From: Wickerhamiella versatilis
Lineage: Eukaryota
Direction of reading: 5' to 3'
DNA length: 64,000 bases
NCBI GenBank assembly: GCA_030867685.1
Contig: JAQOWU010000003.1
Coordinates: 1,240,001-1,304,000 of the forward strand
Part shown: positions 1 to 64,000 of the stretch, piece by piece
Position numbering within the stretch: position 1 is the stretch's first letter
How the letters are laid out: each line of letters opens with the position of its first letter
The notes under the pieces: generated by a model
Seen by the model: the letters and a program-made list of their open reading frames with translations, nothing else
Database searches by the model: none
Told to the model about the DNA's origin: nothing
Made by a program: the position numbers and the translations under genes

Positions 1-69
1 GCGATCTGAACACTGTATGGGCTCTGCTTTCACAGACTTTTGGCGGTAGAGTCACGTTAATTCTATAGA

Positions 70-897
70 CTAGCCTAAGATATTGTTAAACGAGCCTTCC
101 TGGTGCTTCACCTTCCATATCTCTGTCCCAACATTATAGTTCCCGTGATAGGTCCAGCCCTTCGGGCCTATATGATAGAGATTGACACTTCCACCCGAAT
201 AAGCATCGCGGTGTGTGGCTGCAAGGATGGAACGCTTTCCAAGATCCAGCGCTTCTTGAATTGTGAGATCAGGGCGGTAGCCCACATCTAGTACACCATA
301 GGCAAAGGTCTGGCCGGATCCTACTGAAAACAAGTTTCCGCCAACACGAGAGCCATCTGAGTCAACATAATATATTTCAGGCACATCTTTTCCATGACGT
401 TTGGTGTAGCCGCAGATCATGGTACCCATTGACAAGCCGGCGCCCTTATAATAATAAGTAACATTTGCCAGAATTTTGGATGCTGCGCTGACAGAAATAC
501 GTTCTTTGTTACGCAGTTCATGCAACCTACACTGCGTTCCCAGCCATTTCTCCCAAAACTGGCAATCTGCTGCACCACCGGCCATAGTGCCCAGTAAATA
601 GGGATTGATTTCGAGTACCTTCTTGACGGACTGAGACGCAACCCAGGAGCCTGCAGAGGCACGAGAGTCAACTGCAACAATGATTCCCTCATTAAATTTG
701 AAAGCTAGTGTCGTAGTACCATGCTGAATCTTAATACGAGCATCCGGGTTAGCGGCATCATCTGTGTGTGCACGCAGAAATGCTGCGGGACAGGACAAAT
801 TGGGAAGCGCAAAATCCGGCATAGATTCTGGCTCCTTGGCATCAACTAGGTCATAGCCTACACTGGGCCGAGAGAAACGAGCCGCCAACTCATCCAT
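70..897 (-). CDS. PRE2: 20S proteasome beta5 subunit
   Basis: Propeptide followed by HG|TTTLAF catalytic Thr; [15 protein letters not shown] and HRDAYSGG motifs. Confidence 0.97.
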
Positions 898-1020
898 AAT
901 GCTGTGGCGGTTTGATTATGTAACCAGGCTTGATTCTGGTTACTGTCAAGAAGGGGAAGATTCTTAAATGTGAAGATATTTATTTTTGATATATATATAG
1001 CTAGAAAACGTATGGTGGGA

Positions 1021-3039
1021 TTAATTCACTTCTTCTGATGACACTAGTGACCAGCTGGCGCTCTCCTCGTCACCATCAGTTAATACCACCACATCAAATG
1101 GCGCTATACTAACCTCTGTAGTATCCTTGCCATCCCCAAGCACGTTACGCAATGCTCTGGGTAGTGTTACCTTTCTTAATTCGTAGGTATGGCTAATCAG
1201 AATAAACACCTCATGGTGAGAATTCCTGCGAGAGCATACCTCGATGTCGTCAGGAACGCCTGGAATGTAAGGCCTGATACCAGCCTCGCCCAGCCATAAG
1301 TACACAAGATTGCTTAGCAAGTCATCATCCAGCCATGCTCCAACATAAGTGATCCGTCCATTTCCAACTTTTCTTGTCAAGACTGCAGGCTGGTCATCCA
1401 ACCATCCATTTGATTTGCCATAACGCAAGAGTGTCTCAGTATCCGGGGCTGATGCTCTCAGAAGTTCTGCCCAGACATTGGCAGTGCCAATCCCAGCAAT
1501 CCCTTCAAGAGGCACGTCCGTATCCAAGGCATAAAACTGTTCCACCCTAGCACCAAGCAAGTCAATCAGTGGACCAGGCTGTCGCGCAGGCTGTAATCCG
1601 TTATATTCATTTTTCATGCCACTTCGTGGACCCAGAACTAAGTGTCCACCGCTTTTGATATATTTCTCTAGATGCTCGGGTATTCCTCGAGCAAATACGT
1701 TAAGAGCTGGAGCAACAACAATTTTGTATTTTGAAAGATCTGCGGAAGGAGATACCATGTCGACGCTCTGTGATTGAGCTCTTAATGGATTATAGAAGGC
1801 CTTGAGCTCCTCAATGGGATCAAAATTTTCTGAGTGTTTCTGGAAAGTAATTGCCCATCGACTATCATAGTCATGTATCACGGCTACTTTACCTTGTGGA
1901 CTTGTATTGTCCAATGCCCAGCTGGCCTTACCAAACTCAGCACCCAATTGCTTGATTTCATAGAAACCCGGAACTGGTGTTCCATCAGCACCCAATAGAG
2001 TCGCATGATAAGTCTCATGGCCATTTAGAGCGCTCCGCATTTGCCAGTACAAAATTGCATCTGACCCATGAGCAATACCCTGCCATGCCATATTTCTCAC
2101 GAGACCTTTGCGCAAAGAGACATTGGTGGGCTTCCAATTTGCAAATCCAGGAGCTGTTTCCATGACCCAAAAATTCTTATTCTTGAATCCTCTGGTAAGG
2201 TCGTGGCGAGCAGCATTGTCAATCCAATCATACGTGTCATTTTCGACATAGTTATCCCATGCCGCAAAGTCAAGCGGTTCATGTACCACATACGCATCGA
2301 ACCCAGAAAACCATCCCATTGAGTTCGTGGTTATAAAATGACGAGGATCACTGTACTTGCGTATGGCACTTATCTGATTCTCAAGGTACGACTTCCATGT
2401 ATCACTAACGAAACGCTTCCATTCTAGAAGCAAAGCAGGATTCTCATTAGTTTCGTGAACGGGGATTTGGTCGAAATTGTCATAAGTCATACTCCAATAC
2501 TTGTTGACCCAGCGGTCGTTCAGGGCATCAATGGTACCGTATCGTTCTGCGAGCCAAGCTCTGAATTGACTCTTGGCCTCGGGATCAAACGATACCACAG
2601 ATATCTCGTTGTCTAATTGCCACCCAATCACCGCAGGATGGTGACCAAAACGTCGAGCTAGCTGTTCTGAGATCTTATAAGCGAATTTACGATAGCGACG
2701 ACTGGCAAAAGAAAATTGCTGACGATTTCCATGCTCAGCCCGAACCCCAGAATTATCGACGTTTAAGGTGTCCGGATACTTCGTCGTTAACCAGGCTGGA
2801 GGGGTCGGCGTTGGCGTGCCCAAAACGACCGCCATGCCATAGGAAGCTGCAGTATTCAAGGCGGCTTCCAGCCATTTGAAGTCATAATGACCCTCTTTTG
2901 GTTCCATGGAGCTCCAGGCGAATTCTCCAAGTCTTAGAACTCGGACATGAGCCTCCTGCATCCATTTCAAGTCGCTATGCCACACAGACTCTGGCCACTG
3001 TTCCGGATACCATGCACATCCGAGAATTGGGAAGTTCAT
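1021..3039 (-). CDS. GH42 beta-galactosidase (bacterial-type family)
   Basis: GCAWYPEQW, RLGEFAWSSMEP-x2-G-x-YDF-x-WL, GTPTPTPPAWL, WQLDNE (acid/base Glu), FWVME (nucleophile Glu), then a trimerisation-type domain (YKIVVAPAL...GGHLVLGPRSG). 672 aa, intronless. Confidence 0.93.
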   Translation of the reverse strand: MNFPILGCAWYPEQWPESVWHSDLKWMQEAHVRVLRLGEFAWSSMEPKEGHYDFKWLEAALNTAASYGMAVVLGTPTPTPPAWLTTKYPDTLNVDNSGVRAEHGNRQQFSFASRRYRKFAYKISEQLARRFGHHPAVIGWQLDNEISVVSFDPEAKSQFRAWLAERYGTIDALNDRWVNKYWSMTYDNFDQIPVHETNENPALLLEWKRFVSDTWKSYLENQISAIRKYSDPRHFITTNSMGWFSGFDAYVVHEPLDFAAWDNYVENDTYDWIDNAARHDLTRGFKNKNFWVMETAPGFANWKPTNVSLRKGLVRNMAWQGIAHGSDAILYWQMRSALNGHETYHATLLGADGTPVPGFYEIKQLGAEFGKASWALDNTSPQGKVAVIHDYDSRWAITFQKHSENFDPIEELKAFYNPLRAQSQSVDMVSPSADLSKYKIVVAPALNVFARGIPEHLEKYIKSGGHLVLGPRSGMKNEYNGLQPARQPGPLIDLLGARVEQFYALDTDVPLEGIAGIGTANVWAELLRASAPDTETLLRYGKSNGWLDDQPAVLTRKVGNGRITYVGAWLDDDLLSNLVYLWLGEAGIRPYIPGVPDDIEVCSRRNSHHEVFILISHTYELRKVTLPRALRNVLGDGKDTTEVSIAPFDVVVLTDGDEESASWSLVSSEEVN

Positions 3040-3173
3040 ATTTTCAAATCAGGAATAAATCCAATTGTCAATTGCCAAAAATGTCCTTTCAATGAGTTGC
3101 TCTGTTAACCTAAACGAAGGAAGGCTGAGATGATTAGCTTATCTAGATTCTTATATTAAGTAACCTACAGCGC

Positions 3174-3183
3174 AAAAGTGGGG
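3174..3183 (+). promoter_or_regulatory. Mig1/CreA-type site upstream of the GH42 gene
   Basis: AAAAGTGGGG: AT-rich flank plus SYGGGG core, about 135 bp upstream of the GH42 ATG. Short motif, could be chance. Confidence 0.35.
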
Positions 3184-3511
3184 ACAGCAATTCAAACCGG
3201 TCAGTCATAGCCAATGGAACGCTAAATTAATCTCCGTATATTTTGCAATATAGGAAAAGGGATGGAGCAAATCAAGTTGTACTTTGAGAGAATTTCGGTA
3301 ATCTATTCACATATTACACCTCACCCGACTTTTCACAGTCATCCAGTGAAATATTAAATTTGAGCACATTAATTTATCACACCACAATATATTTATTTCA
3401 GCTCCCCCATAATGCTTTCATTGAATGGAGACCTGTGGCAATGAATAAATGTCACAATGCATTACCTCATCTCAGTATTTCTTGAACCTGCTTACTGTAT
3501 TCCAGATCCCC

Positions 3512-4147
3512 ATGACTGACAAAAGCGACAAAAAAGAGGTGACTGGTGGCGAGGAGCCAAAGAAGGACAACGTGTTTGCCATGTTCGGTGGAGCCAAGCC
3601 TAAAAAGGAAGAGCCTAAGGACGAGCCTAAGGACGAGGTCAAGTCCCAGGACAAGGATGCGACCTCAGGAGAGGCGGAGAAAAAGAATGATGACGACGAG
3701 GCCCCTGAGTCCCCTGAGGTTGATTTTAAACCTCTTGTGCATCTTGAACGCGTGGAGGTTCGCACTAACGAAGAAGATGAGGACTCCCTCTTCAAGATCA
3801 GAGCAAAGCTTTTCCGGTTCTCGAAGGAGGACAAGGAGTGGAAAGAGCGTGGTACTGGCGACGTGAAGTTCCTCAAGCATAAGGTGACGGGTAAAGTGCG
3901 TGTGCTAATGCGCCGTGACAAGACGCTGAAGATCTGTGCGAACCATTATGTTAGCCCAGAGTACAAGCTGACCCCTAACATTGGTAGCGAACGCAGTTGG
4001 GTCTATCAAGTTGCATCTGATACGAGTGATGGTGAACCGGAAGCCCAGACCCTCGCAATCCGCTTCGGTAACAAGGAGAACGCAGACAAGTTTAAAGAGG
4101 AGTTTGAGAAGGCTCAGAAGCTCAACAAAGAAGCCAGCGAAAAGTAA
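3512..4147 (+). CDS. YRB1: Ran-binding protein 1 (RanBD1)
   Basis: RAKLFRF...WKERGTG...[13 protein letters not shown] RanBD motifs. The second ATG (MTDKSD) is the likelier start; the ORF track starts at 3449. Confidence 0.95.
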
Positions 4148-4649
4148 ACAGCTGAATAGACTTCTATAGGTTTGAGATAATTAGCCCATTTATTTTCTGG
4201 GGTGTACTATAGTTCTATCTTGATACGAGCTCTCTGTTGGGCTGTATTTATCTGCAAAAATAACACAAGCATATATTAAGGATGCTCAAATAGAATCGGG
4301 GTGACAAAGAATAACGCCCATCCCGACTCCTGGAATGTTTTTTAAAAAGCAATAATTAGATTTTTCGACAAAACTATTAGAAGAAGTATGATAATAGTCA
4401 AGTACCTGACTTTCCAGCCCCACCTATCGCGAATAAAAGGCCAATTGAAATAATAACATCAGATGCGATTTTTTCTTAATAACAATCAGCTACAATCGTA
4501 CAAATAAAATACAACCAAGGTCGGCGATACGCTCATGCTAACTAATTCACGTTAGCTAATCAAGGGCTTAGGGCACCCATCACAGACCTCTCAGGTTACG
4601 TCAGGACTCAACGACAGTTAGGCCCACGAGTGTCCATCTCAGCACCAAA

Positions 4650-5171
4650 ATGGCAGGGGACAAGTTTGCGAATCCTATGCGAAAGCCGTTTATCGAGAAG
4701 CTGGTGCTCAACATATCAGCAGGTGAGTCTGGTGATAAGTTGACCCGTGCTGCAAAGGTTTTGGAGCAGCTCTCGGGTCAGACCCCAGTTTACTCTAAGG
4801 CCCGTTACACCGTTCGTACCTTCGGTATCCGTCGTAACGAAAAGATCTCTTGCCACGTTACTGTCCGTGGTGAGAAGGCTTCCGAGATCTTGGAGCGTGG
4901 TCTCCGAGTGAAGGAGTACGAGCTCAACAACGGCAACTTTTCCAACACCGGAAACTTTGGCTTCGGTATCAACGAGCACATTGAGTTGGGTGTTAAGTAC
5001 GACCCCAATATTGGTATTCATGGTATGGACTTTTATGTTGTCCTTGGTCGCCCAGGTTACCGGGTATCTCGCCGTAAGGTACAGAAGAACCGAGTCGGTA
5101 ACCAGCACCGTCTCACGAAGGATGACGCTATTGAGTGGTTCAAGCAGTCCTATGATGGTGTTGTTGTGTAA
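4650..5171 (+). CDS. RPL11: 60S ribosomal protein uL5/L11
   Basis: [52 protein letters not shown]; strong codon bias. Confidence 0.98.
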
Positions 5172-5299
5172 TTCTTAAATAAAACTAACCAACTAAGAGC
5201 ATTTGTCCTTAGAAGAAGATGTCGTGATTTAGATGTTTTTGGGCTTACAGCAATATTTTATTATAGTTCTGTCAATAAATATTGTCCTCAACTAGCTGC

Positions 5300-6112
5300 T
5301 CATTGTGCCTTGGCTTTTTCCAGGCCTTCCGCAGAATAAATGTCCCGCTTTGAAGCAAGATAATCACGTTCAACTGTATATCGCCACAAAGCCCAGCGCA
5401 TTAGGGACATGAAGTAGTGGCGTGGTGAATATTCTGGCCATAACTGAGGCACGAATTCTATGCGGGTGCGAGTGCCCTCGTCAATTTCCCATAGCAGGAA
5501 ATCACTGAGCCGGTCGGTTCCTGAAGTACGAATTAGGAGATCAAGCGGACTACAATTAGCAGTATAAAGATGCTTTGAAACTTCTTTTTCTGTTATATTC
5601 TGCTGGTGTCCTGCAGCAAGATCACGTATTGCGTGAGAAATGTCATCTCGTGCTGTGTAGGGCACACAGATGTTAAGTACAAAATTTTTATGCATGGATG
5701 TCCTTCTTATCAATTCGGCGCATGTTTCCTGAATATCAGGTGGCAGCATTGAAGTTGCGCCTAAAATTTTCACCTGCACTCCATGCTTTTCGGCCACCTC
5801 ACCCTGATCAGCAATAGTCTGCAATTTTCCCCTAGCTATATCCATGAGATGATCTACCTCATTTTGCGGCCTACGAAAGTTTTCGATCGAGAATGCGAAT
5901 ATCGTGACTTCTTTAACTCCCGCACTGAAGCTCATATCCAGTATGGGCCCCAGGGCGTTAAACCCAGAAGAGTGTCCTTGGTCAAGGGGTTGTGAATTTC
6001 GTCTGGCCCATCGCCTGTTTCCGTCCATTACAATACCCACATGTCTAGGAACAGGCGCATTCTTCAGTAACTGAAGCAAAATCCACCGTAGGCCACTCTC
6101 GACAAAGTCCAT
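5300..6112 (-). CDS. RER2: cis-prenyltransferase (dehydrodolichyl diphosphate synthase)
   Basis: PRHVGIVMDGNRRWA, FAFSIENF-x-R and DLLIRTSG-x2-RLSDFLLW motifs. RER2 versus SRT1 paralog not certain. Confidence 0.88.
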   Translation of the reverse strand: MDFVESGLRWILLQLLKNAPVPRHVGIVMDGNRRWARRNSQPLDQGHSSGFNALGPILDMSFSAGVKEVTIFAFSIENFRRPQNEVDHLMDIARGKLQTIADQGEVAEKHGVQVKILGATSMLPPDIQETCAELIRRTSMHKNFVLNICVPYTARDDISHAIRDLAAGHQQNITEKEVSKHLYTANCSPLDLLIRTSGTDRLSDFLLWEIDEGTRTRIEFVPQLWPEYSPRHYFMSLMRWALWRYTVERDYLASKRDIYSAEGLEKAKAQ

Positions 6113-6272
6113 TAGTTGTCACTGACTAAAATTGGAAACTGTGTTTAGAGCTCACCCAGCTGAGAATAAGAACAGAATCGTTACCCCTATTTCTCAAGCT
6201 ATAGCGTGTACTAGTCGCTGTGGCAAACTTTGGGTCAAATAGCCACTAAACGTTGATTTGTCACTGTGGCTT

Positions 6273-7085
6273 ATGGCGGCCGAGACACTTGTGACTTCCA
6301 CACTGGCTGGAGTTTTTGCCTCGACCGCGGAATCTCTTATCACCTATCCATTGGAAAGTGCCAAAGTCAAGTTGCAGCTTGGTGGCCGTCCATGGCAAAG
6401 TCCCGTCTATTCTGGAGCCAGCATATTCTGTATCGGAAATGGTTTCAAGGCATTCGTGAGATTCAACACATTCAATTATACAACAAAACTTCTTGCTGAT
6501 AACGATAGTGAACCGGGTGTGTCAAATGTTATTTTGGCAGGAATTCTCACTGGTATAGCTGAGACACCTATAGTAGTCGTCACTGAAAACGTTAAGACAA
6601 GAATGATTGCTTCACCGCGCTATGGGTTGCCTGCAACATTATTTAATATGTGGAAGCAAGGATTTAGGAGCTTCGGGCAGGGGCTAAGTATTACCTGGAT
6701 CCGCCAGATTGCCAACAGTGGGTTGCGATTCACGAGCTACAACTTTTCCCGCCAAATTGCGCTGAGCTTTTATGATGAGCCTGATGAGTTAAGTTTTCCA
6801 ATAATTACAGCGATGGCTGGTGGGACTGCGCTCACGGAGACCATGTTCACTCAGCCCCTGGATACAATTAAATCACGAATGCAAGCAGGCCCTCGGACAA
6901 AGGGCTCTCCGACTTTCTTAACAATTGGATACAACATTGTCAAAAATGAAAGTTGGTTGAACCTCTGGGCAGGAGCGCTGCCGCGTTGGGGACGAGTATG
7001 GCTTTCAGGTGCGATAACGTGGGGAGGTTATGAAGCGGCAATAAAAAATATTGGCCAGCAAATGCACCAGCGTCCATTTCAGTGA
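6273..7085 (+). CDS. mitochondrial carrier, CTP1/MRX20-like tricarboxylate type
   Basis: Three Px[DE]xxK repeats (PLESAK, VTENVKTR, PLDTIKSR) and RQIANSGLRF. First ATG used; the ORF track starts at a TTG at 6258. Confidence 0.85.
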   Translation: MAAETLVTSTLAGVFASTAESLITYPLESAKVKLQLGGRPWQSPVYSGASIFCIGNGFKAFVRFNTFNYTTKLLADNDSEPGVSNVILAGILTGIAETPIVVVTENVKTRMIASPRYGLPATLFNMWKQGFRSFGQGLSITWIRQIANSGLRFTSYNFSRQIALSFYDEPDELSFPIITAMAGGTALTETMFTQPLDTIKSRMQAGPRTKGSPTFLTIGYNIVKNESWLNLWAGALPRWGRVWLSGAITWGGYEAAIKNIGQQMHQRPFQ

Positions 7086-7183
7086 GGTAGTTCCTGAGCT
7101 ATAATTTAATGAAGTTTCCTAGGAAGAATATATCTGTTTAAAACCTAGCCTAGCAAATACCTGGCTTTTATTAAATCAGATCC

Positions 7184-7846
7184 TCAGACTTGAGTTTCGA
7201 AGGATTCAATTGACTGAAGTTTCTTTATTTGAGGCCATTGCTTGGTGTCCTTGGAAGTTTCCTTTTCGTCTATACCTTCCTTCTTGACACAAGACTGTAC
7301 AGCTAAAGTACAACACAGCAAGGCTAATGCAGACCAAACTATCCCTGATGCGCGAACTCCCTTCTTCGCGTCCTTTATGAGGTGGATTGTCGCATGTACT
7401 GCTACTTCTTGCCAGACTGCTGTAATTAAGGCAAATAGTACCGCAATTGTACTAACGACAACATTGGCAATCTTAGCCTTGACAAGCCAGATGAAAATGA
7501 TATCTACAATGAAAGCAACCACACTGACCACAATAGTGAGAATACACATGTACGGTCGTACTATACTGGTTCCTACTATTTCGGCCACGCTTTCACCGTG
7601 ATATTTACCACAAGATGTCGAATTCCCCACGTTGCACATATGAAGATAACCAGCAGCGACTGATGTTGAATTGCCTCTGCTTCCCTTCGATTCGACAAGA
7701 TATATTCCACTAAATGCTTTGGCCGGATGGAGGCAGGACAGTAGTAGAAAGACAAGTAAAACAATGGCTGTCAAGCGTAAAAGAGGTGCAAGAATAGGAA
7801 ACCCTTTTCGAGAAAGAAAGTAGGTGGGTGCCGCAGCAGTAATCAT
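7184..7846 (-). CDS. FIG1: Fig1/Sur7-family four-TM membrane protein (mating calcium influx, cell fusion)
   Basis: N-terminal TM ending LLLSC, GYLHMC...C claudin-like loop, WQ-x2-A and G-x3-S-x2-VW motifs in the later TMs. Confidence 0.65.
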   Translation of the reverse strand: MITAAAPTYFLSRKGFPILAPLLRLTAIVLLVFLLLSCLHPAKAFSGIYLVESKGSRGNSTSVAAGYLHMCNVGNSTSCGKYHGESVAEIVGTSIVRPYMCILTIVVSVVAFIVDIIFIWLVKAKIANVVVSTIAVLFALITAVWQEVAVHATIHLIKDAKKGVRASGIVWSALALLCCTLAVQSCVKKEGIDEKETSKDTKQWPQIKKLQSIESFETQV

Positions 7847-8042
7847 GCTCTTTGTGTGGTGGTTTGGAAAAGAATGTGTACTTTTGTAAGTATTTTTCTT
7901 GCGCTTTTAAAGCTGCTGGTGGGTTTAATGCACCCACTTAGTCCCTTACCCAAAAAGTGTAAGCCAGAAGTCGGCTGTACCAAGATTATGCCAATCTAAA
8001 ACCACAGGTAGATTCTACTCGACATATTTTATCTGAGTTTCC

Positions 8043-8750
8043 TTAGTTCTGCTGGTGAATTTCACTTTCTGATGGTCTACTGCGAAGCAGGTATACAGGA
8101 TAGCCAACGAAGAGAGGGCCAAGATTACCGAGATACTCCACATGGAAATTTCTACAAAATTGAGTCAATGCTGCGGACAAAACATCAGGATCCCGGAGTT
8201 GATTAGCTATAAGTGCCTCAGAGATTCCTGTGGCATCAAAGATTGACCTGAGCGATGCAACAAGAGGATTAATGAGATACTCGTTATAAATTAGGTCACA
8301 ACCCACCACTATGCCAGTCGGATCGACAGGGGTATTCCAGTCGTGTAACTCCCAGTCAAATTCGCACAATTCAACATTTTTGCATCCTTCTAAGTTCTTC
8401 TGCGCTAATTTCATCAGGCTATGTTGATCTGATGCCACCCATCGAGCTGTGATATCGTTTACTGTCAGGGCAAGGGCGCCAGTACCACAACCCAGCTCTA
8501 TCACGGAACGGCCAGAGAGCTTTAAATGCAATGGATGTGTCTTGTCACGAATAGCATGTATCATACGTGACGTTGTCTGCCACACAACACCGCCAGTGGA
8601 TTCGGTTTGCAAAAGAGACAAATTCTGGTAAATCTCATGTCCTAAGATCTCAACAGAATTCATACGACTCACCTCACCCAAAGAATTTGGCTGGGGTTCT
8701 AGCATCAGTTCCCAGATATGATCATCAATGCCATCGCTTTTGATCTCCAT
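8043..8750 (-). CDS. RKM5: seven-beta-strand protein lysine methyltransferase (family 16), RKM5-like
   Basis: QNLSLL...STGGVVW, VIELGCGTG, ASDQ and CDLIYNEYL motifs. Confidence 0.7.
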   Translation of the reverse strand: MEIKSDGIDDHIWELMLEPQPNSLGEVSRMNSVEILGHEIYQNLSLLQTESTGGVVWQTTSRMIHAIRDKTHPLHLKLSGRSVIELGCGTGALALTVNDITARWVASDQHSLMKLAQKNLEGCKNVELCEFDWELHDWNTPVDPTGIVVGCDLIYNEYLINPLVASLRSIFDATGISEALIANQLRDPDVLSAALTQFCRNFHVEYLGNLGPLFVGYPVYLLRSRPSESEIHQQN

Positions 8751-8901
8751 CACACCTCCCGCTATTTATTTTTTCAATCCCCCAACAGTTAATCACTCTT
8801 TGTCACGATTCCTTAGTCAGCTAAGGCCGACTCATGTGTATTTCATACCTGTTTTCTATCTATCACAAGTAAATTCTATAGACCATGTGTATTAATTTAA
8901 G

Positions 8902-9468
8902 TCACCATAGGCTTGGCTTTGGGCCGCTGCCACGACGGCCATTTGATACTGGTTCCTCCTCCCTTAACAAGCGACGCATTGAGGACGTACCGACGTCCTG
9001 ACGGGCAGGCGGCTGAGATGCTAGGGGCGTTGTTGGTTGCTCATAATTCAGGATGGAGAAAGCTCTTCCCTGTGGTATAAATAGACGACCCCTGTGTAGC
9101 AATGTTAATTTGTCTACAGTGGCTAAACCCGCTTCTACTAATAGAACAAACACGCGATCCCACAATTCCCAAAAAACCATTGAATCTGACGCAGTCCTCT
9201 CTCGCGCTAAACACCTCAATAGCATTTCTAACTGAGCCAAACTATGCTGCGAACCATTTTCTGCGTTCAATACGAACGGTTCAAGGCCCTTAAGACATCG
9301 CTGACGGGCCAATATGTCCTCGCTCGGACAATCTATTTGGAGGAGTGCAGGGTTTTCCCGACATACCTCTTGAATACGTAAGGCTGGAGGCTTAAGCTTA
9401 GCATCGCAACCTTCAGGTGCGATACCTGGTGGGCTCGGCTGGGGCGTGGAAGGCCCATCCAGGGGCAT
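8902..9468 (-). CDS. hypothetical protein, 188 aa
   Basis: ATG-initiated ORF filling a gene-sized slot; Pro-rich ends and a helical-looking core; no family recognised. Confidence 0.6.
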   Translation of the reverse strand: MPLDGPSTPQPSPPGIAPEGCDAKLKPPALRIQEVCRENPALLQIDCPSEDILARQRCLKGLEPFVLNAENGSQHSLAQLEMLLRCLARERTASDSMVFWELWDRVFVLLVEAGLATVDKLTLLHRGRLFIPQGRAFSILNYEQPTTPLASQPPARQDVGTSSMRRLLREEEPVSNGRRGSGPKPSLW

Positions 9469-9716
9469 AGCTTGCAGTCCAATAATACCGTGAGGTAATA
9501 TATCGACGATTACTAATGTTATGCGTAGGTATTGTTAGGATTCGAGCATACGTGCAATATCAATGTGGGGTATCTTTGATATTACGACCAAGAGTAAAAA
9601 CATCGTAGAATAATACCGGGAGCTTGACACGGTGCTTCGGTATAGCGGCGCAACGCATCCCTATTATCGTGAACAATCTATTAAGATAGCAATGCTATTA
9701 AGAAAAGAACTAAAAT

Positions 9717-9985
9717 AAATGTATACAGCATGGTTGTGACCCAAACGCTCATTGGCCAATGGCCTGCGCAAGGTCTAGGAATATGCTGTCTGAAATCGGG
9801 CTCAGCCAACTCAAACAAGCAAGCGAGCTCAAGATCCCATCTTTCTAAGGCCTGTCGACCGGGCCGTCACTAAAGCTTCCTGCCTCGCTAAAGGCGTTCC
9901 ACCTCCATCAAGTAGTCGAATGCTCGTCCCTAGGTTCGGCAGAGAACTGCCTAGCCTAGGAGGCGAACACAGGCCGTCTAAACTT
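9717..9985 (-). ncRNA. SNR30: snR30/U17 H/ACA snoRNA (18S rRNA processing)
   Basis: Minus strand 3' hairpin ACAGC-AUAUUCCUA (m1, + 9776-9784)...CAACCAU (m2, + 9730-9736)-GCUGU, then ACA-UUU (+ 9717-9722). An internal hairpin (about 9793-9837) and a long 5' hairpin closed by GGCCTGT/ACAGGCC (9849-9975) lie upstream. The 5' end is approximate. Confidence 0.82.
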
Positions 9986-10357
9986 TTTTTTCAAATTATC
10001 TAATCAGGAAGTTCCCGCTTTTATGGCCTGGGTTGGTAGGTTTAGTAACTCGATGAAGGGGATTTCTGCCATAGGAATTAGCGTGGTTGGGATGCTGGTA
10101 CGACCTTCTGAACTATCCCACACCTTCTTTCAAAAGTATTGTTTCCCTGGAATCATTAGAGTCGGCATTATACTAAGGACAATTTACACCTCAGCTTCCT
10201 CTCTCTAATCATAGCCCCATATCTTCTAGTTTAGGCTCGTTCTACTGAAAATAGATGCCTCCTGAGCTGGTATGTCAAGAGCATGTGGTACCTTTTTTGA
10301 CGTCCTAGCCCACTATTAAGTAATCTAAATTTATTTCATCTCTTTGTGCGAAGAAGA

Positions 10358-11110
10358 ATGCCACAAAAAGAGAAGCCGAAGTCACTGGATGACCTAGCGC
10401 TGTTGAGGAAGCTGGCAGACAATAGTAGTAATGTTCGTGCTAAGGGTTTGCGGACTGTCGAACGGTACGTGGCCTCGAACCGAGATCTCAACATTTCCCG
10501 TACACTACGACTTTGGAAGGGAATATGGTTTGCATTATGGCACACACCAAAGCCTGCTGCACAAAGGGATTTAGCCCTCGAAATTTCAAGTCTTGTTTTG
10601 AAAGTCCAGGAAAAAAATTTGTGGATCTTTGTTAATACGTTCTGGGAAACAATGGTTCGCGAATGGGAAACCTTGGACCGTCATCGTATCAACAAGTTCA
10701 TGATGCTTGTGCGTTTCTTCCTCGGCGCTACCTTAATGCGTATTTCCGCTGACTCTTGGAATCCCATTGCCGCAGCTGAGTTCAAACAATCTATGTTGGA
10801 GGGGCCTTTGCATCCCTCGAGCATTAAACTGCCACAGGGCTTAAAGCTGCACATTCTTGATGTTTATGCTGATGAGTTCGAAAAAGCTGTGGAAAAAAAT
10901 GGAATGGCCCCGGAGGGTGTCATGCGCCTCATTTGGGAACCAGTAACAATGCAGAGCGAGCTAGCCGAACTCAAGACAATAAAACAGAAAATGGTAAAAG
11001 ACATCCTAAGTGATGACAGACTAGTGCAATGGGGTGTGGTATCGAAACCATCTGTCGAAGAAGAGAAGGATGAGTCTTCTGATGACGGTGAGTGGGAAGG
11101 ATTTGACTGA
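10358..11110 (+). CDS. RRP1: ribosomal RNA processing protein Rrp1 (Nop52 family)
   Basis: LWKGIWFALWH-x-PKP-x2-Q and REWETLDRHRINKFMMLVR motifs; acidic tail ending EWEGF. Confidence 0.93.
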   Translation: MPQKEKPKSLDDLALLRKLADNSSNVRAKGLRTVERYVASNRDLNISRTLRLWKGIWFALWHTPKPAAQRDLALEISSLVLKVQEKNLWIFVNTFWETMVREWETLDRHRINKFMMLVRFFLGATLMRISADSWNPIAAAEFKQSMLEGPLHPSSIKLPQGLKLHILDVYADEFEKAVEKNGMAPEGVMRLIWEPVTMQSELAELKTIKQKMVKDILSDDRLVQWGVVSKPSVEEEKDESSDDGEWEGFD

Positions 11111-11489
11111 TCTTATCGCAGTTATTGCTATGATTTTTTTGTCACCAACACTGGCGGCGTTCTCCACTCAGGTGAGTGCTGAGCGCGGCAGCTTCTTCGT
11201 GCAAAGGAACGGCAAAGCTGCTGGAAATGCAGAGATTTCGTTGATGGTCTCTCGAAAGAATTATTTATAAAATGCTCATTGGTAAAGCTGGTGGTTCAGG
11301 CTACAGGTGAAATCCGATGCAAGTCATGTACTAGCGTTTTCTTAAAATCACATAGAATTTTTTACTACCTCCCTTTGAAGTCTTATAGCATAGGCAGGCA
11401 CAGTATTCTGAATTGAGCACGCCGCTGCTGATTTAAATTTCTTACGAGTACTCCGTAGTGTTATACCATGGAAAACTCTTTGCTACTAG

Positions 11490-11554
11490 GTAAGCCATTC
11501 TTGCTGTACCACCAGTCATGGCCATCAGTCACAATGATTCTGCGTACTAATTAG
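11490..11554 (+). other. candidate spliceosomal intron in an apparently non-coding or micro-ORF transcript
   Basis: AG|GTAAGC donor and TACTAAT-TAG branch/acceptor, 65 nt, similar in size to the RLM1 introns. Confidence 0.45.
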
Positions 11555-11926
11555 CCCTTGATATGGGTAGCTAATTGGGCAATAACAGATAGTCCTTAGT
11601 TATTATTACTCAATAAGAGAATAGCAACTGCTTCCCGGTTAATTAGGCGTTAACTTACGAAACTAATATACAACATTCAGTCAAAGCTTCAATCTATTAT
11701 TTAATGCAACTAGACGCTATATGCTGATGATTACTGGTGATTCATGTAATTAACAATATTATGTCGTGCTGACATGTATTTACAGCGTCTAATCATAGCC
11801 TAGCCTAGCTCAGGCTATCGATTACAGTCCACTCAATATACTGCCGATTGCCGACTCCCGACTAAATATCAAGAAAAGAGTCAAGATTAATATAATTTTA
11901 GGCTATATCAGTTTTGATTACTCATA

Positions 11927-12427
11927 ATGCCCAAAGATGATTCCGGCCGAAAGACCACTAAACAAAAGCCATGGTACGCTCCTAAGGATGATGCTCGATT
12001 AAGAAATCATGGATCTGAATGGCAGGCTAAGCGTGATAACTGGGAGAAATTCTCACCAGAAAAATTTCAGCCTGTGGTTCAGCCCACAAATGAGCAAAAC
12101 CCACGGCAAGAACCCGCGCCTGTCTACGATACATACAGTCGTACCTATGGAAAAACGTCACAACGTAGTCGTGGAGATACAGCACACTATTTGCTGGATG
12201 TTACTGGTGCACCAAAATTAGATGAAGGTGGCATATTATTATCGGCATCAGATAAACTGGCACAAGAAAAAGAGAAAGAGGACAGCCTACCTATATACAA
12301 GGAAGATGTTTTAGAGAACGGACATAAGTCCGTTTGGGGATCCTGGTGGTGTAATGGAAGATGGGGCTATGACTGTTGTCGCCAGATCGAGAAAGATGCC
12401 CAATGTAAGCAGGCTGCATCCACCTAA
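11927..12427 (+). CDS. SLU7: pre-mRNA splicing factor Slu7, miniaturised
   Basis: Slu7 blocks in order: KPWY, W-x-AKRDNW, DTAHYLL, YKEDV-x2-NGHKSVWGSWW...WGYDCC. Confidence 0.82.
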   Translation: MPKDDSGRKTTKQKPWYAPKDDARLRNHGSEWQAKRDNWEKFSPEKFQPVVQPTNEQNPRQEPAPVYDTYSRTYGKTSQRSRGDTAHYLLDVTGAPKLDEGGILLSASDKLAQEKEKEDSLPIYKEDVLENGHKSVWGSWWCNGRWGYDCCRQIEKDAQCKQAAST

Positions 12428-12477
12428 CCACGGCATACTCGCAATTTTTTGCTTGGTAAGCATTATTAATTGGGTGC

Positions 12478-14454
12478 ATGAAATACGGGAGCCAGCTGTC
12501 AGGCCGCAGTGTTCCAGAGTGGAAGGCCCATAATATTTTATATGAGGAACTGAAACAAGAGATTAAGGATGCCACATCAAAGAACGAGTTTGATCCTGCC
12601 AAATTCGAGGCGCTCTCAAAATTCTTAGAGGGGGAGCTATCAAATGTTAGCCTCTTTGTCCGATCCAAGCTTGGAGAGGTCGATTATAGGATCCAAAATT
12701 GCCAGGAAATAAGTGACGAGTACGTTCTCAGAAGAGAGATCGCGCATCTAAACACTGATATCCAGAGACTGGCAAGATTTATTGGGGCTCAATATATTGG
12801 CTTCAGGAAACTCATAAAGAAATACCGTCGTCATGCGCCACCAGACACACCTCCTGAATGTATGTTGGATGATCTTGAACGCCACCTCGAGACTCCAACC
12901 TCATTTGCCAAGGTTGATTTGACGCCGAGGTATGTACAATTGGCCGTTCTCTATAATGCCCTCCGGGGTGGTACCACAATACAAGAAGCCCCTCAGGCCG
13001 CTCCTGAAAGCAATTTAGCTTCACCAGCTTCGCAAATTATCCAATTTGATCTAGAGACGCTTTGCATCTCTGACGTGCAGAGGTTCTGGATTCATCCAGA
13101 AAACCTTGTAGAATTGAAGGTGCTACTCCTTAAGAACATGTCACTGGTTCATGAGGCTTCTGAAAATGAGGCAAGTGTTGTTGAATATATAGACACTCCT
13201 GAGTTTGAATACGCACGGCTCCTGCGAGAACCTGCTCAGGTCAGACAGATATACCTCGGTAAAGATGCATCCACTCCAGTTCTGTGTGCTCCAAGAAGTG
13301 GAATAAGGCCGATATGCACAGCTCACTTAACTCCAAACCTCCTGGAGCGGATACGCGATGGTTCGCTATCAAGCGATGCTCTTGACGGCCAGGACATGGA
13401 TGGTCAGCTAGCCCTTGGATGGGTTCTCACTAGGAAGGCACGACCTTCCTGGACACTTAAGTGTCGCATTTCACGATTTAAGAGTTTTGAATCATCTGAA
13501 TCGGCGGCCCGGGCACGGGCCCAGCTAGATTGCGATATCCCTGGTTTTCCATATGCTGTACTAGAAGTCAGGGCCCAGGGAGAAGCTTCTTGGCTTGAAG
13601 ATCTTAGAAAGAGTCATTTGGTATTCCCTGTTTCTAAGTCTTTTTCTCTCTACGCGTGGGGGCTTATGGACAAGGGACTTCTAGATGCACGGCCTCGCTG
13701 GTTGGACTCGTTGCTCACAGGAGAGGAAATCCGACGGTTGCCTTCAGCAAAACCGAAGGCTTTACATCCTAAACCTTCCCAACCAAATTTCATGACCAGT
13801 GCCCGTAACAGTAACGAAGAAGACCAAACCAACACTGGCCCACGGTACTGGAATGAATTTGACGATGGTGATGAGAATGAGTTTAATGGCCTTTTTATCG
13901 ATGCTGAGGACGAGGAATTTGCGCGTGAACATCGGGCATCCAGAATAACTAAACCAATATTTGCTTTCCGGCGTGGCGTGAAGCAGGGACTCAGGGGGTT
14001 GAAAGCTCGCTGGCACTCTTCAGATAACGCCTCGGACACTGATTCCACTACAGAAACTCCGCCATCTCTTCAATATTCCCCTCGCATCAGACCACAGAGT
14101 CCTGTGGCCAGTCCAGAACCTATGACGAGAGATGTTTTCTTGTCTGTACTCACGGCACTTTGTCTTTCTGTTTCCTTGACTATTGTTGGTTTGGTCTACG
14201 CTATTTTGATCATGGATGGTACGGAAGGCTTACTTCCTCCACTTCGATGGACTCTGGTTGTTTCACTCATATTTGCTCTTGCGAGCGCTGCAGCAGGCGC
14301 CGCTATTTTTAATCTCGAGGGTGAGCCAGCTTGGCATTCACAAATTGTGGTGCACTCAGCCTTATTTACAGTATTTTGCTTTGGTGTTGGTGCGGTCGTA
14401 TCATTGACTCTTCCACCGTTAAGCATTGATAGCTATTCTATCCACACACGATAA
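12478..14454 (+). CDS. VTC5: SPX-domain vacuolar transporter chaperone subunit, Vtc5-like
   Basis: MKYG...VPEW...YEELK SPX start, GFRKLIKKY, FWIHPENLVELK, FPYAVLEVR, RYWNEFD and three C-terminal TMs. Confidence 0.8.
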   Translation: MKYGSQLSGRSVPEWKAHNILYEELKQEIKDATSKNEFDPAKFEALSKFLEGELSNVSLFVRSKLGEVDYRIQNCQEISDEYVLRREIAHLNTDIQRLARFIGAQYIGFRKLIKKYRRHAPPDTPPECMLDDLERHLETPTSFAKVDLTPRYVQLAVLYNALRGGTTIQEAPQAAPESNLASPASQIIQFDLETLCISDVQRFWIHPENLVELKVLLLKNMSLVHEASENEASVVEYIDTPEFEYARLLREPAQVRQIYLGKDASTPVLCAPRSGIRPICTAHLTPNLLERIRDGSLSSDALDGQDMDGQLALGWVLTRKARPSWTLKCRISRFKSFESSESAARARAQLDCDIPGFPYAVLEVRAQGEASWLEDLRKSHLVFPVSKSFSLYAWGLMDKGLLDARPRWLDSLLTGEEIRRLPSAKPKALHPKPSQPNFMTSARNSNEEDQTNTGPRYWNEFDDGDENEFNGLFIDAEDEEFAREHRASRITKPIFAFRRGVKQGLRGLKARWHSSDNASDTDSTTETPPSLQYSPRIRPQSPVASPEPMTRDVFLSVLTALCLSVSLTIVGLVYAILIMDGTEGLLPPLRWTLVVSLIFALASAAAGAAIFNLEGEPAWHSQIVVHSALFTVFCFGVGAVVSLTLPPLSIDSYSIHTR

Positions 14455-14607
14455 TGTTAAAACGTTTTGTGGTTTAGAACTTGCCTTTTTTATATATTGA
14501 TGATGGAAGATAATGCTTAAATTAGTCTACAAATAGATTAATGTGAATAATTATTATAGTAATAAAAAATAGACGATGGATGATAACCCCGTCGCCTGCG
14601 ACAGGGA

Positions 14608-15345
14608 CTAGTGCATCTTTCTAAGATGATCCTTGAGGGAGGTATCGCGTGCGTATTCTTTGCCACATTCAGAACACACGTACTTCTGGCCCTCATGTTT
14701 TGACAGCACATGGCGTTTTAGATCGCTGGCATAAGAAAAAGTCGCACTACATTCTTCACAATGTATTCTAGCTGATCCTTCTGTATGCTTGGCACGTATA
14801 TGCCGTCGAAGAACGTACGCCGTACTGAGGACTGCACTGCAATGAGGGCATTTAAAATCTGGACCACCTGCTAAAAGGCTTGCTCCAGGGCTACCATCAC
14901 CATGATGATGGTCTGGGGACAGGGCAGATGTAGAATCTTCACCTTCAGAATCATCGCAGCTTCGCGAATCGGCCTGCGCGTATCTTGGAATAGTAGAATT
15001 GCCTCGATCCTGGGGCATCATTGGCAAATAAGGGCCAGCCATCGGATGAATACCTGCTGGGTGCGTATTTTCCGACAAAGAGGGTACATTAATACGATCA
15101 GAGGACTGAAAACGCAAATTTGGAGCCACAATACGCGAAACTGGTGTTAGGCTTGGTGTTAAAGGCGTATTACGCGTCGGCTGGCCCGTGGGTACTCCCG
15201 CGCCAGAATTTCGCGGTTTTTCATGAGTGCGACAGTAAAGAAGGGTATCATAATCATCTGAGAGCTGGGCATACTCCTGTCGTAATGCAGTATATCGTTT
15301 TAATAATAATTGATATTCTGGCTGCTCATACAAGTCACCATTCAT
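14608..15345 (-). CDS. C2H2 zinc-finger transcription factor (three C-terminal fingers)
   Basis: CPHC...H-x4-H, CEEC...H-x4-H, CSEC...H-x4-H; short N-terminal coiled-coil-like segment. Confidence 0.85.
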   Translation of the reverse strand: MNGDLYEQPEYQLLLKRYTALRQEYAQLSDDYDTLLYCRTHEKPRNSGAGVPTGQPTRNTPLTPSLTPVSRIVAPNLRFQSSDRINVPSLSENTHPAGIHPMAGPYLPMMPQDRGNSTIPRYAQADSRSCDDSEGEDSTSALSPDHHHGDGSPGASLLAGGPDFKCPHCSAVLSTAYVLRRHIRAKHTEGSARIHCEECSATFSYASDLKRHVLSKHEGQKYVCSECGKEYARDTSLKDHLRKMH

Positions 15346-15469
15346 GTTGAGGTGACTTCAAAAGAATATACCCTAACCTGGGTAAGTCTGACTAGCACTT
15401 CAATCCTTCTTCAACTTCCTCTGGTTCTTTCATTAAGTTGACTATAATATTATTTTATAGCTATGGGTT

Positions 15470-16654
15470 TTAATGTGAAGTCATTCGACCAAATTTACGT
15501 ACACAGAGGCTCTCCCCAGATTCAAGATATTCATCTCGCCGAATAATCCATTCATTAAAATCTGGTCGAGATGCAAGTTTGCAACCTCCCTGCCATGCAC
15601 TTTCTATCTTTTGAGGGGGCTCGTATATTTTTATCTCGCATTCCTCTGGTGCCAGATGCCGAAGCTCTGAATGCAATCGAGAGGCCAGTCCTGGGAGCTG
15701 AGCCGTGCCTCCAGCTAGTCGAATATTGGCCCATAACAGGGGCTGTGCTTCCACCGGGGTAGAATTAATAGCTTCTGCAATTGCTAAATGGAGGCCAGCC
15801 TGATTCAGTCCAAGCTGACGAGGGTCAAATAATGCCTCGGGGATCGTGAAAGGCTCGTTGCCTAAAACCAATGCCTGTTGAACTCCGCCCTTGGCTATTC
15901 TGCGTGCCTCGTCAGGATCGTGAACTACACGGCCCGTCCGGTCTATGTGATCTGGAAGAATATATCCTAGCGCATTTTGACGCCTATCATGATACCACTT
16001 ATCAAGCTCCTTCTGGAAATCTTGGGCAACATAACACACTCTCTCCTTCATCACAGAGAGCAGTGCACTCTCTTCCAGCATATTATAATAACGAAAGCTC
16101 ACAGTCTCTTTTAAATAGTTGGTCAATACCTTGCCGCCAACATCCAGGCGGCGCGTGGCCGGATATTGAATATGTCCCTGGATAATCGGAGCACAGATAC
16201 TACCCTGGAAACCACAATCCACAACGAGTTGTGCATCAGATTCTGGACCATCCCAGCCCACTAATTCTTGCGCTGCGCATCTCCTATAGCCAGCAAATTC
16301 GTATTCCTCGAGAATTATTTGATCAGTGTTCGTGGTGAGCTGCGGAAGCGTATAAGGAGCCTCAGTGAGTAAAAGCGTCGTTTCGCTAGGTATTACATCC
16401 CCCAAAGTCTTCGTTTCAAATATATAGTCCCATATTGCTTTTTCCAGTTCCCAGGAGTAGAGCTGTCCCTTGTCAATGGGTCGGCGATACTGTAGTGATG
16501 CGAGGTCACGGCACTGTAATACGTCGTTTGCCATCCAAACCCGTCTATCACGGGAACGCATCAGTGCATTAATCACATGAATGCAATCCCCTCCTACGTG
16601 GCCAGCCTTTATTTGGTATGAACCATTGTCCAAGACCAGCGTTCGGGCTGACAT
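15470..16654 (-). CDS. ARP6: actin-related protein 6 (SWR1 complex)
   Basis: LVLDNGSYQIKAG, RRPIDKGQL-x2-WELEKAIWD and RLDVGGKVLTNYLKETVSFRYYN. Confidence 0.93.
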   Translation of the reverse strand: MSARTLVLDNGSYQIKAGHVGGDCIHVINALMRSRDRRVWMANDVLQCRDLASLQYRRPIDKGQLYSWELEKAIWDYIFETKTLGDVIPSETTLLLTEAPYTLPQLTTNTDQIILEEYEFAGYRRCAAQELVGWDGPESDAQLVVDCGFQGSICAPIIQGHIQYPATRRLDVGGKVLTNYLKETVSFRYYNMLEESALLSVMKERVCYVAQDFQKELDKWYHDRRQNALGYILPDHIDRTGRVVHDPDEARRIAKGGVQQALVLGNEPFTIPEALFDPRQLGLNQAGLHLAIAEAINSTPVEAQPLLWANIRLAGGTAQLPGLASRLHSELRHLAPEECEIKIYEPPQKIESAWQGGCKLASRPDFNEWIIRRDEYLESGESLCVRKFGRMTSH

Positions 16655-16891
16655 ATCATGTTCAGTTTACCGCGATGCGTGGTTTTTTGTAATTAATTTC
16701 CACTCTGCCAGGATAACTATAGAAAGAGACAAAAACATTATAGGTCCTCATGATTTTTTTTCATGAAAAAGCATCAAAATATCTAAAAGAGAAAAAAAGG
16801 TATCAATACTTTTCAACAAAGGTAGGAGAGTCAGGGACCATAATACGTATATAGAGCTAGCCAGAAAAATTAGGCTGTTACAGGCTAGTGA

Positions 16892-17821
<930 letters not shown>

Positions 17822-18037
17822 ACTGAAAAGATCTTATGTCAAGTCCATTATCTTACTTGGCTAGTTATTTGCTTTTTGACATCTAATTATTTAGTTTAGG
17901 ATCTAACATGTATGGGGAAACCCGCTTCTTGACACCCAGAATATGCATTCTGCAGCAGTGTCCTTATTTTTCTCATGCTGAACCTGACAGCGGTAAGGGT
18001 AGGCACCACTCTGTTAGTCAGATACGCGTTCGTCTCA

Positions 18038-20764
18038 ATGTCTCCGGATGGACAAGCACGGCCAATACCGTCGACACCGGAGCTTGGGACGCTAGAAATA
18101 CATGAGCAGGTGGTAGCTCTTGACCGTGATAACTGGCGTCTGCGTGAAGAAAATGCAGCCCTACGAGCAGGCCGGGGTATCCCATCAGTCTCTGTGTCTG
18201 ATAGTATTCCAAGCAAAGAATCAGAGAGTGCGAAGCTGCGGGCCCAGCTAGAGAAGGCACAAGAAACAATTTCGATAAACACGCGTGAATTGCGGGATGC
18301 AGAGGCTGCACATACAGCTTTCTCACAAAATACTGAGACGCGTAACAAGGAGCTTGAAAGTAAAGTATCTGTTCTCGAGTCAACGGTAGACAAGGTTCGA
18401 TCACATACGAATAATGTTGAATCTCAACTCAAGTTGTCGCAAGCTCGTGTTAAAGAGCTCGAATCACAGCAAAAGGAAGCAGAAAGCAGAGATATAGGGG
18501 AAGCTGCCCACACGACTAATGAACTCCAATCTAAAATTGCGGAACTCCAGTCAAAACTACAAGAGTCCCAGGCACAGAATAAAGATTTGGAGAATGAACT
18601 AGATTCAACTGTGCAAAATGTCAAGAGCCTTGAATCCCGTTTAGAAAGTGTTCCTTCCATACCCGCTCGTGAGCTTGATGATGAAAGACAAGATTGGCGG
18701 AAACGTGCTCTAGATGCACAATTCGAAATAGCTGAACTTGATTCTGAGCTTAAGGCTGCAAAGAAGCAGGTTTACTTATATTCACGTGGACCGATGGTTC
18801 TGTATGGCAGAATCAAAGAATGCCTAGCTGCTGCAAGTCAGCAAAAGGCGGAGTCAACTGAAAAAAGAGCTCTGGAGGCTGAAGCTAAAGCTGCGGAAGC
18901 TGCCAGAATGGCGCGGCAGGCTGAGGCCGAAGCTGAGGAGGCTATTGCATCGTCATCACAAGAAATTCGAAGCGTTCGCCGTGCAGCCTCTGACGAGGTT
19001 AAGGCTGCAGAGGCAAGAGCTAGCCAGCAAATATCAGTTGCAGAATCAGAAACTCGTGAAATGCGGCATCGTATGGAAGCAGCTCTGAAATCCGCTGAAG
19101 CTTCTCGTAAGTCTTGCGAAGATGCGAAGTCCATGGCGCAGATTGCGGTTCAAGAACGTGAAGATGCTGTGAAGGCTTTTGCGGAAGCGAAGGCGCGTAA
19201 GGAGGAAGCTGAAGCTGAAGCCAAGACTGCCATTCGAGAAAAAGAAGCCGCTGTGGCTGCTCAGGTCGAAGCAGAGTCGGCCTCTCAACGACATAGGCTT
19301 GCCGCTGAGTCTGCAGACCGTCGCCGTGAAAGTGCTGAGGCTTCACTGAAGGAGTTTGAGGCTGTAATTCGTCGTCTAAAAGCAGACCTGATCTCTGCTC
19401 AGACTGCTGTTACCACAACTGAACGGAACTCTCGTGAAAAATTGGCAGATGCGCAAGCGAAGTTAGAAAAGCTCAATGATCAGTTGGAATCAGCACAAGA
19501 AGCTCTCAGACGTACCCAAGGTGACTTGGGGGTCGCTCAAAATCGCATCACGGATTTAGAATCCTCCCTTCAGATATCTCAAGCCGATCTCCTTTCAGCG
19601 AGAGAGCAGGTACAAGCGCAGTCAACTGTCGCAACTCAGCTAAGCCGGAGCTTGGAGGGCGCTCAAAGACTCGCAGGCAATGCTGAGGAAGCTGATAGAG
19701 AATTGAAATTACTGCGAACTGAATACCAAAAGGCTATAGAGGAAACTGAAGCTCTCCGTCGCACCACTGCAGACCAGGCAGTACGATTGCGAAATTCTCC
19801 ACAGCAGTTAGGTGAACTACAGGACGAATTGCTGCAACTAAGAGAGCAGGCCCAGGGTGCTTCATCTGAATTAGCCCAATTGAAGGGTAAAGAAAATGAG
19901 CGCTTCACTAAATACAGAGAAGCGCTCGAGGCAGAGGCGCAAAACGTTGTGAGCCATTACGAGCGGATGTACCGTGCTGATTGTGAGCTTTTGCAGCGTC
20001 AAGCTACTGATCTTGAATCTAGGCTGCAGGAAACCGAACGTCGGCTTGTCGAGGCAAGGGAACAGCTTGTGGAGGCTCGTGGAAGTAGTTCTCGCACAGA
20101 CCTACAATTGCGCGAGCTTCAGATCGAGATTTCATCATTGCGCCAAGCTCTGGCTGTTGCTGAAGGTGGTGCGTCACGACTAAGGACTGAGGCAGAGGGG
20201 GTTGCAAATATGGAGAAGCAGATTGCTGCTGCACAGCATGAGTTAGCAACATACGAAGCGACGGCCCGTAATGAGATTGCTAAACGGGATTCAGAACTGG
20301 TGGCCAAAGAATCGTTGTTTAACAAGGCGACCAGTGAGATCGAGTCACTTAAGCATCAACTTAAAGAAGCTGAAATTAACAGCTACAATGCATTGAACCG
20401 CCTACAACACTTGCAAGAAATAGAGAATGACAACAGTAAGCTTCTCTCCCGTGTTGAGTCGTTGAGACGTGCTGCACAAATCACCCACCGATACCTCACT
20501 GCAGTCTGCTCATTGCAGTCACGTCAAATCGCTCGTTTGCGACTGGCAAAGGAATGGGCTTCTGGAGAACTACGTTCTCGAGAGGCCAGACAATTAGAAA
20601 TGATGCGCAGAGCTCAAGTGCCGCCTCCCTCAAAACCAATCTCACTTGCAGCGGCATTCAATACAGTTCTAGCGGCAGTACGTTTTACACGACCGACTCC
20701 CGTCCCAGAGGACTTGGCACTTCATAAAGTGTATGAACATTTAGACAAGGACTATTTATTGTAA
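18038..20764 (+). CDS. long coiled-coil spindle pole body protein with PACT-like C-terminus (Spc110/Pcp1-like)
   Basis: About 800 aa of heptad-rich coil ending in LRLAKEW...SLAAAFNTVLAAVRF, resembling the calmodulin-binding PACT motif. Start is 18038 or 17975. Confidence 0.65.
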   Translation: MSPDGQARPIPSTPELGTLEIHEQVVALDRDNWRLREENAALRAGRGIPSVSVSDSIPSKESESAKLRAQLEKAQETISINTRELRDAEAAHTAFSQNTETRNKELESKVSVLESTVDKVRSHTNNVESQLKLSQARVKELESQQKEAESRDIGEAAHTTNELQSKIAELQSKLQESQAQNKDLENELDSTVQNVKSLESRLESVPSIPARELDDERQDWRKRALDAQFEIAELDSELKAAKKQVYLYSRGPMVLYGRIKECLAAASQQKAESTEKRALEAEAKAAEAARMARQAEAEAEEAIASSSQEIRSVRRAASDEVKAAEARASQQISVAESETREMRHRMEAALKSAEASRKSCEDAKSMAQIAVQEREDAVKAFAEAKARKEEAEAEAKTAIREKEAAVAAQVEAESASQRHRLAAESADRRRESAEASLKEFEAVIRRLKADLISAQTAVTTTERNSREKLADAQAKLEKLNDQLESAQEALRRTQGDLGVAQNRITDLESSLQISQADLLSAREQVQAQSTVATQLSRSLEGAQRLAGNAEEADRELKLLRTEYQKAIEETEALRRTTADQAVRLRNSPQQLGELQDELLQLREQAQGASSELAQLKGKENERFTKYREALEAEAQNVVSHYERMYRADCELLQRQATDLESRLQETERRLVEAREQLVEARGSSSRTDLQLRELQIEISSLRQALAVAEGGASRLRTEAEGVANMEKQIAAAQHELATYEATARNEIAKRDSELVAKESLFNKATSEIESLKHQLKEAEINSYNALNRLQHLQEIENDNSKLLSRVESLRRAAQITHRYLTAVCSLQSRQIARLRLAKEWASGELRSREARQLEMMRRAQVPPPSKPISLAAAFNTVLAAVRFTRPTPVPEDLALHKVYEHLDKDYLL

Positions 20765-20815
20765 TTCTTAATTTCTTTTTTTAATCGTAAGAGACATTAT
20801 AGAGAGACAACTTAT

Positions 20816-21226
20816 TTAAAAGAGATGGTCGAGAAGATATTCCTGTTCTGCATAGGGATAGGCACGAAAAACACGGAATCCGAGGCCTCTCAGTGTATCC
20901 TGGGAATATTCAGGTGGGGCAGACTGTGCGCTTAAAGTTCTAAAAACATTTGGACTTACACCTTCACTCATGAGTCTCGAAACCAGCCTAGCTTCCTCTT
21001 GAGGTGTGATATTTCGAGTTGCTACCTCGGTATAATGTGAATCTTGACTTTTCAAAAATCCAAATCCCCATAAGTACATAATAATCCTGTCCCACCATAC
21101 AAAAAGATCTTGGACATTATGGCATAATCCGTAACACTTCAGTCGGTTGAGAATTTGATCTGTTTGCTTGTCCAGAATATTTTTAGATACGCAAAGGTTT
21201 TGAAAGTCATATACTATACCATCCAT
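20816..21226 (-). CDS. hypothetical protein, 136 aa
   Basis: ATG ORF in an otherwise empty slot, convergent with the coiled-coil gene; no family recognised. Confidence 0.5.
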   Translation of the reverse strand: MDGIVYDFQNLCVSKNILDKQTDQILNRLKCYGLCHNVQDLFVWWDRIIMYLWGFGFLKSQDSHYTEVATRNITPQEEARLVSRLMSEGVSPNVFRTLSAQSAPPEYSQDTLRGLGFRVFRAYPYAEQEYLLDHLF

Positions 21227-21589
21227 TCATGCCACCCACCTATTCAACTTACTATCCCCGTGCAACCGCGCTTACTACACAAGGAATGGAGTAGAAAATC
21301 AATAATCCTTATGTTGAATCTGTTTACACAAAAAATTAGATTAATGTGAGCTTTTCAATTGCGGTTACCTCACTATGAAGCAATCGCACTCAATAAAGCT
21401 GCTATACTCAATCTTGCCTAATAACTCCTTCTTACGAATAGAGATATCCTGCTCAAAACAAGTCATGTGAGGACGTGTCGAGACCGGCAGAAGGCGGGGA
21501 AAAATAAATAAATATAAATACTTACTTCGAAGAAATTTTATCTCATAGCTTCAGTCCATACTGCTGCCTACCCAGGAAGTAGCACGGGC

Positions 21590-22576
21590 TTAAAGACTCG
21601 CCTTGTCACCAGGAGGCACGGCCACCCAACGCAAGTCAGATTCCAGCTCCTCTTCTGTGTTACGAAGGATTTTTATGAGATTCAAGTGCCGCTTGCGGTC
21701 ACCTGGAGACCTCCGAATATACCTCTGGTACTCTCGATAAAGCACTTCTTTTTCTTTGTCAGCGAGATCACAATTGAAACCGGGTTCGTCGCGGAATCGT
21801 CGTTTGAATTCAAGATAATATAATGTGGGTTGAGCATTGGACCATACTAGTCGTAAGTAGTCTTCCCTTGTAGCATTTTTAACCCGTTGCTTTTTTGCCC
21901 ATTCGTTAAAAACCTGTGCACGTTTAGTATTTGAGCTAAGTGCCAAATACCTTCGATCTCGGGCAAGTTTATCGCGGTTTGACTCCCAATGGTTTAAAGG
22001 GTTGGGTTGCAGGTCATTTAACATCTCGACGAATTCCTCTTCATCGTCATCATCAGACGACTCTTCTGAAAATGAGATTGTAGTGGCTGCTGATGAATTA
22101 TGCTGATTCGGGGGCTCAATTTTTTTATCTTGTTGAGGTTCCGCGTGAACTGGCAAATCTGGCATTAAATTAACTTCTTCTGTCTTGTCCTCGGCGTTTT
22201 GTTTATACCCCTGTTTGTCGTCTTTACCTGGCTTCTTTAATTCATGGTGTGAACGTTCAGTAGGCTTTGCATGGCGGGTAATCCCAGGTTTCTCAACCGA
22301 GTGATTCAACAATCTTTCTGGGAGACCACGAGCTCGTGCGATGAGGAGAATAGCTTGGTCCCAAGATGCATCAGTTGGTTTATAGTCCCGAGTTTCACGT
22401 CTTGTAGGATCCCAAATAAACAATTTTCCTTGCCGCGTGGCTACTAACCACTTACCTGTGGGCAGAATCAGTTTCTTGCGTGCCCTATCTGGTTCGTCAT
22501 AGGTGGATATTCCTTTTGATGCATTGTACCAAAACCAATGGCCACTGGGAGAAGCATGTCGCGACCACTCCGGCAT
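21590..22576 (-). CDS. URN1: WW + FF domain splicing-associated protein (Urn1/Dre4/TCERG1-like)
   Basis: N-terminal WW (W...SPSGHWFWYN...STYDEP), a second degenerate WW, and FF repeats (EFVEML...W...DRRY...RAQVFNEW). Confidence 0.7.
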   Translation of the reverse strand: MPEWSRHASPSGHWFWYNASKGISTYDEPDRARKKLILPTGKWLVATRQGKLFIWDPTRRETRDYKPTDASWDQAILLIARARGLPERLLNHSVEKPGITRHAKPTERSHHELKKPGKDDKQGYKQNAEDKTEEVNLMPDLPVHAEPQQDKKIEPPNQHNSSAATTISFSEESSDDDDEEEFVEMLNDLQPNPLNHWESNRDKLARDRRYLALSSNTKRAQVFNEWAKKQRVKNATREDYLRLVWSNAQPTLYYLEFKRRFRDEPGFNCDLADKEKEVLYREYQRYIRRSPGDRKRHLNLIKILRNTEEELESDLRWVAVPPGDKASL

Positions 22577-22666
22577 AGGAGCAAATATTACCTAATGTAA
22601 TGTAGGATATTCAAGCTTGGAATACTAAATTGCTTGGTTATTGTGTAAGACGTATCGTATACGTAA

Positions 22667-23854
22667 TTAAAATTTAGAAGGTGCGCCTAATATATTAGGA
22701 GTTGTAAGCAATGTTCCTACCGCAGTTGTTTCTGGTCGCCAGGTAGGCTTTGGGGGCTCTTGCGGAGACAACTGATATTGTCGAACACTAAACTTTGATT
22801 CCTTGGATGGGTCACCCCAGACCTCATCAAATATGGCAACTTCCGAACTTCTAGGACTTTCGTTGTCCTCATTGCTGTCAGCACTGAACCAAAGCAAAAT
22901 ACTGCGGTATTTCATCAGGGCGAATGAAGACGTTCCAAAGCAGACAAAGAGGATCCATGAAAGAGCCACCAGAATAATTTTCACAGCCAAATTGTTTTCC
23001 AAGACTATGGTAGCACTCTTTGCATCTTTTGACTCTTGGAAGGCAGAAAATGGCATGCGCAGTATTTCATCCCAATTCTCGGGCTTTCCATGAGCCCACG
23101 CTAATGGGGTCGTACCTTGTCTCTGAAGCATAGTTACACATCCTGAAAACATATACATTGACATAGGGCAAAGCACACAGGTCACAACAAAAGAAAATAT
23201 GCTCAAACGAATAAATTGACCTCGTGACATATTCGGAATAAAGCTAACTTTTTCGAATGACTCGGCTTGTCCATAACTGTAGAACCGCACTAAAAATACT
23301 ACCATTGTCACTAAGCAGATTATTCCCAGAATAAATAGCCAAATGACGTAGCACATGATATACGCGACGCTATGGTCAATGTTATTGGAGCATCCAACGT
23401 ACTGAACCACCTGATAACGGGAATACGTAAAAAAAGTATCCACTACAAAAATAATGGTTGGTAAAGATAGTACTGTGGCTGCAGTTACAATGGACCGCTT
23501 ACGATGCTGCTGGTCTGTCAAAACTCGCGGCGTGGGTCGAATCAGTTCAAGCATCTCCCAGTTAAGAGCACATTGAGTTAATAGCACACCTGGCGAGCCT
23601 GCTGTAAGAAGTCTAACATCAACGTCGCACCATCCAACCCCAGACCACCAGGTGTCTACGGCATCATTGGCCCATTCAATTCCACTAATGGCCGAAGAAA
23701 CACAAAAGTATAGAAACCAGAATGAGAGGATAGTCAAGGCTATGTTAGGCCTCTTGGTGAAGCCAAAGGCAAAAATCACAGGTAGTTGCAATACCGCCCC
23801 TATTATGCTAAAAACTGCAAGCGCAGGACCGTTGTATCCACCACTGTAAGGCAT
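22667..23854 (-). CDS. STE3: a-factor pheromone receptor (STE3-family GPCR)
   Basis: Seven hydrophobic segments, W-x-GVGWCD-x3-RL, RYQVVQYVGC, QFIRL and FVCFGTS motifs. First ATG is at 23854. Confidence 0.92.
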   Translation of the reverse strand: MPYSGGYNGPALAVFSIIGAVLQLPVIFAFGFTKRPNIALTILSFWFLYFCVSSAISGIEWANDAVDTWWSGVGWCDVDVRLLTAGSPGVLLTQCALNWEMLELIRPTPRVLTDQQHRKRSIVTAATVLSLPTIIFVVDTFFTYSRYQVVQYVGCSNNIDHSVAYIMCYVIWLFILGIICLVTMVVFLVRFYSYGQAESFEKVSFIPNMSRGQFIRLSIFSFVVTCVLCPMSMYMFSGCVTMLQRQGTTPLAWAHGKPENWDEILRMPFSAFQESKDAKSATIVLENNLAVKIILVALSWILFVCFGTSSFALMKYRSILLWFSADSNEDNESPRSSEVAIFDEVWGDPSKESKFSVRQYQLSPQEPPKPTWRPETTAVGTLLTTPNILGAPSKF

Positions 23855-23954
23855 TTTCACCGAGCTATTTTGAAAGTACAATAAGTATAAATATTAATCT
23901 AAGTCAATGGTATTCACCGCCCTTATTTAGGTAGAGCGGGTCAATTAATGCAAG

Positions 23955-23970
23955 TTACCAAATTGGGTAG
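23955..23970. promoter_or_regulatory. Mcm1 (P box / CArG) site upstream of STE3
   Basis: TTACCAAATTGGGTAG matches TT(A/T)CCNNNT(A/T)NGG(A/T)A, about 100 bp upstream of the STE3 ATG. Confidence 0.65.
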
Positions 23971-24385
23971 TCGTGAGTGTAGTGAGTGTACAATCCTAAC
24001 CCTGTACATGTGGTGAAATTACCGGTGCTTGAATACCACCGCAAACTCAGTATTTTTATGTGGAGAGTCTCATTGCGATAGATCTACTTATAGTTGGTTT
24101 TAAAAAATTCTATACGGACATGAATATCAATACCATGCAGAGAGGACAGCGGTGATTGCTGACATGTAGTTCATAGGCTTCGGAGTCTGTATATAATTTT
24201 TTCTAAATTTTAAGAACTAAAAAAACAACTACGGAAATTCAGTTTCACTAAGTCCAATAGAATTGTTGACAAGTTCTCTCATCGCAACACGCTGTAACTT
24301 TGCAAGTATTGTCAGTGATAACGTGTATTACTAACCACCATATACATGACCGACTAATAAAGTCCCTGATAATATTATTTCATGT

Positions 24386-27300
24386 TTAGGTACTCTCAAT
24401 AGGAGAATCAATGGGACTAGGTGCAGCCAAAGAATCGCTAGCAGATATTGAGTAGTTCTCTGCGTCAAGAAAGCTAGATTGGGCACCCGGAAAGACCTCC
24501 CTAGGTTTAGCCGAAGGTTGCGGTTGATTTTCCTTATGTGTTTGATCGACATGTGGACTCAAAAACTCTTTTGAAGGCTTATTTTGGATGATTTCTTGAT
24601 TCACTTCATGAATACCGTATTCTTGGAAGTTCTTCTTGTCATTATCTCTAGCAGAAAATGAAGATTCAGGTACTTCCCCGTGCAACTCATGGCTTAATTT
24701 TGTGTTTTCATTCCTCAATATAGCAGCACCATCACCGTCGATAGTTACTGTTCGTGATACACCGCTTGGATCTCGCCATACTCCTACAAGAGCCTGACAA
24801 TAATCGAAACTATGTAGTTTATGGCTCACCATGATAACCTGCACACCTGATCCAGCAAGGGAAATTAGAAACCTTGTATAATACTTCAAGTTCTCGCCAT
24901 CCAACGCAGCATCTAATTCGTCGAAAATAACCACTTGAGAGGGGCGAGCGGCAACAAGTATACATACAGAAGCTAGAGCGCGCTCTCCACCACTTAGTTT
25001 TTTCAAATCATGACCACTTTTTTTTGGTGGAATAAATGATACAGAAACGCCTTCCACCCATGGGTCCTTATCTGATATCGCTATAACCTGTACATTCCCA
25101 CCTTCATTAGCTTTACCGTACAATTCTTTGAGTCTTGTTTGAAAGGAGTTCATAGAATTAAAAAATTCTGTGCGCCTTCGAGTTTGTAATTCTAACAATC
25201 TCTCTGACGCTTCATTAAAATTAGTTCTTCTTTCATCGACCAATGATAAAGCCGCTTCATATTCCAGTTTAGCCCGCATCAGTCGGCTTTCTGCATGGAA
25301 TGATGACCCCAGAGAATCAATTTCGGATCGAATCTGAGCAACAGTAGCATCACATTTTAATGTTGTATCGATGTCTTCTTCATCCTCAAATTGATCTTCG
25401 TCAGAGTCATATATAGAATCTTCGACAGAGACTTGAAAACTTTGTTCCTTCAATAAAGAAAGTTTGTCTTGTTCCTCCTCTAAATGGGCCAGATAAAGTG
25501 ATTGATGTGCCCAAGCCTCTGCCGCTTGGGATTCTTGGACCATATTAGCATTCTCAAGATCACATAGCCTTTTTCCAGCCTTCTCGAGATTTTTTGAAGC
25601 CCTATCTCGATTGATTTTACCCTCAGAAATAAGCTTTATAAGTTTTTCTGTCTCATAAGAATGTCTCTCGGTATCTAATCGAGCTTTTTCAAGCGATGTT
25701 TTTGCCCTTGACACTGCTTCTTCGTGATTTTTCACGTTTGCATGTGCATCTCTTAGTGAATTTTGAATGTCCGGTAAGACTTCAGCTGAGCTTTGTAGCG
25801 CTATGACTTTCAAGGGTATTTCGTGACGCTCTACAACAGACTGAAAGTGTTCCTCGCACCTTTCAATCTCTTTTGCGACCTGGCCTAGCGCATTTTCCAT
25901 ACTAGATATTTCCACCAATATTAAGGAAATTAGGTTTTGATTCTTGCCAATTTGTGTCTCAACCACTGAAATGTTCCGAGTCAAGTCTAAAATATCGTCA
26001 ATTAATGCTGCATCGGCAATCTCGATGTCTTCTACCTTCTCTTGGATCGAAAAGCGCTCGTTCCGCATTTCTGAAACACTGGCTTCATAAATGCAAGCTG
26101 CAGTAGGGTCTTTTAGTTTATCCATAATTTCTTCAGGAATTAAGGAGCTTTCATCAGCAGTTGTACCATCATTCCCTGGTTCAACGGGAATCCACTCACC
26201 CTCCTTTTTGGAAGGCACGTAGAACACATCTTCCACCACTATAGCGCCTCCAAGCACGTACGCTACAACACCCCTCAGGGCAGGATTTGTATCTATAAGT
26301 TCAATTGCAGCGTAACCAGAAGAGGGGTGGGGAATAGGGCCTTTAACGATGTCTGCAGATAGTAGAATCTTAATTCCAAGATATTCGCGTGAGAGTAGCT
26401 TGCAACAGCTTATAGCTGTATCTACAGAGTCAACAATAATTGATTCTGCATGTTCTGCTATAATGCTCGCTATAGCTGCCCTGTAGCATTCTTCTCTAAC
26501 TCTTATGCATTCAGGAAAGTAGCCAAACACACCTGAAAACTCAGACTTCAATCGCATTATCACTTGGCGAAGATGGTCTTCATGGTGAATACGGCGTTGC
26601 ATCTCACACAATTGCGACAGCCTTATCTCAGCTTCCTCGAGATCAACCGATAACTTCTCGGCCATTATTTTCGATTCAATCCTGGTATTATCGAGTTCTT
26701 TGCGCTTTTTTCTCTTTAGTTCTTGCTGGAGTTCGAAGACATCTTTTTGACCTCTGAGTGTTTCAAGCTTCCCTTCGAAATGCTGTTTGCGAAGTTTGGT
26801 GGCTCTCAGACTCTCTAAGATACTCTCTTGTCTATCATAAAGCACACTTGGTGAATCACCCTGCCAGTGATCCTTCAACCGATTATATTTTATCGAGGCC
26901 TCATTTCTTTGGCTTTCCGAGAGATTGTGGTAATTATCCAGTCGTTTTTCTATGGTCTCGCACTGTGTGTGTGCGTACTGAAGTTCTTTTTCGGCAGCGC
27001 GGAGTTCATTCTCTAAAATGTCGACTGTATCAACCGTTTTTTCATCTTTTAGAGCTGAATACTTAGCTTGCAAGTCGGCCAATATCGCCTCTTTGGATAT
27101 GAAGTCTTTATGCAGCTCTTCCAGTTCTCTTCTTCCCTCAAGTAGGCTTTCTCGGGCCTCTTTGGCCAATTTATCTTGCTTTATTGCTTCATTTTTCAAG
27201 GAGTGAAGCATTTTTTGATCTTGCGATACCTTGTCTTCCTGTTGGCTCATTTCGTGAGCTTCAATTGATGCTCTTTTAGCTTTAATACGTGCCAGCCGTC

Positions 27301-27754
27301 TCAACAAATGTTCTTTCTGCTCGCGTGTCTTTACTACCTCGCTAAATTGTTGAATCTCATCAGAAGAACGGTGCATCCGCAATTCTGCTTGTCTAAGATG
27401 CTTCAAAGTGTCTGCTTTCCTGCATTGCAAAACTTCTTCTTCTTCTTGAAATTTCCCACGGTCATTTCCTTCAACAAGCTCGGCTATACGTATGGCAGGA
27501 AAATCCACCAGTTCCTCTAAATCAGTCTCTGTAATGAGTAGTGAAGAAGTGACCTCTCCTGTCATGCTAATTTCCGCTTCCTTGTCTGCATTGAATAATT
27601 GACTGGTAGGATCCACAGCATACACAATGGCTTCACAAATTGAGCTCTTACCGCTACCATTTTGTCCAATTAGGCCGATAAGGGATCTTTCGCCGAAATA
27701 TACACGCTCGTCTTGGTAACTTCGAAATCCCCGAATCCGGAGTTCGTTCAGCAT
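24386..27754 (-). CDS. divergent SMC1-like cohesin ATPase
   Basis: Walker A GQNGSGKS, SMC1-type hinge (LKSEFSGVFG...SIIVDSVDTAISC), C-terminal head DPWVEG...PPKK...LSGGER...VIFDELDAALD...IMVSHK, and long coiled coils. First ATG is at 27754. Confidence 0.85.
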   Translation of the reverse strand: MLNELRIRGFRSYQDERVYFGERSLIGLIGQNGSGKSSICEAIVYAVDPTSQLFNADKEAEISMTGEVTSSLLITETDLEELVDFPAIRIAELVEGNDRGKFQEEEEVLQCRKADTLKHLRQAELRMHRSSDEIQQFSEVVKTREQKEHLLRRLARIKAKRASIEAHEMSQQEDKVSQDQKMLHSLKNEAIKQDKLAKEARESLLEGRRELEELHKDFISKEAILADLQAKYSALKDEKTVDTVDILENELRAAEKELQYAHTQCETIEKRLDNYHNLSESQRNEASIKYNRLKDHWQGDSPSVLYDRQESILESLRATKLRKQHFEGKLETLRGQKDVFELQQELKRKKRKELDNTRIESKIMAEKLSVDLEEAEIRLSQLCEMQRRIHHEDHLRQVIMRLKSEFSGVFGYFPECIRVREECYRAAIASIIAEHAESIIVDSVDTAISCCKLLSREYLGIKILLSADIVKGPIPHPSSGYAAIELIDTNPALRGVVAYVLGGAIVVEDVFYVPSKKEGEWIPVEPGNDGTTADESSLIPEEIMDKLKDPTAACIYEASVSEMRNERFSIQEKVEDIEIADAALIDDILDLTRNISVVETQIGKNQNLISLILVEISSMENALGQVAKEIERCEEHFQSVVERHEIPLKVIALQSSAEVLPDIQNSLRDAHANVKNHEEAVSRAKTSLEKARLDTERHSYETEKLIKLISEGKINRDRASKNLEKAGKRLCDLENANMVQESQAAEAWAHQSLYLAHLEEEQDKLSLLKEQSFQVSVEDSIYDSDEDQFEDEEDIDTTLKCDATVAQIRSEIDSLGSSFHAESRLMRAKLEYEAALSLVDERRTNFNEASERLLELQTRRRTEFFNSMNSFQTRLKELYGKANEGGNVQVIAISDKDPWVEGVSVSFIPPKKSGHDLKKLSGGERALASVCILVAARPSQVVIFDELDAALDGENLKYYTRFLISLAGSGVQVIMVSHKLHSFDYCQALVGVWRDPSGVSRTVTIDGDGAAILRNENTKLSHELHGEVPESSFSARDNDKKNFQEYGIHEVNQEIIQNKPSKEFLSPHVDQTHKENQPQPSAKPREVFPGAQSSFLDAENYSISASDSLAAPSPIDSPIEST

Positions 27755-28202
27755 CTGATCGTGGTACCACACGATGACTCAGGAAAAGTCTGTATGTATG
27801 TCTTAATGCGTAATAAAATTAACGAATTCATTGATAAATCCTATTAAAAAAAGTACTTAAGTCTTAAATATGGTATCAAAGAATTACATTAATTAAAATG
27901 CTTGATTTGACATCGTAATAATAGATATTTTAGTCCGGTACTACTAAACTTCAAGTATCTCATGAGGTAAATTATACAATGTAATCGTTAGCTATTAGTG
28001 GCAAAATGTGGGAAATTTTATGGATATTGAGTTGAAGGCACAATTGATAGGTACAAATCGATAAATAGGTGACTCTGAAATCTTTTGGCTGAAAGACCTG
28101 CTTATCGAGATTTAAAGGCCACACTGTCATATTATGAAGTCTGGCGCCAAAGTTAGTAAATTCATTATCTTGTTTTTGTGAAATATCCTAGGAAGCCTAA
28201 AG

Positions 28203-28210
28203 TTGCCACC
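28203..28210 (-). promoter_or_regulatory. Rpn4/PACE-like element
   Basis: TTGCCACC (GGTGGCAA on the minus strand), 33 bp before the PRE9 ATG. Confidence 0.55.
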
Positions 28211-28243
28211 ACCACAGGTGGATGACATAAGCTATCACATCGT

Positions 28244-29008
28244 ATGAGTCGACGCTACGACAGCCGTACAACGATATTCTCGCCCGAGGGCCGGCTCTAC
28301 CAAGTTGAATATGCTATGGAGGCTATTAGCCATGCGGGTACAGCCATAGGAATTCTTGCCAAAGATGGCATTGTGCTCGCAGCAGAGAAAAAGGTCACGT
28401 CCAAGCTATTAGAACAATCGAACTCAGCCGAGAAGATGTACGCTTTGAATAAAGATTGTATTTGTGCTGTTGCTGGTATAGACTCAGATGCGTCTACACT
28501 TGTAGCACGAGCTCGTCTAGTGGCGCAGAATCATCTTGCAACTTATGATGAAGAGATTCCCGTGGAACTGCTTGTCAAGCAAATTTGTGATATTATGCAG
28601 GGCTATACACAGCATGGTGGACTGCGTCCTTTTGGCGTGTCTTTCATTTATGGTGGTTGGGATTCTCGTTTGGGGTATCAGCTATACCAATCAAATCCCT
28701 CGGGTAATTATTCTGGATGGCTTGCTACCTCCGTTGGTGCACATAACTCCAGTGCACAGACTCTTTTGAAACAAGATTACAAGCCAGATTTACCGTTGCA
28801 CGACGCTACAGTCCAAGCACTCAAAGTTCTGTCTAAAACTATGGATTCAGCATCTCTCAATGGCGAGAAAATTGAGATAGCAACTGTTGGGGGTGCTTCA
28901 GCTGAGGCTTTGGATAGTAAAAAGCCCATCCTTAAACTTTGGAAGCCTTCTGAAATTCAAGAGCTACTTGTGCAGGAAGAAATTATTCCCAAGCCAGAGG
29001 ATGATTAG
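28244..29008 (+). CDS. PRE9: 20S proteasome alpha3 subunit
   Basis: MSRRYDSRTTIFSPEGRLYQVEYA and YTQHGGLRPFGVS. Confidence 0.98.
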   Translation: MSRRYDSRTTIFSPEGRLYQVEYAMEAISHAGTAIGILAKDGIVLAAEKKVTSKLLEQSNSAEKMYALNKDCICAVAGIDSDASTLVARARLVAQNHLATYDEEIPVELLVKQICDIMQGYTQHGGLRPFGVSFIYGGWDSRLGYQLYQSNPSGNYSGWLATSVGAHNSSAQTLLKQDYKPDLPLHDATVQALKVLSKTMDSASLNGEKIEIATVGGASAEALDSKKPILKLWKPSEIQELLVQEEIIPKPEDD

Positions 29009-29113
29009 CCAGCTGCAGGCAGCGGGCTTGGTAATTAGATCCGTGTTAAGTATACTTAGTAGAATTTAAAAAGCTGGCGTGAGATGAACACTAAAGGAGG
29101 GTATTCAGGGCCA

Positions 29114-29121
29114 TCGCCACC
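29114..29121 (-). promoter_or_regulatory. Rpn4/PACE-like element
   Basis: TCGCCACC (GGTGGCGA on the minus strand), 15 bp before the NPL4 ATG. Confidence 0.4.
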
Positions 29122-29136
29122 ATAAACTGACAAAGC

Positions 29137-30762
29137 ATGATTGTCCGATTTCGTGGTCCTGATGGCGCATATCGTATTGAAGCAGCACCTGAGGAGTCAT
29201 TCCTTGTTGTGCTTGAACGACTTGTCACAAAAATTCCTCCCCATGCAGACTTAGCGATATCTATGGCGCCAAACGCTCCCGGTGAACCCCCCTCACAGGC
29301 GATGGGTCGCTCTCTTGGTGATCTTGGTATAAAACACGGAGATATGTTTTTCGTGTCTTATAATAAGCCTTCGATGGCGACTACAGAACAAAATGAAGTG
29401 AAAGAAGCGCCCAAAAACCAGGTCCAAGTGTCTGAAGTGGATCGCAGGCTTGAAGGTGAGGATGGCCGTATACCACGAGGTCATTCAAGTCTTTGCCGAC
29501 ACGGAGAGAAAGGCATGTGCGAATATTGCCAGCCTTTAGATCCATGGGATGATGAGTACCAATTTCAGAAGGGTATCAAGCATCTTTCATATTTTGCATA
29601 TGTCAAAAAGCTCCAGCATGAAGACCCGAAAAACATCTACCCTCTTGAGGAGCCCAATTATAGTGTCAAAAAATGCACTTCTGGACATGAGCCTTGGCCT
29701 CATGGAATATGTAGCAAGTGCCAAGTTCCTGCAATTTCGCTTCAGCTCCAGCGATTTCGCATGGTTGACCACGTGGAATTTGCAAATCCCTCAATCATAT
29801 CAGATTTTATCGATTTCTGGCGCAGTACTACTAGTCAACGCATTGGATTCTTAATAGGAAGATATGAACCTTATGAGCAGATTCCGTTGGGCATAAAGGC
29901 TAATGTACAATATGTATGGGAGTGCGATCAGAGCGATGATACAGACAATCTTCTTATGAAGCAGCTGCCTACCAAAGGTGTTCATAAAGCAGCAGCAGCA
30001 TTGGGACTTCAAGTCGTGGGAATAATATTTACCGATCTTACAGATGCGGGTGATGGACGAGTCGTTACCAAACGACACGCCAAGTCATATTTTTTGTCTA
30101 GCCTCGAAGTTGCGCTGGCCGCAAAGCTGCAAAATGAATATCCAAATCCATCTCTGCATTCTGAGAATGGCCATTTTTCATCGAAGTTCGTAACGTGCGT
30201 GGTGAGCGGTAATGACCTAGGCGAAGTCGATGTTGCCTGTTATCAGACCTCTGTTCAAGCCCAATCACTGGTGAGGGCAGATCTTATTGTGCCATCAACA
30301 AACCCTAGTGTCATGCGAATTAAGCAACAAGAAGGAGCTCGCTATGTCCCTGAGATGTTCTACAGGCATAAAAATGAATATGGCATTGCTGTCCAGGAGT
30401 CTGCAATGCCAGCATTCCCAGTCGATTACTTGGTGGTTTCTCTTTCCCACGGATTCAAAGATTTGCCTGTTCCTCGAAGCAAATTTCCCATCGAAAATAG
30501 AGAGGCTCTGCGGGGACAGACAATGTCCCAGATCTCCGAAGTTTTGGGTCTAAGCGCAGGACTAGACAGTGCTAACTTGGCAGATTTTCATGTTCTTCTT
30601 TTCTTGCTTAATTCTGGGACACTCCAACCAGACGAAGAGGATGCTGTTTGCCATCTCGTGAATTTGGAGAAAGAAAATCGATATAACGAAGCCCTAGATC
30701 TTGCAACACAACTTGCAAATGGTCCTGGGTTATCGACAATTCGGATGATCGCTCAGAGTTAA
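29137..30762 (+). CDS. NPL4: Cdc48 cofactor Npl4
   Basis: N-terminal UBL, CRHG-x2-GMCEYC and GHEPWP-x-GICSKCQ zinc fingers, FRMVDHVEF, GIIFTDL. Confidence 0.97.
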   Translation: MIVRFRGPDGAYRIEAAPEESFLVVLERLVTKIPPHADLAISMAPNAPGEPPSQAMGRSLGDLGIKHGDMFFVSYNKPSMATTEQNEVKEAPKNQVQVSEVDRRLEGEDGRIPRGHSSLCRHGEKGMCEYCQPLDPWDDEYQFQKGIKHLSYFAYVKKLQHEDPKNIYPLEEPNYSVKKCTSGHEPWPHGICSKCQVPAISLQLQRFRMVDHVEFANPSIISDFIDFWRSTTSQRIGFLIGRYEPYEQIPLGIKANVQYVWECDQSDDTDNLLMKQLPTKGVHKAAAALGLQVVGIIFTDLTDAGDGRVVTKRHAKSYFLSSLEVALAAKLQNEYPNPSLHSENGHFSSKFVTCVVSGNDLGEVDVACYQTSVQAQSLVRADLIVPSTNPSVMRIKQQEGARYVPEMFYRHKNEYGIAVQESAMPAFPVDYLVVSLSHGFKDLPVPRSKFPIENREALRGQTMSQISEVLGLSAGLDSANLADFHVLLFLLNSGTLQPDEEDAVCHLVNLEKENRYNEALDLATQLANGPGLSTIRMIAQS

Positions 30763-30817
30763 ATATAACATAGAAGTCTTAGTCTCGGTCCTGCCGAGTG
30801 ATATTATGCTAAAAACT

Positions 30818-31786
30818 CTATTGTTCTTGTTCTTGTTCCTGTTGATGATGATGATCTTCATCTTGTTCGACTTCTTCAATCCTGTTAATCGAATAAAAAG
30901 ACCAGAGTACTGCCGCGGCTCCTACGAAATAGAAGAAAGATCCTATGCGACCATAAAAAAGCATCTCTCCCAACATGCTGAGAGGTATGGTGGCACTCAG
31001 CCCAACGGTCACAACGAGTGGGGATGTCAACAGCATGGCCAAGACCCAACAGAAATCTGACACCAAAATAGACACGCCGTTGAGAGCCAACAAAAGCCAT
31101 TCCCGGTTCAGGGTTGGAAGAGAGAAGTGCTCAATACCGCTGTAGTCTAGGGCAATAATTAAAGGCCACATACCTATTATGTTGAACAATCCGACCAAGC
31201 CAAAAAATAGTTTGGTGTTCAATCTTTCTTCATGCTGAACCCGGTACTTTAACAGAGTTGTGTAAACACCATAGAGAAAAGCACTTCCAAGGGCTAAAAT
31301 GTTTCCCAGAAGCGACTGAGGAGGACCTGTAACTTCCATTCCATCCTCGGTAGATATCAGAGTCACACCAATAACACTCACTAGAATTGGGAATACTTTA
31401 TTCCAAGTGAATTCCTCTACTTGGAACCACGCTCCAATGGCCAATGTGAAGAAAGAGGATGTGCAGGAGATAATAGTGGCCGATTGGACGGTGGTGTATA
31501 CATAGCTTGCGTTGTTCAGGAGATTACTGACGAACCATAGTAGGCCGAATATTAGGGCTATACGTACGGTTTCTGCAAAAGTAAACTGATGCTGAGGCTT
31601 GTGCGATCGGAGACCGAATGGGAGGTAAACGGCCATGAGACCCGTATTGAGATAGGTGATCAGGTACGGTTTATTATAAGTTACACCCAGTGCATTAACA
31701 AAAAATCCAGACGCGACCCATAAAACAACAACCACCGCCAGCATAGCCAAGCCTGCCACCCAGCGCTTGTCCATCCCAGAGACCAT
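30818..31786 (-). CDS. DMT/SLC35F5-family transporter (YML018C/THI74-like)
   Basis: About 10 TMs; YNKPYLITY, ALGSAFLYGVYTTLLK and LLTSPLVVTVGLS-x-TIPL motifs. Confidence 0.9.
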   Translation of the reverse strand: MVSGMDKRWVAGLAMLAVVVVLWVASGFFVNALGVTYNKPYLITYLNTGLMAVYLPFGLRSHKPQHQFTFAETVRIALIFGLLWFVSNLLNNASYVYTTVQSATIISCTSSFFTLAIGAWFQVEEFTWNKVFPILVSVIGVTLISTEDGMEVTGPPQSLLGNILALGSAFLYGVYTTLLKYRVQHEERLNTKLFFGLVGLFNIIGMWPLIIALDYSGIEHFSLPTLNREWLLLALNGVSILVSDFCWVLAMLLTSPLVVTVGLSATIPLSMLGEMLFYGRIGSFFYFVGAAAVLWSFYSINRIEEVEQDEDHHHQQEQEQEQ

Positions 31787-32129
31787 TATTAGGAAGATGA
31801 GTCAGTATAGATAATCCGAGTTATCGTACTTTTTGATTTACGTAGACCGCCGACGGTCGGAAAATTGACAATATTTATTTCGCTGTATATATCATTAGTG
31901 GATATTTCAGCATTTCGGCAAAGCGCATCATGCATAGAAAAGTAAGGACCAATAAGTGATAACATACTTATTTCGACGGCTCATAACATACTAATTTCAC
32001 CCAGCATTTGCTAAATGACTTGGGTTTAAAACAAAGGGCTTAAGCATACTCATAAGACGTATACAAGGCAAGTCGGTTCTGGTACTTTCTTAGTGGGTTA
32101 CTCGTAGTGATCGCTCTTTCCCAGCTGAC

Positions 32130-32537
32130 ATGGTGGAGATCTCTGAGTGGATTCCGGAGGGGGCACTTCCCAAATGGATGCTTTTCGTTTCCGCGGTGTC
32201 TATATTTAACACGATACAGTGTTATGCTGGCGACCTTAGCCTTAGTCGCAGAGTTTACAATCAAGCCTCTCAACAGGTGACTCCGTTGAGTAACCGTACG
32301 TTTGGCACGTGGACTTTAATGGTATCTGTGATTCGATTCTACGCAGCTTATAATCTGCAAAATCCTACCATTTGGTCTATAGCCCTCAGCACTTACCTAG
32401 TTGCAGGCTTCCATTACATTGCGGAGTGGCTCGTGTTCCGCACAACAAGTTTCGGAAAAGGCCTTGCTGGTCCATTGTTCGTAGCCTCTGCGACTACGAC
32501 CTGGATGTATATGCAGCGCGACAACTATGTTATCTGA
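32130..32537 (+). CDS. ERG28: ergosterol biosynthesis scaffold Erg28
   Basis: LPKWMLFVS-x-VSIFN and VTPLS-x-RTFGTWT...IRFYAAY. Confidence 0.96.
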   Translation: MVEISEWIPEGALPKWMLFVSAVSIFNTIQCYAGDLSLSRRVYNQASQQVTPLSNRTFGTWTLMVSVIRFYAAYNLQNPTIWSIALSTYLVAGFHYIAEWLVFRTTSFGKGLAGPLFVASATTTWMYMQRDNYVI

Positions 32538-32816
32538 ATGCCACAGAGGGACGGAAAGACTGTGCGCATATTTGCCCGCTTGTTTGTTTGATTGCTCTGT
32601 TAGATAAAACGTGTCTGTCCTTAGAGGTCAATAAATCGCAAAGGTCCTATTTGTAAAGTCTCACTTTCCTATAAATCATTTAACTTAGTAGGGCAGTGGT
32701 TTGCCGCTGCCAATAATACTACCTTAAGAACTTGTAGTGTCATAATTGTCATGAGGGCCATATTACGCGGCTTTTCAGAGCAATCGTGCCCTCATCAAGC
32801 CATAGCCTTGACCTGC

Positions 32817-33803
32817 TCAAATTTGGGGAGGAGCACGTTTTCTCAGCTCCTCAACTATATCTGGACCGATGAGTCGCTCAAAGCCATATCTTCCTAACCG
32901 TTCAAGCTTCAAATCCGTCTTGGCACGGACTGTTGCAGCACGGGGCTCATCATTGATAAGTGCAAGTTCGCCAAAATAGTCACCACGGCGCTCAACGCCC
33001 AACACTTGGCCCTTGGAGGTGACTTCCACCTCGCCCTCGTCTACAACAAAGAAGTCATTTCCATGATCTCCCTCGTTGATAACTACCTCTCCCTTCTCAT
33101 ATGTGACTGGTTGCAAGCTATCTGCAACTTTATATCGGCATTCCTGGGGTATTCCTTGGAAAACCGAAACACGAGATATAACTTCACGTGAGTGCTGCTG
33201 CTTCGCACTTAAACGATGCCGCATGATATTTTTGAACGTGACACGGTCTAGCAACCAGCATACACAAGTCGAGGACACCCGAACAGTGGCCGCCCGAGGG
33301 GCATTATATAGCAGGGCCAGCTCGCCAAATGCCTGACCAGCAGTCCCATGGCCTTCGACTTTTCCGTCAACAATATAATCCACAGATCCACTCTCAATAA
33401 TGTAAAAGTAGTGACCATCCTCATCACCTTGATTCAATATGTTAGTGCCCACTTCATATTCACGGCACACGAGCGAGCCAAGAATCACATCAAGGGACTG
33501 GTCCCCCAGATCCCTAAATATGCATACTCTCCTCAAGCACTCTCGCAACTGGCGTACAACTTCCCCACCTGTGGGCCTCTCATATGCATTTGAGCTCGAG
33601 CTAGTGTTGGGTGCCGTCGTCTCTGCATCATACGGATCAAAACACTCCGCACTCACGCTCGTACGACGCGACGGATTAAAGTGACACGGAATGGAGCCAG
33701 TATCTGCACTTGCAGGTGGCTCCTGCTCGCTTGACATACTATAGTTACCAAACAACGACATGGTATTCTCGAAAGGGAGTCCTTGGGTGTATCTGCTTAG
33801 CAT
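32817..33803 (-). CDS. BCY1: cAMP-dependent protein kinase regulatory subunit (Bcy1-like)
   Basis: RRTSVSAE inhibitor site and two cNMP domains with FGELAL-x4-PRAATV cassettes. The start is uncertain. Confidence 0.85.
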   Translation of the reverse strand: MLSRYTQGLPFENTMSLFGNYSMSSEQEPPASADTGSIPCHFNPSRRTSVSAECFDPYDAETTAPNTSSSSNAYERPTGGEVVRQLRECLRRVCIFRDLGDQSLDVILGSLVCREYEVGTNILNQGDEDGHYFYIIESGSVDYIVDGKVEGHGTAGQAFGELALLYNAPRAATVRVSSTCVCWLLDRVTFKNIMRHRLSAKQQHSREVISRVSVFQGIPQECRYKVADSLQPVTYEKGEVVINEGDHGNDFFVVDEGEVEVTSKGQVLGVERRGDYFGELALINDEPRAATVRAKTDLKLERLGRYGFERLIGPDIVEELRKRAPPQI

Positions 33804-34365
33804 ATAACTGAGACGGATGCTGAGCTAATTTCTATATTAGTAACACAACGGCTGCCCCGCCTCCGCTTCGAATTCCGAGATCAAGATCAGGGATGGTATA
33901 ATTAGCTTCATCCGTGACCAAGTCGTGATTGTATACTACTGTCAACCAGATTTTATGCTACATGCTCTTCATTAGGTTTAAACTCTTACCCACAGCACAA
34001 TATTTGGTAAGAAATAACCGCTTTGCAGTTTTTAGCAGCATAGCTTACAGGCTGGTATACATCATTGACTTTCACAAAAATCAGCAAAAAATCTGAATAC
34101 ATCTATATATATCACTTCCATCTCTTGATTTTTATATTGCCGCTATCTTTTTAGACCTGCAGGCAATCTCCCCGTTTATGTCGTAAGCCGTTGAAGTAGG
34201 GTTGAAATAGGATTAGCCGGGGGAGGGACCTTCCAATCAGTGCTATCAATAGACTCGAGAGATCACTATGATTTAATGCCACAAGTTTTTCTAAGATTAC
34301 TTGTCGGACGGATCCATCACTACTGCGTAAAGATAGCCGCCCTATGTCTCTGAAAAGAAACCGTT

Positions 34366-34393
34366 CGGGTTCTAGTGAACGGGTTCTAGTGAA
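34366..34393. repeat. exact 14-nt tandem duplication
   Basis: CGGGTTCTAGTGAA occurs twice in tandem. Confidence 0.8.
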
Positions 34394-34533
34394 ATTTCAT
34401 CAATCAAAGTAACGCTCTAAAATGACCAATTGCATCTTAAGTCTAGATGTTTTTACCAAATGAAATTACGTATGGCTTTACAATAAATTAAACAGGAAGA
34501 GGATGAGGGAGTGTGTGAGTGTATGAGAACAAT

Positions 34534-34923
34534 TCAATGCGATGGATGGACATGGCGTCGATGCTGCTGCCGAGGACGAGGTTGCCTTTCGTAGGCATTA
34601 GGGCGACTTTTCGCACCGACGTCGTCACTGTCGGAGTCAGAAGATGAGCTGGATGAGCTGGAGGATGAATCGCTATCCTCCGACTCACTGCTGCATTCAC
34701 AGTCTTCATCAGGAGGGTGGTATATGCAGCATATTTTCGACTTCTTGCGATTCAAATGTTCGTTGTCGATCGTATCTTCCGTCCACGTCACATGAGGCCT
34801 CGTGCCGCGATTCTCCGAACCCTCCTCACTCTGTTGATATCCAACTAAGGTTACTTGGCGTCTCGCCTCCTCCTCTGTCTGTGTAGGGACCCATCCGGCG
34901 CCTTGGTGACGCTGCTGTGGCAT
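34534..34923 (-). CDS. YPI1: PP1 inhibitor-3
   Basis: HVTW (RVxF-type) motif, [18 protein letters not shown] and PNAYERQP. Alternative ATG at 34953. Confidence 0.93.
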
Positions 34924-34963
34924 ACTCGTCCCCAGTATATTCTGAGTAATCATGGCGATTTGG

Positions 34964-36025
34964 TCACCCTAGTCCTTGAAGCTTCGTCGTTTCCACCATA
35001 TAGTCCTCAAAACTGAAATTTACATAGCCATCACGGTCAGAATCGAACCGTTTAAACACATCTGTTATTGACTTGATATTGATACAACTCTGAACAAACA
35101 TGTCGAAACTCATTTCGCGTTGCCCGTTACGACGAAGCCTCGTGCCACTACTGTACATGAATGCAACACACTTATGGCTCAGCTTGTAGCCAAATGCGGC
35201 GAGAGCAGCTGAGAATTGATCTTCTGTTATACGTTCACTATTATCGACGTCGAACTGGTCGAATATTGCTCGCCACTCGTGGAGAAACTTCCATAGTTGG
35301 CCAAACTCAGGAAAGTACAGGGCTCCGTCACCGTCATTATCAAACATACGAATCATTAAGCGTACCGTCTGGGGATCAAATCTAGTGTAATCGCCATTCA
35401 CCAACGCACATGATAGCTCCCGCTCGGTGAGATAGCCATTTTTCTTCCGGTCCACTTCATCAAAAAGACTGCGTAGATCCGGCTGCCGTCTGGGAGGCGG
35501 CGTCGCAGGAGCAGGAACTGGGATTCTGTTGTGTGACGACTTCCTGGGCGTTGGCACGGCCGCTGGGCCTGAAGCTGACCGTGGGATAGGTTGCTGTGGA
35601 GGAACCGGTTGCGAAGCTACTACCGGCTGGTGCTGGTACTGGTGCTGGTGCTGGTGTTGGTGCTGTGGCTGGTACTGGTGCTGTGGTTGTGGCTGTGGCT
35701 GCGGCTGTGGCTGGTAGGCCTGCTGCGGCAAACTCCACTGGCTCCCTCCTGACGGTACCCGCGGCTGCTCCGGGGGAACACTTTGTCTGGGAACCTGGTA
35801 TGGCACTGGCTGTCTAGGAATCTGAGATTGCGGCCAGTAGTTCGCTCCTTGGGATACCATTTGCTGTGGCTGCATTACCACAGGACTTGACGATGCGGAC
35901 ATGGGTCGGTTATATCTTTGTTGAGGAGGGATGGGGACATTTCCCAAGTCTCCATAAGCTGGTGAGTAGTTATGAGCGCGACCGTACGCTTCCGAAGGAG
36001 TGGGGAAGCGAGCCAGGTCGTCCAT
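34964..36025 (-). CDS. PEF1: penta-EF-hand protein (peflin)
   Basis: P/Q-rich N-terminus, then ALVNGD...[14 protein letters not shown] and successive EF hands. Confidence 0.92.
35627..35713 (-). repeat. coding hexamer repeats (QP/QH) within PEF1
   Basis: TGGTGC/TGTGGC-type units encoding [27 protein letters not shown]. Confidence 0.8.
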
Positions 36026-36057
36026 ATCCTATCGAAAAGCCTTATTACTAATAAAAA

Positions 36058-36855
36058 CTAGGAGATAGCTAGAACTACCACGATCGTGACCAGCACGGTT
36101 GTCAATGTTGGAATTGTAAGTGGTTGAGCTGCATTGGCTTGGCAAACCCATTTATTATAGCCCTCGGTACAGTTTAGAGATGCAGATGCAGATGCAGATG
36201 CAGATGTTGTTGGACTAGCACTGCCGGTTTGTGCCGCTGTCGTGAGCGACCGGCTGTTAGGCAATCCAGGAGCTAAACTCAAAGATGTAATGTTGAAGTT
36301 TAATAGTGAAGAGCTGGTGCTAGAAGCTCCTCCTGTACAAGGGGTGGTCACCCATACAGTTTCCGTAGTTTCTACGTTGTTGGTGATAGTGGCGACCGTA
36401 GTGGTAACCACTGCAGAAGACGACGACGTGGAATCGCTCGTGGTGCTAGCAGCGGATGCAGTGGAGCATGGCTTTGTGACATAGTCTGTCTGGACTAGTG
36501 TTGTGGTGGCAGCATCACCCTCTTTTCCCTGCTGCGTACTTTCGATTGATGCTGAAGAGGCTGTTGATATGACAGGCTCACATGTGCCAGAATTCGTCGT
36601 TGGGGTCGAATCATCTGAGGCTGATGTTGATGTGATCGAGGTATCTGCTGAACTCAAAGCGATTGATTCACCCGTTTCGGCAGTGCTTGACGGAGAGCTG
36701 TTTTCTGTCTGATCCGTGGACGGTGAGGTGGTCCCCGGCCCAAACGTGATGACGGAAGTGCCTGTGGGTACAATATACGAACTCCCATCAAACGCAGAAG
36801 GTTCTTCAATGAATTGCGCGAAAGAAATCGCAAAAAACAGTACTATATGGTACAT
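36058..36855 (-). CDS. Ser/Thr-rich secreted, probably GPI-anchored cell-surface protein
   Basis: Signal-like MYHIVLFFAISFA, S/T-rich body with VT-x-PC motifs, and an NAA omega-like site before a hydrophobic C-terminus. Confidence 0.8.
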   Translation of the reverse strand: MYHIVLFFAISFAQFIEEPSAFDGSSYIVPTGTSVITFGPGTTSPSTDQTENSSPSSTAETGESIALSSADTSITSTSASDDSTPTTNSGTCEPVISTASSASIESTQQGKEGDAATTTLVQTDYVTKPCSTASAASTTSDSTSSSSAVVTTTVATITNNVETTETVWVTTPCTGGASSTSSSLLNFNITSLSLAPGLPNSRSLTTAAQTGSASPTTSASASASASLNCTEGYNKWVCQANAAQPLTIPTLTTVLVTIVVVLAIS

Positions 36856-37213
36856 GTGTAGTTTGAGGATGCGGTATTTGCGACTCACGACATGGTGAAG
36901 TAGTAGCCCTGAAAGTAAAAAAAGAAACAAAAAAAAACAAGAAACTACTCATGAGAGTGGCTACAAAACCGGTATGATACTGTAGATGTTTATTTGAATT
37001 CCTTTAATCTAACTGTGTAGGCGCCAAAGAGCCAGTATTTACCAACACCGTAACGAAACTATACTGCAGTTGTTGGACTTTATGAGCGTCGACAGTTTCT
37101 ATCTGTGCAAAAACAAGCTCATTTGGCAAACTACAATGTATGTTCGATAGCTCTCTACAGGGAGGTCGTATATTTATTTTAGATTAAGGCTAAACGCGCA
37201 TGAAAACAACTTT

Positions 37214-37921
37214 TTAGGCACGCAATGATGAGACGCGGCGCTTGCGGATCTCTGCCTTCTCTGCCTTCTTCTCGTGAACACGCTGGTGGAGAAGCTTGGC
37301 GTATTCGGCAGCCTCGTCCTTGCTCTTCTGGACCGAAGCCAACTTCTGGGCCTGAGCGCGGCGCTTGTGTTGAAGACGGCGAGGGGTGATGAGACGCTGG
37401 ATCTTGGGGGCCTTGGTGTACTCCTTGCCGTTCTTGCCAGTCACTGGCCGGCGAATGACGAACTTACGGACATCGTCCTCCTTGGTAAGACCGAAAAGTT
37501 GACGGATGTGGTTGGCACGCTTGGGTCCGTGGCGTTTTGGCTCGGTGGTGTCAGTGAGGCCAGGGATATCGTTGTCACCCTGCTTAACAATGACGAGTGC
37601 AACAACGGCGACATCAGGGCCGAGAATGGCACCGTGAACACTCTTCCGCTTGCGCTCACCAGTGCGGCGGGGGCGGTAGTTCTTCGAGTCCTTGTCAAGA
37701 AGAAGACGCACACGGCCAGGGAGCAGGACACCGGGCTGAGCGGCAAAGCCCTGCTTGTCGTTCAGACCAGTGATCTTCAAAACGTAACCGGCGAAGTCGG
37801 GGGAGATGAGTTCACCGTCAATCTCCTGGCCGATACGGCGGTCATAGAGAGCGCGCACATCACTCTCGAATTCAAAGAGCTTCTGTGTGCCCAGTGCTGG
37901 GTAGGCGATATTGAGCTTCAT
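37214..37921 (-). CDS. RPS6: 40S ribosomal protein eS6
   Basis: MKLNIAYP...[14 protein letters not shown]...KAPKIQRL...RRVSSLRA. Confidence 0.98.
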
Positions 37922-38131
37922 CCTGTCGACAGATAGGCTCTATGGCACTCGAGTCAGTGGTAGTAGGAGTCGGGTTGGGTGCAAGAAGAGGGTTGGAGCC
38001 CTAATGACATATCAATGAAATGGATCACCTGAGGTGGATAACGTAACTAGGGCAAAGGGCTCAGTCATCTCCGGCGACTCTGGATTGAGGTCTCGTGGTC
38101 ACATCAGTGAGCTCGTTGTAATTCGCCAGAG

Positions 38132-38500
38132 ATGTTGATTCCGACCGACCAACGGCGTAAGATCCACGAGTATCTGTTCAAGGAGGGCGTTTGCGTCGCT
38201 AAGAAGGACTTTGAATGTATTCACGAGGACCTGCAGGTCAAGAACCTCTATGTCATTAAGGCTATGCAGAGCCTCAACTCTAAGGGCTACGTCAAGACCC
38301 AGTTCTCTTGGCAGTGGTACTACTATACGCTCACTGACGAGGGTGTCGAATACCTCCGTGAGTGGTTCCACTTTCCTTCTGAGGTCGTCCCGGCTACCCA
38401 TCGCTCTGTTCGCGAGGAGGCGCCGGCGCCCCGCCGTCGCGGCCCAGCACCCGCTGCTGAGGGCAAGATTCCTGATCAGGCCCAGCCCCAGCTTGCTTAA
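38132..38500 (+). CDS. RPS10: 40S ribosomal protein eS10
   Basis: KIHEYLFKEGV...VKTQFSWQWYYYTLTDEGVEYLREW. Confidence 0.97.
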   Translation: MLIPTDQRRKIHEYLFKEGVCVAKKDFECIHEDLQVKNLYVIKAMQSLNSKGYVKTQFSWQWYYYTLTDEGVEYLREWFHFPSEVVPATHRSVREEAPAPRRRGPAPAAEGKIPDQAQPQLA

Positions 38501-39401
38501 ATTACTTCGAAAAGCTATTATTATGCCGTAGCTAATGGTCTAAAAAGTCTTGGATATTACCCAAGCTGATTTCAACCCTAGCACCTAGAACTTACCATTC
38601 TCAACGAAAAGAAACTTAATCGTGGTATGTACAGGCCTGGCGGCTGTTCTTCTTATGCTTGTTCCAAGGGCTAGCCCATGTATTTTCAGTAAGATCTATA
38701 TACATTAATGTGAGGACACAAAATCAGATTATCTAGGAAAGCTCAGATATATATACTCGTATAAATACCGTTCGCAATGCGTTTCTTGGTGGCGATACCC
38801 CGCAAAGAGCACAGTGTAGATCACAGGGGTAACATTTTAGCTGTAAATCATGCAATTCAACCCACATCTGCGACATAGCCAAGGTTCAGAGATGGTGTAA
38901 GGATCGGAAATAATCGCAGAACTTCAATCCTTCCTAGATTAGGTTGGGCCCACAAGGTTGGCTCGAGTAATTAAACATATATACATGGATAATGGATAAT
39001 GTGCTAGCAGGTAAGCAAGCAATTCATTTTAACCACAACTAATGTTTATTTAACTCTGTAACGGATCGATATTCGTATGAAAATAACGTCCGTGGCGACA
39101 TTATACCCCGGTTAACTCAATAGTATCTTATGCAAGATGAACCTTCAGGGTGCTAAAGCCTATTTAACAACCAAAATCTACCAAAAATCGTGCCTAGAAA
39201 ACAGTATTTTTATTTACACGTATTATACTAATAGTTATAGATGTTGGAATTAAGGCTTTACTACTTGAAAAGTGGAAAACTTCTTATAGTTCGCCACCGG
39301 GGCTGTGTTTTAGGGAAAGGGCGGATTAGTAACGAACCTGCGTACTCTAAGTCAAGCACACGTTAAAACTTGTGATCGTGAAGACCTCAATCTCCTTGTA
39401 A

Positions 39402-40955
39402 ATGGGTCGACGAAAGATTGCGATTCAGCCCATCACTGAGGAGCGTAACCGTTCAGTGTAAGTATACCCGAAGACAAATTGGAGTCATGTTTCTAACAAT
39501 AGCACGTTCATCAAGAGAAAAGCTGGGTTGTTTAAAAAAGCCCATGAGCTGTCTGTTCTATGCCAAGTAGATGTTGCACTGGTCGTCATTGGTCCCAATA
39601 GGCGTATCTTCGAGTATTCATCGTGCGGCGTGAACGAAGTTATGGACAAATATTCAAAGGTAAGTAATTGCTATTTTTAGCCGGTGGGTACCACACCGCC
39701 CTTCTCTCCTACATGAGTGGTACTAACAAATCAGAGTCTTGTACGTGAGTCTAGAGGACCTGCAGACTATGCGGGATTAAGAGGTGGCACTCAGGGCCAT
39801 ACCTCTGGAAGTTCCCCTGAGGATGACCCCAAGAACGAGTCTGAGTCTGAGGTGGTGCCTGAACCAGAGCCTGAAATGGGCCGGAGTTCAGAACCAAAAC
39901 AGGTTCCAGATCCTGCATTATCACCAGATCGTCGGATTAAGGTTCAGGAATCGGTGACAGGGGTGTCCACCCATGGTCAAGGCACTAATCAGTCTGAACT
40001 TCCCAGAATGCCAGCTCCCTCGGCTAAGGCAATGCCACCTCCGCGGATGCAACTCTTATATCCTTATTATAATGGAATGGATCCTTACCAGCAGCGGGGA
40101 TATCCTGTTATTCAGGGGCAACCATTATCTGCAAATGGTGTGCCTCTTCGGGGACCTCCAGTAGATCATTCCTACGTGGATTCTGCTAATCAAAGGTTTA
40201 ATATGCCACTACCGCCTCAACAACCCCCTGCCATTCCCCCTCGCTATCAGCCACAACATCCACAACAGCCACAGCAGCCGCGGGGTCACCCATCCTCGGC
40301 TGGAATGGGCATGGCTCCCAAGGGAATGCAGCAGCTCGCAGTGCACCCCACCCCACCCCCTTCAGCGGCTCATGGACCTCCACCAGGTTCACAAGGCCCA
40401 CCAAGCTCACCGGGTCAACCGGGTCCACAAGTGCCGCAAGCACCACAAGGGGTTCCGCTGTCAGTTCCTGCGGGTGCTCCTAGTGATGACCACGCGACCG
40501 CACACCGGCCAAAGCTTACAGTTCAAATTCCTGGCTCTGAAATGGGACAGGAGCACGCGCAAGCAGGTGCTGGGGACGGTTTGAGTCAAGATAAAGCGAA
40601 TGGCCGCTCGTCGTCATCAATTGTGAGCGCCACGGCGGCACGTTGGCCAACAGCGTTCCCTCAGAGCCCAATGCAGTTCTTTGTTGCACAACAGCCATCT
40701 GATCCTGGATCTGCCCGTGATCAGGGCCCAATGTCGAGAACCGGTCGTACGCCGTCGAATGGTGTGCTGGCAGGCCAAACTGTCGGAGCGGAAACACCTA
40801 CCACGGCCTTACCATCTCGATATCTCAGCGAGATGCTTGCTAGTCCCTCAAATATGTTTTCTATGGAGCCAGATGTTCTCCAATTCACCCCTATCAATGA
40901 CCGCAAACGTGTTGCTACTGGAGACAACGAGCCTGATAGCAAGCGTGTAGCATAA
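39402..40955 (+). CDS. RLM1: MEF2-type MADS-box transcription factor, three exons (39402-39457, 39503-39659, 39735-40955)
   Basis: Spliced frame gives [47 protein letters not shown]...; both introns have GTAAGT donors and CTAAC...AG ends; exons 1+2 total 213 nt and join the 39717 ORF in frame; RPKLTVQIP and ALPSRY...SP motifs follow. Confidence 0.93.
39458..39502 (+). other. RLM1 intron 1 (45 nt)
   Basis: GTAAGT...TTCTAAC-AATAG; removal restores the MADS box. Confidence 0.92.
39660..39734 (+). other. RLM1 intron 2 (75 nt)
   Basis: GTAAGT...TACTAAC-AAATCAG; removal keeps the reading frame. Confidence 0.88.
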
Positions 40956-41618
40956 ACACTTGTTTGCTCTTTTTTTTGCATCACCATCCTTATTTTTACT
41001 TTTCATTTCCTTAGATTAATGCATTTTTGGATTTTGTGTATAGTTATATACTTCCTTTCTTCATTCCCTTGAAGATATATAGCATAATATCTGTTTTACC
41101 TAGCGTAAGCAATCTATTAACCTTTCCTTTTTGTTCCCTGAGATCGCCAGGATACCATTGTTGCTAGCGCTTCAAGAGGGGTTGCCCAGAACACTAAGCA
41201 TGACACGGTTTATCAACACCATCCATATATTCTCTTGACAAAGAAATAATAAATAAAAAAGTGTACCAAAGACATTCGTCACTATTATCGGAGATATTAA
41301 GATAGATGTTTCAGTGCGACAGCAGTTAACTACCCGAATCAATGATGATGATCTATAGAGATCGCTGAGCCGCTTCGGACAGGTGGGGATTAAGTGCTTG
41401 CCACCTCAGTTGGCGTTTGTCAGTAATTGAAGTATTTATTTTCTGTGCTAATCTAACAAAAATGTGGAGATAGATATCGAAAACCACTCAATAGTGGCAA
41501 ATAATCGCTCGAAAAATCACTCAATATGGCATGGTGCGGGGTGGGGCGGGCTCACCTAACCCAGAGGCTATTCATCTTACCTTTAAAAGCAAGTTCATAG
41601 ACAATATATAACTTATGA

Positions 41619-44135
41619 TCATGAGTACGTAACTAAATCAGATTCGAGAGCCTGAAGGACTTCGGATATCGCACCCACAAGGGGGCAATGCGCAAGATGT
41701 AAAAGCTTTTCGACGACCTGCAATGCGCTAGATGCAAGTGAACCTAGCTCGGAATCGTCCACATGAAGCACCCGGGATATGAGTTTGGTTGATCTTTGTA
41801 CCAATTCGTGCTCAGTTTGGGTGGAGGGACCATCAATCAACAACATATGAACTTGAGAAAGGACAAGACCCGAATCAACTAATGCAATTAATGACGGAAA
41901 AAACAAAGTTGGCGACTTAACGTGCTTATCGCACCAGGTCAGGGTGTCTATTGCGTAGCTACCCGCCGTCAAAATTCCATCCGGGTTGACCTGTCTCAGT
42001 CTATTCAATTCCGAAATTATGGCCTGCACATTGCCGGAAGAAACTGCAGCATTAATAGGACCCCATTTGACTGCTGACAACGATGCCGCCAGGGATACCA
42101 GTGGAACACAGTCGCTCATAAGCGGTCCAAATTGGGAGGTGGGTTCAAAAGAGGCAAGAGGACTACAGCTCCATGTGGTCTCCCATGCACAGAGTGCTGC
42201 CGAGCTGGGGTAATTACCAGACGCAGCACCTCCAAGTAGCAGCAACAGCAAGCTCTGTAACACAAACTGCGGGACGCGGTCTATCAACGGCTTACCTGCG
42301 CGCAGCATAGCCATGCAACGCCCCATATCAGTTGTTCCTTGATAGCATGCAACGGGTGAGATATTGTTCGTCTCCACAGCCAAGTACCATTCTTCTGCTG
42401 TAGGGGCTGCCCATAAACTTTCCTCACATGGGGAGCCCGCTCCCGACAATGTTTCGAGCGAAATAATGGATGATCTACCTAGCATGACACTTAGCCAAAC
42501 GCCAACAGCGTGTAAGGAGTACAGAGCCCGCACTCGACTCTGGGAAGCGATGAAGTAGACCCACTTCTCCTCCACGGATGACATGGGGCCTGGTGGATTG
42601 CCCAACGCAAATTGTGGTAAAAGATGCAATCCAAGGGCCTTCGTGTCACGCGCAAGATGTTCAAGGCGCATGACCGCTGCGTCGACCTCACTCTTTTCAG
42701 AGTGGAAAAGACCCAGGATGGCAAGTAGGAGTTCAACTTGGAATTCGACCAGCGAGTCCACCCTGTGCGGTGCCAGGTCCTTTGCCCGACTGTAAAAGCA
42801 CATGGCATTGTCTATCTCACCTAGCGCAAGCGCGCCCAAGGCCATCTGCACTAATGCTAAAGGACTTTCCTTTATACCTTCTGTTGTGGTGTGAACGAAT
42901 GGTAAGTGGCCACTGAAAGACGAATAAAATGCTCTGATATAAGTCGGAGACTCTGGGGGTTCTGGACTTTCGAAGGCTACAGAGCCCGCGGAGCCAACCG
43001 AGCCAACCGACGTGCCCGAGGCTCCTGAAAATCCGGAATCAGTCCAATCCTTGTACAGGTCAGGTTGCGGCTCATGTTCCTGGACAGGAACACCGGCATC
43101 AAGTTCAACATACTTGAGGAAGTCGTCTGTATAATTCTCCTGTGGCAATTCATCGGGCGAACCTCCCAGCCCAGAACGGGACCCAGTACGGGGCCGACCA
43201 TCGGGGAGTGCTTGGACATGCGAGGGCCTTGGGGAACTTCGCCATGGGGAGGGCGCTCCTTGCATTCCAGGGGAGTCAAAATTCAAATCTTGTTCTAGAA
43301 GCTGTGGGTTTATGCCAAAGGCATCAGGGGGAATTCGTAAATCCAAAAAGTCTGGGGACTGTGAGGGCTCTTCAGGATAGTTCTGCGGGGTTGCAAAGGT
43401 CACATCCGTCGGATATCGTATACTATCCCACCCCTCATTGAAAAAGGCTTCATCCTTGACTGTGGCGTAAGAGTTTGGCTTTGCGGCAGAGAATGAATTT
43501 GCTCGAGATGATCGTGTCGATTGTGCAGCCAATTCTTGCCGCCGTTTAGTATTATCAGAAACTTGATGAGGATTAGGATACGACTGGTGCCCTTGCTCCA
43601 GGCCTGATTGTAGGCCATCCATCCAGGGAATAGTGGGTTGACCTAGCAGGGGAAATGGTTCTGAGGGTCCCTGTTGCCATTGGGGTACAGGAGTATGTGC
43701 AGACGGTGCGGTGGTGGCAGCATGAACGGAGGGTGGAACATTGACTGATTGTTCACCAACGGTATCGTAGGATGCTGCTGCTGCTGCTTGTTGCGTGGAA
43801 TCACCTAAGGATACCGGTGCAGGCGTGGCATTAGACCGGGAACGCTTGCGGCGAGGGCTGCCTTGGTCCTCGAGTTTCTTGTTCACAGGGAAGGCTGCAT
43901 GAAGCTTCTGACGATGACGCAACAGAAGGTCGCGTCGTGCAAAACTCCTCTCGCATACTGGGCACTGGAATGGCTTCTCCTTCGTGTGACTTCTTTCGTG
44001 TCGTTTCAGGTGCTCCAATCGGGCAAAGCTACGGGTGCAGGTCGTGCATGTGAATGGCCGTGGCTTATCTGTTTTTATCAGCATCGACTTAGGAGGAATA
44101 GGCTCCGTCCCCGCTGATGCAGAGCGGTCAGCCAT
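41619..44135 (-). CDS. Adr1/Mxr1/AmdX-family C2H2 transcription factor with C-terminal fungal TF domain
   Basis: KPRPFTC-x2[27 protein letters not shown]2-C...RRDLLLRH, an RANSFSA site, HLPFVH and [10 protein letters not shown]. First ATG is at 44135. Confidence 0.9.
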
Positions 44136-45177
44136 GGTAAGAAAAATGTAGCAGGTGTGTCGCTGTTTGTTTGTCAGCGGGAAATTCAGTAGATGCGTCC
44201 CCAAGGGTAGTCCTGCTACAGTGGTAAGGGGAAAACCTTCTGGTGTTTTTTCCGCGTCAAAATATACAGAATTTAATACTTTAGACTGGGGTTATTTCCC
44301 CCACACATAATTAGACGCTGCATACGGCATGCTGCATTATTTTTCACCAAGATGTTCCGCGGCTACTTGATGACGTCATGCTGTGGCTCATCGAACTAGG
44401 GGCCGTCTCTGACCATTGACAGCCCTAAGAGCTTACCAGACGAGTTTTATATATCTGTATCATGTACAAGAGGCTCAAATATTCTGCAAATCTCACCAGA
44501 TAATTCCGTTTTAAGCTTTGCAGGAGGTGGTAGATTTGTCACCCCCGCATTTTTGCATACTTTTCCAGTGACTATTATAGATATTAGCAACTAAGCAGCC
44601 ATAATCTGGGGATATTGACTATTTTTACACTGGTTCGTTTTAGGATCGAGACTCCTCGAGTCACTAAACATACCAGGACGAGCCACGATCCACGGTCCTG
44701 CGACGATCCCGGGCAAAGATGTCGGTGATTTGGATTAATGCGGGCTAGGGTTTTATAGCTGTCGGTTCCCGGAAGACCGCGGACCGTTGAGGTAGATGTA
44801 CCCACCCTCGACTTCCTCCACACGATGACATACTGTTGGGACGTTGACATTCTTGTAGATGTAATGAAATAAAAGGCAGCTTATTGGCAGGCAATCATCC
44901 GACGCAATTATCTTTCAATTCTGAATGCTAGCTGTTGGTAAGTGCAAAAAAAGAAACGGAAATTAAACAAGCAGTCATTGGATGATTTCAAGATAACAGC
45001 GAACTGCCTGAAATTGTAAATCACAAGTGATATGAGAAGTGAGCAGCATGCACAGGGATATTTAAAACCAATTTATGACGCTTTGTAGGGACTGTGTACT
45101 CTACCTGTCCAGCTTTCATCCCATGGTTATGGTGTGTTGTGCCGTGCAATTTTATACTGTGGTTTGCAGTACACTTC

Positions 45178-45951
45178 TCATCCGAGACGATCGTAAACTT
45201 GGCCATCCACGTTACCTTGTCTAACTACCTGGAGCATGTCACTCATCGTATTCACAACGTCCACGAGCATTCGACGATCAATGCCCTCACGAACATACCA
45301 ACGTTCACCATCCACGTCAGGAACAGGTACCCGTAGATACTTAGATGCCCAGTAGACCGCACTGGCTGCGATTTGGGGCGGTTGGTAAACGAGAACCAGC
45401 ATAGTTCTGCACGAATCGTTTATAAATGTTGTGGCCATCTGGCCAAAGTCAGGCACCCGGGACATGCTGTAAGTTTTAAGAAGTCGCGCCAGCGCGTCAT
45501 ATGGTGAGGGTATTGACAGGTCGAAGAACAGTCCCTCAAGAAGCATTTCCTCAGTGTATGCTACAGTTTCGGCCCATTTTGCCACGTCAGGATGGTTCTC
45601 GGGCAGCTGGGAGTGTGCTGCAGTTCGTGCTGCTGCAAGGGCGACATCCTTCAGGGGCCGGGGAGTCTCCTCTGTCTTTGAGGCCAAAAGTACACAGGCC
45701 GCAGCAGTATCATACTGATGTACATGCCGCAAACTATACCGAACGTAAAATCGGTGTAGGAACGTTGCAGCGGCGAAAATGGTCTGGGCCGGCAGCTTGA
45801 GCTGCTGGCACATCTGGACTACAAATTTCACCCCCTTAGCATGCTTGATCATCTCCTCCTCAAACGGTACTCCTTGACGACAACTTGGCAGAACCTGGGG
45901 CAGCTTTCTGAATGGAAAAGTCCATCTCGGAGAGTGCTTCAGCTTCTCCAT
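45178..45951 (-). CDS. transcriptional cyclin (cyclin T/K; Bur2/Ctk2/Pch1-like)
   Basis: LKLPAQTIFAAATFLHRFY, LLASKTEETPR and EEMLLEGL-x-FDL cyclin-box motifs. Confidence 0.88.
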   Translation of the reverse strand: MEKLKHSPRWTFPFRKLPQVLPSCRQGVPFEEEMIKHAKGVKFVVQMCQQLKLPAQTIFAAATFLHRFYVRYSLRHVHQYDTAAACVLLASKTEETPRPLKDVALAAARTAAHSQLPENHPDVAKWAETVAYTEEMLLEGLFFDLSIPSPYDALARLLKTYSMSRVPDFGQMATTFINDSCRTMLVLVYQPPQIAASAVYWASKYLRVPVPDVDGERWYVREGIDRRMLVDVVNTMSDMLQVVRQGNVDGQVYDRLG

Positions 45952-46303
45952 GGCTAGCCGGCTGACGCAGCTTAGGCACTAAGCGTGTGAGCTCGAAGTC
46001 AAGATGCAAGCCCTGGTGTCACTATGACTTTAGAAATAGCATCTTTAATCATTTTCAAGCAGTCACATGGGCTCATATATATGTATTATATCACAAGCTT
46101 TCCTGAAGCACACTAATAATGAATCGGTTGGGCTAACCACCTCCCAACGGGAAGGAAAGATATCAGCCCCCAAGGGCCCTAGTAACCCATAACCTTGAGA
46201 CAAGAAGTTTTTGCTTAAACTTCGGATATAGTCCCATCTCCAAACCCCTCTTTCTCAAGCATTACAGCGTGGTCAAGGGTTGTTCTAATTTCCCCACTTC
46301 ACT

Positions 46304-47095
46304 ATGTTCAATGTGAAAGGAAAAGTAGCTGTTATCACCGGAGGATCACGAGGCCTGGGTTTAGCCATTGGCCGTGAGTTCCTCATAGCTGGGGCCGACA
46401 AGGTGGTGCTTGTATCGCGCAAACAGGATGCCTGTGATAAGGCCGCAGCCGAATTGAATAACGAGCATCTCGGCAGTGGCCGAGCGGATGGCCTTGGTGT
46501 AGATTTGGGAGCTCCTGACGGTGGCAAGAAGCTCAAGGAATCTCTCACAAATAAGCTGGGTCTCACAAAATTAGATATACTGGTGGCAAATGCTGGTGCC
46601 ACTTGGGGGGCAGATTTCGCCTCTCACCCCTCGGGAGCAATTGACAAGGTGCTTAATTTGAATATCCGTGGTGTATTCCTCAGCATACAGGCTCTCGAGC
46701 CAATGCTCGCTGCATCAGGTACAAATGAAGATCCGTCCCGAGTTATTATAACTGGATCGGTCGCGGGTCTTCGTGCTGGACTGAGTGGGGGTACATATGG
46801 GTATCTCGCGTCCAAAGCAGCGGTTCATCACCTAGCCAAGTCACTCTCCGTGGAATTGGGTCCGGAAAAGATCACTGTTAACGTTATCGCACCAGGATTT
46901 GTTCCCACGAAGATGTCAAACGGCCTATTGGAGGTAATTGGTGACGAAATGAGAGATAGCACTCCGCTAAGACGTTTAGGAAAGCCGGAGGATGTCGGCT
47001 TTGCCGCCGTATATTTATGCTCTCCAGCTGCGTCCTTCGTGAACGGAGTCGTGCTCCCTGTGGACGGTGGCATCCACCTGGCTGGTCGTTTGTGA
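46304..47095 (+). CDS. short-chain dehydrogenase/reductase (RhlG-like), possibly peroxisomal
   Basis: TGGSRGLG, ANAGATWG, Y-x3-K (YLASK) and VDGG; C-terminal GRL resembles a PTS1. Confidence 0.9.
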   Translation: MFNVKGKVAVITGGSRGLGLAIGREFLIAGADKVVLVSRKQDACDKAAAELNNEHLGSGRADGLGVDLGAPDGGKKLKESLTNKLGLTKLDILVANAGATWGADFASHPSGAIDKVLNLNIRGVFLSIQALEPMLAASGTNEDPSRVIITGSVAGLRAGLSGGTYGYLASKAAVHHLAKSLSVELGPEKITVNVIAPGFVPTKMSNGLLEVIGDEMRDSTPLRRLGKPEDVGFAAVYLCSPAASFVNGVVLPVDGGIHLAGRL

Positions 47096-47202
47096 CGGGA
47101 ATGATTTCTGTGGTTTAAGTTTAACGTTAGATAGTATCACTTGGCAGAACAAAGTAAAAAAACGTTTGCCGAAGTTATAAAGTCATTAGAACAATTGCTA
47201 TG

Positions 47203-48501
47203 CTATACCTTGGTGGTATTATAAGACCCACACACGCAACACTTGAGCCCTGCAAGGTGGTACGCAGCTCGAGACTTTGAGCGACAGTCCCTACACCGAA
47301 TTGGGACTGTTTTGTTTTGATACTCCGGTGGAAGCTGTTCGTTCGCACACTCCTCATCAATTGCTCGTGTCAATGCGGACGTCTGGATAACACTGCGTCC
47401 ACATAACGGGCAGCGATAGGATGTCTCGGTGTATATGTCAAAACACTCTTTATGGATCGGATGTCCGCAGCGCATGAACATCACGGGATATGTGGAATTG
47501 AACATATCCTCCAGACAGATGGGACAGCCTTGGTGTGTGGAGTTTGGAATGCACTGATGATGGTCTTGCAAATTTAAATCCATGCAAACGTTACAGGTTT
47601 GGCAGTGGAAGACATCGATGCCTAACCCGAGGCCCTGCCTACATATTCCGCAATCATCGCAGTGAAATATAGGCTTTTCGGCATCGTCACTCCACATTTT
47701 ACATACATCACAATAATAACCCGCCATCTGTTCCTTACAGAAACGGCAGTTCTGGGCCGCGGGCTGTGCTCTTAGGCAAATCATGCATAACATGTGTTTT
47801 GTGGCGTGTCGACATAGTTCATGCTCTTCGTTTTCGTCATGACATAGTCTGCAAGGATAGAACTTCAGACAGTCTGCGCACCGTACCTTGCAGTTGCGCA
47901 GATAATGCATACAGCCCAAGTCACCATCAATTGCTAAGGAAGGTTCCTTATCCTGCTCGCTAACGGGAATTGTGGATTCATCGAAACCGTCATCCACGGC
48001 CTCAGGCTCAGTTTCGACTAACTGCGCCGGCAGGGATGGCAGATGCCAATTCGACGCAAGCGGTAACGACGGAATAGAGGGCATTGAAGGAAGCATAAAG
48101 GGCATGGAGGGCAGATGCGGAAAATACCAACCGGCTGGCGCAAATGCAAGCTTCGCCATTAGATCCCCGGGATGCGGTGACCTTTCCGTTATGACCTGGG
48201 AGGCATTCCGAAGTGTCCAGTTGAGTCGATGTAAACTGGGCAGACGCCCGATATCGCTAAGATCCGATGAAGATCTTGTACGAGTCAACTCCGGACCTTC
48301 ATCATCAGTATTTTCACTGGAAAGATTCTCCTCAGTCTCGTCAGGTAACTCTCCCTCCTCCTCCAAATCATCAACCGTACTAAGTGTCAGTGACATCAAA
48401 GTGCGACAAAGTGCCTGAAAGAAGGGCATATGTTCCAGCTCCTCCGCAATGCTGTTTGGACCGAAAGCGTCCTCCTCATCGCCACCAGATGCCCATTCCA
48501 T
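47203..48501 (-). CDS. CHY zinc finger / RING-H2 ubiquitin ligase (Pirh2/RCHY1-like)
   Basis: GCMHY...CRLCHD, CPICLEDMF...CGHPIH-x2-C...YRCPLC and a terminal C-x2-CGSYNT. Confidence 0.92.
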   Translation of the reverse strand: MEWASGGDEEDAFGPNSIAEELEHMPFFQALCRTLMSLTLSTVDDLEEEGELPDETEENLSSENTDDEGPELTRTRSSSDLSDIGRLPSLHRLNWTLRNASQVITERSPHPGDLMAKLAFAPAGWYFPHLPSMPFMLPSMPSIPSLPLASNWHLPSLPAQLVETEPEAVDDGFDESTIPVSEQDKEPSLAIDGDLGCMHYLRNCKVRCADCLKFYPCRLCHDENEEHELCRHATKHMLCMICLRAQPAAQNCRFCKEQMAGYYCDVCKMWSDDAEKPIFHCDDCGICRQGLGLGIDVFHCQTCNVCMDLNLQDHHQCIPNSTHQGCPICLEDMFNSTYPVMFMRCGHPIHKECFDIYTETSYRCPLCGRSVIQTSALTRAIDEECANEQLPPEYQNKTVPIRCRDCRSKSRAAYHLAGLKCCVCGSYNTTKV

Positions 48502-48853
48502 GTATGTATGATGTCAGACAATTGTCATCAGGAAATAGACATTTTTCATTGAAAAAAAAAGAATCATTAGAAGCCGTTCCATCAATGCCATTTCTCCAAA
48601 TCGAAGAAGAGAAATCGTTCTGCTGCTGCACAGAAAAATAGTTCTTGCATGCTCGGGGATCAAGTCAAGATGTCATCAGGGTTCCCCTAAATTTCCTAAA
48701 TACCAATTGATGCCAGAAGCGAGGCAGTTAGGCTAGGAAGCCCCTTTTTACACAAAGGGCAAATGAACTTAGCATTAGAATCCAATATATATATGGGCTA
48801 GGGAAAGTACGCCTAACACCCGTTGCGTCTCTGGGATCTGGCCTGTCAAAGCA

Positions 48854-49870
48854 ATGACACTACACAGCCGAGTGATTGGGTATTTAACACGCTGGTCGCC
48901 ACTCCGTATCCGGGAAGTAAAAATTGGTGACAAAATTAACTCTAATGACGTTGTCCTAAAACTATCGCATATCGGCTTGAATCCAATAGATATCAAGCTC
49001 AAAAGCGTGTCGTTCCTCCCCATGCATTGGACTATAGGCAAGGACTTTTGTGGTGTGGTGGAATCCACGGGGCGTGACACAGGGTTCAAAGTTGGAGACC
49101 GCGTTTGTGGAGGACTCGTCAGTCCTTTCAATGGATTTGTTGGGACGAGAGCATTGCTGAATGCAAAGATACATCCAGTTCTGCATGCGCCCCCAACTCT
49201 AACCAACGAAGAGGCCTGCGCGTTCCCATTAACATTCGGGACGGCCTGGAAGCTGGTGAAAAGTGCCAATATCTCCCCAGAGCAACCGGTGCTCGTCCTA
49301 GGAGGGGCCACAAATGTCGGAACCTATGCTATACAACTACTCAAGTGGTATGGGGTAAAAAGAGTCATTGCTACATGCTCTGAACGCAGTAAGGAGCTTG
49401 TGAAAAGCCTAGGTGCGGAGACAGTCGATTACAAGTCTAAGAATTTCCAGCAGGACCTGATTCAGAGCATTTCCCCTGCAAAGTTCGGAGCTATTATAGA
49501 CACAGTTGGAGGTATGGATGCATTGAATATATGGCCTAAGATTTTGCTTCCTGCTGCAGAGGGTGGTGTCTATGCCACAATCGCAGGCGACATGGCCCCA
49601 GGTAACACATATGCAGAGTCTATGATTGCCCCAACATTGAGAGCACCCTGGATCATCTCTCGACTGCTCTTTGGCCGACTTTGGGGTCTCAACTATAAAC
49701 TGGTGCAAATGGGGAATGGTGAATGGGTAAACGAAGCACCAAGATTTTTCTGCAAATCTGGAGTGGTTGTTCCCATAGACTCAATTACAAAATTCGATGA
49801 CTACCAAGTAGCTTGGGATCGACTCAATAGCCTTCAGGCTCGAGGCAAGGTACTTCTGTCCACCAGCTAG
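48854..49870 (+). CDS. YIM1: medium-chain reductase, Yim1-like
   Basis: GLNPIDIK, IGKDFCGVV, VLVLGGATNVG-x2-AIQL and ARGKV. Symbol tentative. Confidence 0.7.
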   Translation: MTLHSRVIGYLTRWSPLRIREVKIGDKINSNDVVLKLSHIGLNPIDIKLKSVSFLPMHWTIGKDFCGVVESTGRDTGFKVGDRVCGGLVSPFNGFVGTRALLNAKIHPVLHAPPTLTNEEACAFPLTFGTAWKLVKSANISPEQPVLVLGGATNVGTYAIQLLKWYGVKRVIATCSERSKELVKSLGAETVDYKSKNFQQDLIQSISPAKFGAIIDTVGGMDALNIWPKILLPAAEGGVYATIAGDMAPGNTYAESMIAPTLRAPWIISRLLFGRLWGLNYKLVQMGNGEWVNEAPRFFCKSGVVVPIDSITKFDDYQVAWDRLNSLQARGKVLLSTS

Positions 49871-49910
49871 AGAGAGAAGCAGGGAGTGACAGAGACAGAG
49901 AGATAGAGAG
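49869..49910 (+). repeat. GA-rich purine tract filling an intergenic gap
   Basis: AGAGAGAGAAGCAGGGAGTGACAGAGACAGAGAGATAGAGAG. Confidence 0.75.
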
Positions 49911-49912
49911 CT

Positions 49913-50293
49913 ATGTCAGCGCCTGCCGAAGTACGCTGGGCCTATCGGTCACTTTTGCGTTACGGCAAGGCAGCTGTAGGCTATCAGTATCCTCAAGTAC
50001 TTGTGGTAAGAAATTATCTACGGCGTCGATTCAGAGACAGCCAAAAAGGGTACAATGTGGATGCTTTGCAGAATACTGTGAAGTTCGTGAAGGCGGCAGC
50101 GGATTGGACGGGCTTAGAGCGACGTTGCATAGCTACAATGGTCCACTATGAACACTCAATGTATGAACGTGAAAAGTCCAAACAGTCTGGAAGAGCGAGG
50201 TACATGAAGCAGGCACCGTACGCTGACTTCGACACGACTTGGTATAACGAAATACTTGAATCATTAAACACGTCTATGAACCTATTACTCTAG
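49913..50293 (+). CDS. small basic LYR-like mitochondrial protein (DUF1763/Irc19-like)
   Basis: AYRSLLR-x-G-x2-AV-x-Y...R-x2-LRRRFR start; ends LN-x-SM-x-L-x-L. Confidence 0.65.
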   Translation: MSAPAEVRWAYRSLLRYGKAAVGYQYPQVLVVRNYLRRRFRDSQKGYNVDALQNTVKFVKAAADWTGLERRCIATMVHYEHSMYEREKSKQSGRARYMKQAPYADFDTTWYNEILESLNTSMNLLL

Positions 50294-50304
50294 AAAGGTA
50301 TAAT

Positions 50305-51426
50305 TTAAACACCCTTGTCATTAAGCACATTTTTAACTGGCTCCGACTCGAGGTAAAGCTTGTTCTCATAGATATAACGAATAACACTTGACGGGGCGAG
50401 ATACTGGACACTCATGTTACGTCTGATAAAGAGCCGTACCTTCGTAGAAGAAATATCATTGTATATCAGCTGCTTGATCACCAACACATTATGCCTGTGC
50501 TCGTACATTATATCGTGGCTGAGTATAAAGCTACGAACATCAGACCCTGTGCGCTCGACGATCATACAACCATACCGGCCCAAAATATGGTGGAGATCAT
50601 CATCAAGCCATACATTTGGCTCGCCCATGGACTCTATCAAATCCCCACCGGCAAGAAGCATGATCTTAACTCCTCGACGGCTACCGCTGCGTGTCTTAAT
50701 ACCACGTCTCTTAATGTTGATTTCAGTGTTAAAGTGGTCAAGAACGGTTGCAGTACGCTGGTATGCGGGTTGTAAGCTTTCCCATGCATCCACCATCAGC
50801 CAAGAAGAGGTCCGTTCACAAGCAAGTTCGCACATTCGGACCCGGTGAATAGCCCGGGCAAGCCCAGACTTTTTGTAGTGATCGCTAACCGGCGAGAAAA
50901 ATCCACCAATAACTTCAAACCGGGTCTGCTCCCGTACGGCATCAAGAGCCATTTCAAACATACGTAGATGCAAATAAGTTATCGGGCTGAAACTACCGCA
51001 AGCCACAAGGACCAGAGGACTCTTCGTCTCATCCTTCATCTCAGTGGCTAGACGATGCTGGGGGAAGAAATACTCCTCCAATACCTGAGCTTGTCGCTTT
51101 ATATTGTTGGGAACCTCCTCCAGACTGGCATTCATCGTGTACTGAGGCTCATGCACCTCTGGTACCACAAATGTGTGATGAGATTCTTGTGGTGCTGGCG
51201 GTATCCCCCTAGGGACTTCACTGACAGGTGAATTGCGCCCACTACTGGGGTCTTCATTCTCAGAATCATCTATTCCATTATCAGTAGAAAGCAGCTCTGG
51301 ATCCATCTCCATCAAGGAAGTAATTGGACCATTGTCAGGTATATTACTGTCACTCAAATAGCGCTCACGGAAGTCTGCAGGGAGATCACTTGGAGGAACA
51401 AAGTCAGGATTTTTCTTCGGATCCAT
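50305..51426 (-). CDS. NMA1: nicotinamide mononucleotide adenylyltransferase
   Basis: MDPKK-x-PDF start, CGSFSPITYLHLRMFE and YNDISSTKVRLFIRR. Confidence 0.96.
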   Translation of the reverse strand: MDPKKNPDFVPPSDLPADFRERYLSDSNIPDNGPITSLMEMDPELLSTDNGIDDSENEDPSSGRNSPVSEVPRGIPPAPQESHHTFVVPEVHEPQYTMNASLEEVPNNIKRQAQVLEEYFFPQHRLATEMKDETKSPLVLVACGSFSPITYLHLRMFEMALDAVREQTRFEVIGGFFSPVSDHYKKSGLARAIHRVRMCELACERTSSWLMVDAWESLQPAYQRTATVLDHFNTEINIKRRGIKTRSGSRRGVKIMLLAGGDLIESMGEPNVWLDDDLHHILGRYGCMIVERTGSDVRSFILSHDIMYEHRHNVLVIKQLIYNDISSTKVRLFIRRNMSVQYLAPSSVIRYIYENKLYLESEPVKNVLNDKGV

Positions 51427-51769
51427 TGCACCATTACTAAACTGCACCACTCTCAAGATCTCAGCAATAAGTTAACAATAAGTTAACTAATTTTGCCAAT
51501 TTAGAGTTGAGCATATTCTCATATGTTGAAACATTGATTCAATAAAATATCGAAAACAGCAACATTAAGGTTCTTAATCCATGGTCTAATCGCATGTCTC
51601 GCGGATCTAAAAATAGAGTTCCAGAACCTCGATGCCTTCAGTTTCTCTGGGCCAATTCAAGCGTACTCCTAGTGGTTTATCTTTTGTTTCTTTTCCTCAC
51701 ACGGAATTGGCAGAATGACAGCTAGCGTCATCAAGCTTCTTTGTATCCTACAAATATACGAGACTAGGT

Positions 51770-52183
51770 CTAGTGGTGTTCCTTATAGCCATAGATATGG
51801 CGACGGCCAATAATTTCACCAAGTGCAAACAAACCAAGAAGCTGCACGATGGCGGCACCGCCTGCAATATAGTCTTTACTAGACCACGAGAACACTTTAG
51901 CCTGCAGAGCTTTCGGGTCCTTTGAAGACTCGACTGCCTTCTCAAAAAGAGCCTTTGCATCAGTCGTGAATGTACGTTGAACCTGCTGAAGTGTAGGGGG
52001 GCTCATCTGCTCGTGCACCCACACGTACTTGAGCAGTTCACCAGTGACCTTTGTGTAATAGATAGAGGTGTTCAGTGCACACTGGGCCTTTTCAGTGAGA
52101 CCAGCAATAGTGCTGGGCTTGCTGCTTGACGAATTAAACCGCACTTGGGAGCGCAAAACCTGCCTCTGAGCTAGACGAAACAT
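51770..52183 (-). CDS. ATP20: mitochondrial ATP synthase subunit g
   Basis: Presequence, YYTKVTGEL...MSPP and C-terminal F-x2-GEIIGRR-x3-GY. Confidence 0.95.
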   Translation of the reverse strand: MFRLAQRQVLRSQVRFNSSSSKPSTIAGLTEKAQCALNTSIYYTKVTGELLKYVWVHEQMSPPTLQQVQRTFTTDAKALFEKAVESSKDPKALQAKVFSWSSKDYIAGGAAIVQLLGLFALGEIIGRRHIYGYKEHH

Positions 52184-53018
52184 GTCTGGTCCTCGGTAAA
52201 TTTCAAATTAGTAATATGTCCTGAGCACCAATGAGAGCCTCGGCTGAAGCCTCGAAGACCGTTTTCGAAATTTGGCAGGGAAATAAAAAAGCAGATTTGC
52301 AGCGAGTATTTTTATGTATCCAATAATTACGTATTGTAAATGATGGGGGTTTACTTAGACCTACGAGACAATATTTTGGAGCATACTGCAAGTAAACAGT
52401 CCAAGGATAGTCTTATATATGGAGACGTTTAAGCCATATCGCCCACACCTAAATGACTTTGAAGGACTCTTATCATGCTAGAAGATACCTCAACAACTAG
52501 GTCTTACGTACAGTGAACTGGATAAGAATGGGTTTTTAATACTACTCCCGGTCTTCACGAATTGAACACGATTTAAATGTGGCAGTGTAATACGATCTCA
52601 AACTAGCTTATCTTAATATCTTTGTGTGGGTCTTCAAACCAAGAGAGATATAAAGTGCTGACAAATTTATCCACGAATTGCTGATAGAGGCTGTCCTAAT
52701 CGCATGATTTCATCAGAGAGAGAGAAGTAGACTAAAATCTTATGTATTGATGGCTCCTGCAGTTGCTGTTAGGCGTAACGCATCTTTCTTTGTATCACAA
52801 TTATCTCTCTTTTGCTCTACTTGCAGTGCTTAACCTTTTCTTTTTCTTACATATAATCATGGCTTACAGGGTACTAAATCTCCTGCTACTTAAAAATATT
52901 GCTTTTGCTTAATTGTAGACTCGACAACCATAGTCCAATGACTTCTGGCGTAATTCGTGAAAGATAGGTTCCGTTCGAGCAACATAGGCTTTGTCATCAT
53001 CAGTAGCCTAGCCAAGAG

Positions 53019-54185
53019 ATGTCGGCTCCAATAGTGCTGGATCAGGGTACTGGTTTCGTAAAGATTGGGCGTGCTGGTACGAACTTTCCGGACTACACAT
53101 TCCCATCGATCGTGGGACGTCCAATCCTCCGGGCAGAGGAACGCACCGATGGTCTTATGCTTAAGGACATCATGTGCGGTGAAGAGGCGTCCGCAGTTCG
53201 GTCCGCATTGCAAGTAACCTATCCCATGGATAATGGTATTGTCCGTAATTGGGAGGATATGGAGCATCTGTGGGACTACTGCTTCCACGATAAGATGAAG
53301 ATCACTGACCCCACTGACCAGAAGATCCTTCTAACAGAAGCCCCGCTGAATCCCGTGAAGAATCGCGAACGCATGGTGGAGAAAATGTTCGAAAAGTACA
53401 ACTTTGGTTACACCTATGTTGCTATTCAGGCAGTATTGGCACTATATGCCCAAGGGTTGTCGAGCGGCGTTGTTGTCGATAGCGGTGACGGTGTTACGCA
53501 CATTGTGCCAGTTTATGAATCTACCGTCTTAAACCATCTCACCAAGCGAATTAATATTGCTGGTCGTGACATCACGCGTCAGTTGATCAATCTGCTCACT
53601 GGGCGCGGCTACGCCTTCAATAGGACCGCTGATTTTGAAACAGTCCGCCAGGTCAAAGAAAAATTCTGCTACGTTAGTTATGATTTAGACTTTGACCGAA
53701 AACTTGCCAATGAGACCACCACCCTCATGGAGCACTATGAGCTTCCAGACGGGCGTAAAATTAACATCGGCCCAGAGCGCTTCTGGGCACCAGAGTGCCT
53801 ATTCCAGCCCTACCTGGTTGATTCCGAGGCTCCAGGTTTAGCAGAGGCTGTGGTTCAGACAATTCATGGTGCAGACATGGACATTAGGTCTTCGCTTTAC
53901 AGTGCAATTGTTCTTAGCGGAGGCACCTCAATGTACCCTGGATTGCCCTCACGACTTGAGAAGGAAATAAAGCAGCTTTGGCTGACGACTGTGGGAAATA
54001 ATGATCCATCCCGCCTTCAAAGATTCAAACTGCGCATCGACGACCCCCCACGTCGTCGGCACATGGTATTCCTGGGTGGTGCAGTTCTTGCCAACGTCAT
54101 GGCGGATAAGGACCAGCTATGGATCTCAAAACAAGAATGGGACGAAGTTGGAGAGCGTTCCCTGGCAAAGCTGGGCCCTCGTTAG
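53019..54185 (+). CDS. ARP2: actin-related protein 2
   Basis: [10 protein letters not shown]-x-[20 protein letters not shown] and [12 protein letters not shown]. Confidence 0.98.
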
Positions 54186-54415
54186 GCCTGCTTGGTTAGG
54201 GCATCGTTAGAGAATTGGTGATGTAGCAGACCATTAAAACTAAATTGGAAGATATTACGGACCTCCTATAAAGTAAAGTCTATGAAAAGCGTGAATTTAC
54301 ATAACTTATGCGAAATGGGTGGTGATGGCGGTGGCGGCAGTACTACCAGAAGCTCAAATGCACAGCATAAGCCTGACCGAAATGTATATAAATAAACTGG
54401 CATTGACGCACCAAA

Positions 54416-55588
54416 TTACATGCCAAGATTTCTTTCCCTTTTCGAATCCGTACGAGTATAAATATGTACATGTCGCAGCTTCTCCAGCCGTCGCAAGGAT
54501 CTAATTACGGTCCACAACGATGAAACTGCGACAACGGATGTCACTGCAAAAAACCCCCAGTTAGTTTCCTCTATGGGATTTTGTAGGTTCATTCCAAATA
54601 GGGCCGCGACCGCGGACCCAAAACTCAGTCCAAGCATACCAATTTGGAATCGAAGCTCCAGGACCATGAGTTCATTACGATTTGAGTCCTGCAAAATATT
54701 TATGATCTCCTCAGTACTCTGGATATTACTTCCAAGATTCATAGCGGCCTGAACTATTTCGTCGCAATGACCGTAGTAGGACTCGAGCATTACTTCAACT
54801 TCACTGAGGTCGTCGTCCTCAGTTAGGGGGCGACCCTGCGCTTTCGAGGTGAGATACAGTCCGCACAAATCTTTATCGTTGTCAACCAATTCCTGCAATG
54901 CATCCCTAATGAGCGATGACTTTTGAATAAATGCCGATAACTGTTTAGACTGGACAAGTAAGCTTCTCAGCTTGTCTCGAGCCAACGATTTTTCAAGCCC
55001 CGCCAAGATATCTCCGACCATGACCTCATGCACATTAAGTTCAGAATCAAGAGCAGTTACCACTGAAACTAATATGGCCTCAAGCGCTCGGATTTCATAG
55101 GGTAACCCGCTCGACGACGTTTGTCTCAATCTGTGCTCAATATCATATAAAAACAGAGAGTGCAGCTTTGGGTCGACCGCTGGGGCAGTATTTTCAAAGA
55201 GAAGTACCAGGTTTGACTTAATTAGCGCACGAATGTGCAACAAATTCACCAGAATGGACTTATCCCGCACCAATATCGTGGGCACAATATTATGAGTTGA
55301 AACATCGAGCTTACGCAAATCTCGCGGCAAAAGCCCGTGCTGAAGAAGGAGGTCACTGCGTCTAAAATCACCCCCTCCAATTTTGACCCGACCATGTTCG
55401 TCAATAAGGGTACACTTGAGAACATTGGATGTGCTACGATTCAGAGTGCGCCCTAGAATCATATTGGTTTGTGCATCGACTTTAGGAGCAATAGGCCCTG
55501 GAGGCGATAAACGCTTCTGCGGCCCTTTTTGAAGCGATTTAGGGCTGAGCTTGCGCAGAATGCTCTGCCATGAGAGCCTATTCTTCAT
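54416..55588 (-). CDS. MRS2: mitochondrial Mg2+ channel, Mrs2/Lpe10 family
   Basis: LLPRDLRKLD, LPYEIRALEAIL, GMN motif and two C-terminal TMs. Start uncertain (first ATG 55588; TTG at 55675). Confidence 0.85.
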   Translation of the reverse strand: MKNRLSWQSILRKLSPKSLQKGPQKRLSPPGPIAPKVDAQTNMILGRTLNRSTSNVLKCTLIDEHGRVKIGGGDFRRSDLLLQHGLLPRDLRKLDVSTHNIVPTILVRDKSILVNLLHIRALIKSNLVLLFENTAPAVDPKLHSLFLYDIEHRLRQTSSSGLPYEIRALEAILVSVVTALDSELNVHEVMVGDILAGLEKSLARDKLRSLLVQSKQLSAFIQKSSLIRDALQELVDNDKDLCGLYLTSKAQGRPLTEDDDLSEVEVMLESYYGHCDEIVQAAMNLGSNIQSTEEIINILQDSNRNELMVLELRFQIGMLGLSFGSAVAALFGMNLQNPIEETNWGFFAVTSVVAVSSLWTVIRSLRRLEKLRHVHIYTRTDSKRERNLGM

Positions 55589-56224
55589 CGATGCGTAGTA
55601 ATCCCAGGACTTCTGCGTAATGAGAGACTTTCGTAGACTAAGCTTAGCTTGGGTGAACGAGTAATGGTAGACCAATTGGAAAAGCTGCTAAGAGAAAATC
55701 AGCTTTAGGGTGATGTGGCGGGTAATTACTGGACTTCACTTTGCCTATCACAGAAGAACCCAGAGGAGGGGGAAGGCCAAGGTGCATTACGACACTTCCG
55801 AGCACAAAAAGCTGCTAGAAACTACCATTACTGATACATATATTATAGCATATTAATAAAATTCATATTATGGACGAGGAGGTAGGGGAAATAGTTATTC
55901 CGCGTAGTTGGATGGTGACGTCATCCCTGCTACGCGTGGCCCTGTGGCTGCCATTGCTTTCATTCGATCCACGATTGACCATTACACAGACCACTATCAG
56001 TCAAAAAATAAATTCATTAAACCACTGGGATACTTAATTAGCCATTAAATCGATACAAATTGCCAATTGAACGGCTCTTTCAATACACCCATGCCTTACG
56101 ATCTGTCACCCCACCCGCTTAAATTAGTCATCGTGGTTTTTCTGCCTTTCAATCATAACAACACAAAAAAAAACGGTTGCTAAGAGCAACGTTTATATAA
56201 AAACCTAGTGACTCTACGCCTCCA

Positions 56225-57571
56225 ATGTCGCGACCACTGCGGCCCAGCGATTTTGAACTTTTGGAGAAGCTGGGAACTGGATCATTTGGTACTGTTTACA
56301 AGGCAAAACAGTTGATCACGGGTCAAACATGTGCTATAAAAAAGATCGACATGGAAAGCACTGACGATGATATAGACGAAATTCAGCGTGAGATTGCAAT
56401 CCTTGCCGAGTGCAATAATGATGGAGTCACCCGATATTATGGGTGCTTTGTCGTGGGGTATGAATTGTGGATCATAATGGAGTATTTGGGGGGTGGCTCC
56501 TGCCTTGATATCATGAAAGCTATTGGCACACTTCCTGAGCCTGTCATTGCTGAAGTCTGTAAGGCTTTGTTACAAGGATTGGGGTACCTGCATGGTAGTG
56601 GAAAAATCCATAGGGATATAAAAGCTGCCAATGTGCTGGTTGGCGTGGAGGGTGATGTGAAGATAGCTGATTTTGGAGTGGCAGCGCAGCTTTCTACAAC
56701 CCTGTCCCGGCGGAACACCTTTGTGGGTACCCCCTTCTGGATGGCGCCGGAGGTTATTGACCAGCGAGCATACAGTTTTCCTGCAGACATATGGAGTCTT
56801 GGCATAACCATCATTGAAATGGCAAAAGGAGCACCACCCTTAGCGCATATACATCCCATGAAAGCCATATTCAATATTCCCCGCGCAGGTCCTCCACGGT
56901 TAGACTCCAGCTTTTCGCCAGAATTACGTGACTTCGTAAGTCAATGCCTCCAAAAGAATCCAGAACAGCGCTCCACTGTTGCTGAGTTGAAATCTCACCC
57001 TTTCCTTCATAAAGCATCCCGGGAGGCTCTCGTGGGACTAGTGAGGCAACGATTAAGATCGGTGAGTCCAGAGTGCCCCACCGTCCGTAGCTTAAGCGCG
57101 GATGAAAGCTCAACTAGCCTGGAAACTGCCGCTGATGATGATGATGATGACTGGGATTTTGATACCGTTAAGCCACAGCCTTCGCTCGAAGAGCTCTTGC
57201 AGCACCCGCCGGGAATTACAGAAGTATCTTCGGCAGAAACTGTGCCTGCACAACGCGAGCAAACCCTGGTGTCATCCACGGTGAATTCTATGAGTATGAA
57301 GCCTACGGAATATAGTATTGCATCCATCTTCGAACGGGCTGCTCGGAGATTCCACGACCCTGTGTTGTCTGAAGTTTCCTCTCTCCTTACCACGGACCCC
57401 CTTACTTTCGAGGTCGAAAACTACCTCATTTCTCGAATTTCGCATATTGCTGATAGCACCCACACCCAGGTACCTCCTGTGAAGAAGGCTCTTATGACAC
57501 CTGATTTCGATTCTGTGGAGGAAACCCTTTTTGACCGCTGGCTTGCGGAAGTAGACTACTCATCCAAATAG
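56225..57571 (+). CDS. STE20/GCK-family Ser/Thr kinase (Sps1/Sid1-like)
   Basis: GTGSFG, HRDIKAANVL, ADFGVAAQL and RNTFVGTPFWMAPEV, with DWDFDTVK after the kinase domain. Confidence 0.9.
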   Translation: MSRPLRPSDFELLEKLGTGSFGTVYKAKQLITGQTCAIKKIDMESTDDDIDEIQREIAILAECNNDGVTRYYGCFVVGYELWIIMEYLGGGSCLDIMKAIGTLPEPVIAEVCKALLQGLGYLHGSGKIHRDIKAANVLVGVEGDVKIADFGVAAQLSTTLSRRNTFVGTPFWMAPEVIDQRAYSFPADIWSLGITIIEMAKGAPPLAHIHPMKAIFNIPRAGPPRLDSSFSPELRDFVSQCLQKNPEQRSTVAELKSHPFLHKASREALVGLVRQRLRSVSPECPTVRSLSADESSTSLETAADDDDDDWDFDTVKPQPSLEELLQHPPGITEVSSAETVPAQREQTLVSSTVNSMSMKPTEYSIASIFERAARRFHDPVLSEVSSLLTTDPLTFEVENYLISRISHIADSTHTQVPPVKKALMTPDFDSVEETLFDRWLAEVDYSSK

Positions 57572-57839
57572 TTGCATAAAATTTTTTACTTATATTGTTT
57601 TGATTTTTTATATAGTCAAGAGGAATCGTGCATTGTTTAACCATTCTCCAGTTTCGGTTTCAACTCGCATATCATTTCTCATAATACACAAAGACAAAAA
57701 AGAAAGAATAAAGGAGCAAAAAGCATCCATGGGATTATAGTCCACTATATATCACACACATAAGTTGCCTATGTCTTTCATGGGGTTACATTATTGCAAT
57801 CAAAAAAACACGAATCTCTAGCCTATAATTTCACACCAT

Positions 57840-58574
57840 CTAGTCCTGCTCTGCGATGGCAACAAGACGCTCCTCTATTTCGTCGACAGAGAGCTTCCTG
57901 AACAGCGAGTCGGGCCCCACAATGCCAACCTCCAAGTCATTTTTGCGGAAGTCGACCGCAACAACCTCGCTGAGGGCGTTGATACCAAGCTCAACCGCCC
58001 CTTTCCAATCACCATTAAAGTGGGTCTTGTTCTTCAGTTTCTTTTCTAGCCAAACCATAGCCTCTTGTTGCTTAGGACCGGCAGAGGTTGCCTTATATCC
58101 GGCATAGTATCCCGCGGGGTCGCATTTGAAAACTTGGGAGCCGAACTCATCATCAACCCCAATTAGGGTCATTGCTACACCTAGAGGCCTCATGTACGCG
58201 CGCTGCGTGTACACCTGGTTAATGTTGGCGATTCTCTTTGCAAGTGCATCGCATGGCATGTCATAGCCATGCTTGTGGCGAAACTCCAGGGCTTCACCAC
58301 GAGCACGGCTCACAAGGGCTCTTGAGTCACCAATAGGGCCTGTCATGACACAACCTAGTCGCTTTGAGAGCGGGAAAATGTATGTGACAGTGTCTGAGTC
58401 GACCAGCCTGTCACTGACCTTCTTTTGTGCCACAATGACAGAGCAGTCCTTCCCTCTTATTGCCACACTGGTGAGATTGGTGGACTTTATAGCTTTAAAT
58501 GCATACTCCACTTGGTACAGGCGTCCCTCAGGGGAGAAGACTGTAATGTGGCGGTCGAACCCAGCAGCGCTCAT
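57840..58574 (-). CDS. SCL1: 20S proteasome alpha1 subunit
   Basis: AGFDRHITVFSPEGRLYQVEYAFKA and QVYTQRAYMRPLGV. Confidence 0.98.
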   Translation of the reverse strand: MSAAGFDRHITVFSPEGRLYQVEYAFKAIKSTNLTSVAIRGKDCSVIVAQKKVSDRLVDSDTVTYIFPLSKRLGCVMTGPIGDSRALVSRARGEALEFRHKHGYDMPCDALAKRIANINQVYTQRAYMRPLGVAMTLIGVDDEFGSQVFKCDPAGYYAGYKATSAGPKQQEAMVWLEKKLKNKTHFNGDWKGAVELGINALSEVVAVDFRKNDLEVGIVGPDSLFRKLSVDEIEERLVAIAEQD

Positions 58575-58603
58575 AGCGTTAACTAAGCAATCGCCAGAGG
58601 CGG

Positions 58604-59941
58604 ATGCCTACATATGATGAGAAGACGACACGTCTTCGACCAGGATTCCAGGACTTTGTTACATCCTGGCATCCTCGTGTATCATATCATTTCAATGAGG
58701 AGGCAGCCCCATACCATTTTGGAGCAAGCCATCCGATGAAGCCATTTCGTCTCATGCTAACTGACCACTTAGTTCTGAGCTATAACCTACAAAACCGCAT
58801 GGATTGGTATAGACCAAGAGCAGCCACAGAGGATGAAATTCTGGAGTTCCATGCTGAGGAATACGTGGACTTCCTAAAGCACGTCACCCCGAGGACCCTC
58901 TCAGATTTCTCAGACGTTGCAAAATTCAATATTGGCGAAGACTGCCCAATTTTCGATGGATTATTTCGCTATGCATCTATCTGTGCTGGCGCAAGCCTAG
59001 ATGCTGCGAGAAAGCTGATAAGCGGACAATCGGATATAGCTATAAATTGGTCGGGAGGGCTGCACCACGCTAAGAAATTCGAGGCCTCTGGATTTTGCTA
59101 TGTTAATGACATCGTCTTGGGTATTCTTCAGCTCCTTCGGTATCATCCGCGTGTTCTTTATATTGATATTGATGTGCATCATGGTGATGGCGTCCAGGAA
59201 GCATTCTATCTTACCGATCGCGTAATGACATTGAGCTTTCACAAATACGATGGCATTTTCTTCCCTGGGACGGGGTCTGTGGATGAGGTTGGTGCCCTAG
59301 ATGGTAAACGCTTTGCCCTCAATGTGCCTCTTAGGGATGGAATTGATGATGAGTCCTACACCAGGCTGTTTAAATCTGTCGTGGACCAAACCATAACAAA
59401 ATTTCGCCCTACTGCAATTGTGCTTCAGTGCGGTGCAGACTCCTTAGGTTGTGATCGTCTTGGAAGCTTCAACCTAACGGTGAAAGCACACGGCGAATGC
59501 GTCCGCTACGTTAAGACATTTGCGATACCAACAATGGTTGTTGGTGGCGGGGGCTATACGCCTCGTAATGTGAGTCGTGCTTGGGCATATGAGACAGCTA
59601 TATGTGTCGATGCTGATGTGTCCCCACACTTACCCGAAACACTGCCGTTTTATAGCCAGTATGCGCCGGATCACTCATTATTTCCAAAACTCTCTGGCCA
59701 CATCGAAAACAAGAACACTCGAGCGTACCTGGAGAATGTGCATGCTCGTGTTTTGGAAGATTTGCGTTATTTGAATGGTGCTCCATCTGTCCAGATGCAA
59801 GTCATCCCGCCAGACCTGGGGGGTCATAATGAGAACACTGACCAGGAAATGAAGGATGCTCACGACGATAATAATGCCGATGTACGTGATAAGGAGCAGG
59901 ATACGCGTGATGAAAATCGTCGCCGTGAGGTGCCTGTGTAA
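58604..59941 (+). CDS. HOS2: class I histone deacetylase Hos2
   Basis: RVSYHFN...[32 protein letters not shown] and [10 protein letters not shown]. Confidence 0.95.
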
Positions 59942-60063
59942 TTTTTTTCTCTTTTAAGTTATGAACGAATTTTATTTCACTTTAATTCTCTTCGAAAGCA
60001 GCTAAGCAGTTTATGTAAAGTATATATGTGTATGTATATATATATATTATAATGGAATTGATA

Positions 60064-61080
60064 TTAAACCCCACTTCCAGACAACATAATTTTTTCCAGC
60101 AAGGACTCAGGCGTCGCGTATTCACTATACCCCGCGGATCCACGCGCTATCTTGGACTTCCTTTCCTCCAGCCGCTTTAATATTTTTCTTTTTTTTTCCG
60201 CCTTTTTCTCTCTAATTTCTTTCTGTCGATCTTCGTCCGTGTTCATATTGGTCGCATCTGGGACAGAATCCTCTTTGCTTTGGCCTTGCTTCTTTTTCAT
60301 TATTTTCTTCTGCGTCTCAGCTTCGCGCATCATACCTATCTCGTCAATTCTATTATCCAGGCTAAATTCTTTGCGTACAACTTCATCGCACAAGTTTATG
60401 AGTAGGCACAAAGTAGCATACGCATCGTTACCAGCATTGTGAAAGAGACTGGCGTCAACGTCGAAGTCTGAGCAAGCATTTCCAAGCGAAGCACTATTAC
60501 CCTCCAATGACATTTCTTTTAACATTTCCTCAGTATCCAGCGTTGGAACTGAGGGATTAAGTTTGAGCCCGTTTGCGTCCAGCATCAAGAAATCTGAGAT
60601 AAGGCCATGGCCTACATAGTAAAAAGGTCTCTTACTAGCAATGCACTGTTCTATGAATTTCTCAAGAAAGCTCCAGCATTGCTTCAAGGGCAACCGATAC
60701 GTGGTTCCGTGCGCAAAATAATCGCGGTTATCTGGAACATACTTACCGTTGCGTTTATCATAATTTTCATCGGGAAGAAGATGGAAGCACCGTATTCGAG
60801 GCATAAAATGTGGCTTTTCTGGAGAACTATCGAGGAAAGCAAGTCCAATCTCGGTGACAGCACCGTGGTCGGACTCATGCCATTCAAGGTCGAGACTAAG
60901 CCACATGAAGTCTCTTGTGGCCAAACAATTTTTGCCCACTTCCAACATTTCTGCGCGGCTGAGTACCACTGTGTAATCCTTTTTAGAAACGGACTGCTTA
61001 GGTTTCTTACCCTGTCGTCCTCTTACCCTATTAGCAGCAAATCGCGCACTTTCATCCTTTGGAGCTTCATTAGTGGACAT
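60064..61080 (-). CDS. GFD2: DEDDh exonuclease-like protein, Gfd2/YDR514C family
   Basis: SLDLEW-x-E...VTEIG, NGKYVPDNR, VGHG-x3-D, LDT and HNAGNDA. Confidence 0.8.
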   Translation of the reverse strand: MSTNEAPKDESARFAANRVRGRQGKKPKQSVSKKDYTVVLSRAEMLEVGKNCLATRDFMWLSLDLEWHESDHGAVTEIGLAFLDSSPEKPHFMPRIRCFHLLPDENYDKRNGKYVPDNRDYFAHGTTYRLPLKQCWSFLEKFIEQCIASKRPFYYVGHGLISDFLMLDANGLKLNPSVPTLDTEEMLKEMSLEGNSASLGNACSDFDVDASLFHNAGNDAYATLCLLINLCDEVVRKEFSLDNRIDEIGMMREAETQKKIMKKKQGQSKEDSVPDATNMNTDEDRQKEIREKKAEKKRKILKRLEERKSKIARGSAGYSEYATPESLLEKIMLSGSGV

Positions 61081-61265
61081 ACTAAGCCCTCAATATGTAT
61101 TTAAACGAGTGACTGCGTGTTTGGTCGGAGTGTATCAGTCGCGTGACACGTGAAGACGGTCTTTTTCTCAGACTGCTTATCAACCAAGATGCTATACCGA
61201 GATGGTATCGCACTTGTTATTAGTATAACGGGTAGTAAACGAAGTAGATTTTTTTAATTGCTGGC

Positions 61266-61637
61266 ATGCAGCTGCTACTGGGGCATCCTCGCGACTCGAC
61301 GCCCGTTTTACAACTGGCGCTGGGCAGGCCCCGCCAAAATTTCGATGATCATAGCCAGAGGCGGAGGGCTCACCGTAGGCGCTGGATACTCACACTGCTC
61401 ACGCTCATGCTAACAATAATTTTACTCGTACTGTGGAGCATAGTTAAAGGCCTGGATTTTGATGAAGATACCGAGCCGGAACCTTTTTTTAATGCCGAAA
61501 TAGCACTGCTCCCTGCTTTCGTGGAAGACTTCGATCCTGCAATGAGCCTGGACCACCCATCACCATGCGCACAAATCAGCTCATATGTTTTAGGTGCCGC
61601 TTGGGTGCTTCTAAGCTGTAAATTTCTAATATCTTAA
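61266..61637 (+). CDS. small membrane protein of unknown function
   Basis: Basic patch followed by a TM helix (RRRWILTLLTLMLTIILLVLW), an acidic loop and a hydrophobic C-terminus. Confidence 0.5.
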   Translation: MQLLLGHPRDSTPVLQLALGRPRQNFDDHSQRRRAHRRRWILTLLTLMLTIILLVLWSIVKGLDFDEDTEPEPFFNAEIALLPAFVEDFDPAMSLDHPSPCAQISSYVLGAAWVLLSCKFLIS

Positions 61638-61712
61638 GCATCTTGAACCTATAAGAACGTAGATTTAGAGTCGTCTTACAAACACCTAACCCGAGAAGTT
61701 TATGCGGGGAAG

Positions 61713-63728
61713 ATGCCAGTGAATCCCTCAACCATGTCCACAGAGACGCTGTTAGCTTCAGCTACATTCTTTCGTCATGCAACAGAGGATCCAACAACAA
61801 AGGAAAGATATCTAACCGTCAAGGACTTTGTTGACGCCGTTGCACCGCCAGGTGAGGATTACCACAAGATAGGACGGAACTCATACGCCGTTCTATTTGG
61901 CGTGGCAGATCGCTCGGGAAGAGGTCGAGTCACTTTACATGACTGGCTAGCTTTCGACAGCCTCCTCGAACAGCCAGATGCTGAATATCTAATTGCGTTC
62001 CGCGTTTTTGACCCCCAGGGAACCGGGGTTATAAACTTCAAAGAGTTTGCAAAAACATATGCAACGCATGCTTCTTGCAAAATCCCGGTTAACTGGAACT
62101 CTGAATGGGCCAATCTATATCTTGGCGAATCAAAGAAGCGTCATGCCCTGAGTTACCAGCAGTTTACACAAATGTTATGCGGACTGGCTGGAGAGCGTGG
62201 GCGCCAAGCTTTCGAATATTACGACCGGGGAAAAACCGGTTTCATCCATCCGGATGAATTTGAGGAGATGGTTAAGTTGATAGCATCTCATAAATTAAGT
62301 GACCACTTACTTGAGACGCTACACACTGTTGTTGAACGGCCTACATCGGTGAGTTCTAAAGTTAGCTATGCTACAGCAAGGGCCTTTTTCAATTTGATTA
62401 ATCGAGTGGAGTTTGTGGAATATGTGGCGGAACGCGCTGCTGGACCAGACGGTCTTTTTACGCGCCAGCAGTTCATGAATGAGGCGGCTCGCCATTCAAA
62501 GTTCACGACATTGTCGCCTTTGGAACTTGATTTATTCTTTCATTTTGCAAATGCGAATAAAGACGAGAATACAGCTTCGCTAAACAATTTTCAGCGTATG
62601 TTCGATCCTCAGTGGCAGGATGAGCTTACGCGCCACAGGGCAAGTATTCAGAGAAAGGCAGCTGCTGCTAGAAACGCTGTATTTGATCCCAAGTCGTTTT
62701 TTAGTGAAGTGTTCGTCAACGTTTATAACTTTGCCCTGGGATCGATTGCTGGTGCCTTTGGCGCAGCAGTTGTCATGCCGATTGATATAGTCAAGACTCG
62801 GCTTCAAAACCAGCGGAAAGCTGGACCGGGCGCTCCTTTGATGTATAGTAATTCAATAGACTGCTTCCGCAAGATATTGAAAAATGAAGGGTTTCGTGGT
62901 CTCTATGCTGGCTTAGGTCCACAGTTGTTAGGGGTCGCCCCTGAAAAAGCTATAAAATTGACAGTGAATGATCTCGTGAGAGGCATATTCACTGACGGAA
63001 ACGGCAATGTACCTGTTCCTGCTGAGATATTCGCAGGAGGTTCAGCAGGTGCGTGCCAAGTAATATTTACAAACCCCCTGGAAATAGTGAAAATTCGTCT
63101 CCAAGTTCAAGGAGAATTGGCTCGCGCCGAAGGGATCAAGCGGCGCTCAGCAATCAGTATAGCTCGCGATCTTGGTCTATTTGGTCTGTATAAAGGTGCT
63201 AGTGCTTGTCTGCTCCGAGATGTCCCGTTTTCGGCTATATACTTTCCAACATATGCACATCTCAAGCGCGATTATTACAAAGAGGGAGAGAGGAAACTAA
63301 AGGCCTCTGAGCTTCTTATTTCTGGTGCCATTGCAGGTATTCCTGCAGCCTACCTCACCACTCCCTGTGATGTTATAAAAACCCGTCTCCAGGTCGAGAC
63401 TAGGAAGGGTGAAACCTCGTATACTGGTCTCAGGCATGCGGCTAAAGTGATTTGGCAGGAGGAAGGTTTCAAAGCATTCTTCAAAGGGGGACCTGCGCGG
63501 ATTTGCCGTTCTTCCCCACAATTTGGATGCACCTTGGCCGCATACGAGGTTCTCAAGCGTCTCCTCCCGTATCCTGGAACGAATAAAACTGAAGCAGGAC
63601 ATGCGGTGGCATCCACAGATTTCCGCAGAGACTCCCCTGTAAAATACCTACGCTCGCGTAACAGTCTCAGGGTTTTGCTAGACATTGATGAAAACTTCGG
63701 TAAACCTATGTCTGTTGCGACACGCTGA
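61713..63728 (+). CDS. AGC1: mitochondrial aspartate/glutamate carrier with EF hands (aralar/citrin type)
   Basis: N-terminal EF-hand region, PIDIVKTRLQNQR, GVAPEKAIKLTVND and RSSPQFG. Confidence 0.96.
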   Translation: MPVNPSTMSTETLLASATFFRHATEDPTTKERYLTVKDFVDAVAPPGEDYHKIGRNSYAVLFGVADRSGRGRVTLHDWLAFDSLLEQPDAEYLIAFRVFDPQGTGVINFKEFAKTYATHASCKIPVNWNSEWANLYLGESKKRHALSYQQFTQMLCGLAGERGRQAFEYYDRGKTGFIHPDEFEEMVKLIASHKLSDHLLETLHTVVERPTSVSSKVSYATARAFFNLINRVEFVEYVAERAAGPDGLFTRQQFMNEAARHSKFTTLSPLELDLFFHFANANKDENTASLNNFQRMFDPQWQDELTRHRASIQRKAAAARNAVFDPKSFFSEVFVNVYNFALGSIAGAFGAAVVMPIDIVKTRLQNQRKAGPGAPLMYSNSIDCFRKILKNEGFRGLYAGLGPQLLGVAPEKAIKLTVNDLVRGIFTDGNGNVPVPAEIFAGGSAGACQVIFTNPLEIVKIRLQVQGELARAEGIKRRSAISIARDLGLFGLYKGASACLLRDVPFSAIYFPTYAHLKRDYYKEGERKLKASELLISGAIAGIPAAYLTTPCDVIKTRLQVETRKGETSYTGLRHAAKVIWQEEGFKAFFKGGPARICRSSPQFGCTLAAYEVLKRLLPYPGTNKTEAGHAVASTDFRRDSPVKYLRSRNSLRVLLDIDENFGKPMSVATR

Positions 63729-64000
63729 AGCTGCTACATGCTCTAAAGAGTCACTTATGTTTTCAATTGCTATTTCTCTGGTAATTGTTGTATATATATA
63801 TAGAAGTAGGTATATCGTTAATTTTAGCGATTGTATGAGCAGCTCAATAGAAATTCATAGTGTTCTACTTTGTCTCGTGATAATTTTATTGCGCGCCCGT
63901 TCCTGGAATATTTATGACGGGAAAAGTGGCCATACAAATCCACTACAGCAAAGTCACATCATTCACATTGACTGGCACAAACCTGCGTTACGTAATATCC

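Follow-up and report, generated by a model that had tools for sequence, protein, structure and literature searches.

A GH42 beta-galactosidase gene of probable bacterial descent between two core genes in a Wickerhamiella chromosome

Few budding yeasts use lactose or other beta-galactosides. Growth on lactose is recorded for 24 of 332 species in 10.1101/2023.12.19.572343, and the known route combines LAC12 with the GH2 enzyme LAC4. In this Kluyveromyces-type route, import by LAC12 is followed by cytosolic hydrolysis by LAC4 (10.1101/2023.12.19.572343; PMC6926475). A different enzyme family, GH42, is represented by a series of structures, namely those from Bacillus circulans sp. alkalophilus (3tts), Rahnella R3 (5e9a), Halorubrum lacusprofundi (6lvw), Geobacillus (Gan42B, 4oif), Thermus A4 (1kwg) and Bifidobacterium (8ibr, 4ucf and 4uni). 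Judging from the titles of the entries, the preferences of these enzymes vary and comprise beta-1,4, beta-1,6 and lacto-N-biose types.

Bacterial genes in Wickerhamiella/Starmerella-like yeasts are already known, among them ADH1, SUC2, PDC and an enterobactin operon, and about 600 such xenologues have been catalogued in three species. Acquired metabolite-interconversion enzymes are described as the dominant class, with a bacterial source for 284 of 352, and the xenologues of W. versatilis as accumulating in poorly expressed domains at the chromosome ends (PMC13376923). The terms GH42, "galactosidase" and "lactose" are absent from the main text of PMC13376923, PMC11140947, PMC12461148 and PMC5897096; the gene that is the subject of this report may well be included in the supplements of PMC13376923 and PMC5897096, which list genes. 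This GH42 gene is probably a further case. We consider it quite probable that it was acquired from bacteria, became domesticated and now encodes a cytosolic beta-galactosidase of the yeast.

Arrangement and expression of the locus

In the window, i.e. the whole 64-kb stretch of DNA that was analysed, the GH42 ORF occupies positions 1021..3039 of the minus strand and runs without introns from ATG to stop (672 amino acids plus the stop codon). Its start is the first in-frame ATG, with a stop four codons upstream. Two native genes flank it: a PRE2-like proteasome beta-5 gene (70..897, minus strand; PF00227), whose nearest named relative is found in Wickerhamiella sorbophila (77%), and a YRB1-like gene with a RanBP1 domain (3449..4147, plus strand; PF00638), for which the annotated start at 3449 is uncertain and RNA coverage starts at 3529. 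A preliminary description of this DNA had reported an intact, intronless ORF of 672 amino acids between PRE2 and YRB1, 123 bp away from the PRE2 ATG; the boundaries of the ORF, RNA reads free of splice joints across it, the two flanking Pfam matches and the counted spacer bear this out.

The 123-bp spacer between the GH42 and PRE2-like genes (898..1020, minus strand) is AT-rich (GC 0.35) and contains a TA run at 990-999, and RNA molecules start or stop at about 894-904, at its PRE2-side edge. The 3' end of the GH42 gene and the PRE2 promoter must both fit there. Upstream of the GH42 ATG lies a likewise AT-rich intergenic region of 409 bp (3040..3448; GC 0.357), which separates the ORF from the divergent YRB1-like gene and is presumed to be the GH42 promoter; inspection of this region revealed no remnant of a signal peptide. 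Neither the spacer nor the upstream region was similar to any of 149 bacterial loci, whereas the ORF itself reached 64-67% nucleotide identity in the same comparison. A scan of 35 other ORFs of the window showed typically eukaryotic genes (STE3, Arp/actin, NPL4, SMC, RPS6e, HDAC, etc.), and the 64 kb contain neither tRNA genes nor a permease gene. An SDR gene with atypical codon usage (46304-47095) was considered as a second bacterial gene and found unsupported (best tblastn identity 36%, 18 loci). DNA of the window also occurs in sequencing runs labelled as food or food-fermentation metagenomes.

The GH42 gene is transcribed as an unspliced mRNA. In an unstranded RNA library with unspecified growth conditions, summed depth over the ORF was about 42-102; the intergenic bins upstream of it had about 1.5-2.4, a neighbouring prenyltransferase gene had 80-134, and depth dropped to about 1-2 over 3106-3519. 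The reads, which stem from a run labelled as the same organism, carry the variants of that strain across the ORF. Strains are polymorphic at 13 sites of the ORF. Ten of these changes are synonymous, among 444 such sites, and three are nonsynonymous, among 1572 (binomial p 3.9e-5); the strains differ in addition by an in-frame 3-bp insertion. The excess of synonymous polymorphism indicates purifying selection within the species.

Predicted protein and function

By its sequence, the 672-residue protein is a member of family GH42 and has the three-domain A/B/C architecture. The catalytic (beta/alpha)8 domain A (residues 10-369; 1933..3012, minus strand) matches PF02449 Glyco_hydro_42 with an E-value of 2.4e-117 and 392.9 bits (cut-off 21), covering profile positions 2-373 of 376. 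It is followed by domain B (residues 384-588; 1276..1890, minus strand), which matches PF08532, the profile of the GH42 trimerisation domain (E 1.4e-43). The small beta-sandwich of domain C (residues 599-654; 1078..1245, minus strand) was delineated from the DSSP strands of an AlphaFold2 model, the C-domain profile PF08533 giving no match at E<=1e-3; no NCBIfam profile matched the protein at E<=1e-10. An acidic tail of 18 residues (655-672) is yeast-specific and absent from the bacterial relatives, and it is modelled with low confidence (pLDDT <50 at residues 667-672).

The catalytic motifs announced in the preliminary description are present. In a phmmer alignment to PDB entry 1kwg, E145 of a D-N-E motif (codon 2605..2607, minus strand) aligns with E141, and E294 of a V-M-E motif (codon 2158..2160, minus strand) with E312; E145 is the putative acid/base and E294 the putative nucleophile, residues that in GH42 enzymes follow strands 4 and 7, respectively. 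Among 60 aligned GH42 sequences, E145 is found in 60 rows and E294 in 59. The N-terminus sets the yeast protein apart from its bacterial relatives. All 19 relatives inspected carry 18-55 extra residues, comprising a hydrophobic stretch that ends with A-x-A before Q-A-T and was judged by eye to be a signal peptide, whereas the yeast proteins begin 4-5 residues ahead of the first barrel strand, with a truncation point common to three yeast-type proteins. Since it has no N-terminal segment resembling a signal peptide, the yeast protein is probably cytosolic.

The product would accordingly be placed among the cytosolic, retaining beta-galactosidases, is predicted to be trimeric, and would use E145 and E294 to hydrolyse beta-galactosides imported by a separate transporter. 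Lactose, galacto-oligosaccharides and oligomers of plant galactan or arabinogalactan are candidate substrates, and a beta-galactoside route of this kind would have no need of a GH2 lactase of the LAC4 type. The putative LAC4-independent use of galactosides or galactan oligomers, which the preliminary description had proposed, is suggested by family membership, the conserved catalytic residues, expression and purifying selection.

The alternative that survives best, although we regard it as unlikely, accepts the acquisition and assigns the protein another glycosidase activity (e.g. that of an alpha-L-arabinopyranosidase), a non-catalytic role or a drift towards loss. The yeast clade has changed four positions at which 85% or more of 57 other rows agree (A78P, A326S, W334M and N616S), the third of them two residues away from a pocket position, so that specificity may have shifted. 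D263N adjoins the conserved Y264, the structures matched by fold include an alpha-L-arabinopyranosidase of GH42 (5xb7), the gene call of a sister species begins at the equivalent of residue 32, and expression is modest. Against this alternative stand the synonymous excess and the in-frame indel, which speak against decay, and the retention of both catalytic glutamates and of 97 of the 103 positions conserved at >=85% among the 57 non-yeast rows. The catalytic motifs are invariant across three yeast lineages, and the AlphaFold2 model (pLDDT 94.9; full-length Foldseek superposition on 3tts with TM 0.94) is a complete and confident GH42 fold.

A cytosolic beta-galactosidase thus stays our preferred reading of the protein. 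An extended version of it, which may hold but which we would not expect to, sees here the first GH42-based, LAC4-independent beta-galactoside pathway of a budding yeast, in which a secreted (periplasmic) bacterial enzyme was made cytosolic by the loss of its signal peptide and retuned, through the lineage-specific changes W334M and D263N near the active site, to the sugars of fermented food. It would explain the use of lactose or galacto-oligosaccharides in yeasts whose sugar metabolism was to a large extent rebuilt from bacterial components.

Relatives, probable bacterial origin and host integration

Three yeast-type relatives share 99, 82 and 75% identity with the GH42 protein (the third is the protein P0003), and the yeast type is confined to three lineages among the best 120 matches listed. 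The next relatives, at 60-64%, are secreted GH42 proteins of Acidobacteriaceae, Xanthomonas and Rhodanobacter. None of these 120 matches, whose identities reach down to 60%, bears the name of a fungus. When clustered at 50%, the whole group collapses to one representative (55%), the next one following at 46%. A search of metagenome contigs with yeast-specific patterns, covering 80 of 178 relatives, retrieved no further yeast-type copy (best 62%, none >=70%).

Phylogenies were calculated from 41 rows chosen from 71, after removal of near-duplicates, of several rows from Bacillota and Chloroflexota and of some representatives on long branches, and were rooted with more distant GH42s of Chloroflexota, Myxococcota and Verrucomicrobiota. 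In the LG+C20 tree, the yeast clade (100/100) is sister to Xanthomonas plus Rhodanobacter (92/98) and nested among Acidobacteriaceae, and the LG+G4 tree gives the same sister group. Rooted by the outgroup, the yeast clade falls within the Acidobacteriaceae/Xanthomonadales subclade, which is the nesting expected of a xenologue; the polarity of the transfer rests on this rooting and on taxonomic distribution rather than on a rooted test. An AU test under LG+G4 did not reject a tree with the yeasts outside the 25 rows of Acidobacteriaceae and Xanthomonadales (p-AU 0.381), and neither phylum stands out by identity, the best bacterial values being about 62-63% in each. The exact donor and the position inside the subclade are accordingly tentative. 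A phylogeny with an AU test was among the checks proposed in the preliminary description. Its placement of the DNA near Wickerhamiella and Starmerella fits the W. sorbophila match of PRE2, and its claim of a horizontal acquisition agrees with the 60-64% bacterial relatives, the nested yeast clade and the bridged junctions described below; transfer of the gene from bacteria is well supported, and the donor is put forward by inference from the sequence comparison.

Passage through another eukaryote, e.g. a fungus with an earlier acquisition, is given some room by the long stem of the yeast clade (0.6 substitutions per site in the LG+C20 tree), by the distance to the nearest bacterial donor among the relatives compared and by the unverified genomic context of P0003. 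We hold this route to be very improbable: no such intermediate appeared among the matches listed, the cluster representatives or the metagenome scan, and the shared N-terminal truncation and the single clade fit one acquisition followed by descent. Less credible still is an ancient fungal GH42 gene that was inherited vertically and lost many times elsewhere. In its favour, the gene is fully ameliorated and embedded among core genes, an unrooted tree gives no direction by itself, and the AU result is compatible with a yeast clade outside the Acidobacteriaceae/Xanthomonadales group. Such a history is opposed by the count of fungal names in the best 120 matches listed (0, down to 60%), by the position of the outgroup-rooted yeast clade within one shallow bacterial subclade, by an identity to that subclade (62-64%) exceeding the 35-49% found between bacterial phyla outside it, and by the metagenome scan, which added no yeast-type copies.

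In a sister species, PRE2, GH42 and NPL4 are 91%, 82% (635 amino acids, no gaps) and 83% identical to their counterparts in the window. All three are recorded with two contigs, the longest of 45,147 bp, and the sister species appears to keep them on one 45-kb contig. Of the PRE2-YRB1 synteny that had been suggested as a further check, this apparent linkage of PRE2, GH42 and NPL4 is the part that was recovered.

The GH42 gene is confirmed to be part of the host chromosome and no assembly artefact. Contigs from three studies each span positions 1-6200 of the window in one piece (0, 16 and 22 differences), the order PRE2-GH42-YRB1 being bridged by single contigs of 35,687, 117,930 and 12,258 bp, so that both junctions, which the preliminary description had proposed to check with long reads, are crossed; near-identical proteins are located on contigs of up to 1,348,231 bp. 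The codon usage of the ORF is host-like. Its GC3 is 0.440, compared to 0.463 +/- 0.067 in 39 other ORFs of the window, and it ranks 29th of 40 by synonymous-codon likelihood, counting from the least host-like; the GC content of the gene is 0.47 versus 0.55-0.64 in the homologous genes of Acidobacteriaceae. Bacterial contamination or a chimeric misassembly, to which one might be led by the overwhelmingly prokaryotic distribution of GH42 and by the bacterial nature of the closest named relatives, can practically be dismissed in view of the three assemblies with both junctions, the host-like codon usage and GC content, the same-organism RNA reads with the strain's own variants and an identity to any bacterium of only about 63%.

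In the acquisition from bacteria that we favour, one bacterial gene, encoding a GH42 beta-galactosidase that was secreted, would have entered the lineage leading to a small set of Wickerhamiella/Starmerella-like yeasts. Its donor would have been a member of the GH42 subclade that today occurs chiefly in Acidobacteriaceae, with scattered representatives in Xanthomonas, Rhodanobacter and other Proteobacteria. The ORF alone is retained between PRE2 and YRB1, with AT-rich flanks of the yeast type; it has lost the N-terminal signal-peptide segment and adopted the host codon usage. Vertical descent in the yeast group would have followed the transfer.

Comparison with known systems

The secreted GH42 proteins of Acidobacteriaceae and Xanthomonadales (Alloacidobacterium, Acidipila rosea, Xanthomonas translucens, Rhodanobacter spp.) are 60-64% identical to the yeast protein over residues 5-653. 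They share with it the three domains and the D-N-E and V-M-E motifs, and like it they do not have the Cys cluster of 1kwg (C106/C150/C152/C155); the yeast gene differs by the missing signal-peptide segment, the acidic tail, the host codon usage and the eukaryotic flanks. To our knowledge, this bacterial subclade is biochemically uncharacterised. At the bacterial loci inspected the gene stands alone, without a consistent neighbourhood for sugar utilisation, and its surroundings offer no clue to the substrate. A gene resembling M24 peptidases is the sole neighbour common to the Acidipila and Paracidobacterium loci, one GH28 gene lies 4.5 kb from GH42 in Acidipila, and an alpha/beta hydrolase, DUF1615 and an IS1595 transposase are found nearby in Xanthomonas translucens.

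The GH42 enzymes of known structure are more distant. They superpose on the yeast model with TM values of 0.86-0.94 and an rmsd of 1.7-2.9 A over about 675-690 columns, but are only 23-36% identical to the yeast protein in these structural alignments; searched by sequence, the PDB relatives give E-values of 7e-122 to 7e-60. Several of them possess a Zn-binding Cys cluster, which the yeast protein lacks. Because these enzymes vary in the substrates they prefer, no particular specificity of the yeast enzyme follows from them.

With the Kluyveromyces system the yeast GH42 would share the proposed logic of import followed by cytosolic hydrolysis. LAC4, however, belongs to GH2, whereas the gene described here is a GH42 member of bacterial origin and has no permease gene in its 64-kb window. 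If it is functional as proposed, the rare ability of budding yeasts to use beta-galactosides would have found a second independent enzymatic solution, and a food-fermentation yeast would provide a candidate enzyme for splitting lactose or galacto-oligosaccharides in the cytosol.

The closest parallel in kind is offered by the Wickerhamiella/Starmerella xenologues, since GH42 represents the same type of event, the gain of a bacterial metabolic enzyme in apparently the same yeast group. A carbohydrate-active enzyme would thereby join the bacterial genes that rebuilt the metabolism of these yeasts, and the locus would illustrate domestication by a single ORF that lies between essential genes, has lost its secretion signal, is recoded and transcribed and stands under purifying selection. 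Unlike the W. versatilis xenologues of the chromosome ends, the GH42 gene has core genes with high expression as its neighbours and is transcribed too.

The GH42 gene and its chromosomal setting

The GH42 gene occupies window positions 1021-3039 on the minus strand and runs over 672 codons from the first ATG past an in-frame stop, which sits 4 codons 5' of this ATG, to a TAA. The preliminary description had placed it between PRE2 and YRB1, and both neighbours were confirmed by ORF positions and domains. A PRE2-like proteasome beta-5 gene (70-897) is found on the same strand 123 bp downstream, and a YRB1-like RanBP1-domain gene starts 409 bp upstream on the opposite strand. The remaining 35 ORFs scanned in the window are ordinary eukaryotic genes, such as actin-related proteins, NPL4, SMC, ribosomal proteins S6e and L11 and STE3, a pheromone receptor gene at 22667-23854; an Rpd3-type deacetylase and mitochondrial carriers are also encoded. 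The genome is very compact, with about 30 bp between the divergent proteasome alpha-subunit and Rpd3-type deacetylase genes (58574-58604) and between two tandem genes near 36 kb (36025-36058).

Twenty public runs, belonging to 13 studies, contain a 5.2-kb stretch of this region in whole or in part. One DNA run from each of three studies was compared with the window; two are isolates carrying the same organism label (2018 and 2016), the third is a food metagenome (2013). In each of them, one contig piece spans window positions 1-6200 (contigs of 35,687, 117,930 and 12,258 bp) with 0, 16 and 22 base differences, respectively; the near-identical 2018 run may have a common origin with the window, and the other two are clearly different strains. 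For GH42, PRE2 and NPL4 alike, near-identical proteins are recorded on contigs of up to 1,348,231 bp. The GH42 gene is truly part of the yeast chromosome.

Its composition is host-like. The ORF has a GC content of 0.470 and a GC3 of 0.440, compared to a GC3 of 0.463 +/- 0.067 in the 39 other window ORFs and a GC content of 0.55-0.64 in homologous Acidobacteriaceae genes. Scored against the codon usage pooled over all other genes, its synonymous-codon likelihood ranks 29th of 40 from the least host-like. The fifth and sixth least host-like ranks are held by an SDR gene (46304-47095) and a zinc-type alcohol dehydrogenase/quinone reductase gene (48854-49870); a recent bacterial origin of the SDR gene was unsupported, given a bacterial identity of at most 36% in a genome scan. 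Both spacers flanking GH42 are AT-rich (GC 0.35-0.36) and showed no similarity to any of 149 bacterial loci by blastn or tblastx, whereas the ORF shares 64-67% nucleotide identity with these loci. The spacer between the GH42 stop codon and the PRE2 ATG measures only 123 bp and must accommodate both the 3'-end formation of GH42 and the promoter and start site of PRE2, an essential gene. This spacer contains a TA run at 990-999 and, in a second strain, a 1-base deletion at 1009.

The encoded protein has each sequence and fold feature of GH42 that was examined. Pfam assigned a catalytic domain (PF02449, residues 10-369, E 2.4e-117) and a trimerisation domain (PF08532, residues 384-588, E 1.4e-43), and the search returned no match to the C-terminal profile PF08533. 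The AlphaFold2 model, built from a 60-row alignment (mean pLDDT 94.9, pTM 0.94), folds residues 599-654 into a five-strand beta-sandwich that is followed by a disordered acidic tail. Foldseek superposed the whole model on solved GH42 enzymes, with 3tts as the top match (TM 0.94, rmsd 1.7 A), followed by 5e9a, 6lvw, 4oif, 6y2k, 1kwg and Bifidobacterium enzymes. In a phmmer alignment E145 and E294 correspond to E141 and E312 of 1kwg, which we take to be the acid/base and the nucleophile, respectively. E145 is invariant in the 60-row alignment and E294 is present in 59 of the 60 aligned homologues.

Probable bacterial ancestry and descent within yeasts

A search of 5.8 billion clustered proteins retrieved three yeast-type relatives at 99, 82 and 75% identity, followed by a gap down to 60-64%. 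Below this gap every listed row that names an organism is a bacterium (Acidobacterium, Alloacidobacterium, Paracidobacterium, Acidipila, Xanthomonas or Rhodanobacter), and no fungal name occurs among the 120 matches listed. In a 50%-identity library one protein (55%) stands for the whole group and the next reaches 46% (7,524 matches, E<=1e-3). Scanning a single genome for each prokaryotic species yielded 53 relatives at first and at least 572 in a second scan, from which 80 were kept. Among the loci fetched, those at least 55% identical to the yeast protein comprise 81 Acidobacteriota, 9 Pseudomonadota, 2 Vulcanimicrobiota and 1 without phylum, counts that contain a few regions taken twice; the top identities level off at 62-63% in each of the two main phyla.

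In a quick LG+G4 tree built from 71 rows, the four yeast-type rows were united with 100% support within a 46-row group that includes Xanthomonadales and Acidobacteriaceae. A more careful tree, computed under LG+C20 (PMSF) from 41 selected rows and rooted on Chloroflexota-type GH42s, recovered the yeast clade (100/100) as sister to Xanthomonas and Rhodanobacter (92/98), the pair being nested among Acidobacteriaceae; the yeast stem measures 0.6 substitutions per site. With LG+G4 the same sister group was obtained at weaker support (71/97), and an AU test under this model did not reject a yeast clade outside the 25 Acidobacteriaceae/Xanthomonadales rows (p 0.381). The horizontal acquisition claimed in the preliminary description agrees with this placement in a bacterial GH42 subclade. 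As judged from these trees, the source subclade is clear but the donor lineage is not, and the transfer dates back far enough for none of the sampled bacteria to be close to the yeast GH42.

Besides Acidobacteriaceae, where it is abundant, the bacterial subclade is represented in Xanthomonas, Rhodanobacter, other Lysobacterales, one MAG each of Ideonella and Acetobacteraceae, and Vulcanimicrobiota MAGs, with 60-80% identity among its members. The GH42 gene of Xanthomonas translucens has an IS1595 transposase at a distance of 6.7 kb. The gene seems to move across bacterial phyla as a single unit.

On the yeast side, the nearest named PRE2 relatives are those of Wickerhamiella sorbophila (77%), Trichomonascus vanleenenianus (76%) and Starmerella bacillaris (75%), and the nearest named NPL4 relative is from Trichomonascus (46%), which fits a fast-evolving Wickerhamiella/Starmerella-like yeast. 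In the sister species, identities are 91% for PRE2, 82% for GH42 and 83% for NPL4, and the GH42 alignment is gapless over 635 residues with intact catalytic motifs. The three sister proteins are each recorded with '2 contigs, longest 45,147 bp'. The simplest reading of these matching records is that all three lie on one 45-kb contig, as they fall within 30 kb in the window; GH42 would then have been in place before the two species split. In the sister gene call the first residue corresponds to residue 32 (M instead of V), so that the conserved motif W-Y-P-E-Q-W is missing together with the first barrel strand. The late start may reflect an internal start picked by a bacterial-style gene caller or a real 5' difference; as it may be such an artefact, it is no evidence of damage. 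No PRE2 or NPL4 match shares the 35,735-bp contig record of the 75% relative, and yeast-specific peptide patterns detected no further yeast-type copies in metagenome contigs (best 62%).

Expression, constraint and loss of the leader

Raw RNA-seq reads from a run labelled as the same organism (unstranded library; 21,969 reads placed out of the 24% of the run that was used) cover all ten bins of the GH42 ORF at a summed depth of about 42-102, compared to about 1.5-2.4 in the intergenic bins upstream. The corresponding values are 80-134 for a cis-prenyltransferase gene, 300-480 for PRE2, 460-680 for YRB1 and up to about 5,600 for an RPL11-like gene. Beside the GH42/PRE2 spacer, RNA molecules start or stop at about 894-904, the ends of the two genes not being separable in an unstranded library. 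Coverage of the YRB1-like gene is about 1 across 3313-3519 and starts sharply at 3529 (49 of 140 molecules). Since this is 3' of both the first and the second ATG of the ORF (3449 and 3512), the true start may be a later Met or lie in a 5' exon placed elsewhere.

The RNA reads match the second strain at its variant positions; among these is an in-frame insertion of TGG, present in 71 of 80 reads. This insertion, located behind 1390 in both the DNA of that strain and the RNA run, changes Q to HQ near GH42 residue 550. Across the two other strains 13 GH42 sites are variable, 10 synonymous and 3 nonsynonymous (out of 444 and 1,572 sites, respectively), which corresponds to a pN/pS of about 0.08 (binomial p 3.9e-5). 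Together with the retention of 97 of 103 conserved positions, this low ratio indicates that the protein has been maintained for its function.

All 19 bacterial relatives with printed N-termini carry 18-55 additional residues, consisting of a hydrophobic stretch ending in A-x-A, a conserved Q-A-T-x-Y and about ten residues ahead of the first barrel strand. Judged by eye, this segment looks like a Sec signal peptide. The yeast proteins start with M-(N/K)-F-P-I-L-G, only 4-5 residues ahead of that strand, and no leader remnant was found upstream of the GH42 ATG in the window. An upstream exon supplying a leader is unlikely, because RNA coverage falls to about 1-2 just upstream (3106-3519) and no splice joints were reported for GH42 in the RNA reads. 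For these reasons the yeast enzyme is most likely cytosolic and its bacterial relatives exported. Further features of the yeast protein are an 18-residue acidic C-terminal tail, D263N adjoining the conserved Y264, and replacements at four positions at least 85% conserved in 57 other rows (A78P, A326S, W334M and N616S).

Putative function and relation to known systems

The gene encodes a complete GH42 enzyme that has both catalytic glutamates and no leader, is transcribed and is constrained. The protein is a putative cytosolic, probably trimeric, retaining beta-galactosidase, trimer and activity being predicted, and beta-galactosides would be imported by a transporter before cleavage. Candidate substrates are lactose, galacto-oligosaccharides and oligomers of plant galactan or arabinogalactan. 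The substrate is not fixed, because the bacterial relatives' genes stand alone with no conserved sugar-utilisation locus found around them, the ORF domain scan found no sugar permease gene in the 64-kb window, and solved GH42 enzymes differ from one another in linkage preference, as their structure titles tell. Judging by the run labels, food and food-fermentation metagenomes contain DNA of the GH42 region, which is compatible with any of these candidates. 1kwg possesses a Cys cluster that is missing from the yeast enzyme; this is no yeast novelty, as the whole bacterial subclade is devoid of it.

Full-text literature searches returned no paper describing a yeast or fungal GH42 or a Wickerhamiella beta-galactosidase gene, and the words galactosidase, lactose and GH42 are absent from the main texts of PMC13376923, PMC11140947, PMC12461148 and PMC5897096; supplementary tables may list the gene. 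According to PMC13376923, three Wickerhamiella/Starmerella species harbor close to 600 xenologues, most of their acquired metabolic enzymes are bacterial in origin, and the xenologues of W. versatilis gather in poorly expressed chromosome ends. The GH42 transfer belongs to this known phenomenon of bacterial genes in these yeasts, of which it is a well-documented example, and its moderate interest lies in an exported enzyme that has apparently turned cytosolic and in the placement and expression of the gene among core genes.

Follow-up and report, generated by a model that had tools for sequence, protein, structure and literature searches.

The closest known relative of the protein described here is the cohesin subunit SMC1 of fungi (Smc1/Psm1), and the nearest named sequence is the 'Structural maintenance of chromosomes protein 1' of W. 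sorbophila (cluster P0122/P0392). To our knowledge, SMC1 is single-copy across eukaryotes. The vertebrate SMC1-beta is a meiosis-specific SMC1 paralog that carries a C-terminal extension and retains all canonical head and hinge elements. DPY-27 of C. elegans is an SMC4 paralog that belongs to the dosage-compensation condensin. According to published work, Oxytricha and Trichomonas have two types of SMC4, and Paramecium has two types of SMC2 (PMC8665677). DPY-27 and these SMC4 and SMC2 types set a precedent for a specialised complex built around an additional SMC of the kappa or nu type; none of them is a fungal SMC1 copy. We know of no such lineage-specific SMC paralog that lacks both the Q-loop glutamine and the hinge glycine motif. 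No fungal SMC1 paralog was described in the titles and abstracts of the literature searched.

The window, a stretch of 64,000 nucleotides from Wickerhamiella versatilis, harbors on its minus strand an intron-free open reading frame of 1122 codons plus stop (24386..27754) that encodes a remodelled SMC1-type protein, P0001. Its ortholog in the sister species is referred to as P0003, and the Wickerhamiella/Starmerella clade as W/S. An initial annotation of this DNA had described about 1120 codons that keep Walker A, LSGGE, the Walker B/D-loop and the first part of the hinge, which agrees with the reading frame, the Pfam matches and the motif positions. Four raw RNA runs carrying the same species label cover the frame continuously at low depth (24336-27807, all four runs, growth conditions unstated), with no joints in the reads and a depth near zero on either side. 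P0001 is very probably a functional derivative of SMC1. With a probability of about one half, we prefer the reading that it is an extra, asymmetrically diverged SMC1 paralog over the reading that it is a sole, hyper-diverged SMC1. It was found in two species only, and the best explanation is that it is lineage-restricted and arose within the W/S clade.

P0001 has the split, ABC-type head of the SMC superfamily: its N-terminal lobe carries Walker A, and its C-terminal lobe carries the signature motif, Walker B and the D-loop. Pfam SMC_N matches residues 1-999 (E 7.3e-22; 78.3 bits vs a cut-off of 40). Walker A (GQNGSGKS, residues 30-37; 27644..27667, minus strand) is identical in P0003. The same holds for three elements located by motif search on the minus strand, namely LSGGE (residues 920-924; 24983-24997), the Walker B/D-loop DELDAALD (residues 945-952; 24899-24922) and the histidine of the H-loop VSHK (residues 976-979; 24818-24829), a position at which canonical fungal SMC1s harbor leucine or phenylalanine instead. 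The C-terminal lobe (residues 883-1008; 24731..25108, minus; pLDDT 87-94) can be aligned with Smc1 and Smc4 heads of known structure and agrees with them by fold. A Foldseek search of the PDB returned general SMC and Rad50 matches only.

The N-terminal lobe comprises residues 1-97 (27464..27754, minus), as delimited by AlphaFold secondary structure and pLDDT, alignments and distance counts. Its model contains strands at residues 5-7, 17-19 and 25-30, the P-loop, a helix at 36-47 and a core strand at 71-75. P0001 lacks the antiparallel sheet subdomain that normally follows the Walker A helix and precedes the Q-loop strand. The model shows only a loop of low confidence there (residues 53-65), and the canonical DNA-clamp surface would be missing as well. 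The Walker A lysine and the Q-loop aspartate are separated by 42 residues, compared with medians of 106 in 61 SMC1 rows, 113 in eight SMC4 rows and 108 in 12 prokaryotic SMC rows, and with 97 in W. sorbophila SMC1. The lobe is thus short by about 55-64 residues. At the position of the canonical LVFQGD, P0001 has a degenerate Q-loop strand, LITETD (residues 73-78; 27521..27538, minus), and P0003 has LIRGSD, so that the glutamine is lost in both; this column is at least 90% Q in an alignment of 84 SMC rows. The arginine of the 'LR' stretch is also missing from P0001 in the alignments. These data confirm the claim of an N-terminal lobe of about 95 residues without R-loop or Q-loop.

The conserved part of the hinge (residues 405-509; 26228..26542, minus; pLDDT 85-94) is recognised by Pfam SMC_hinge at residues 406-509 (E 6.8e-12; 46.3 bits vs a cut-off of 22.5; profile positions 1-108 of 116), a match in which the glycine motif is absent and its region is of low confidence. 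The last, degenerate part (residues 510-551; 26102..26227, minus; pLDDT 46-58) lies at the position of VTLDG...MTGG. In the alignments, VTLDGxxIxxSGxMTGG is matched by unrelated sequence, as the initial annotation had noted; this part is not deleted, and about 40 residues remain. The N-terminal coiled-coil arm (residues 98-404; 26543..27463, minus) was defined by AlphaFold helix and distance counts, and the C-terminal arm (residues 552-882; 25109..26101, minus) is interrupted by an acidic break of low confidence at residues 763-792. In the model, long helices span residues 98-405 and 552-882, and their antiparallel pairing is predicted. The distance from Q-loop to hinge is 330 residues vs an SMC1 median of 372, and each arm is about 40-50 residues short. 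As both arms lose similar lengths, the antiparallel coiled coil would stay in register. The head is followed by a tail of about 114 residues (1009-1122; 24389..24730, minus), which is rich in serine and proline and predicted to be disordered (pLDDT about 30-40); a tail of about 110 residues had been noted before. Two short tail motifs on the minus strand, PGA[QH]SSF (24470-24490) and APSPI (24410-24424), are common to P0001 and P0003.

P0001 thus shares with fungal SMC1 the head-arm-hinge-arm-head order, Walker A, LSGGE, the Walker B/D-loop, the C-lobe and the first hinge part. It differs in its shorter N-lobe, the loss of the Q-loop glutamine and of the hinge glycine motif, the shorter arms and the added tail. 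Its identity to W. sorbophila SMC1 is about 20% in the multiple alignment, and BLASTP gives 23.6% over 798 residues to P0393, a member of the W. sorbophila SMC1 cluster. If the duplication reading is true, P0001 would resemble SMC1-beta as a second SMC1 with a C-terminal extension. Unlike SMC1-beta, however, it would be of independent origin, its tail is Ser/Pro-rich and disordered by prediction, and the four RNA runs give no sign of meiotic expression. The suggestion that the protein is specific for meiosis or mating therefore finds no support, as its reading frame is covered end to end in each of these runs.

Evolutionary rate is counted in favor of an extra copy, as is the loss of elements that other SMCs retain. 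In the trees, the stem of the P0001 lineage measures 3.3-3.9 substitutions per site vs 0.2-1.15 on other W/S SMC1 branches, and P0001 is the fastest-evolving SMC among those compared. The stem of the same lineage for NPL4, a neighbouring gene, is 0.45 and lies inside the W/S clade, where other subclades have 0.35-0.74. Since the species split, the path amounts to 0.86-0.88 for P0001 vs 0.23 for NPL4. The calculated post-split rate of P0001 is about 3.7 times that of NPL4, whereas W. sorbophila SMC1 evolves at about 0.9 times the NPL4 rate. NPL4 is 83% identical to the protein of the sister species, compared with 46% for P0001, which is in line with the earlier description of the neighbouring genes as well conserved. 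As judged from these sequences, the acceleration belongs to the P0001 gene and is not genome-wide, and a long stem combined with an ordinary NPL4 rate appears as the pattern typical of an asymmetrically diverging copy.

Alternatively, P0001 might be the only SMC1 of its lineage, an ordinary cohesin subunit that went through a gene-specific burst of change. We consider this a serious possibility, although not the favored one. SMC3 and the kleisin would then have co-evolved with P0001, including matching shorter SMC3 arms. In careful PMSF (site-heterogeneous) trees of heads plus hinge, P0001 groups with the W/S SMC1s at a support of 100/100, as an ortholog would. The ATP-binding motifs and the C-lobe are strictly conserved, and the even, low transcription in all four RNA runs is what is expected of a housekeeping SMC1. 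The matches of the protein search lack a link to an organism, so no second SMC1 can be assigned to this yeast. The even transcription and the lack of an assignable second SMC1 were counted against an extra copy, as was the fast evolution of SMC1 throughout the W/S clade: the SMC1 of W. sorbophila is only 30-33% identical to any other SMC1 except its own 65%-identical relative, which contradicts the earlier premise that Smc1 evolves slowly in yeasts. Passages of published work likewise describe W/S as a faster-evolving lineage, in which the genes reported to be missing from at least 10% of the strains include PDS1 and REC8 (PMC12629084). SMC1 is near-universal in the eukaryotes surveyed in another study (10.1101/2024.01.07.573240), and in passages of the work cited above, lineage-specific SMC duplications are described for SMC4 and SMC2, in ciliates and a parabasalid (PMC8665677). 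Against a sole SMC1 stands the acceleration itself, which far exceeds that of NPL4 on the stem and persists after the species split at a rate that W. sorbophila SMC1 does not show. Moreover, the lost elements are conserved in at least 90% of the 84 aligned SMCs, and the nearest relative, P0139, retains the canonical architecture.

P0139 belongs with P0550 and P0551 to a cluster of unnamed, divergent W/S SMC1s of canonical architecture. When it was added to the PMSF tree, P0001 became its sister (support 100/92). P0139 shares 14 columns exclusively with P0001, whereas any other row shares at most six. Both proteins have the hinge TNPxxRxVxAYVL, the arm start SxVVxTxE, DEPW, PPxKxSG, GGERAxAS and the H-loop histidine. 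Unlike P0001, to which it is about 28% identical, P0139 has a full N-lobe with YQGD, a hinge with GSGLVSGG and no tail. The cluster may represent this yeast's own canonical SMC1 or the copy of a relative. In its sources and contigs it resembles the P0001 cluster (Logan and ENA, four contigs, a second type 1.6% apart). Its GARP/FYMINK ratio of 1.92 compares with 0.89 for P0001 and a median of 1.08 over 37 window ORFs, the range of which (0.65-2.79) includes the value of the cluster; the W/S NPL4 P0278 has a ratio of 1.41. By composition, the cluster may thus come from a different, GARP-richer W/S yeast.

The SMC1 class of P0001 was assessed with searches and trees. When 1.84 billion cluster representatives were searched exhaustively, one relative with the same architecture (46% identity) was found, and all other matches score at most 116 bits; the best match other than this ortholog is the cluster holding the W. 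sorbophila 'SMC1'. According to labels assigned here, nine of the top ten representative matches are of the SMC1 class, and the top 20 comprise 16 SMC1, one SMC4 and three short or other sequences. Class HMMs were built here from 45 SMC1, 27 SMC4 and 45 prokaryotic sequences, thus covering three classes and not SMC2, 3, 5 or 6, and the SMC1 set was chosen partly by likeness to P0001. They score P0001 at 279.8 (SMC1), 203.4 (prokaryotic SMC) and 177.2 bits (SMC4), and P0003 at 278.7, 191.3 and 175.5 bits, respectively. Most of the lead of about 100 bits over SMC4 comes from the arm-plus-hinge stretch of P0001, for which the SMC1 profile gives 112.8 vs 31.9 bits with SMC4. These scores, the top matches and the PMSF trees bear out the description of the protein as SMC1-like and heavily remodelled, and an SMC1 derivation is supported by the sequence comparisons.

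It is accordingly very unlikely that P0001 is in truth an SMC4, SMC2/3 or SMC5/6 protein, or a paralog older than fungal SMC1, that appears SMC1-like through long-branch effects. Such an origin would fit the similar scores of solved Smc1 and Smc4 heads (87.6 vs 87.1 and 80.2 vs 77.8 bits), the full-length FastTree, in which P0001 is basal within SMC1 amid other long branches, and the AU tests, in which a clade of canonical SMC1s excluding P0001 is not rejected (p 0.12 and 0.057). The phylogenetic placement of P0001 thus depends on the model: the PMSF trees put it among the W/S SMC1s, FastTree puts it at the base of SMC1, and the AU tests formally allow a position outside canonical SMC1. We tentatively read the basal position as long-branch attraction; the trees contain no SMC2, 3, 5 or 6 sequences. 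A different class is contradicted by the lead of the SMC1 profile in both species, by the predominance of SMC1 among the top matches and by the derived motifs common to P0001 and P0139. SMC3 heads reach 33-34 bits only, and 6qj0_A, which we take to be an Smc2 head, 31.5 bits. SMC4 in particular is disfavored, as a clade of P0001 and SMC4 has a p-AU of 0.035.

Constraint on P0001 follows its domains. Identity to P0003 is 62% in the N-head, 59% in the hinge (residues 396-510) and 66% in the C-head (residues 851-1010), compared with 42-43% in the arms, 26% in the hinge end (residues 511-560) and 30% in the tail. Among the 15 RNA-run differences listed inside the reading frame, apart from which there are 101 further differences, codons 935-991 hold five synonymous and one non-synonymous, and the tail two synonymous and seven non-synonymous. 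The frame is intact in the window type, in P0390 (a 95%-identical lineage) and in the 46%-identical sister species, and no fewer than four sequence types of this species keep all 1122 codons open. A decaying or functionless SMC1 relic, open and transcribed by chance, would match the high rate, the loss of Q-loop and hinge motif and the seemingly almost unconstrained tail, but is highly improbable in view of the long open frame in all these types, the ATPase motifs and H-loop histidine identical in both species, the better conserved heads and hinge, the synonymous excess in codons 935-991 and the balanced shortening of the arms, which keeps their register.

In the preferred reading of an extra copy, SMC1 would have been duplicated in an ancestor that this yeast shares with its sister species, after which the P0001 copy diverged asymmetrically and a canonical SMC1 kept the ordinary cohesin work beside it. 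The parts that P0001 retains, the ATP-binding cassette, the C-lobe, both long arms and the hinge except for its last third, are those best conserved between the two species. As a kappa-type SMC, P0001 may dimerise with SMC3, or with an SMC3 copy, as its nu-type partner. The heads would engage in an ATP-dependent manner, and the hinge would supply one interface only, from its retained part. The C-lobe could dock the C-terminal domain of a kleisin; cohesin SMC1 pairs with SMC3, and its head binds the C-terminal winged-helix domain of Scc1/Rec8. With the Q-loop glutamine and the N-lobe sheet subdomain gone, the ATP site of P0001 would hydrolyse slowly, if at all, and the DNA-clamping surface atop the N-lobe has probably been lost. 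Such losses would give the complex an asymmetric ATPase and a half-open hinge. The disordered tail with its two conserved short motifs might serve as a docking or regulatory handle.

Either outcome, extra copy or sole SMC1, would be unusual. An extra copy would constitute a fungal SMC1 paralog and suggest that a small, streamlined yeast genome encodes a second cohesin-like complex with a specialised role. A sole SMC1 would mean that elements usually held to be essential to the ATPase and the hinge of SMCs, namely the Q-loop glutamine, the clamp surface of the N-lobe and the hinge glycine motif, are dispensable in nature. A free-living yeast would then maintain sister-chromatid cohesion with a single hinge interface and with arms that fall about 40-50 residues short, a natural experiment on the dispensability of SMC elements. 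Under both readings P0001 would be a natural separation-of-function variant, which keeps the ATP-binding motifs, the signature motif and the kleisin-facing lobe but lacks the elements associated with hydrolysis, with DNA clamping and with double hinge closure.

The genomic surroundings were also analyzed. An intergenic region (27755..28243, no strand), with an RNA depth near zero at 27808-28241, separates the P0001 gene from a divergent proteasome alpha-subunit gene (28244-29008, plus strand). The MCB element ACGCGT has no match in this region, and nine across the window vs 7.68 expected. A W/S NPL4 alignment searched against metagenome contigs gave 80 loci, none of them W/S-like (best identity 49%, partial), and tblastn with P0001, W. 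sorbophila SMC1 and eight window neighbours matched 0 of these 80 loci, whereas NPL4 matched 80 of 80. In W. sorbophila, SMC1 and NPL4 are unlinked, on records of 2.87 Mb and 2.57 Mb, respectively, an arrangement that carries too little weight to favor any reading. Beyond the initial annotation, the present analysis adds that both arms are shortened, that an intron is absent and that the gene is transcribed.

The gene is a single open frame of 1122 codons (24386-27754, minus strand), and its product, P0001, matches the Pfam families SMC_N over residues 1-999 (7.3e-22) and SMC_hinge over residues 406-509 (6.8e-12, profile positions 1-108 of 116). Walker A, LSGGE and the Walker B/D-loop sequence DELDAALD are kept, as the initial annotation had claimed, and were located at residues 30-37, 920-924 and 945-952. 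The H-loop histidine (VSHK, residues 976-979) is present as well, as it is in P0139, a divergent SMC1 from the clade of Wickerhamiella/Starmerella (W/S) yeasts. The C-terminal head lobe (about 818-1006) can be aligned with Smc1 and Smc4 heads of known structure, with 87.6 bits for 6qpq_A, 87.1 for 6qj2_A (Smc4), 80.2 for 7ogt_A (Smc1) and 77.8 for 6yvd_D (Smc4); SMC3 heads reach 33-34 bits. The database copy from the same species, P0002, starts six codons upstream (27755-27772) at a GTG, with the extra residues MWYHDQ. This start looks like an artefact of prokaryote-style gene calling, and the ATG at 27754, the first in the frame, is likelier.

In alignments with SMC1 proteins, P0001 lacks the segment that connects the Walker A helix to the Q-loop strand. 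The Walker A lysine and the Q-loop aspartate are 42 aa apart, compared with medians of 106 aa in SMC1 (61 rows), 113 in SMC4 (eight rows) and 108 in prokaryotic SMC (12 rows), and with 97 aa in W. sorbophila SMC1. LVFQGD is changed to LITETD, and to LIRGSD in P0003, the ortholog from the sister species. These differences bear out the earlier description of a short N-terminal head lobe without a Q-loop. The replacement of the hinge glycine motif is likewise seen in the alignment with SMC1s, where unrelated sequence of similar length stands at the hinge end in place of the VTLDGxxIxxSGxMTGG of other SMCs. The distances from Q-loop to hinge (330 aa, median 372) and from hinge to LSGGE (415 aa, median 509; 466 in W. 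sorbophila) indicate that both arms are about 40-50 aa short. An AlphaFold model of the whole protein, computed from the 84-row SMC alignment A4 (mean pLDDT 73.8), is consistent with the losses found by alignment. Its N-head contains three short strands, the P-loop and a helix at 36-47, then a loop at 53-65 with pLDDT below 50, a core strand at 71-75 and a helix from residue 98. The hinge is confident over 405-505 (pLDDT 85-94), with values of 46-58 over 510-540, and the C-lobe reaches 87-94. The tail of about 110 aa previously noted behind the head corresponds to residues 1009-1122, with pLDDT about 30-40. Fold matches of the model in the PDB (Foldseek) are SMC and Rad50 chains only.

A word-index protein search with P0001 gave 333 matches among 7995 scored candidates, the only close relatives being P0002 and P0003, with the next match at 95 bits. 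Similarly, an exhaustive HMMER search across 1,835,955,588 cluster representatives found 10,435 matches at E <=0.001 and 3,062 at <=1e-10, of which only these two reach 1e-30; the next scores 115.7 bits. Window DNA was found in 20 listed runs from 12 studies, covering isolates, with about 11 million letters assembled, and mostly food-fermentation metagenomes. The neighbouring gene NPL4, used as a rate yardstick, is 98% identical to a same-species variant and 83% identical to the sister species, in keeping with the conservation of neighbours described initially; further matches, in a group including W. sorbophila, show 48-54% identity. In the NPL4 tree the window lineage falls within a clade with W. 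sorbophila (support 100*), on a stem of 0.45 where other subclades have 0.35-0.74. Based on these identities and the tree, the window yeast therefore lies within the W/S clade.

P0001 is best read as an extra SMC1 paralog, with a probability of about 0.5. Its acceleration is gene-specific and lasting, as the between-species path is 0.86-0.88 versus 0.23 for NPL4, which favors an extra copy, as does the finding that W. sorbophila SMC1 evolves at roughly the NPL4 rate. The same reading is favored by the loss of elements that nearly all SMCs keep and by their presence in the nearest relative, P0139. Somewhat doubtful, though a serious alternative, is that P0001 is the sole SMC1 of this yeast, which would fit its low and even transcription, the fast evolution of SMC1 across the clade and, to our knowledge, the single-copy state of SMC1 in eukaryotes. 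It would also fit the occurrence of SMC1 in nearly all eukaryotes surveyed (10.1101/2024.01.07.573240). SMC1 is unusually fast-evolving throughout the W/S clade (representatives P0392, P0415, P0124 and P0139). The W. sorbophila protein shares 65% identity with one relative and 30-33% with all other SMC1s, so that the assumption of a slow-evolving Smc1 in yeasts does not hold in this clade. P0139 shows only 27-30% identity to other W/S SMC1s, yet has canonical architecture. Its cluster (P0139, P0550 and P0551) could be the window yeast's own canonical SMC1, next to P0001 as the extra copy. The make-up of this cluster resembles that of the P0001 cluster, with one type in Logan and ENA, present on four contigs of which the longest has 653,755 bases, and another 1.6% apart. 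Its proportion of Gly, Ala, Arg and Pro is far higher (GARP/FYMINK ratio 1.92 versus 0.89 for P0001 and a window median of 1.08), but still within the range of window ORFs; the NPL4 matches include a GARP-rich W/S yeast (P0278, ratio 1.41).

Full-length matches were assigned to classes by BLAST comparison with named proteins of the SMC1, SMC4 and prokaryotic SMC groups, and 9 of the top 10 and 16 of the top 20 representatives matching P0001 are SMC1-class. The best non-ortholog representative, P0122, belongs to a cluster that includes the NCBI entry 'Structural maintenance of chromosomes protein 1' of W. sorbophila. Self-built class HMMs, with an SMC1 training set partly picked by likeness to the query and with only SMC1, SMC4 and prokaryotic SMC sequences included, gave 279.8 bits for SMC1, 203.4 for prokaryotic SMC and 177.2 for SMC4 with P0001, and 278.7, 191.3 and 175.5 bits with P0003. 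In an IQ-TREE PMSF tree of heads and hinge (41 rows, 502 columns), P0001 joins three W/S SMC1s with 100/100 support and a stem length of 3.92 substitutions per site. With P0139 included, P0001 is its sister (100/92) within W/S SMC1 (100/100), and the stem is 3.29. The HMM scores and this grouping support the SMC1-like identity proposed at the outset. A clade of P0001 with SMC4 was rejected (p-AU 0.035). Keeping all canonical SMC1s together without P0001 costs 9.4 and 16.8 log-likelihood units and was not rejected by the AU test (p 0.12 and 0.057). A full-length FastTree analysis, in which P0001 lies at the SMC1 base with other long branches, also counts against the W/S placement, whereas several derived motifs common to P0001 and P0139 count for it. 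Fourteen columns are exclusive to these two proteins, compared with <=6 for any other row; P0139 has 430 private states versus 248-343 in the eight other rows listed. An origin from another SMC class or as an old paralog is very improbable.

Four RNA runs with the same species label were mapped, and in all four 24336-27807 is continuously covered at low depth, with depth near zero in the flanks (23902-24335 and 27808-28241) and no splice joints within the gene. Depth is roughly 1-23 reads per bin with both directions summed, versus about 300-460 for the neighbouring proteasome gene. Four sequence types of the species (0, 1, 2 and 55 differences relative to the window type) have an open frame, as does P0003, which has the same architecture at 46% identity. 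Identity between P0001 and P0003 tracks domain boundaries: it is 62% in the N-head, 59% in the hinge and 66% in the C-head, 42-43% in the arms, 26% at the end of the hinge and 30% in the tail, where the motifs PGA[QH]SSF and APSPI are common to both. Among the 15 ORF differences listed for the RNA-run strain (101 further across the stretch compared), codons 935-991 hold five synonymous and one non-synonymous change, and the tail codons two and seven, respectively. The SMC gene is very probably a working gene; that this open, transcribed frame is a relic is hardly credible. Over 22600-29100 the RNA-run reads carry many differences from the window (95-99% alike), and their strain shares only three of eight listed amino-acid changes with P0390, the 95%-identical type. 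Thus, several diverged lineages occur under one species label.

P0001 appears to retain what a kappa-SMC would need, namely ATP binding, the signature motif for the partner head and the hold on the kleisin C-terminal domain. The retained hinge part could supply one of two hinge interfaces with a complete-hinge partner, and the glycine motif presumably required for the second is missing. In cohesin, the Q-loop glutamine and the N-lobe subdomain contribute both to hydrolysis and to the clamping of DNA on engaged heads. Since the ATP and kleisin parts are kept and the glutamine, the subdomain and the glycine motif are lost, P0001 would be expected to heterodimerise with an SMC3-type partner in a complex whose ATPase is asymmetric and whose hinge is half open. 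The disordered tail may act as a regulatory or docking handle. Neither a fungal SMC1 paralog nor an SMC1 without these elements is described in the titles, abstracts and passages of the literature surveyed.

Directly downstream of the SMC gene lies a gene for an STE3-family pheromone receptor (22667-23854, minus strand; Pfam STE3, 3.6e-45), an ordinary neighbour as far as can be told. Nothing ties P0001 to the meiosis- or mating-specific role that had been suggested. The STE3 gene is transcribed in the RNA runs, peaking in one bin at about 90 reads per direction. Three window ORFs have no Pfam match at 1e-5: 929 aa at 17975-20764 (plus), 265 aa at 36058-36855 (minus) and 359 aa at 39876-40955 (plus), the last with a very high share of Gly, Ala, Arg and Pro (ratio 2.79). 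The ORF at 12478-14454 (plus, 658 aa) matches SPX only over residues 1-37 and VTC only over 356-395, and may represent a VTC-type gene that has diverged or been interrupted.
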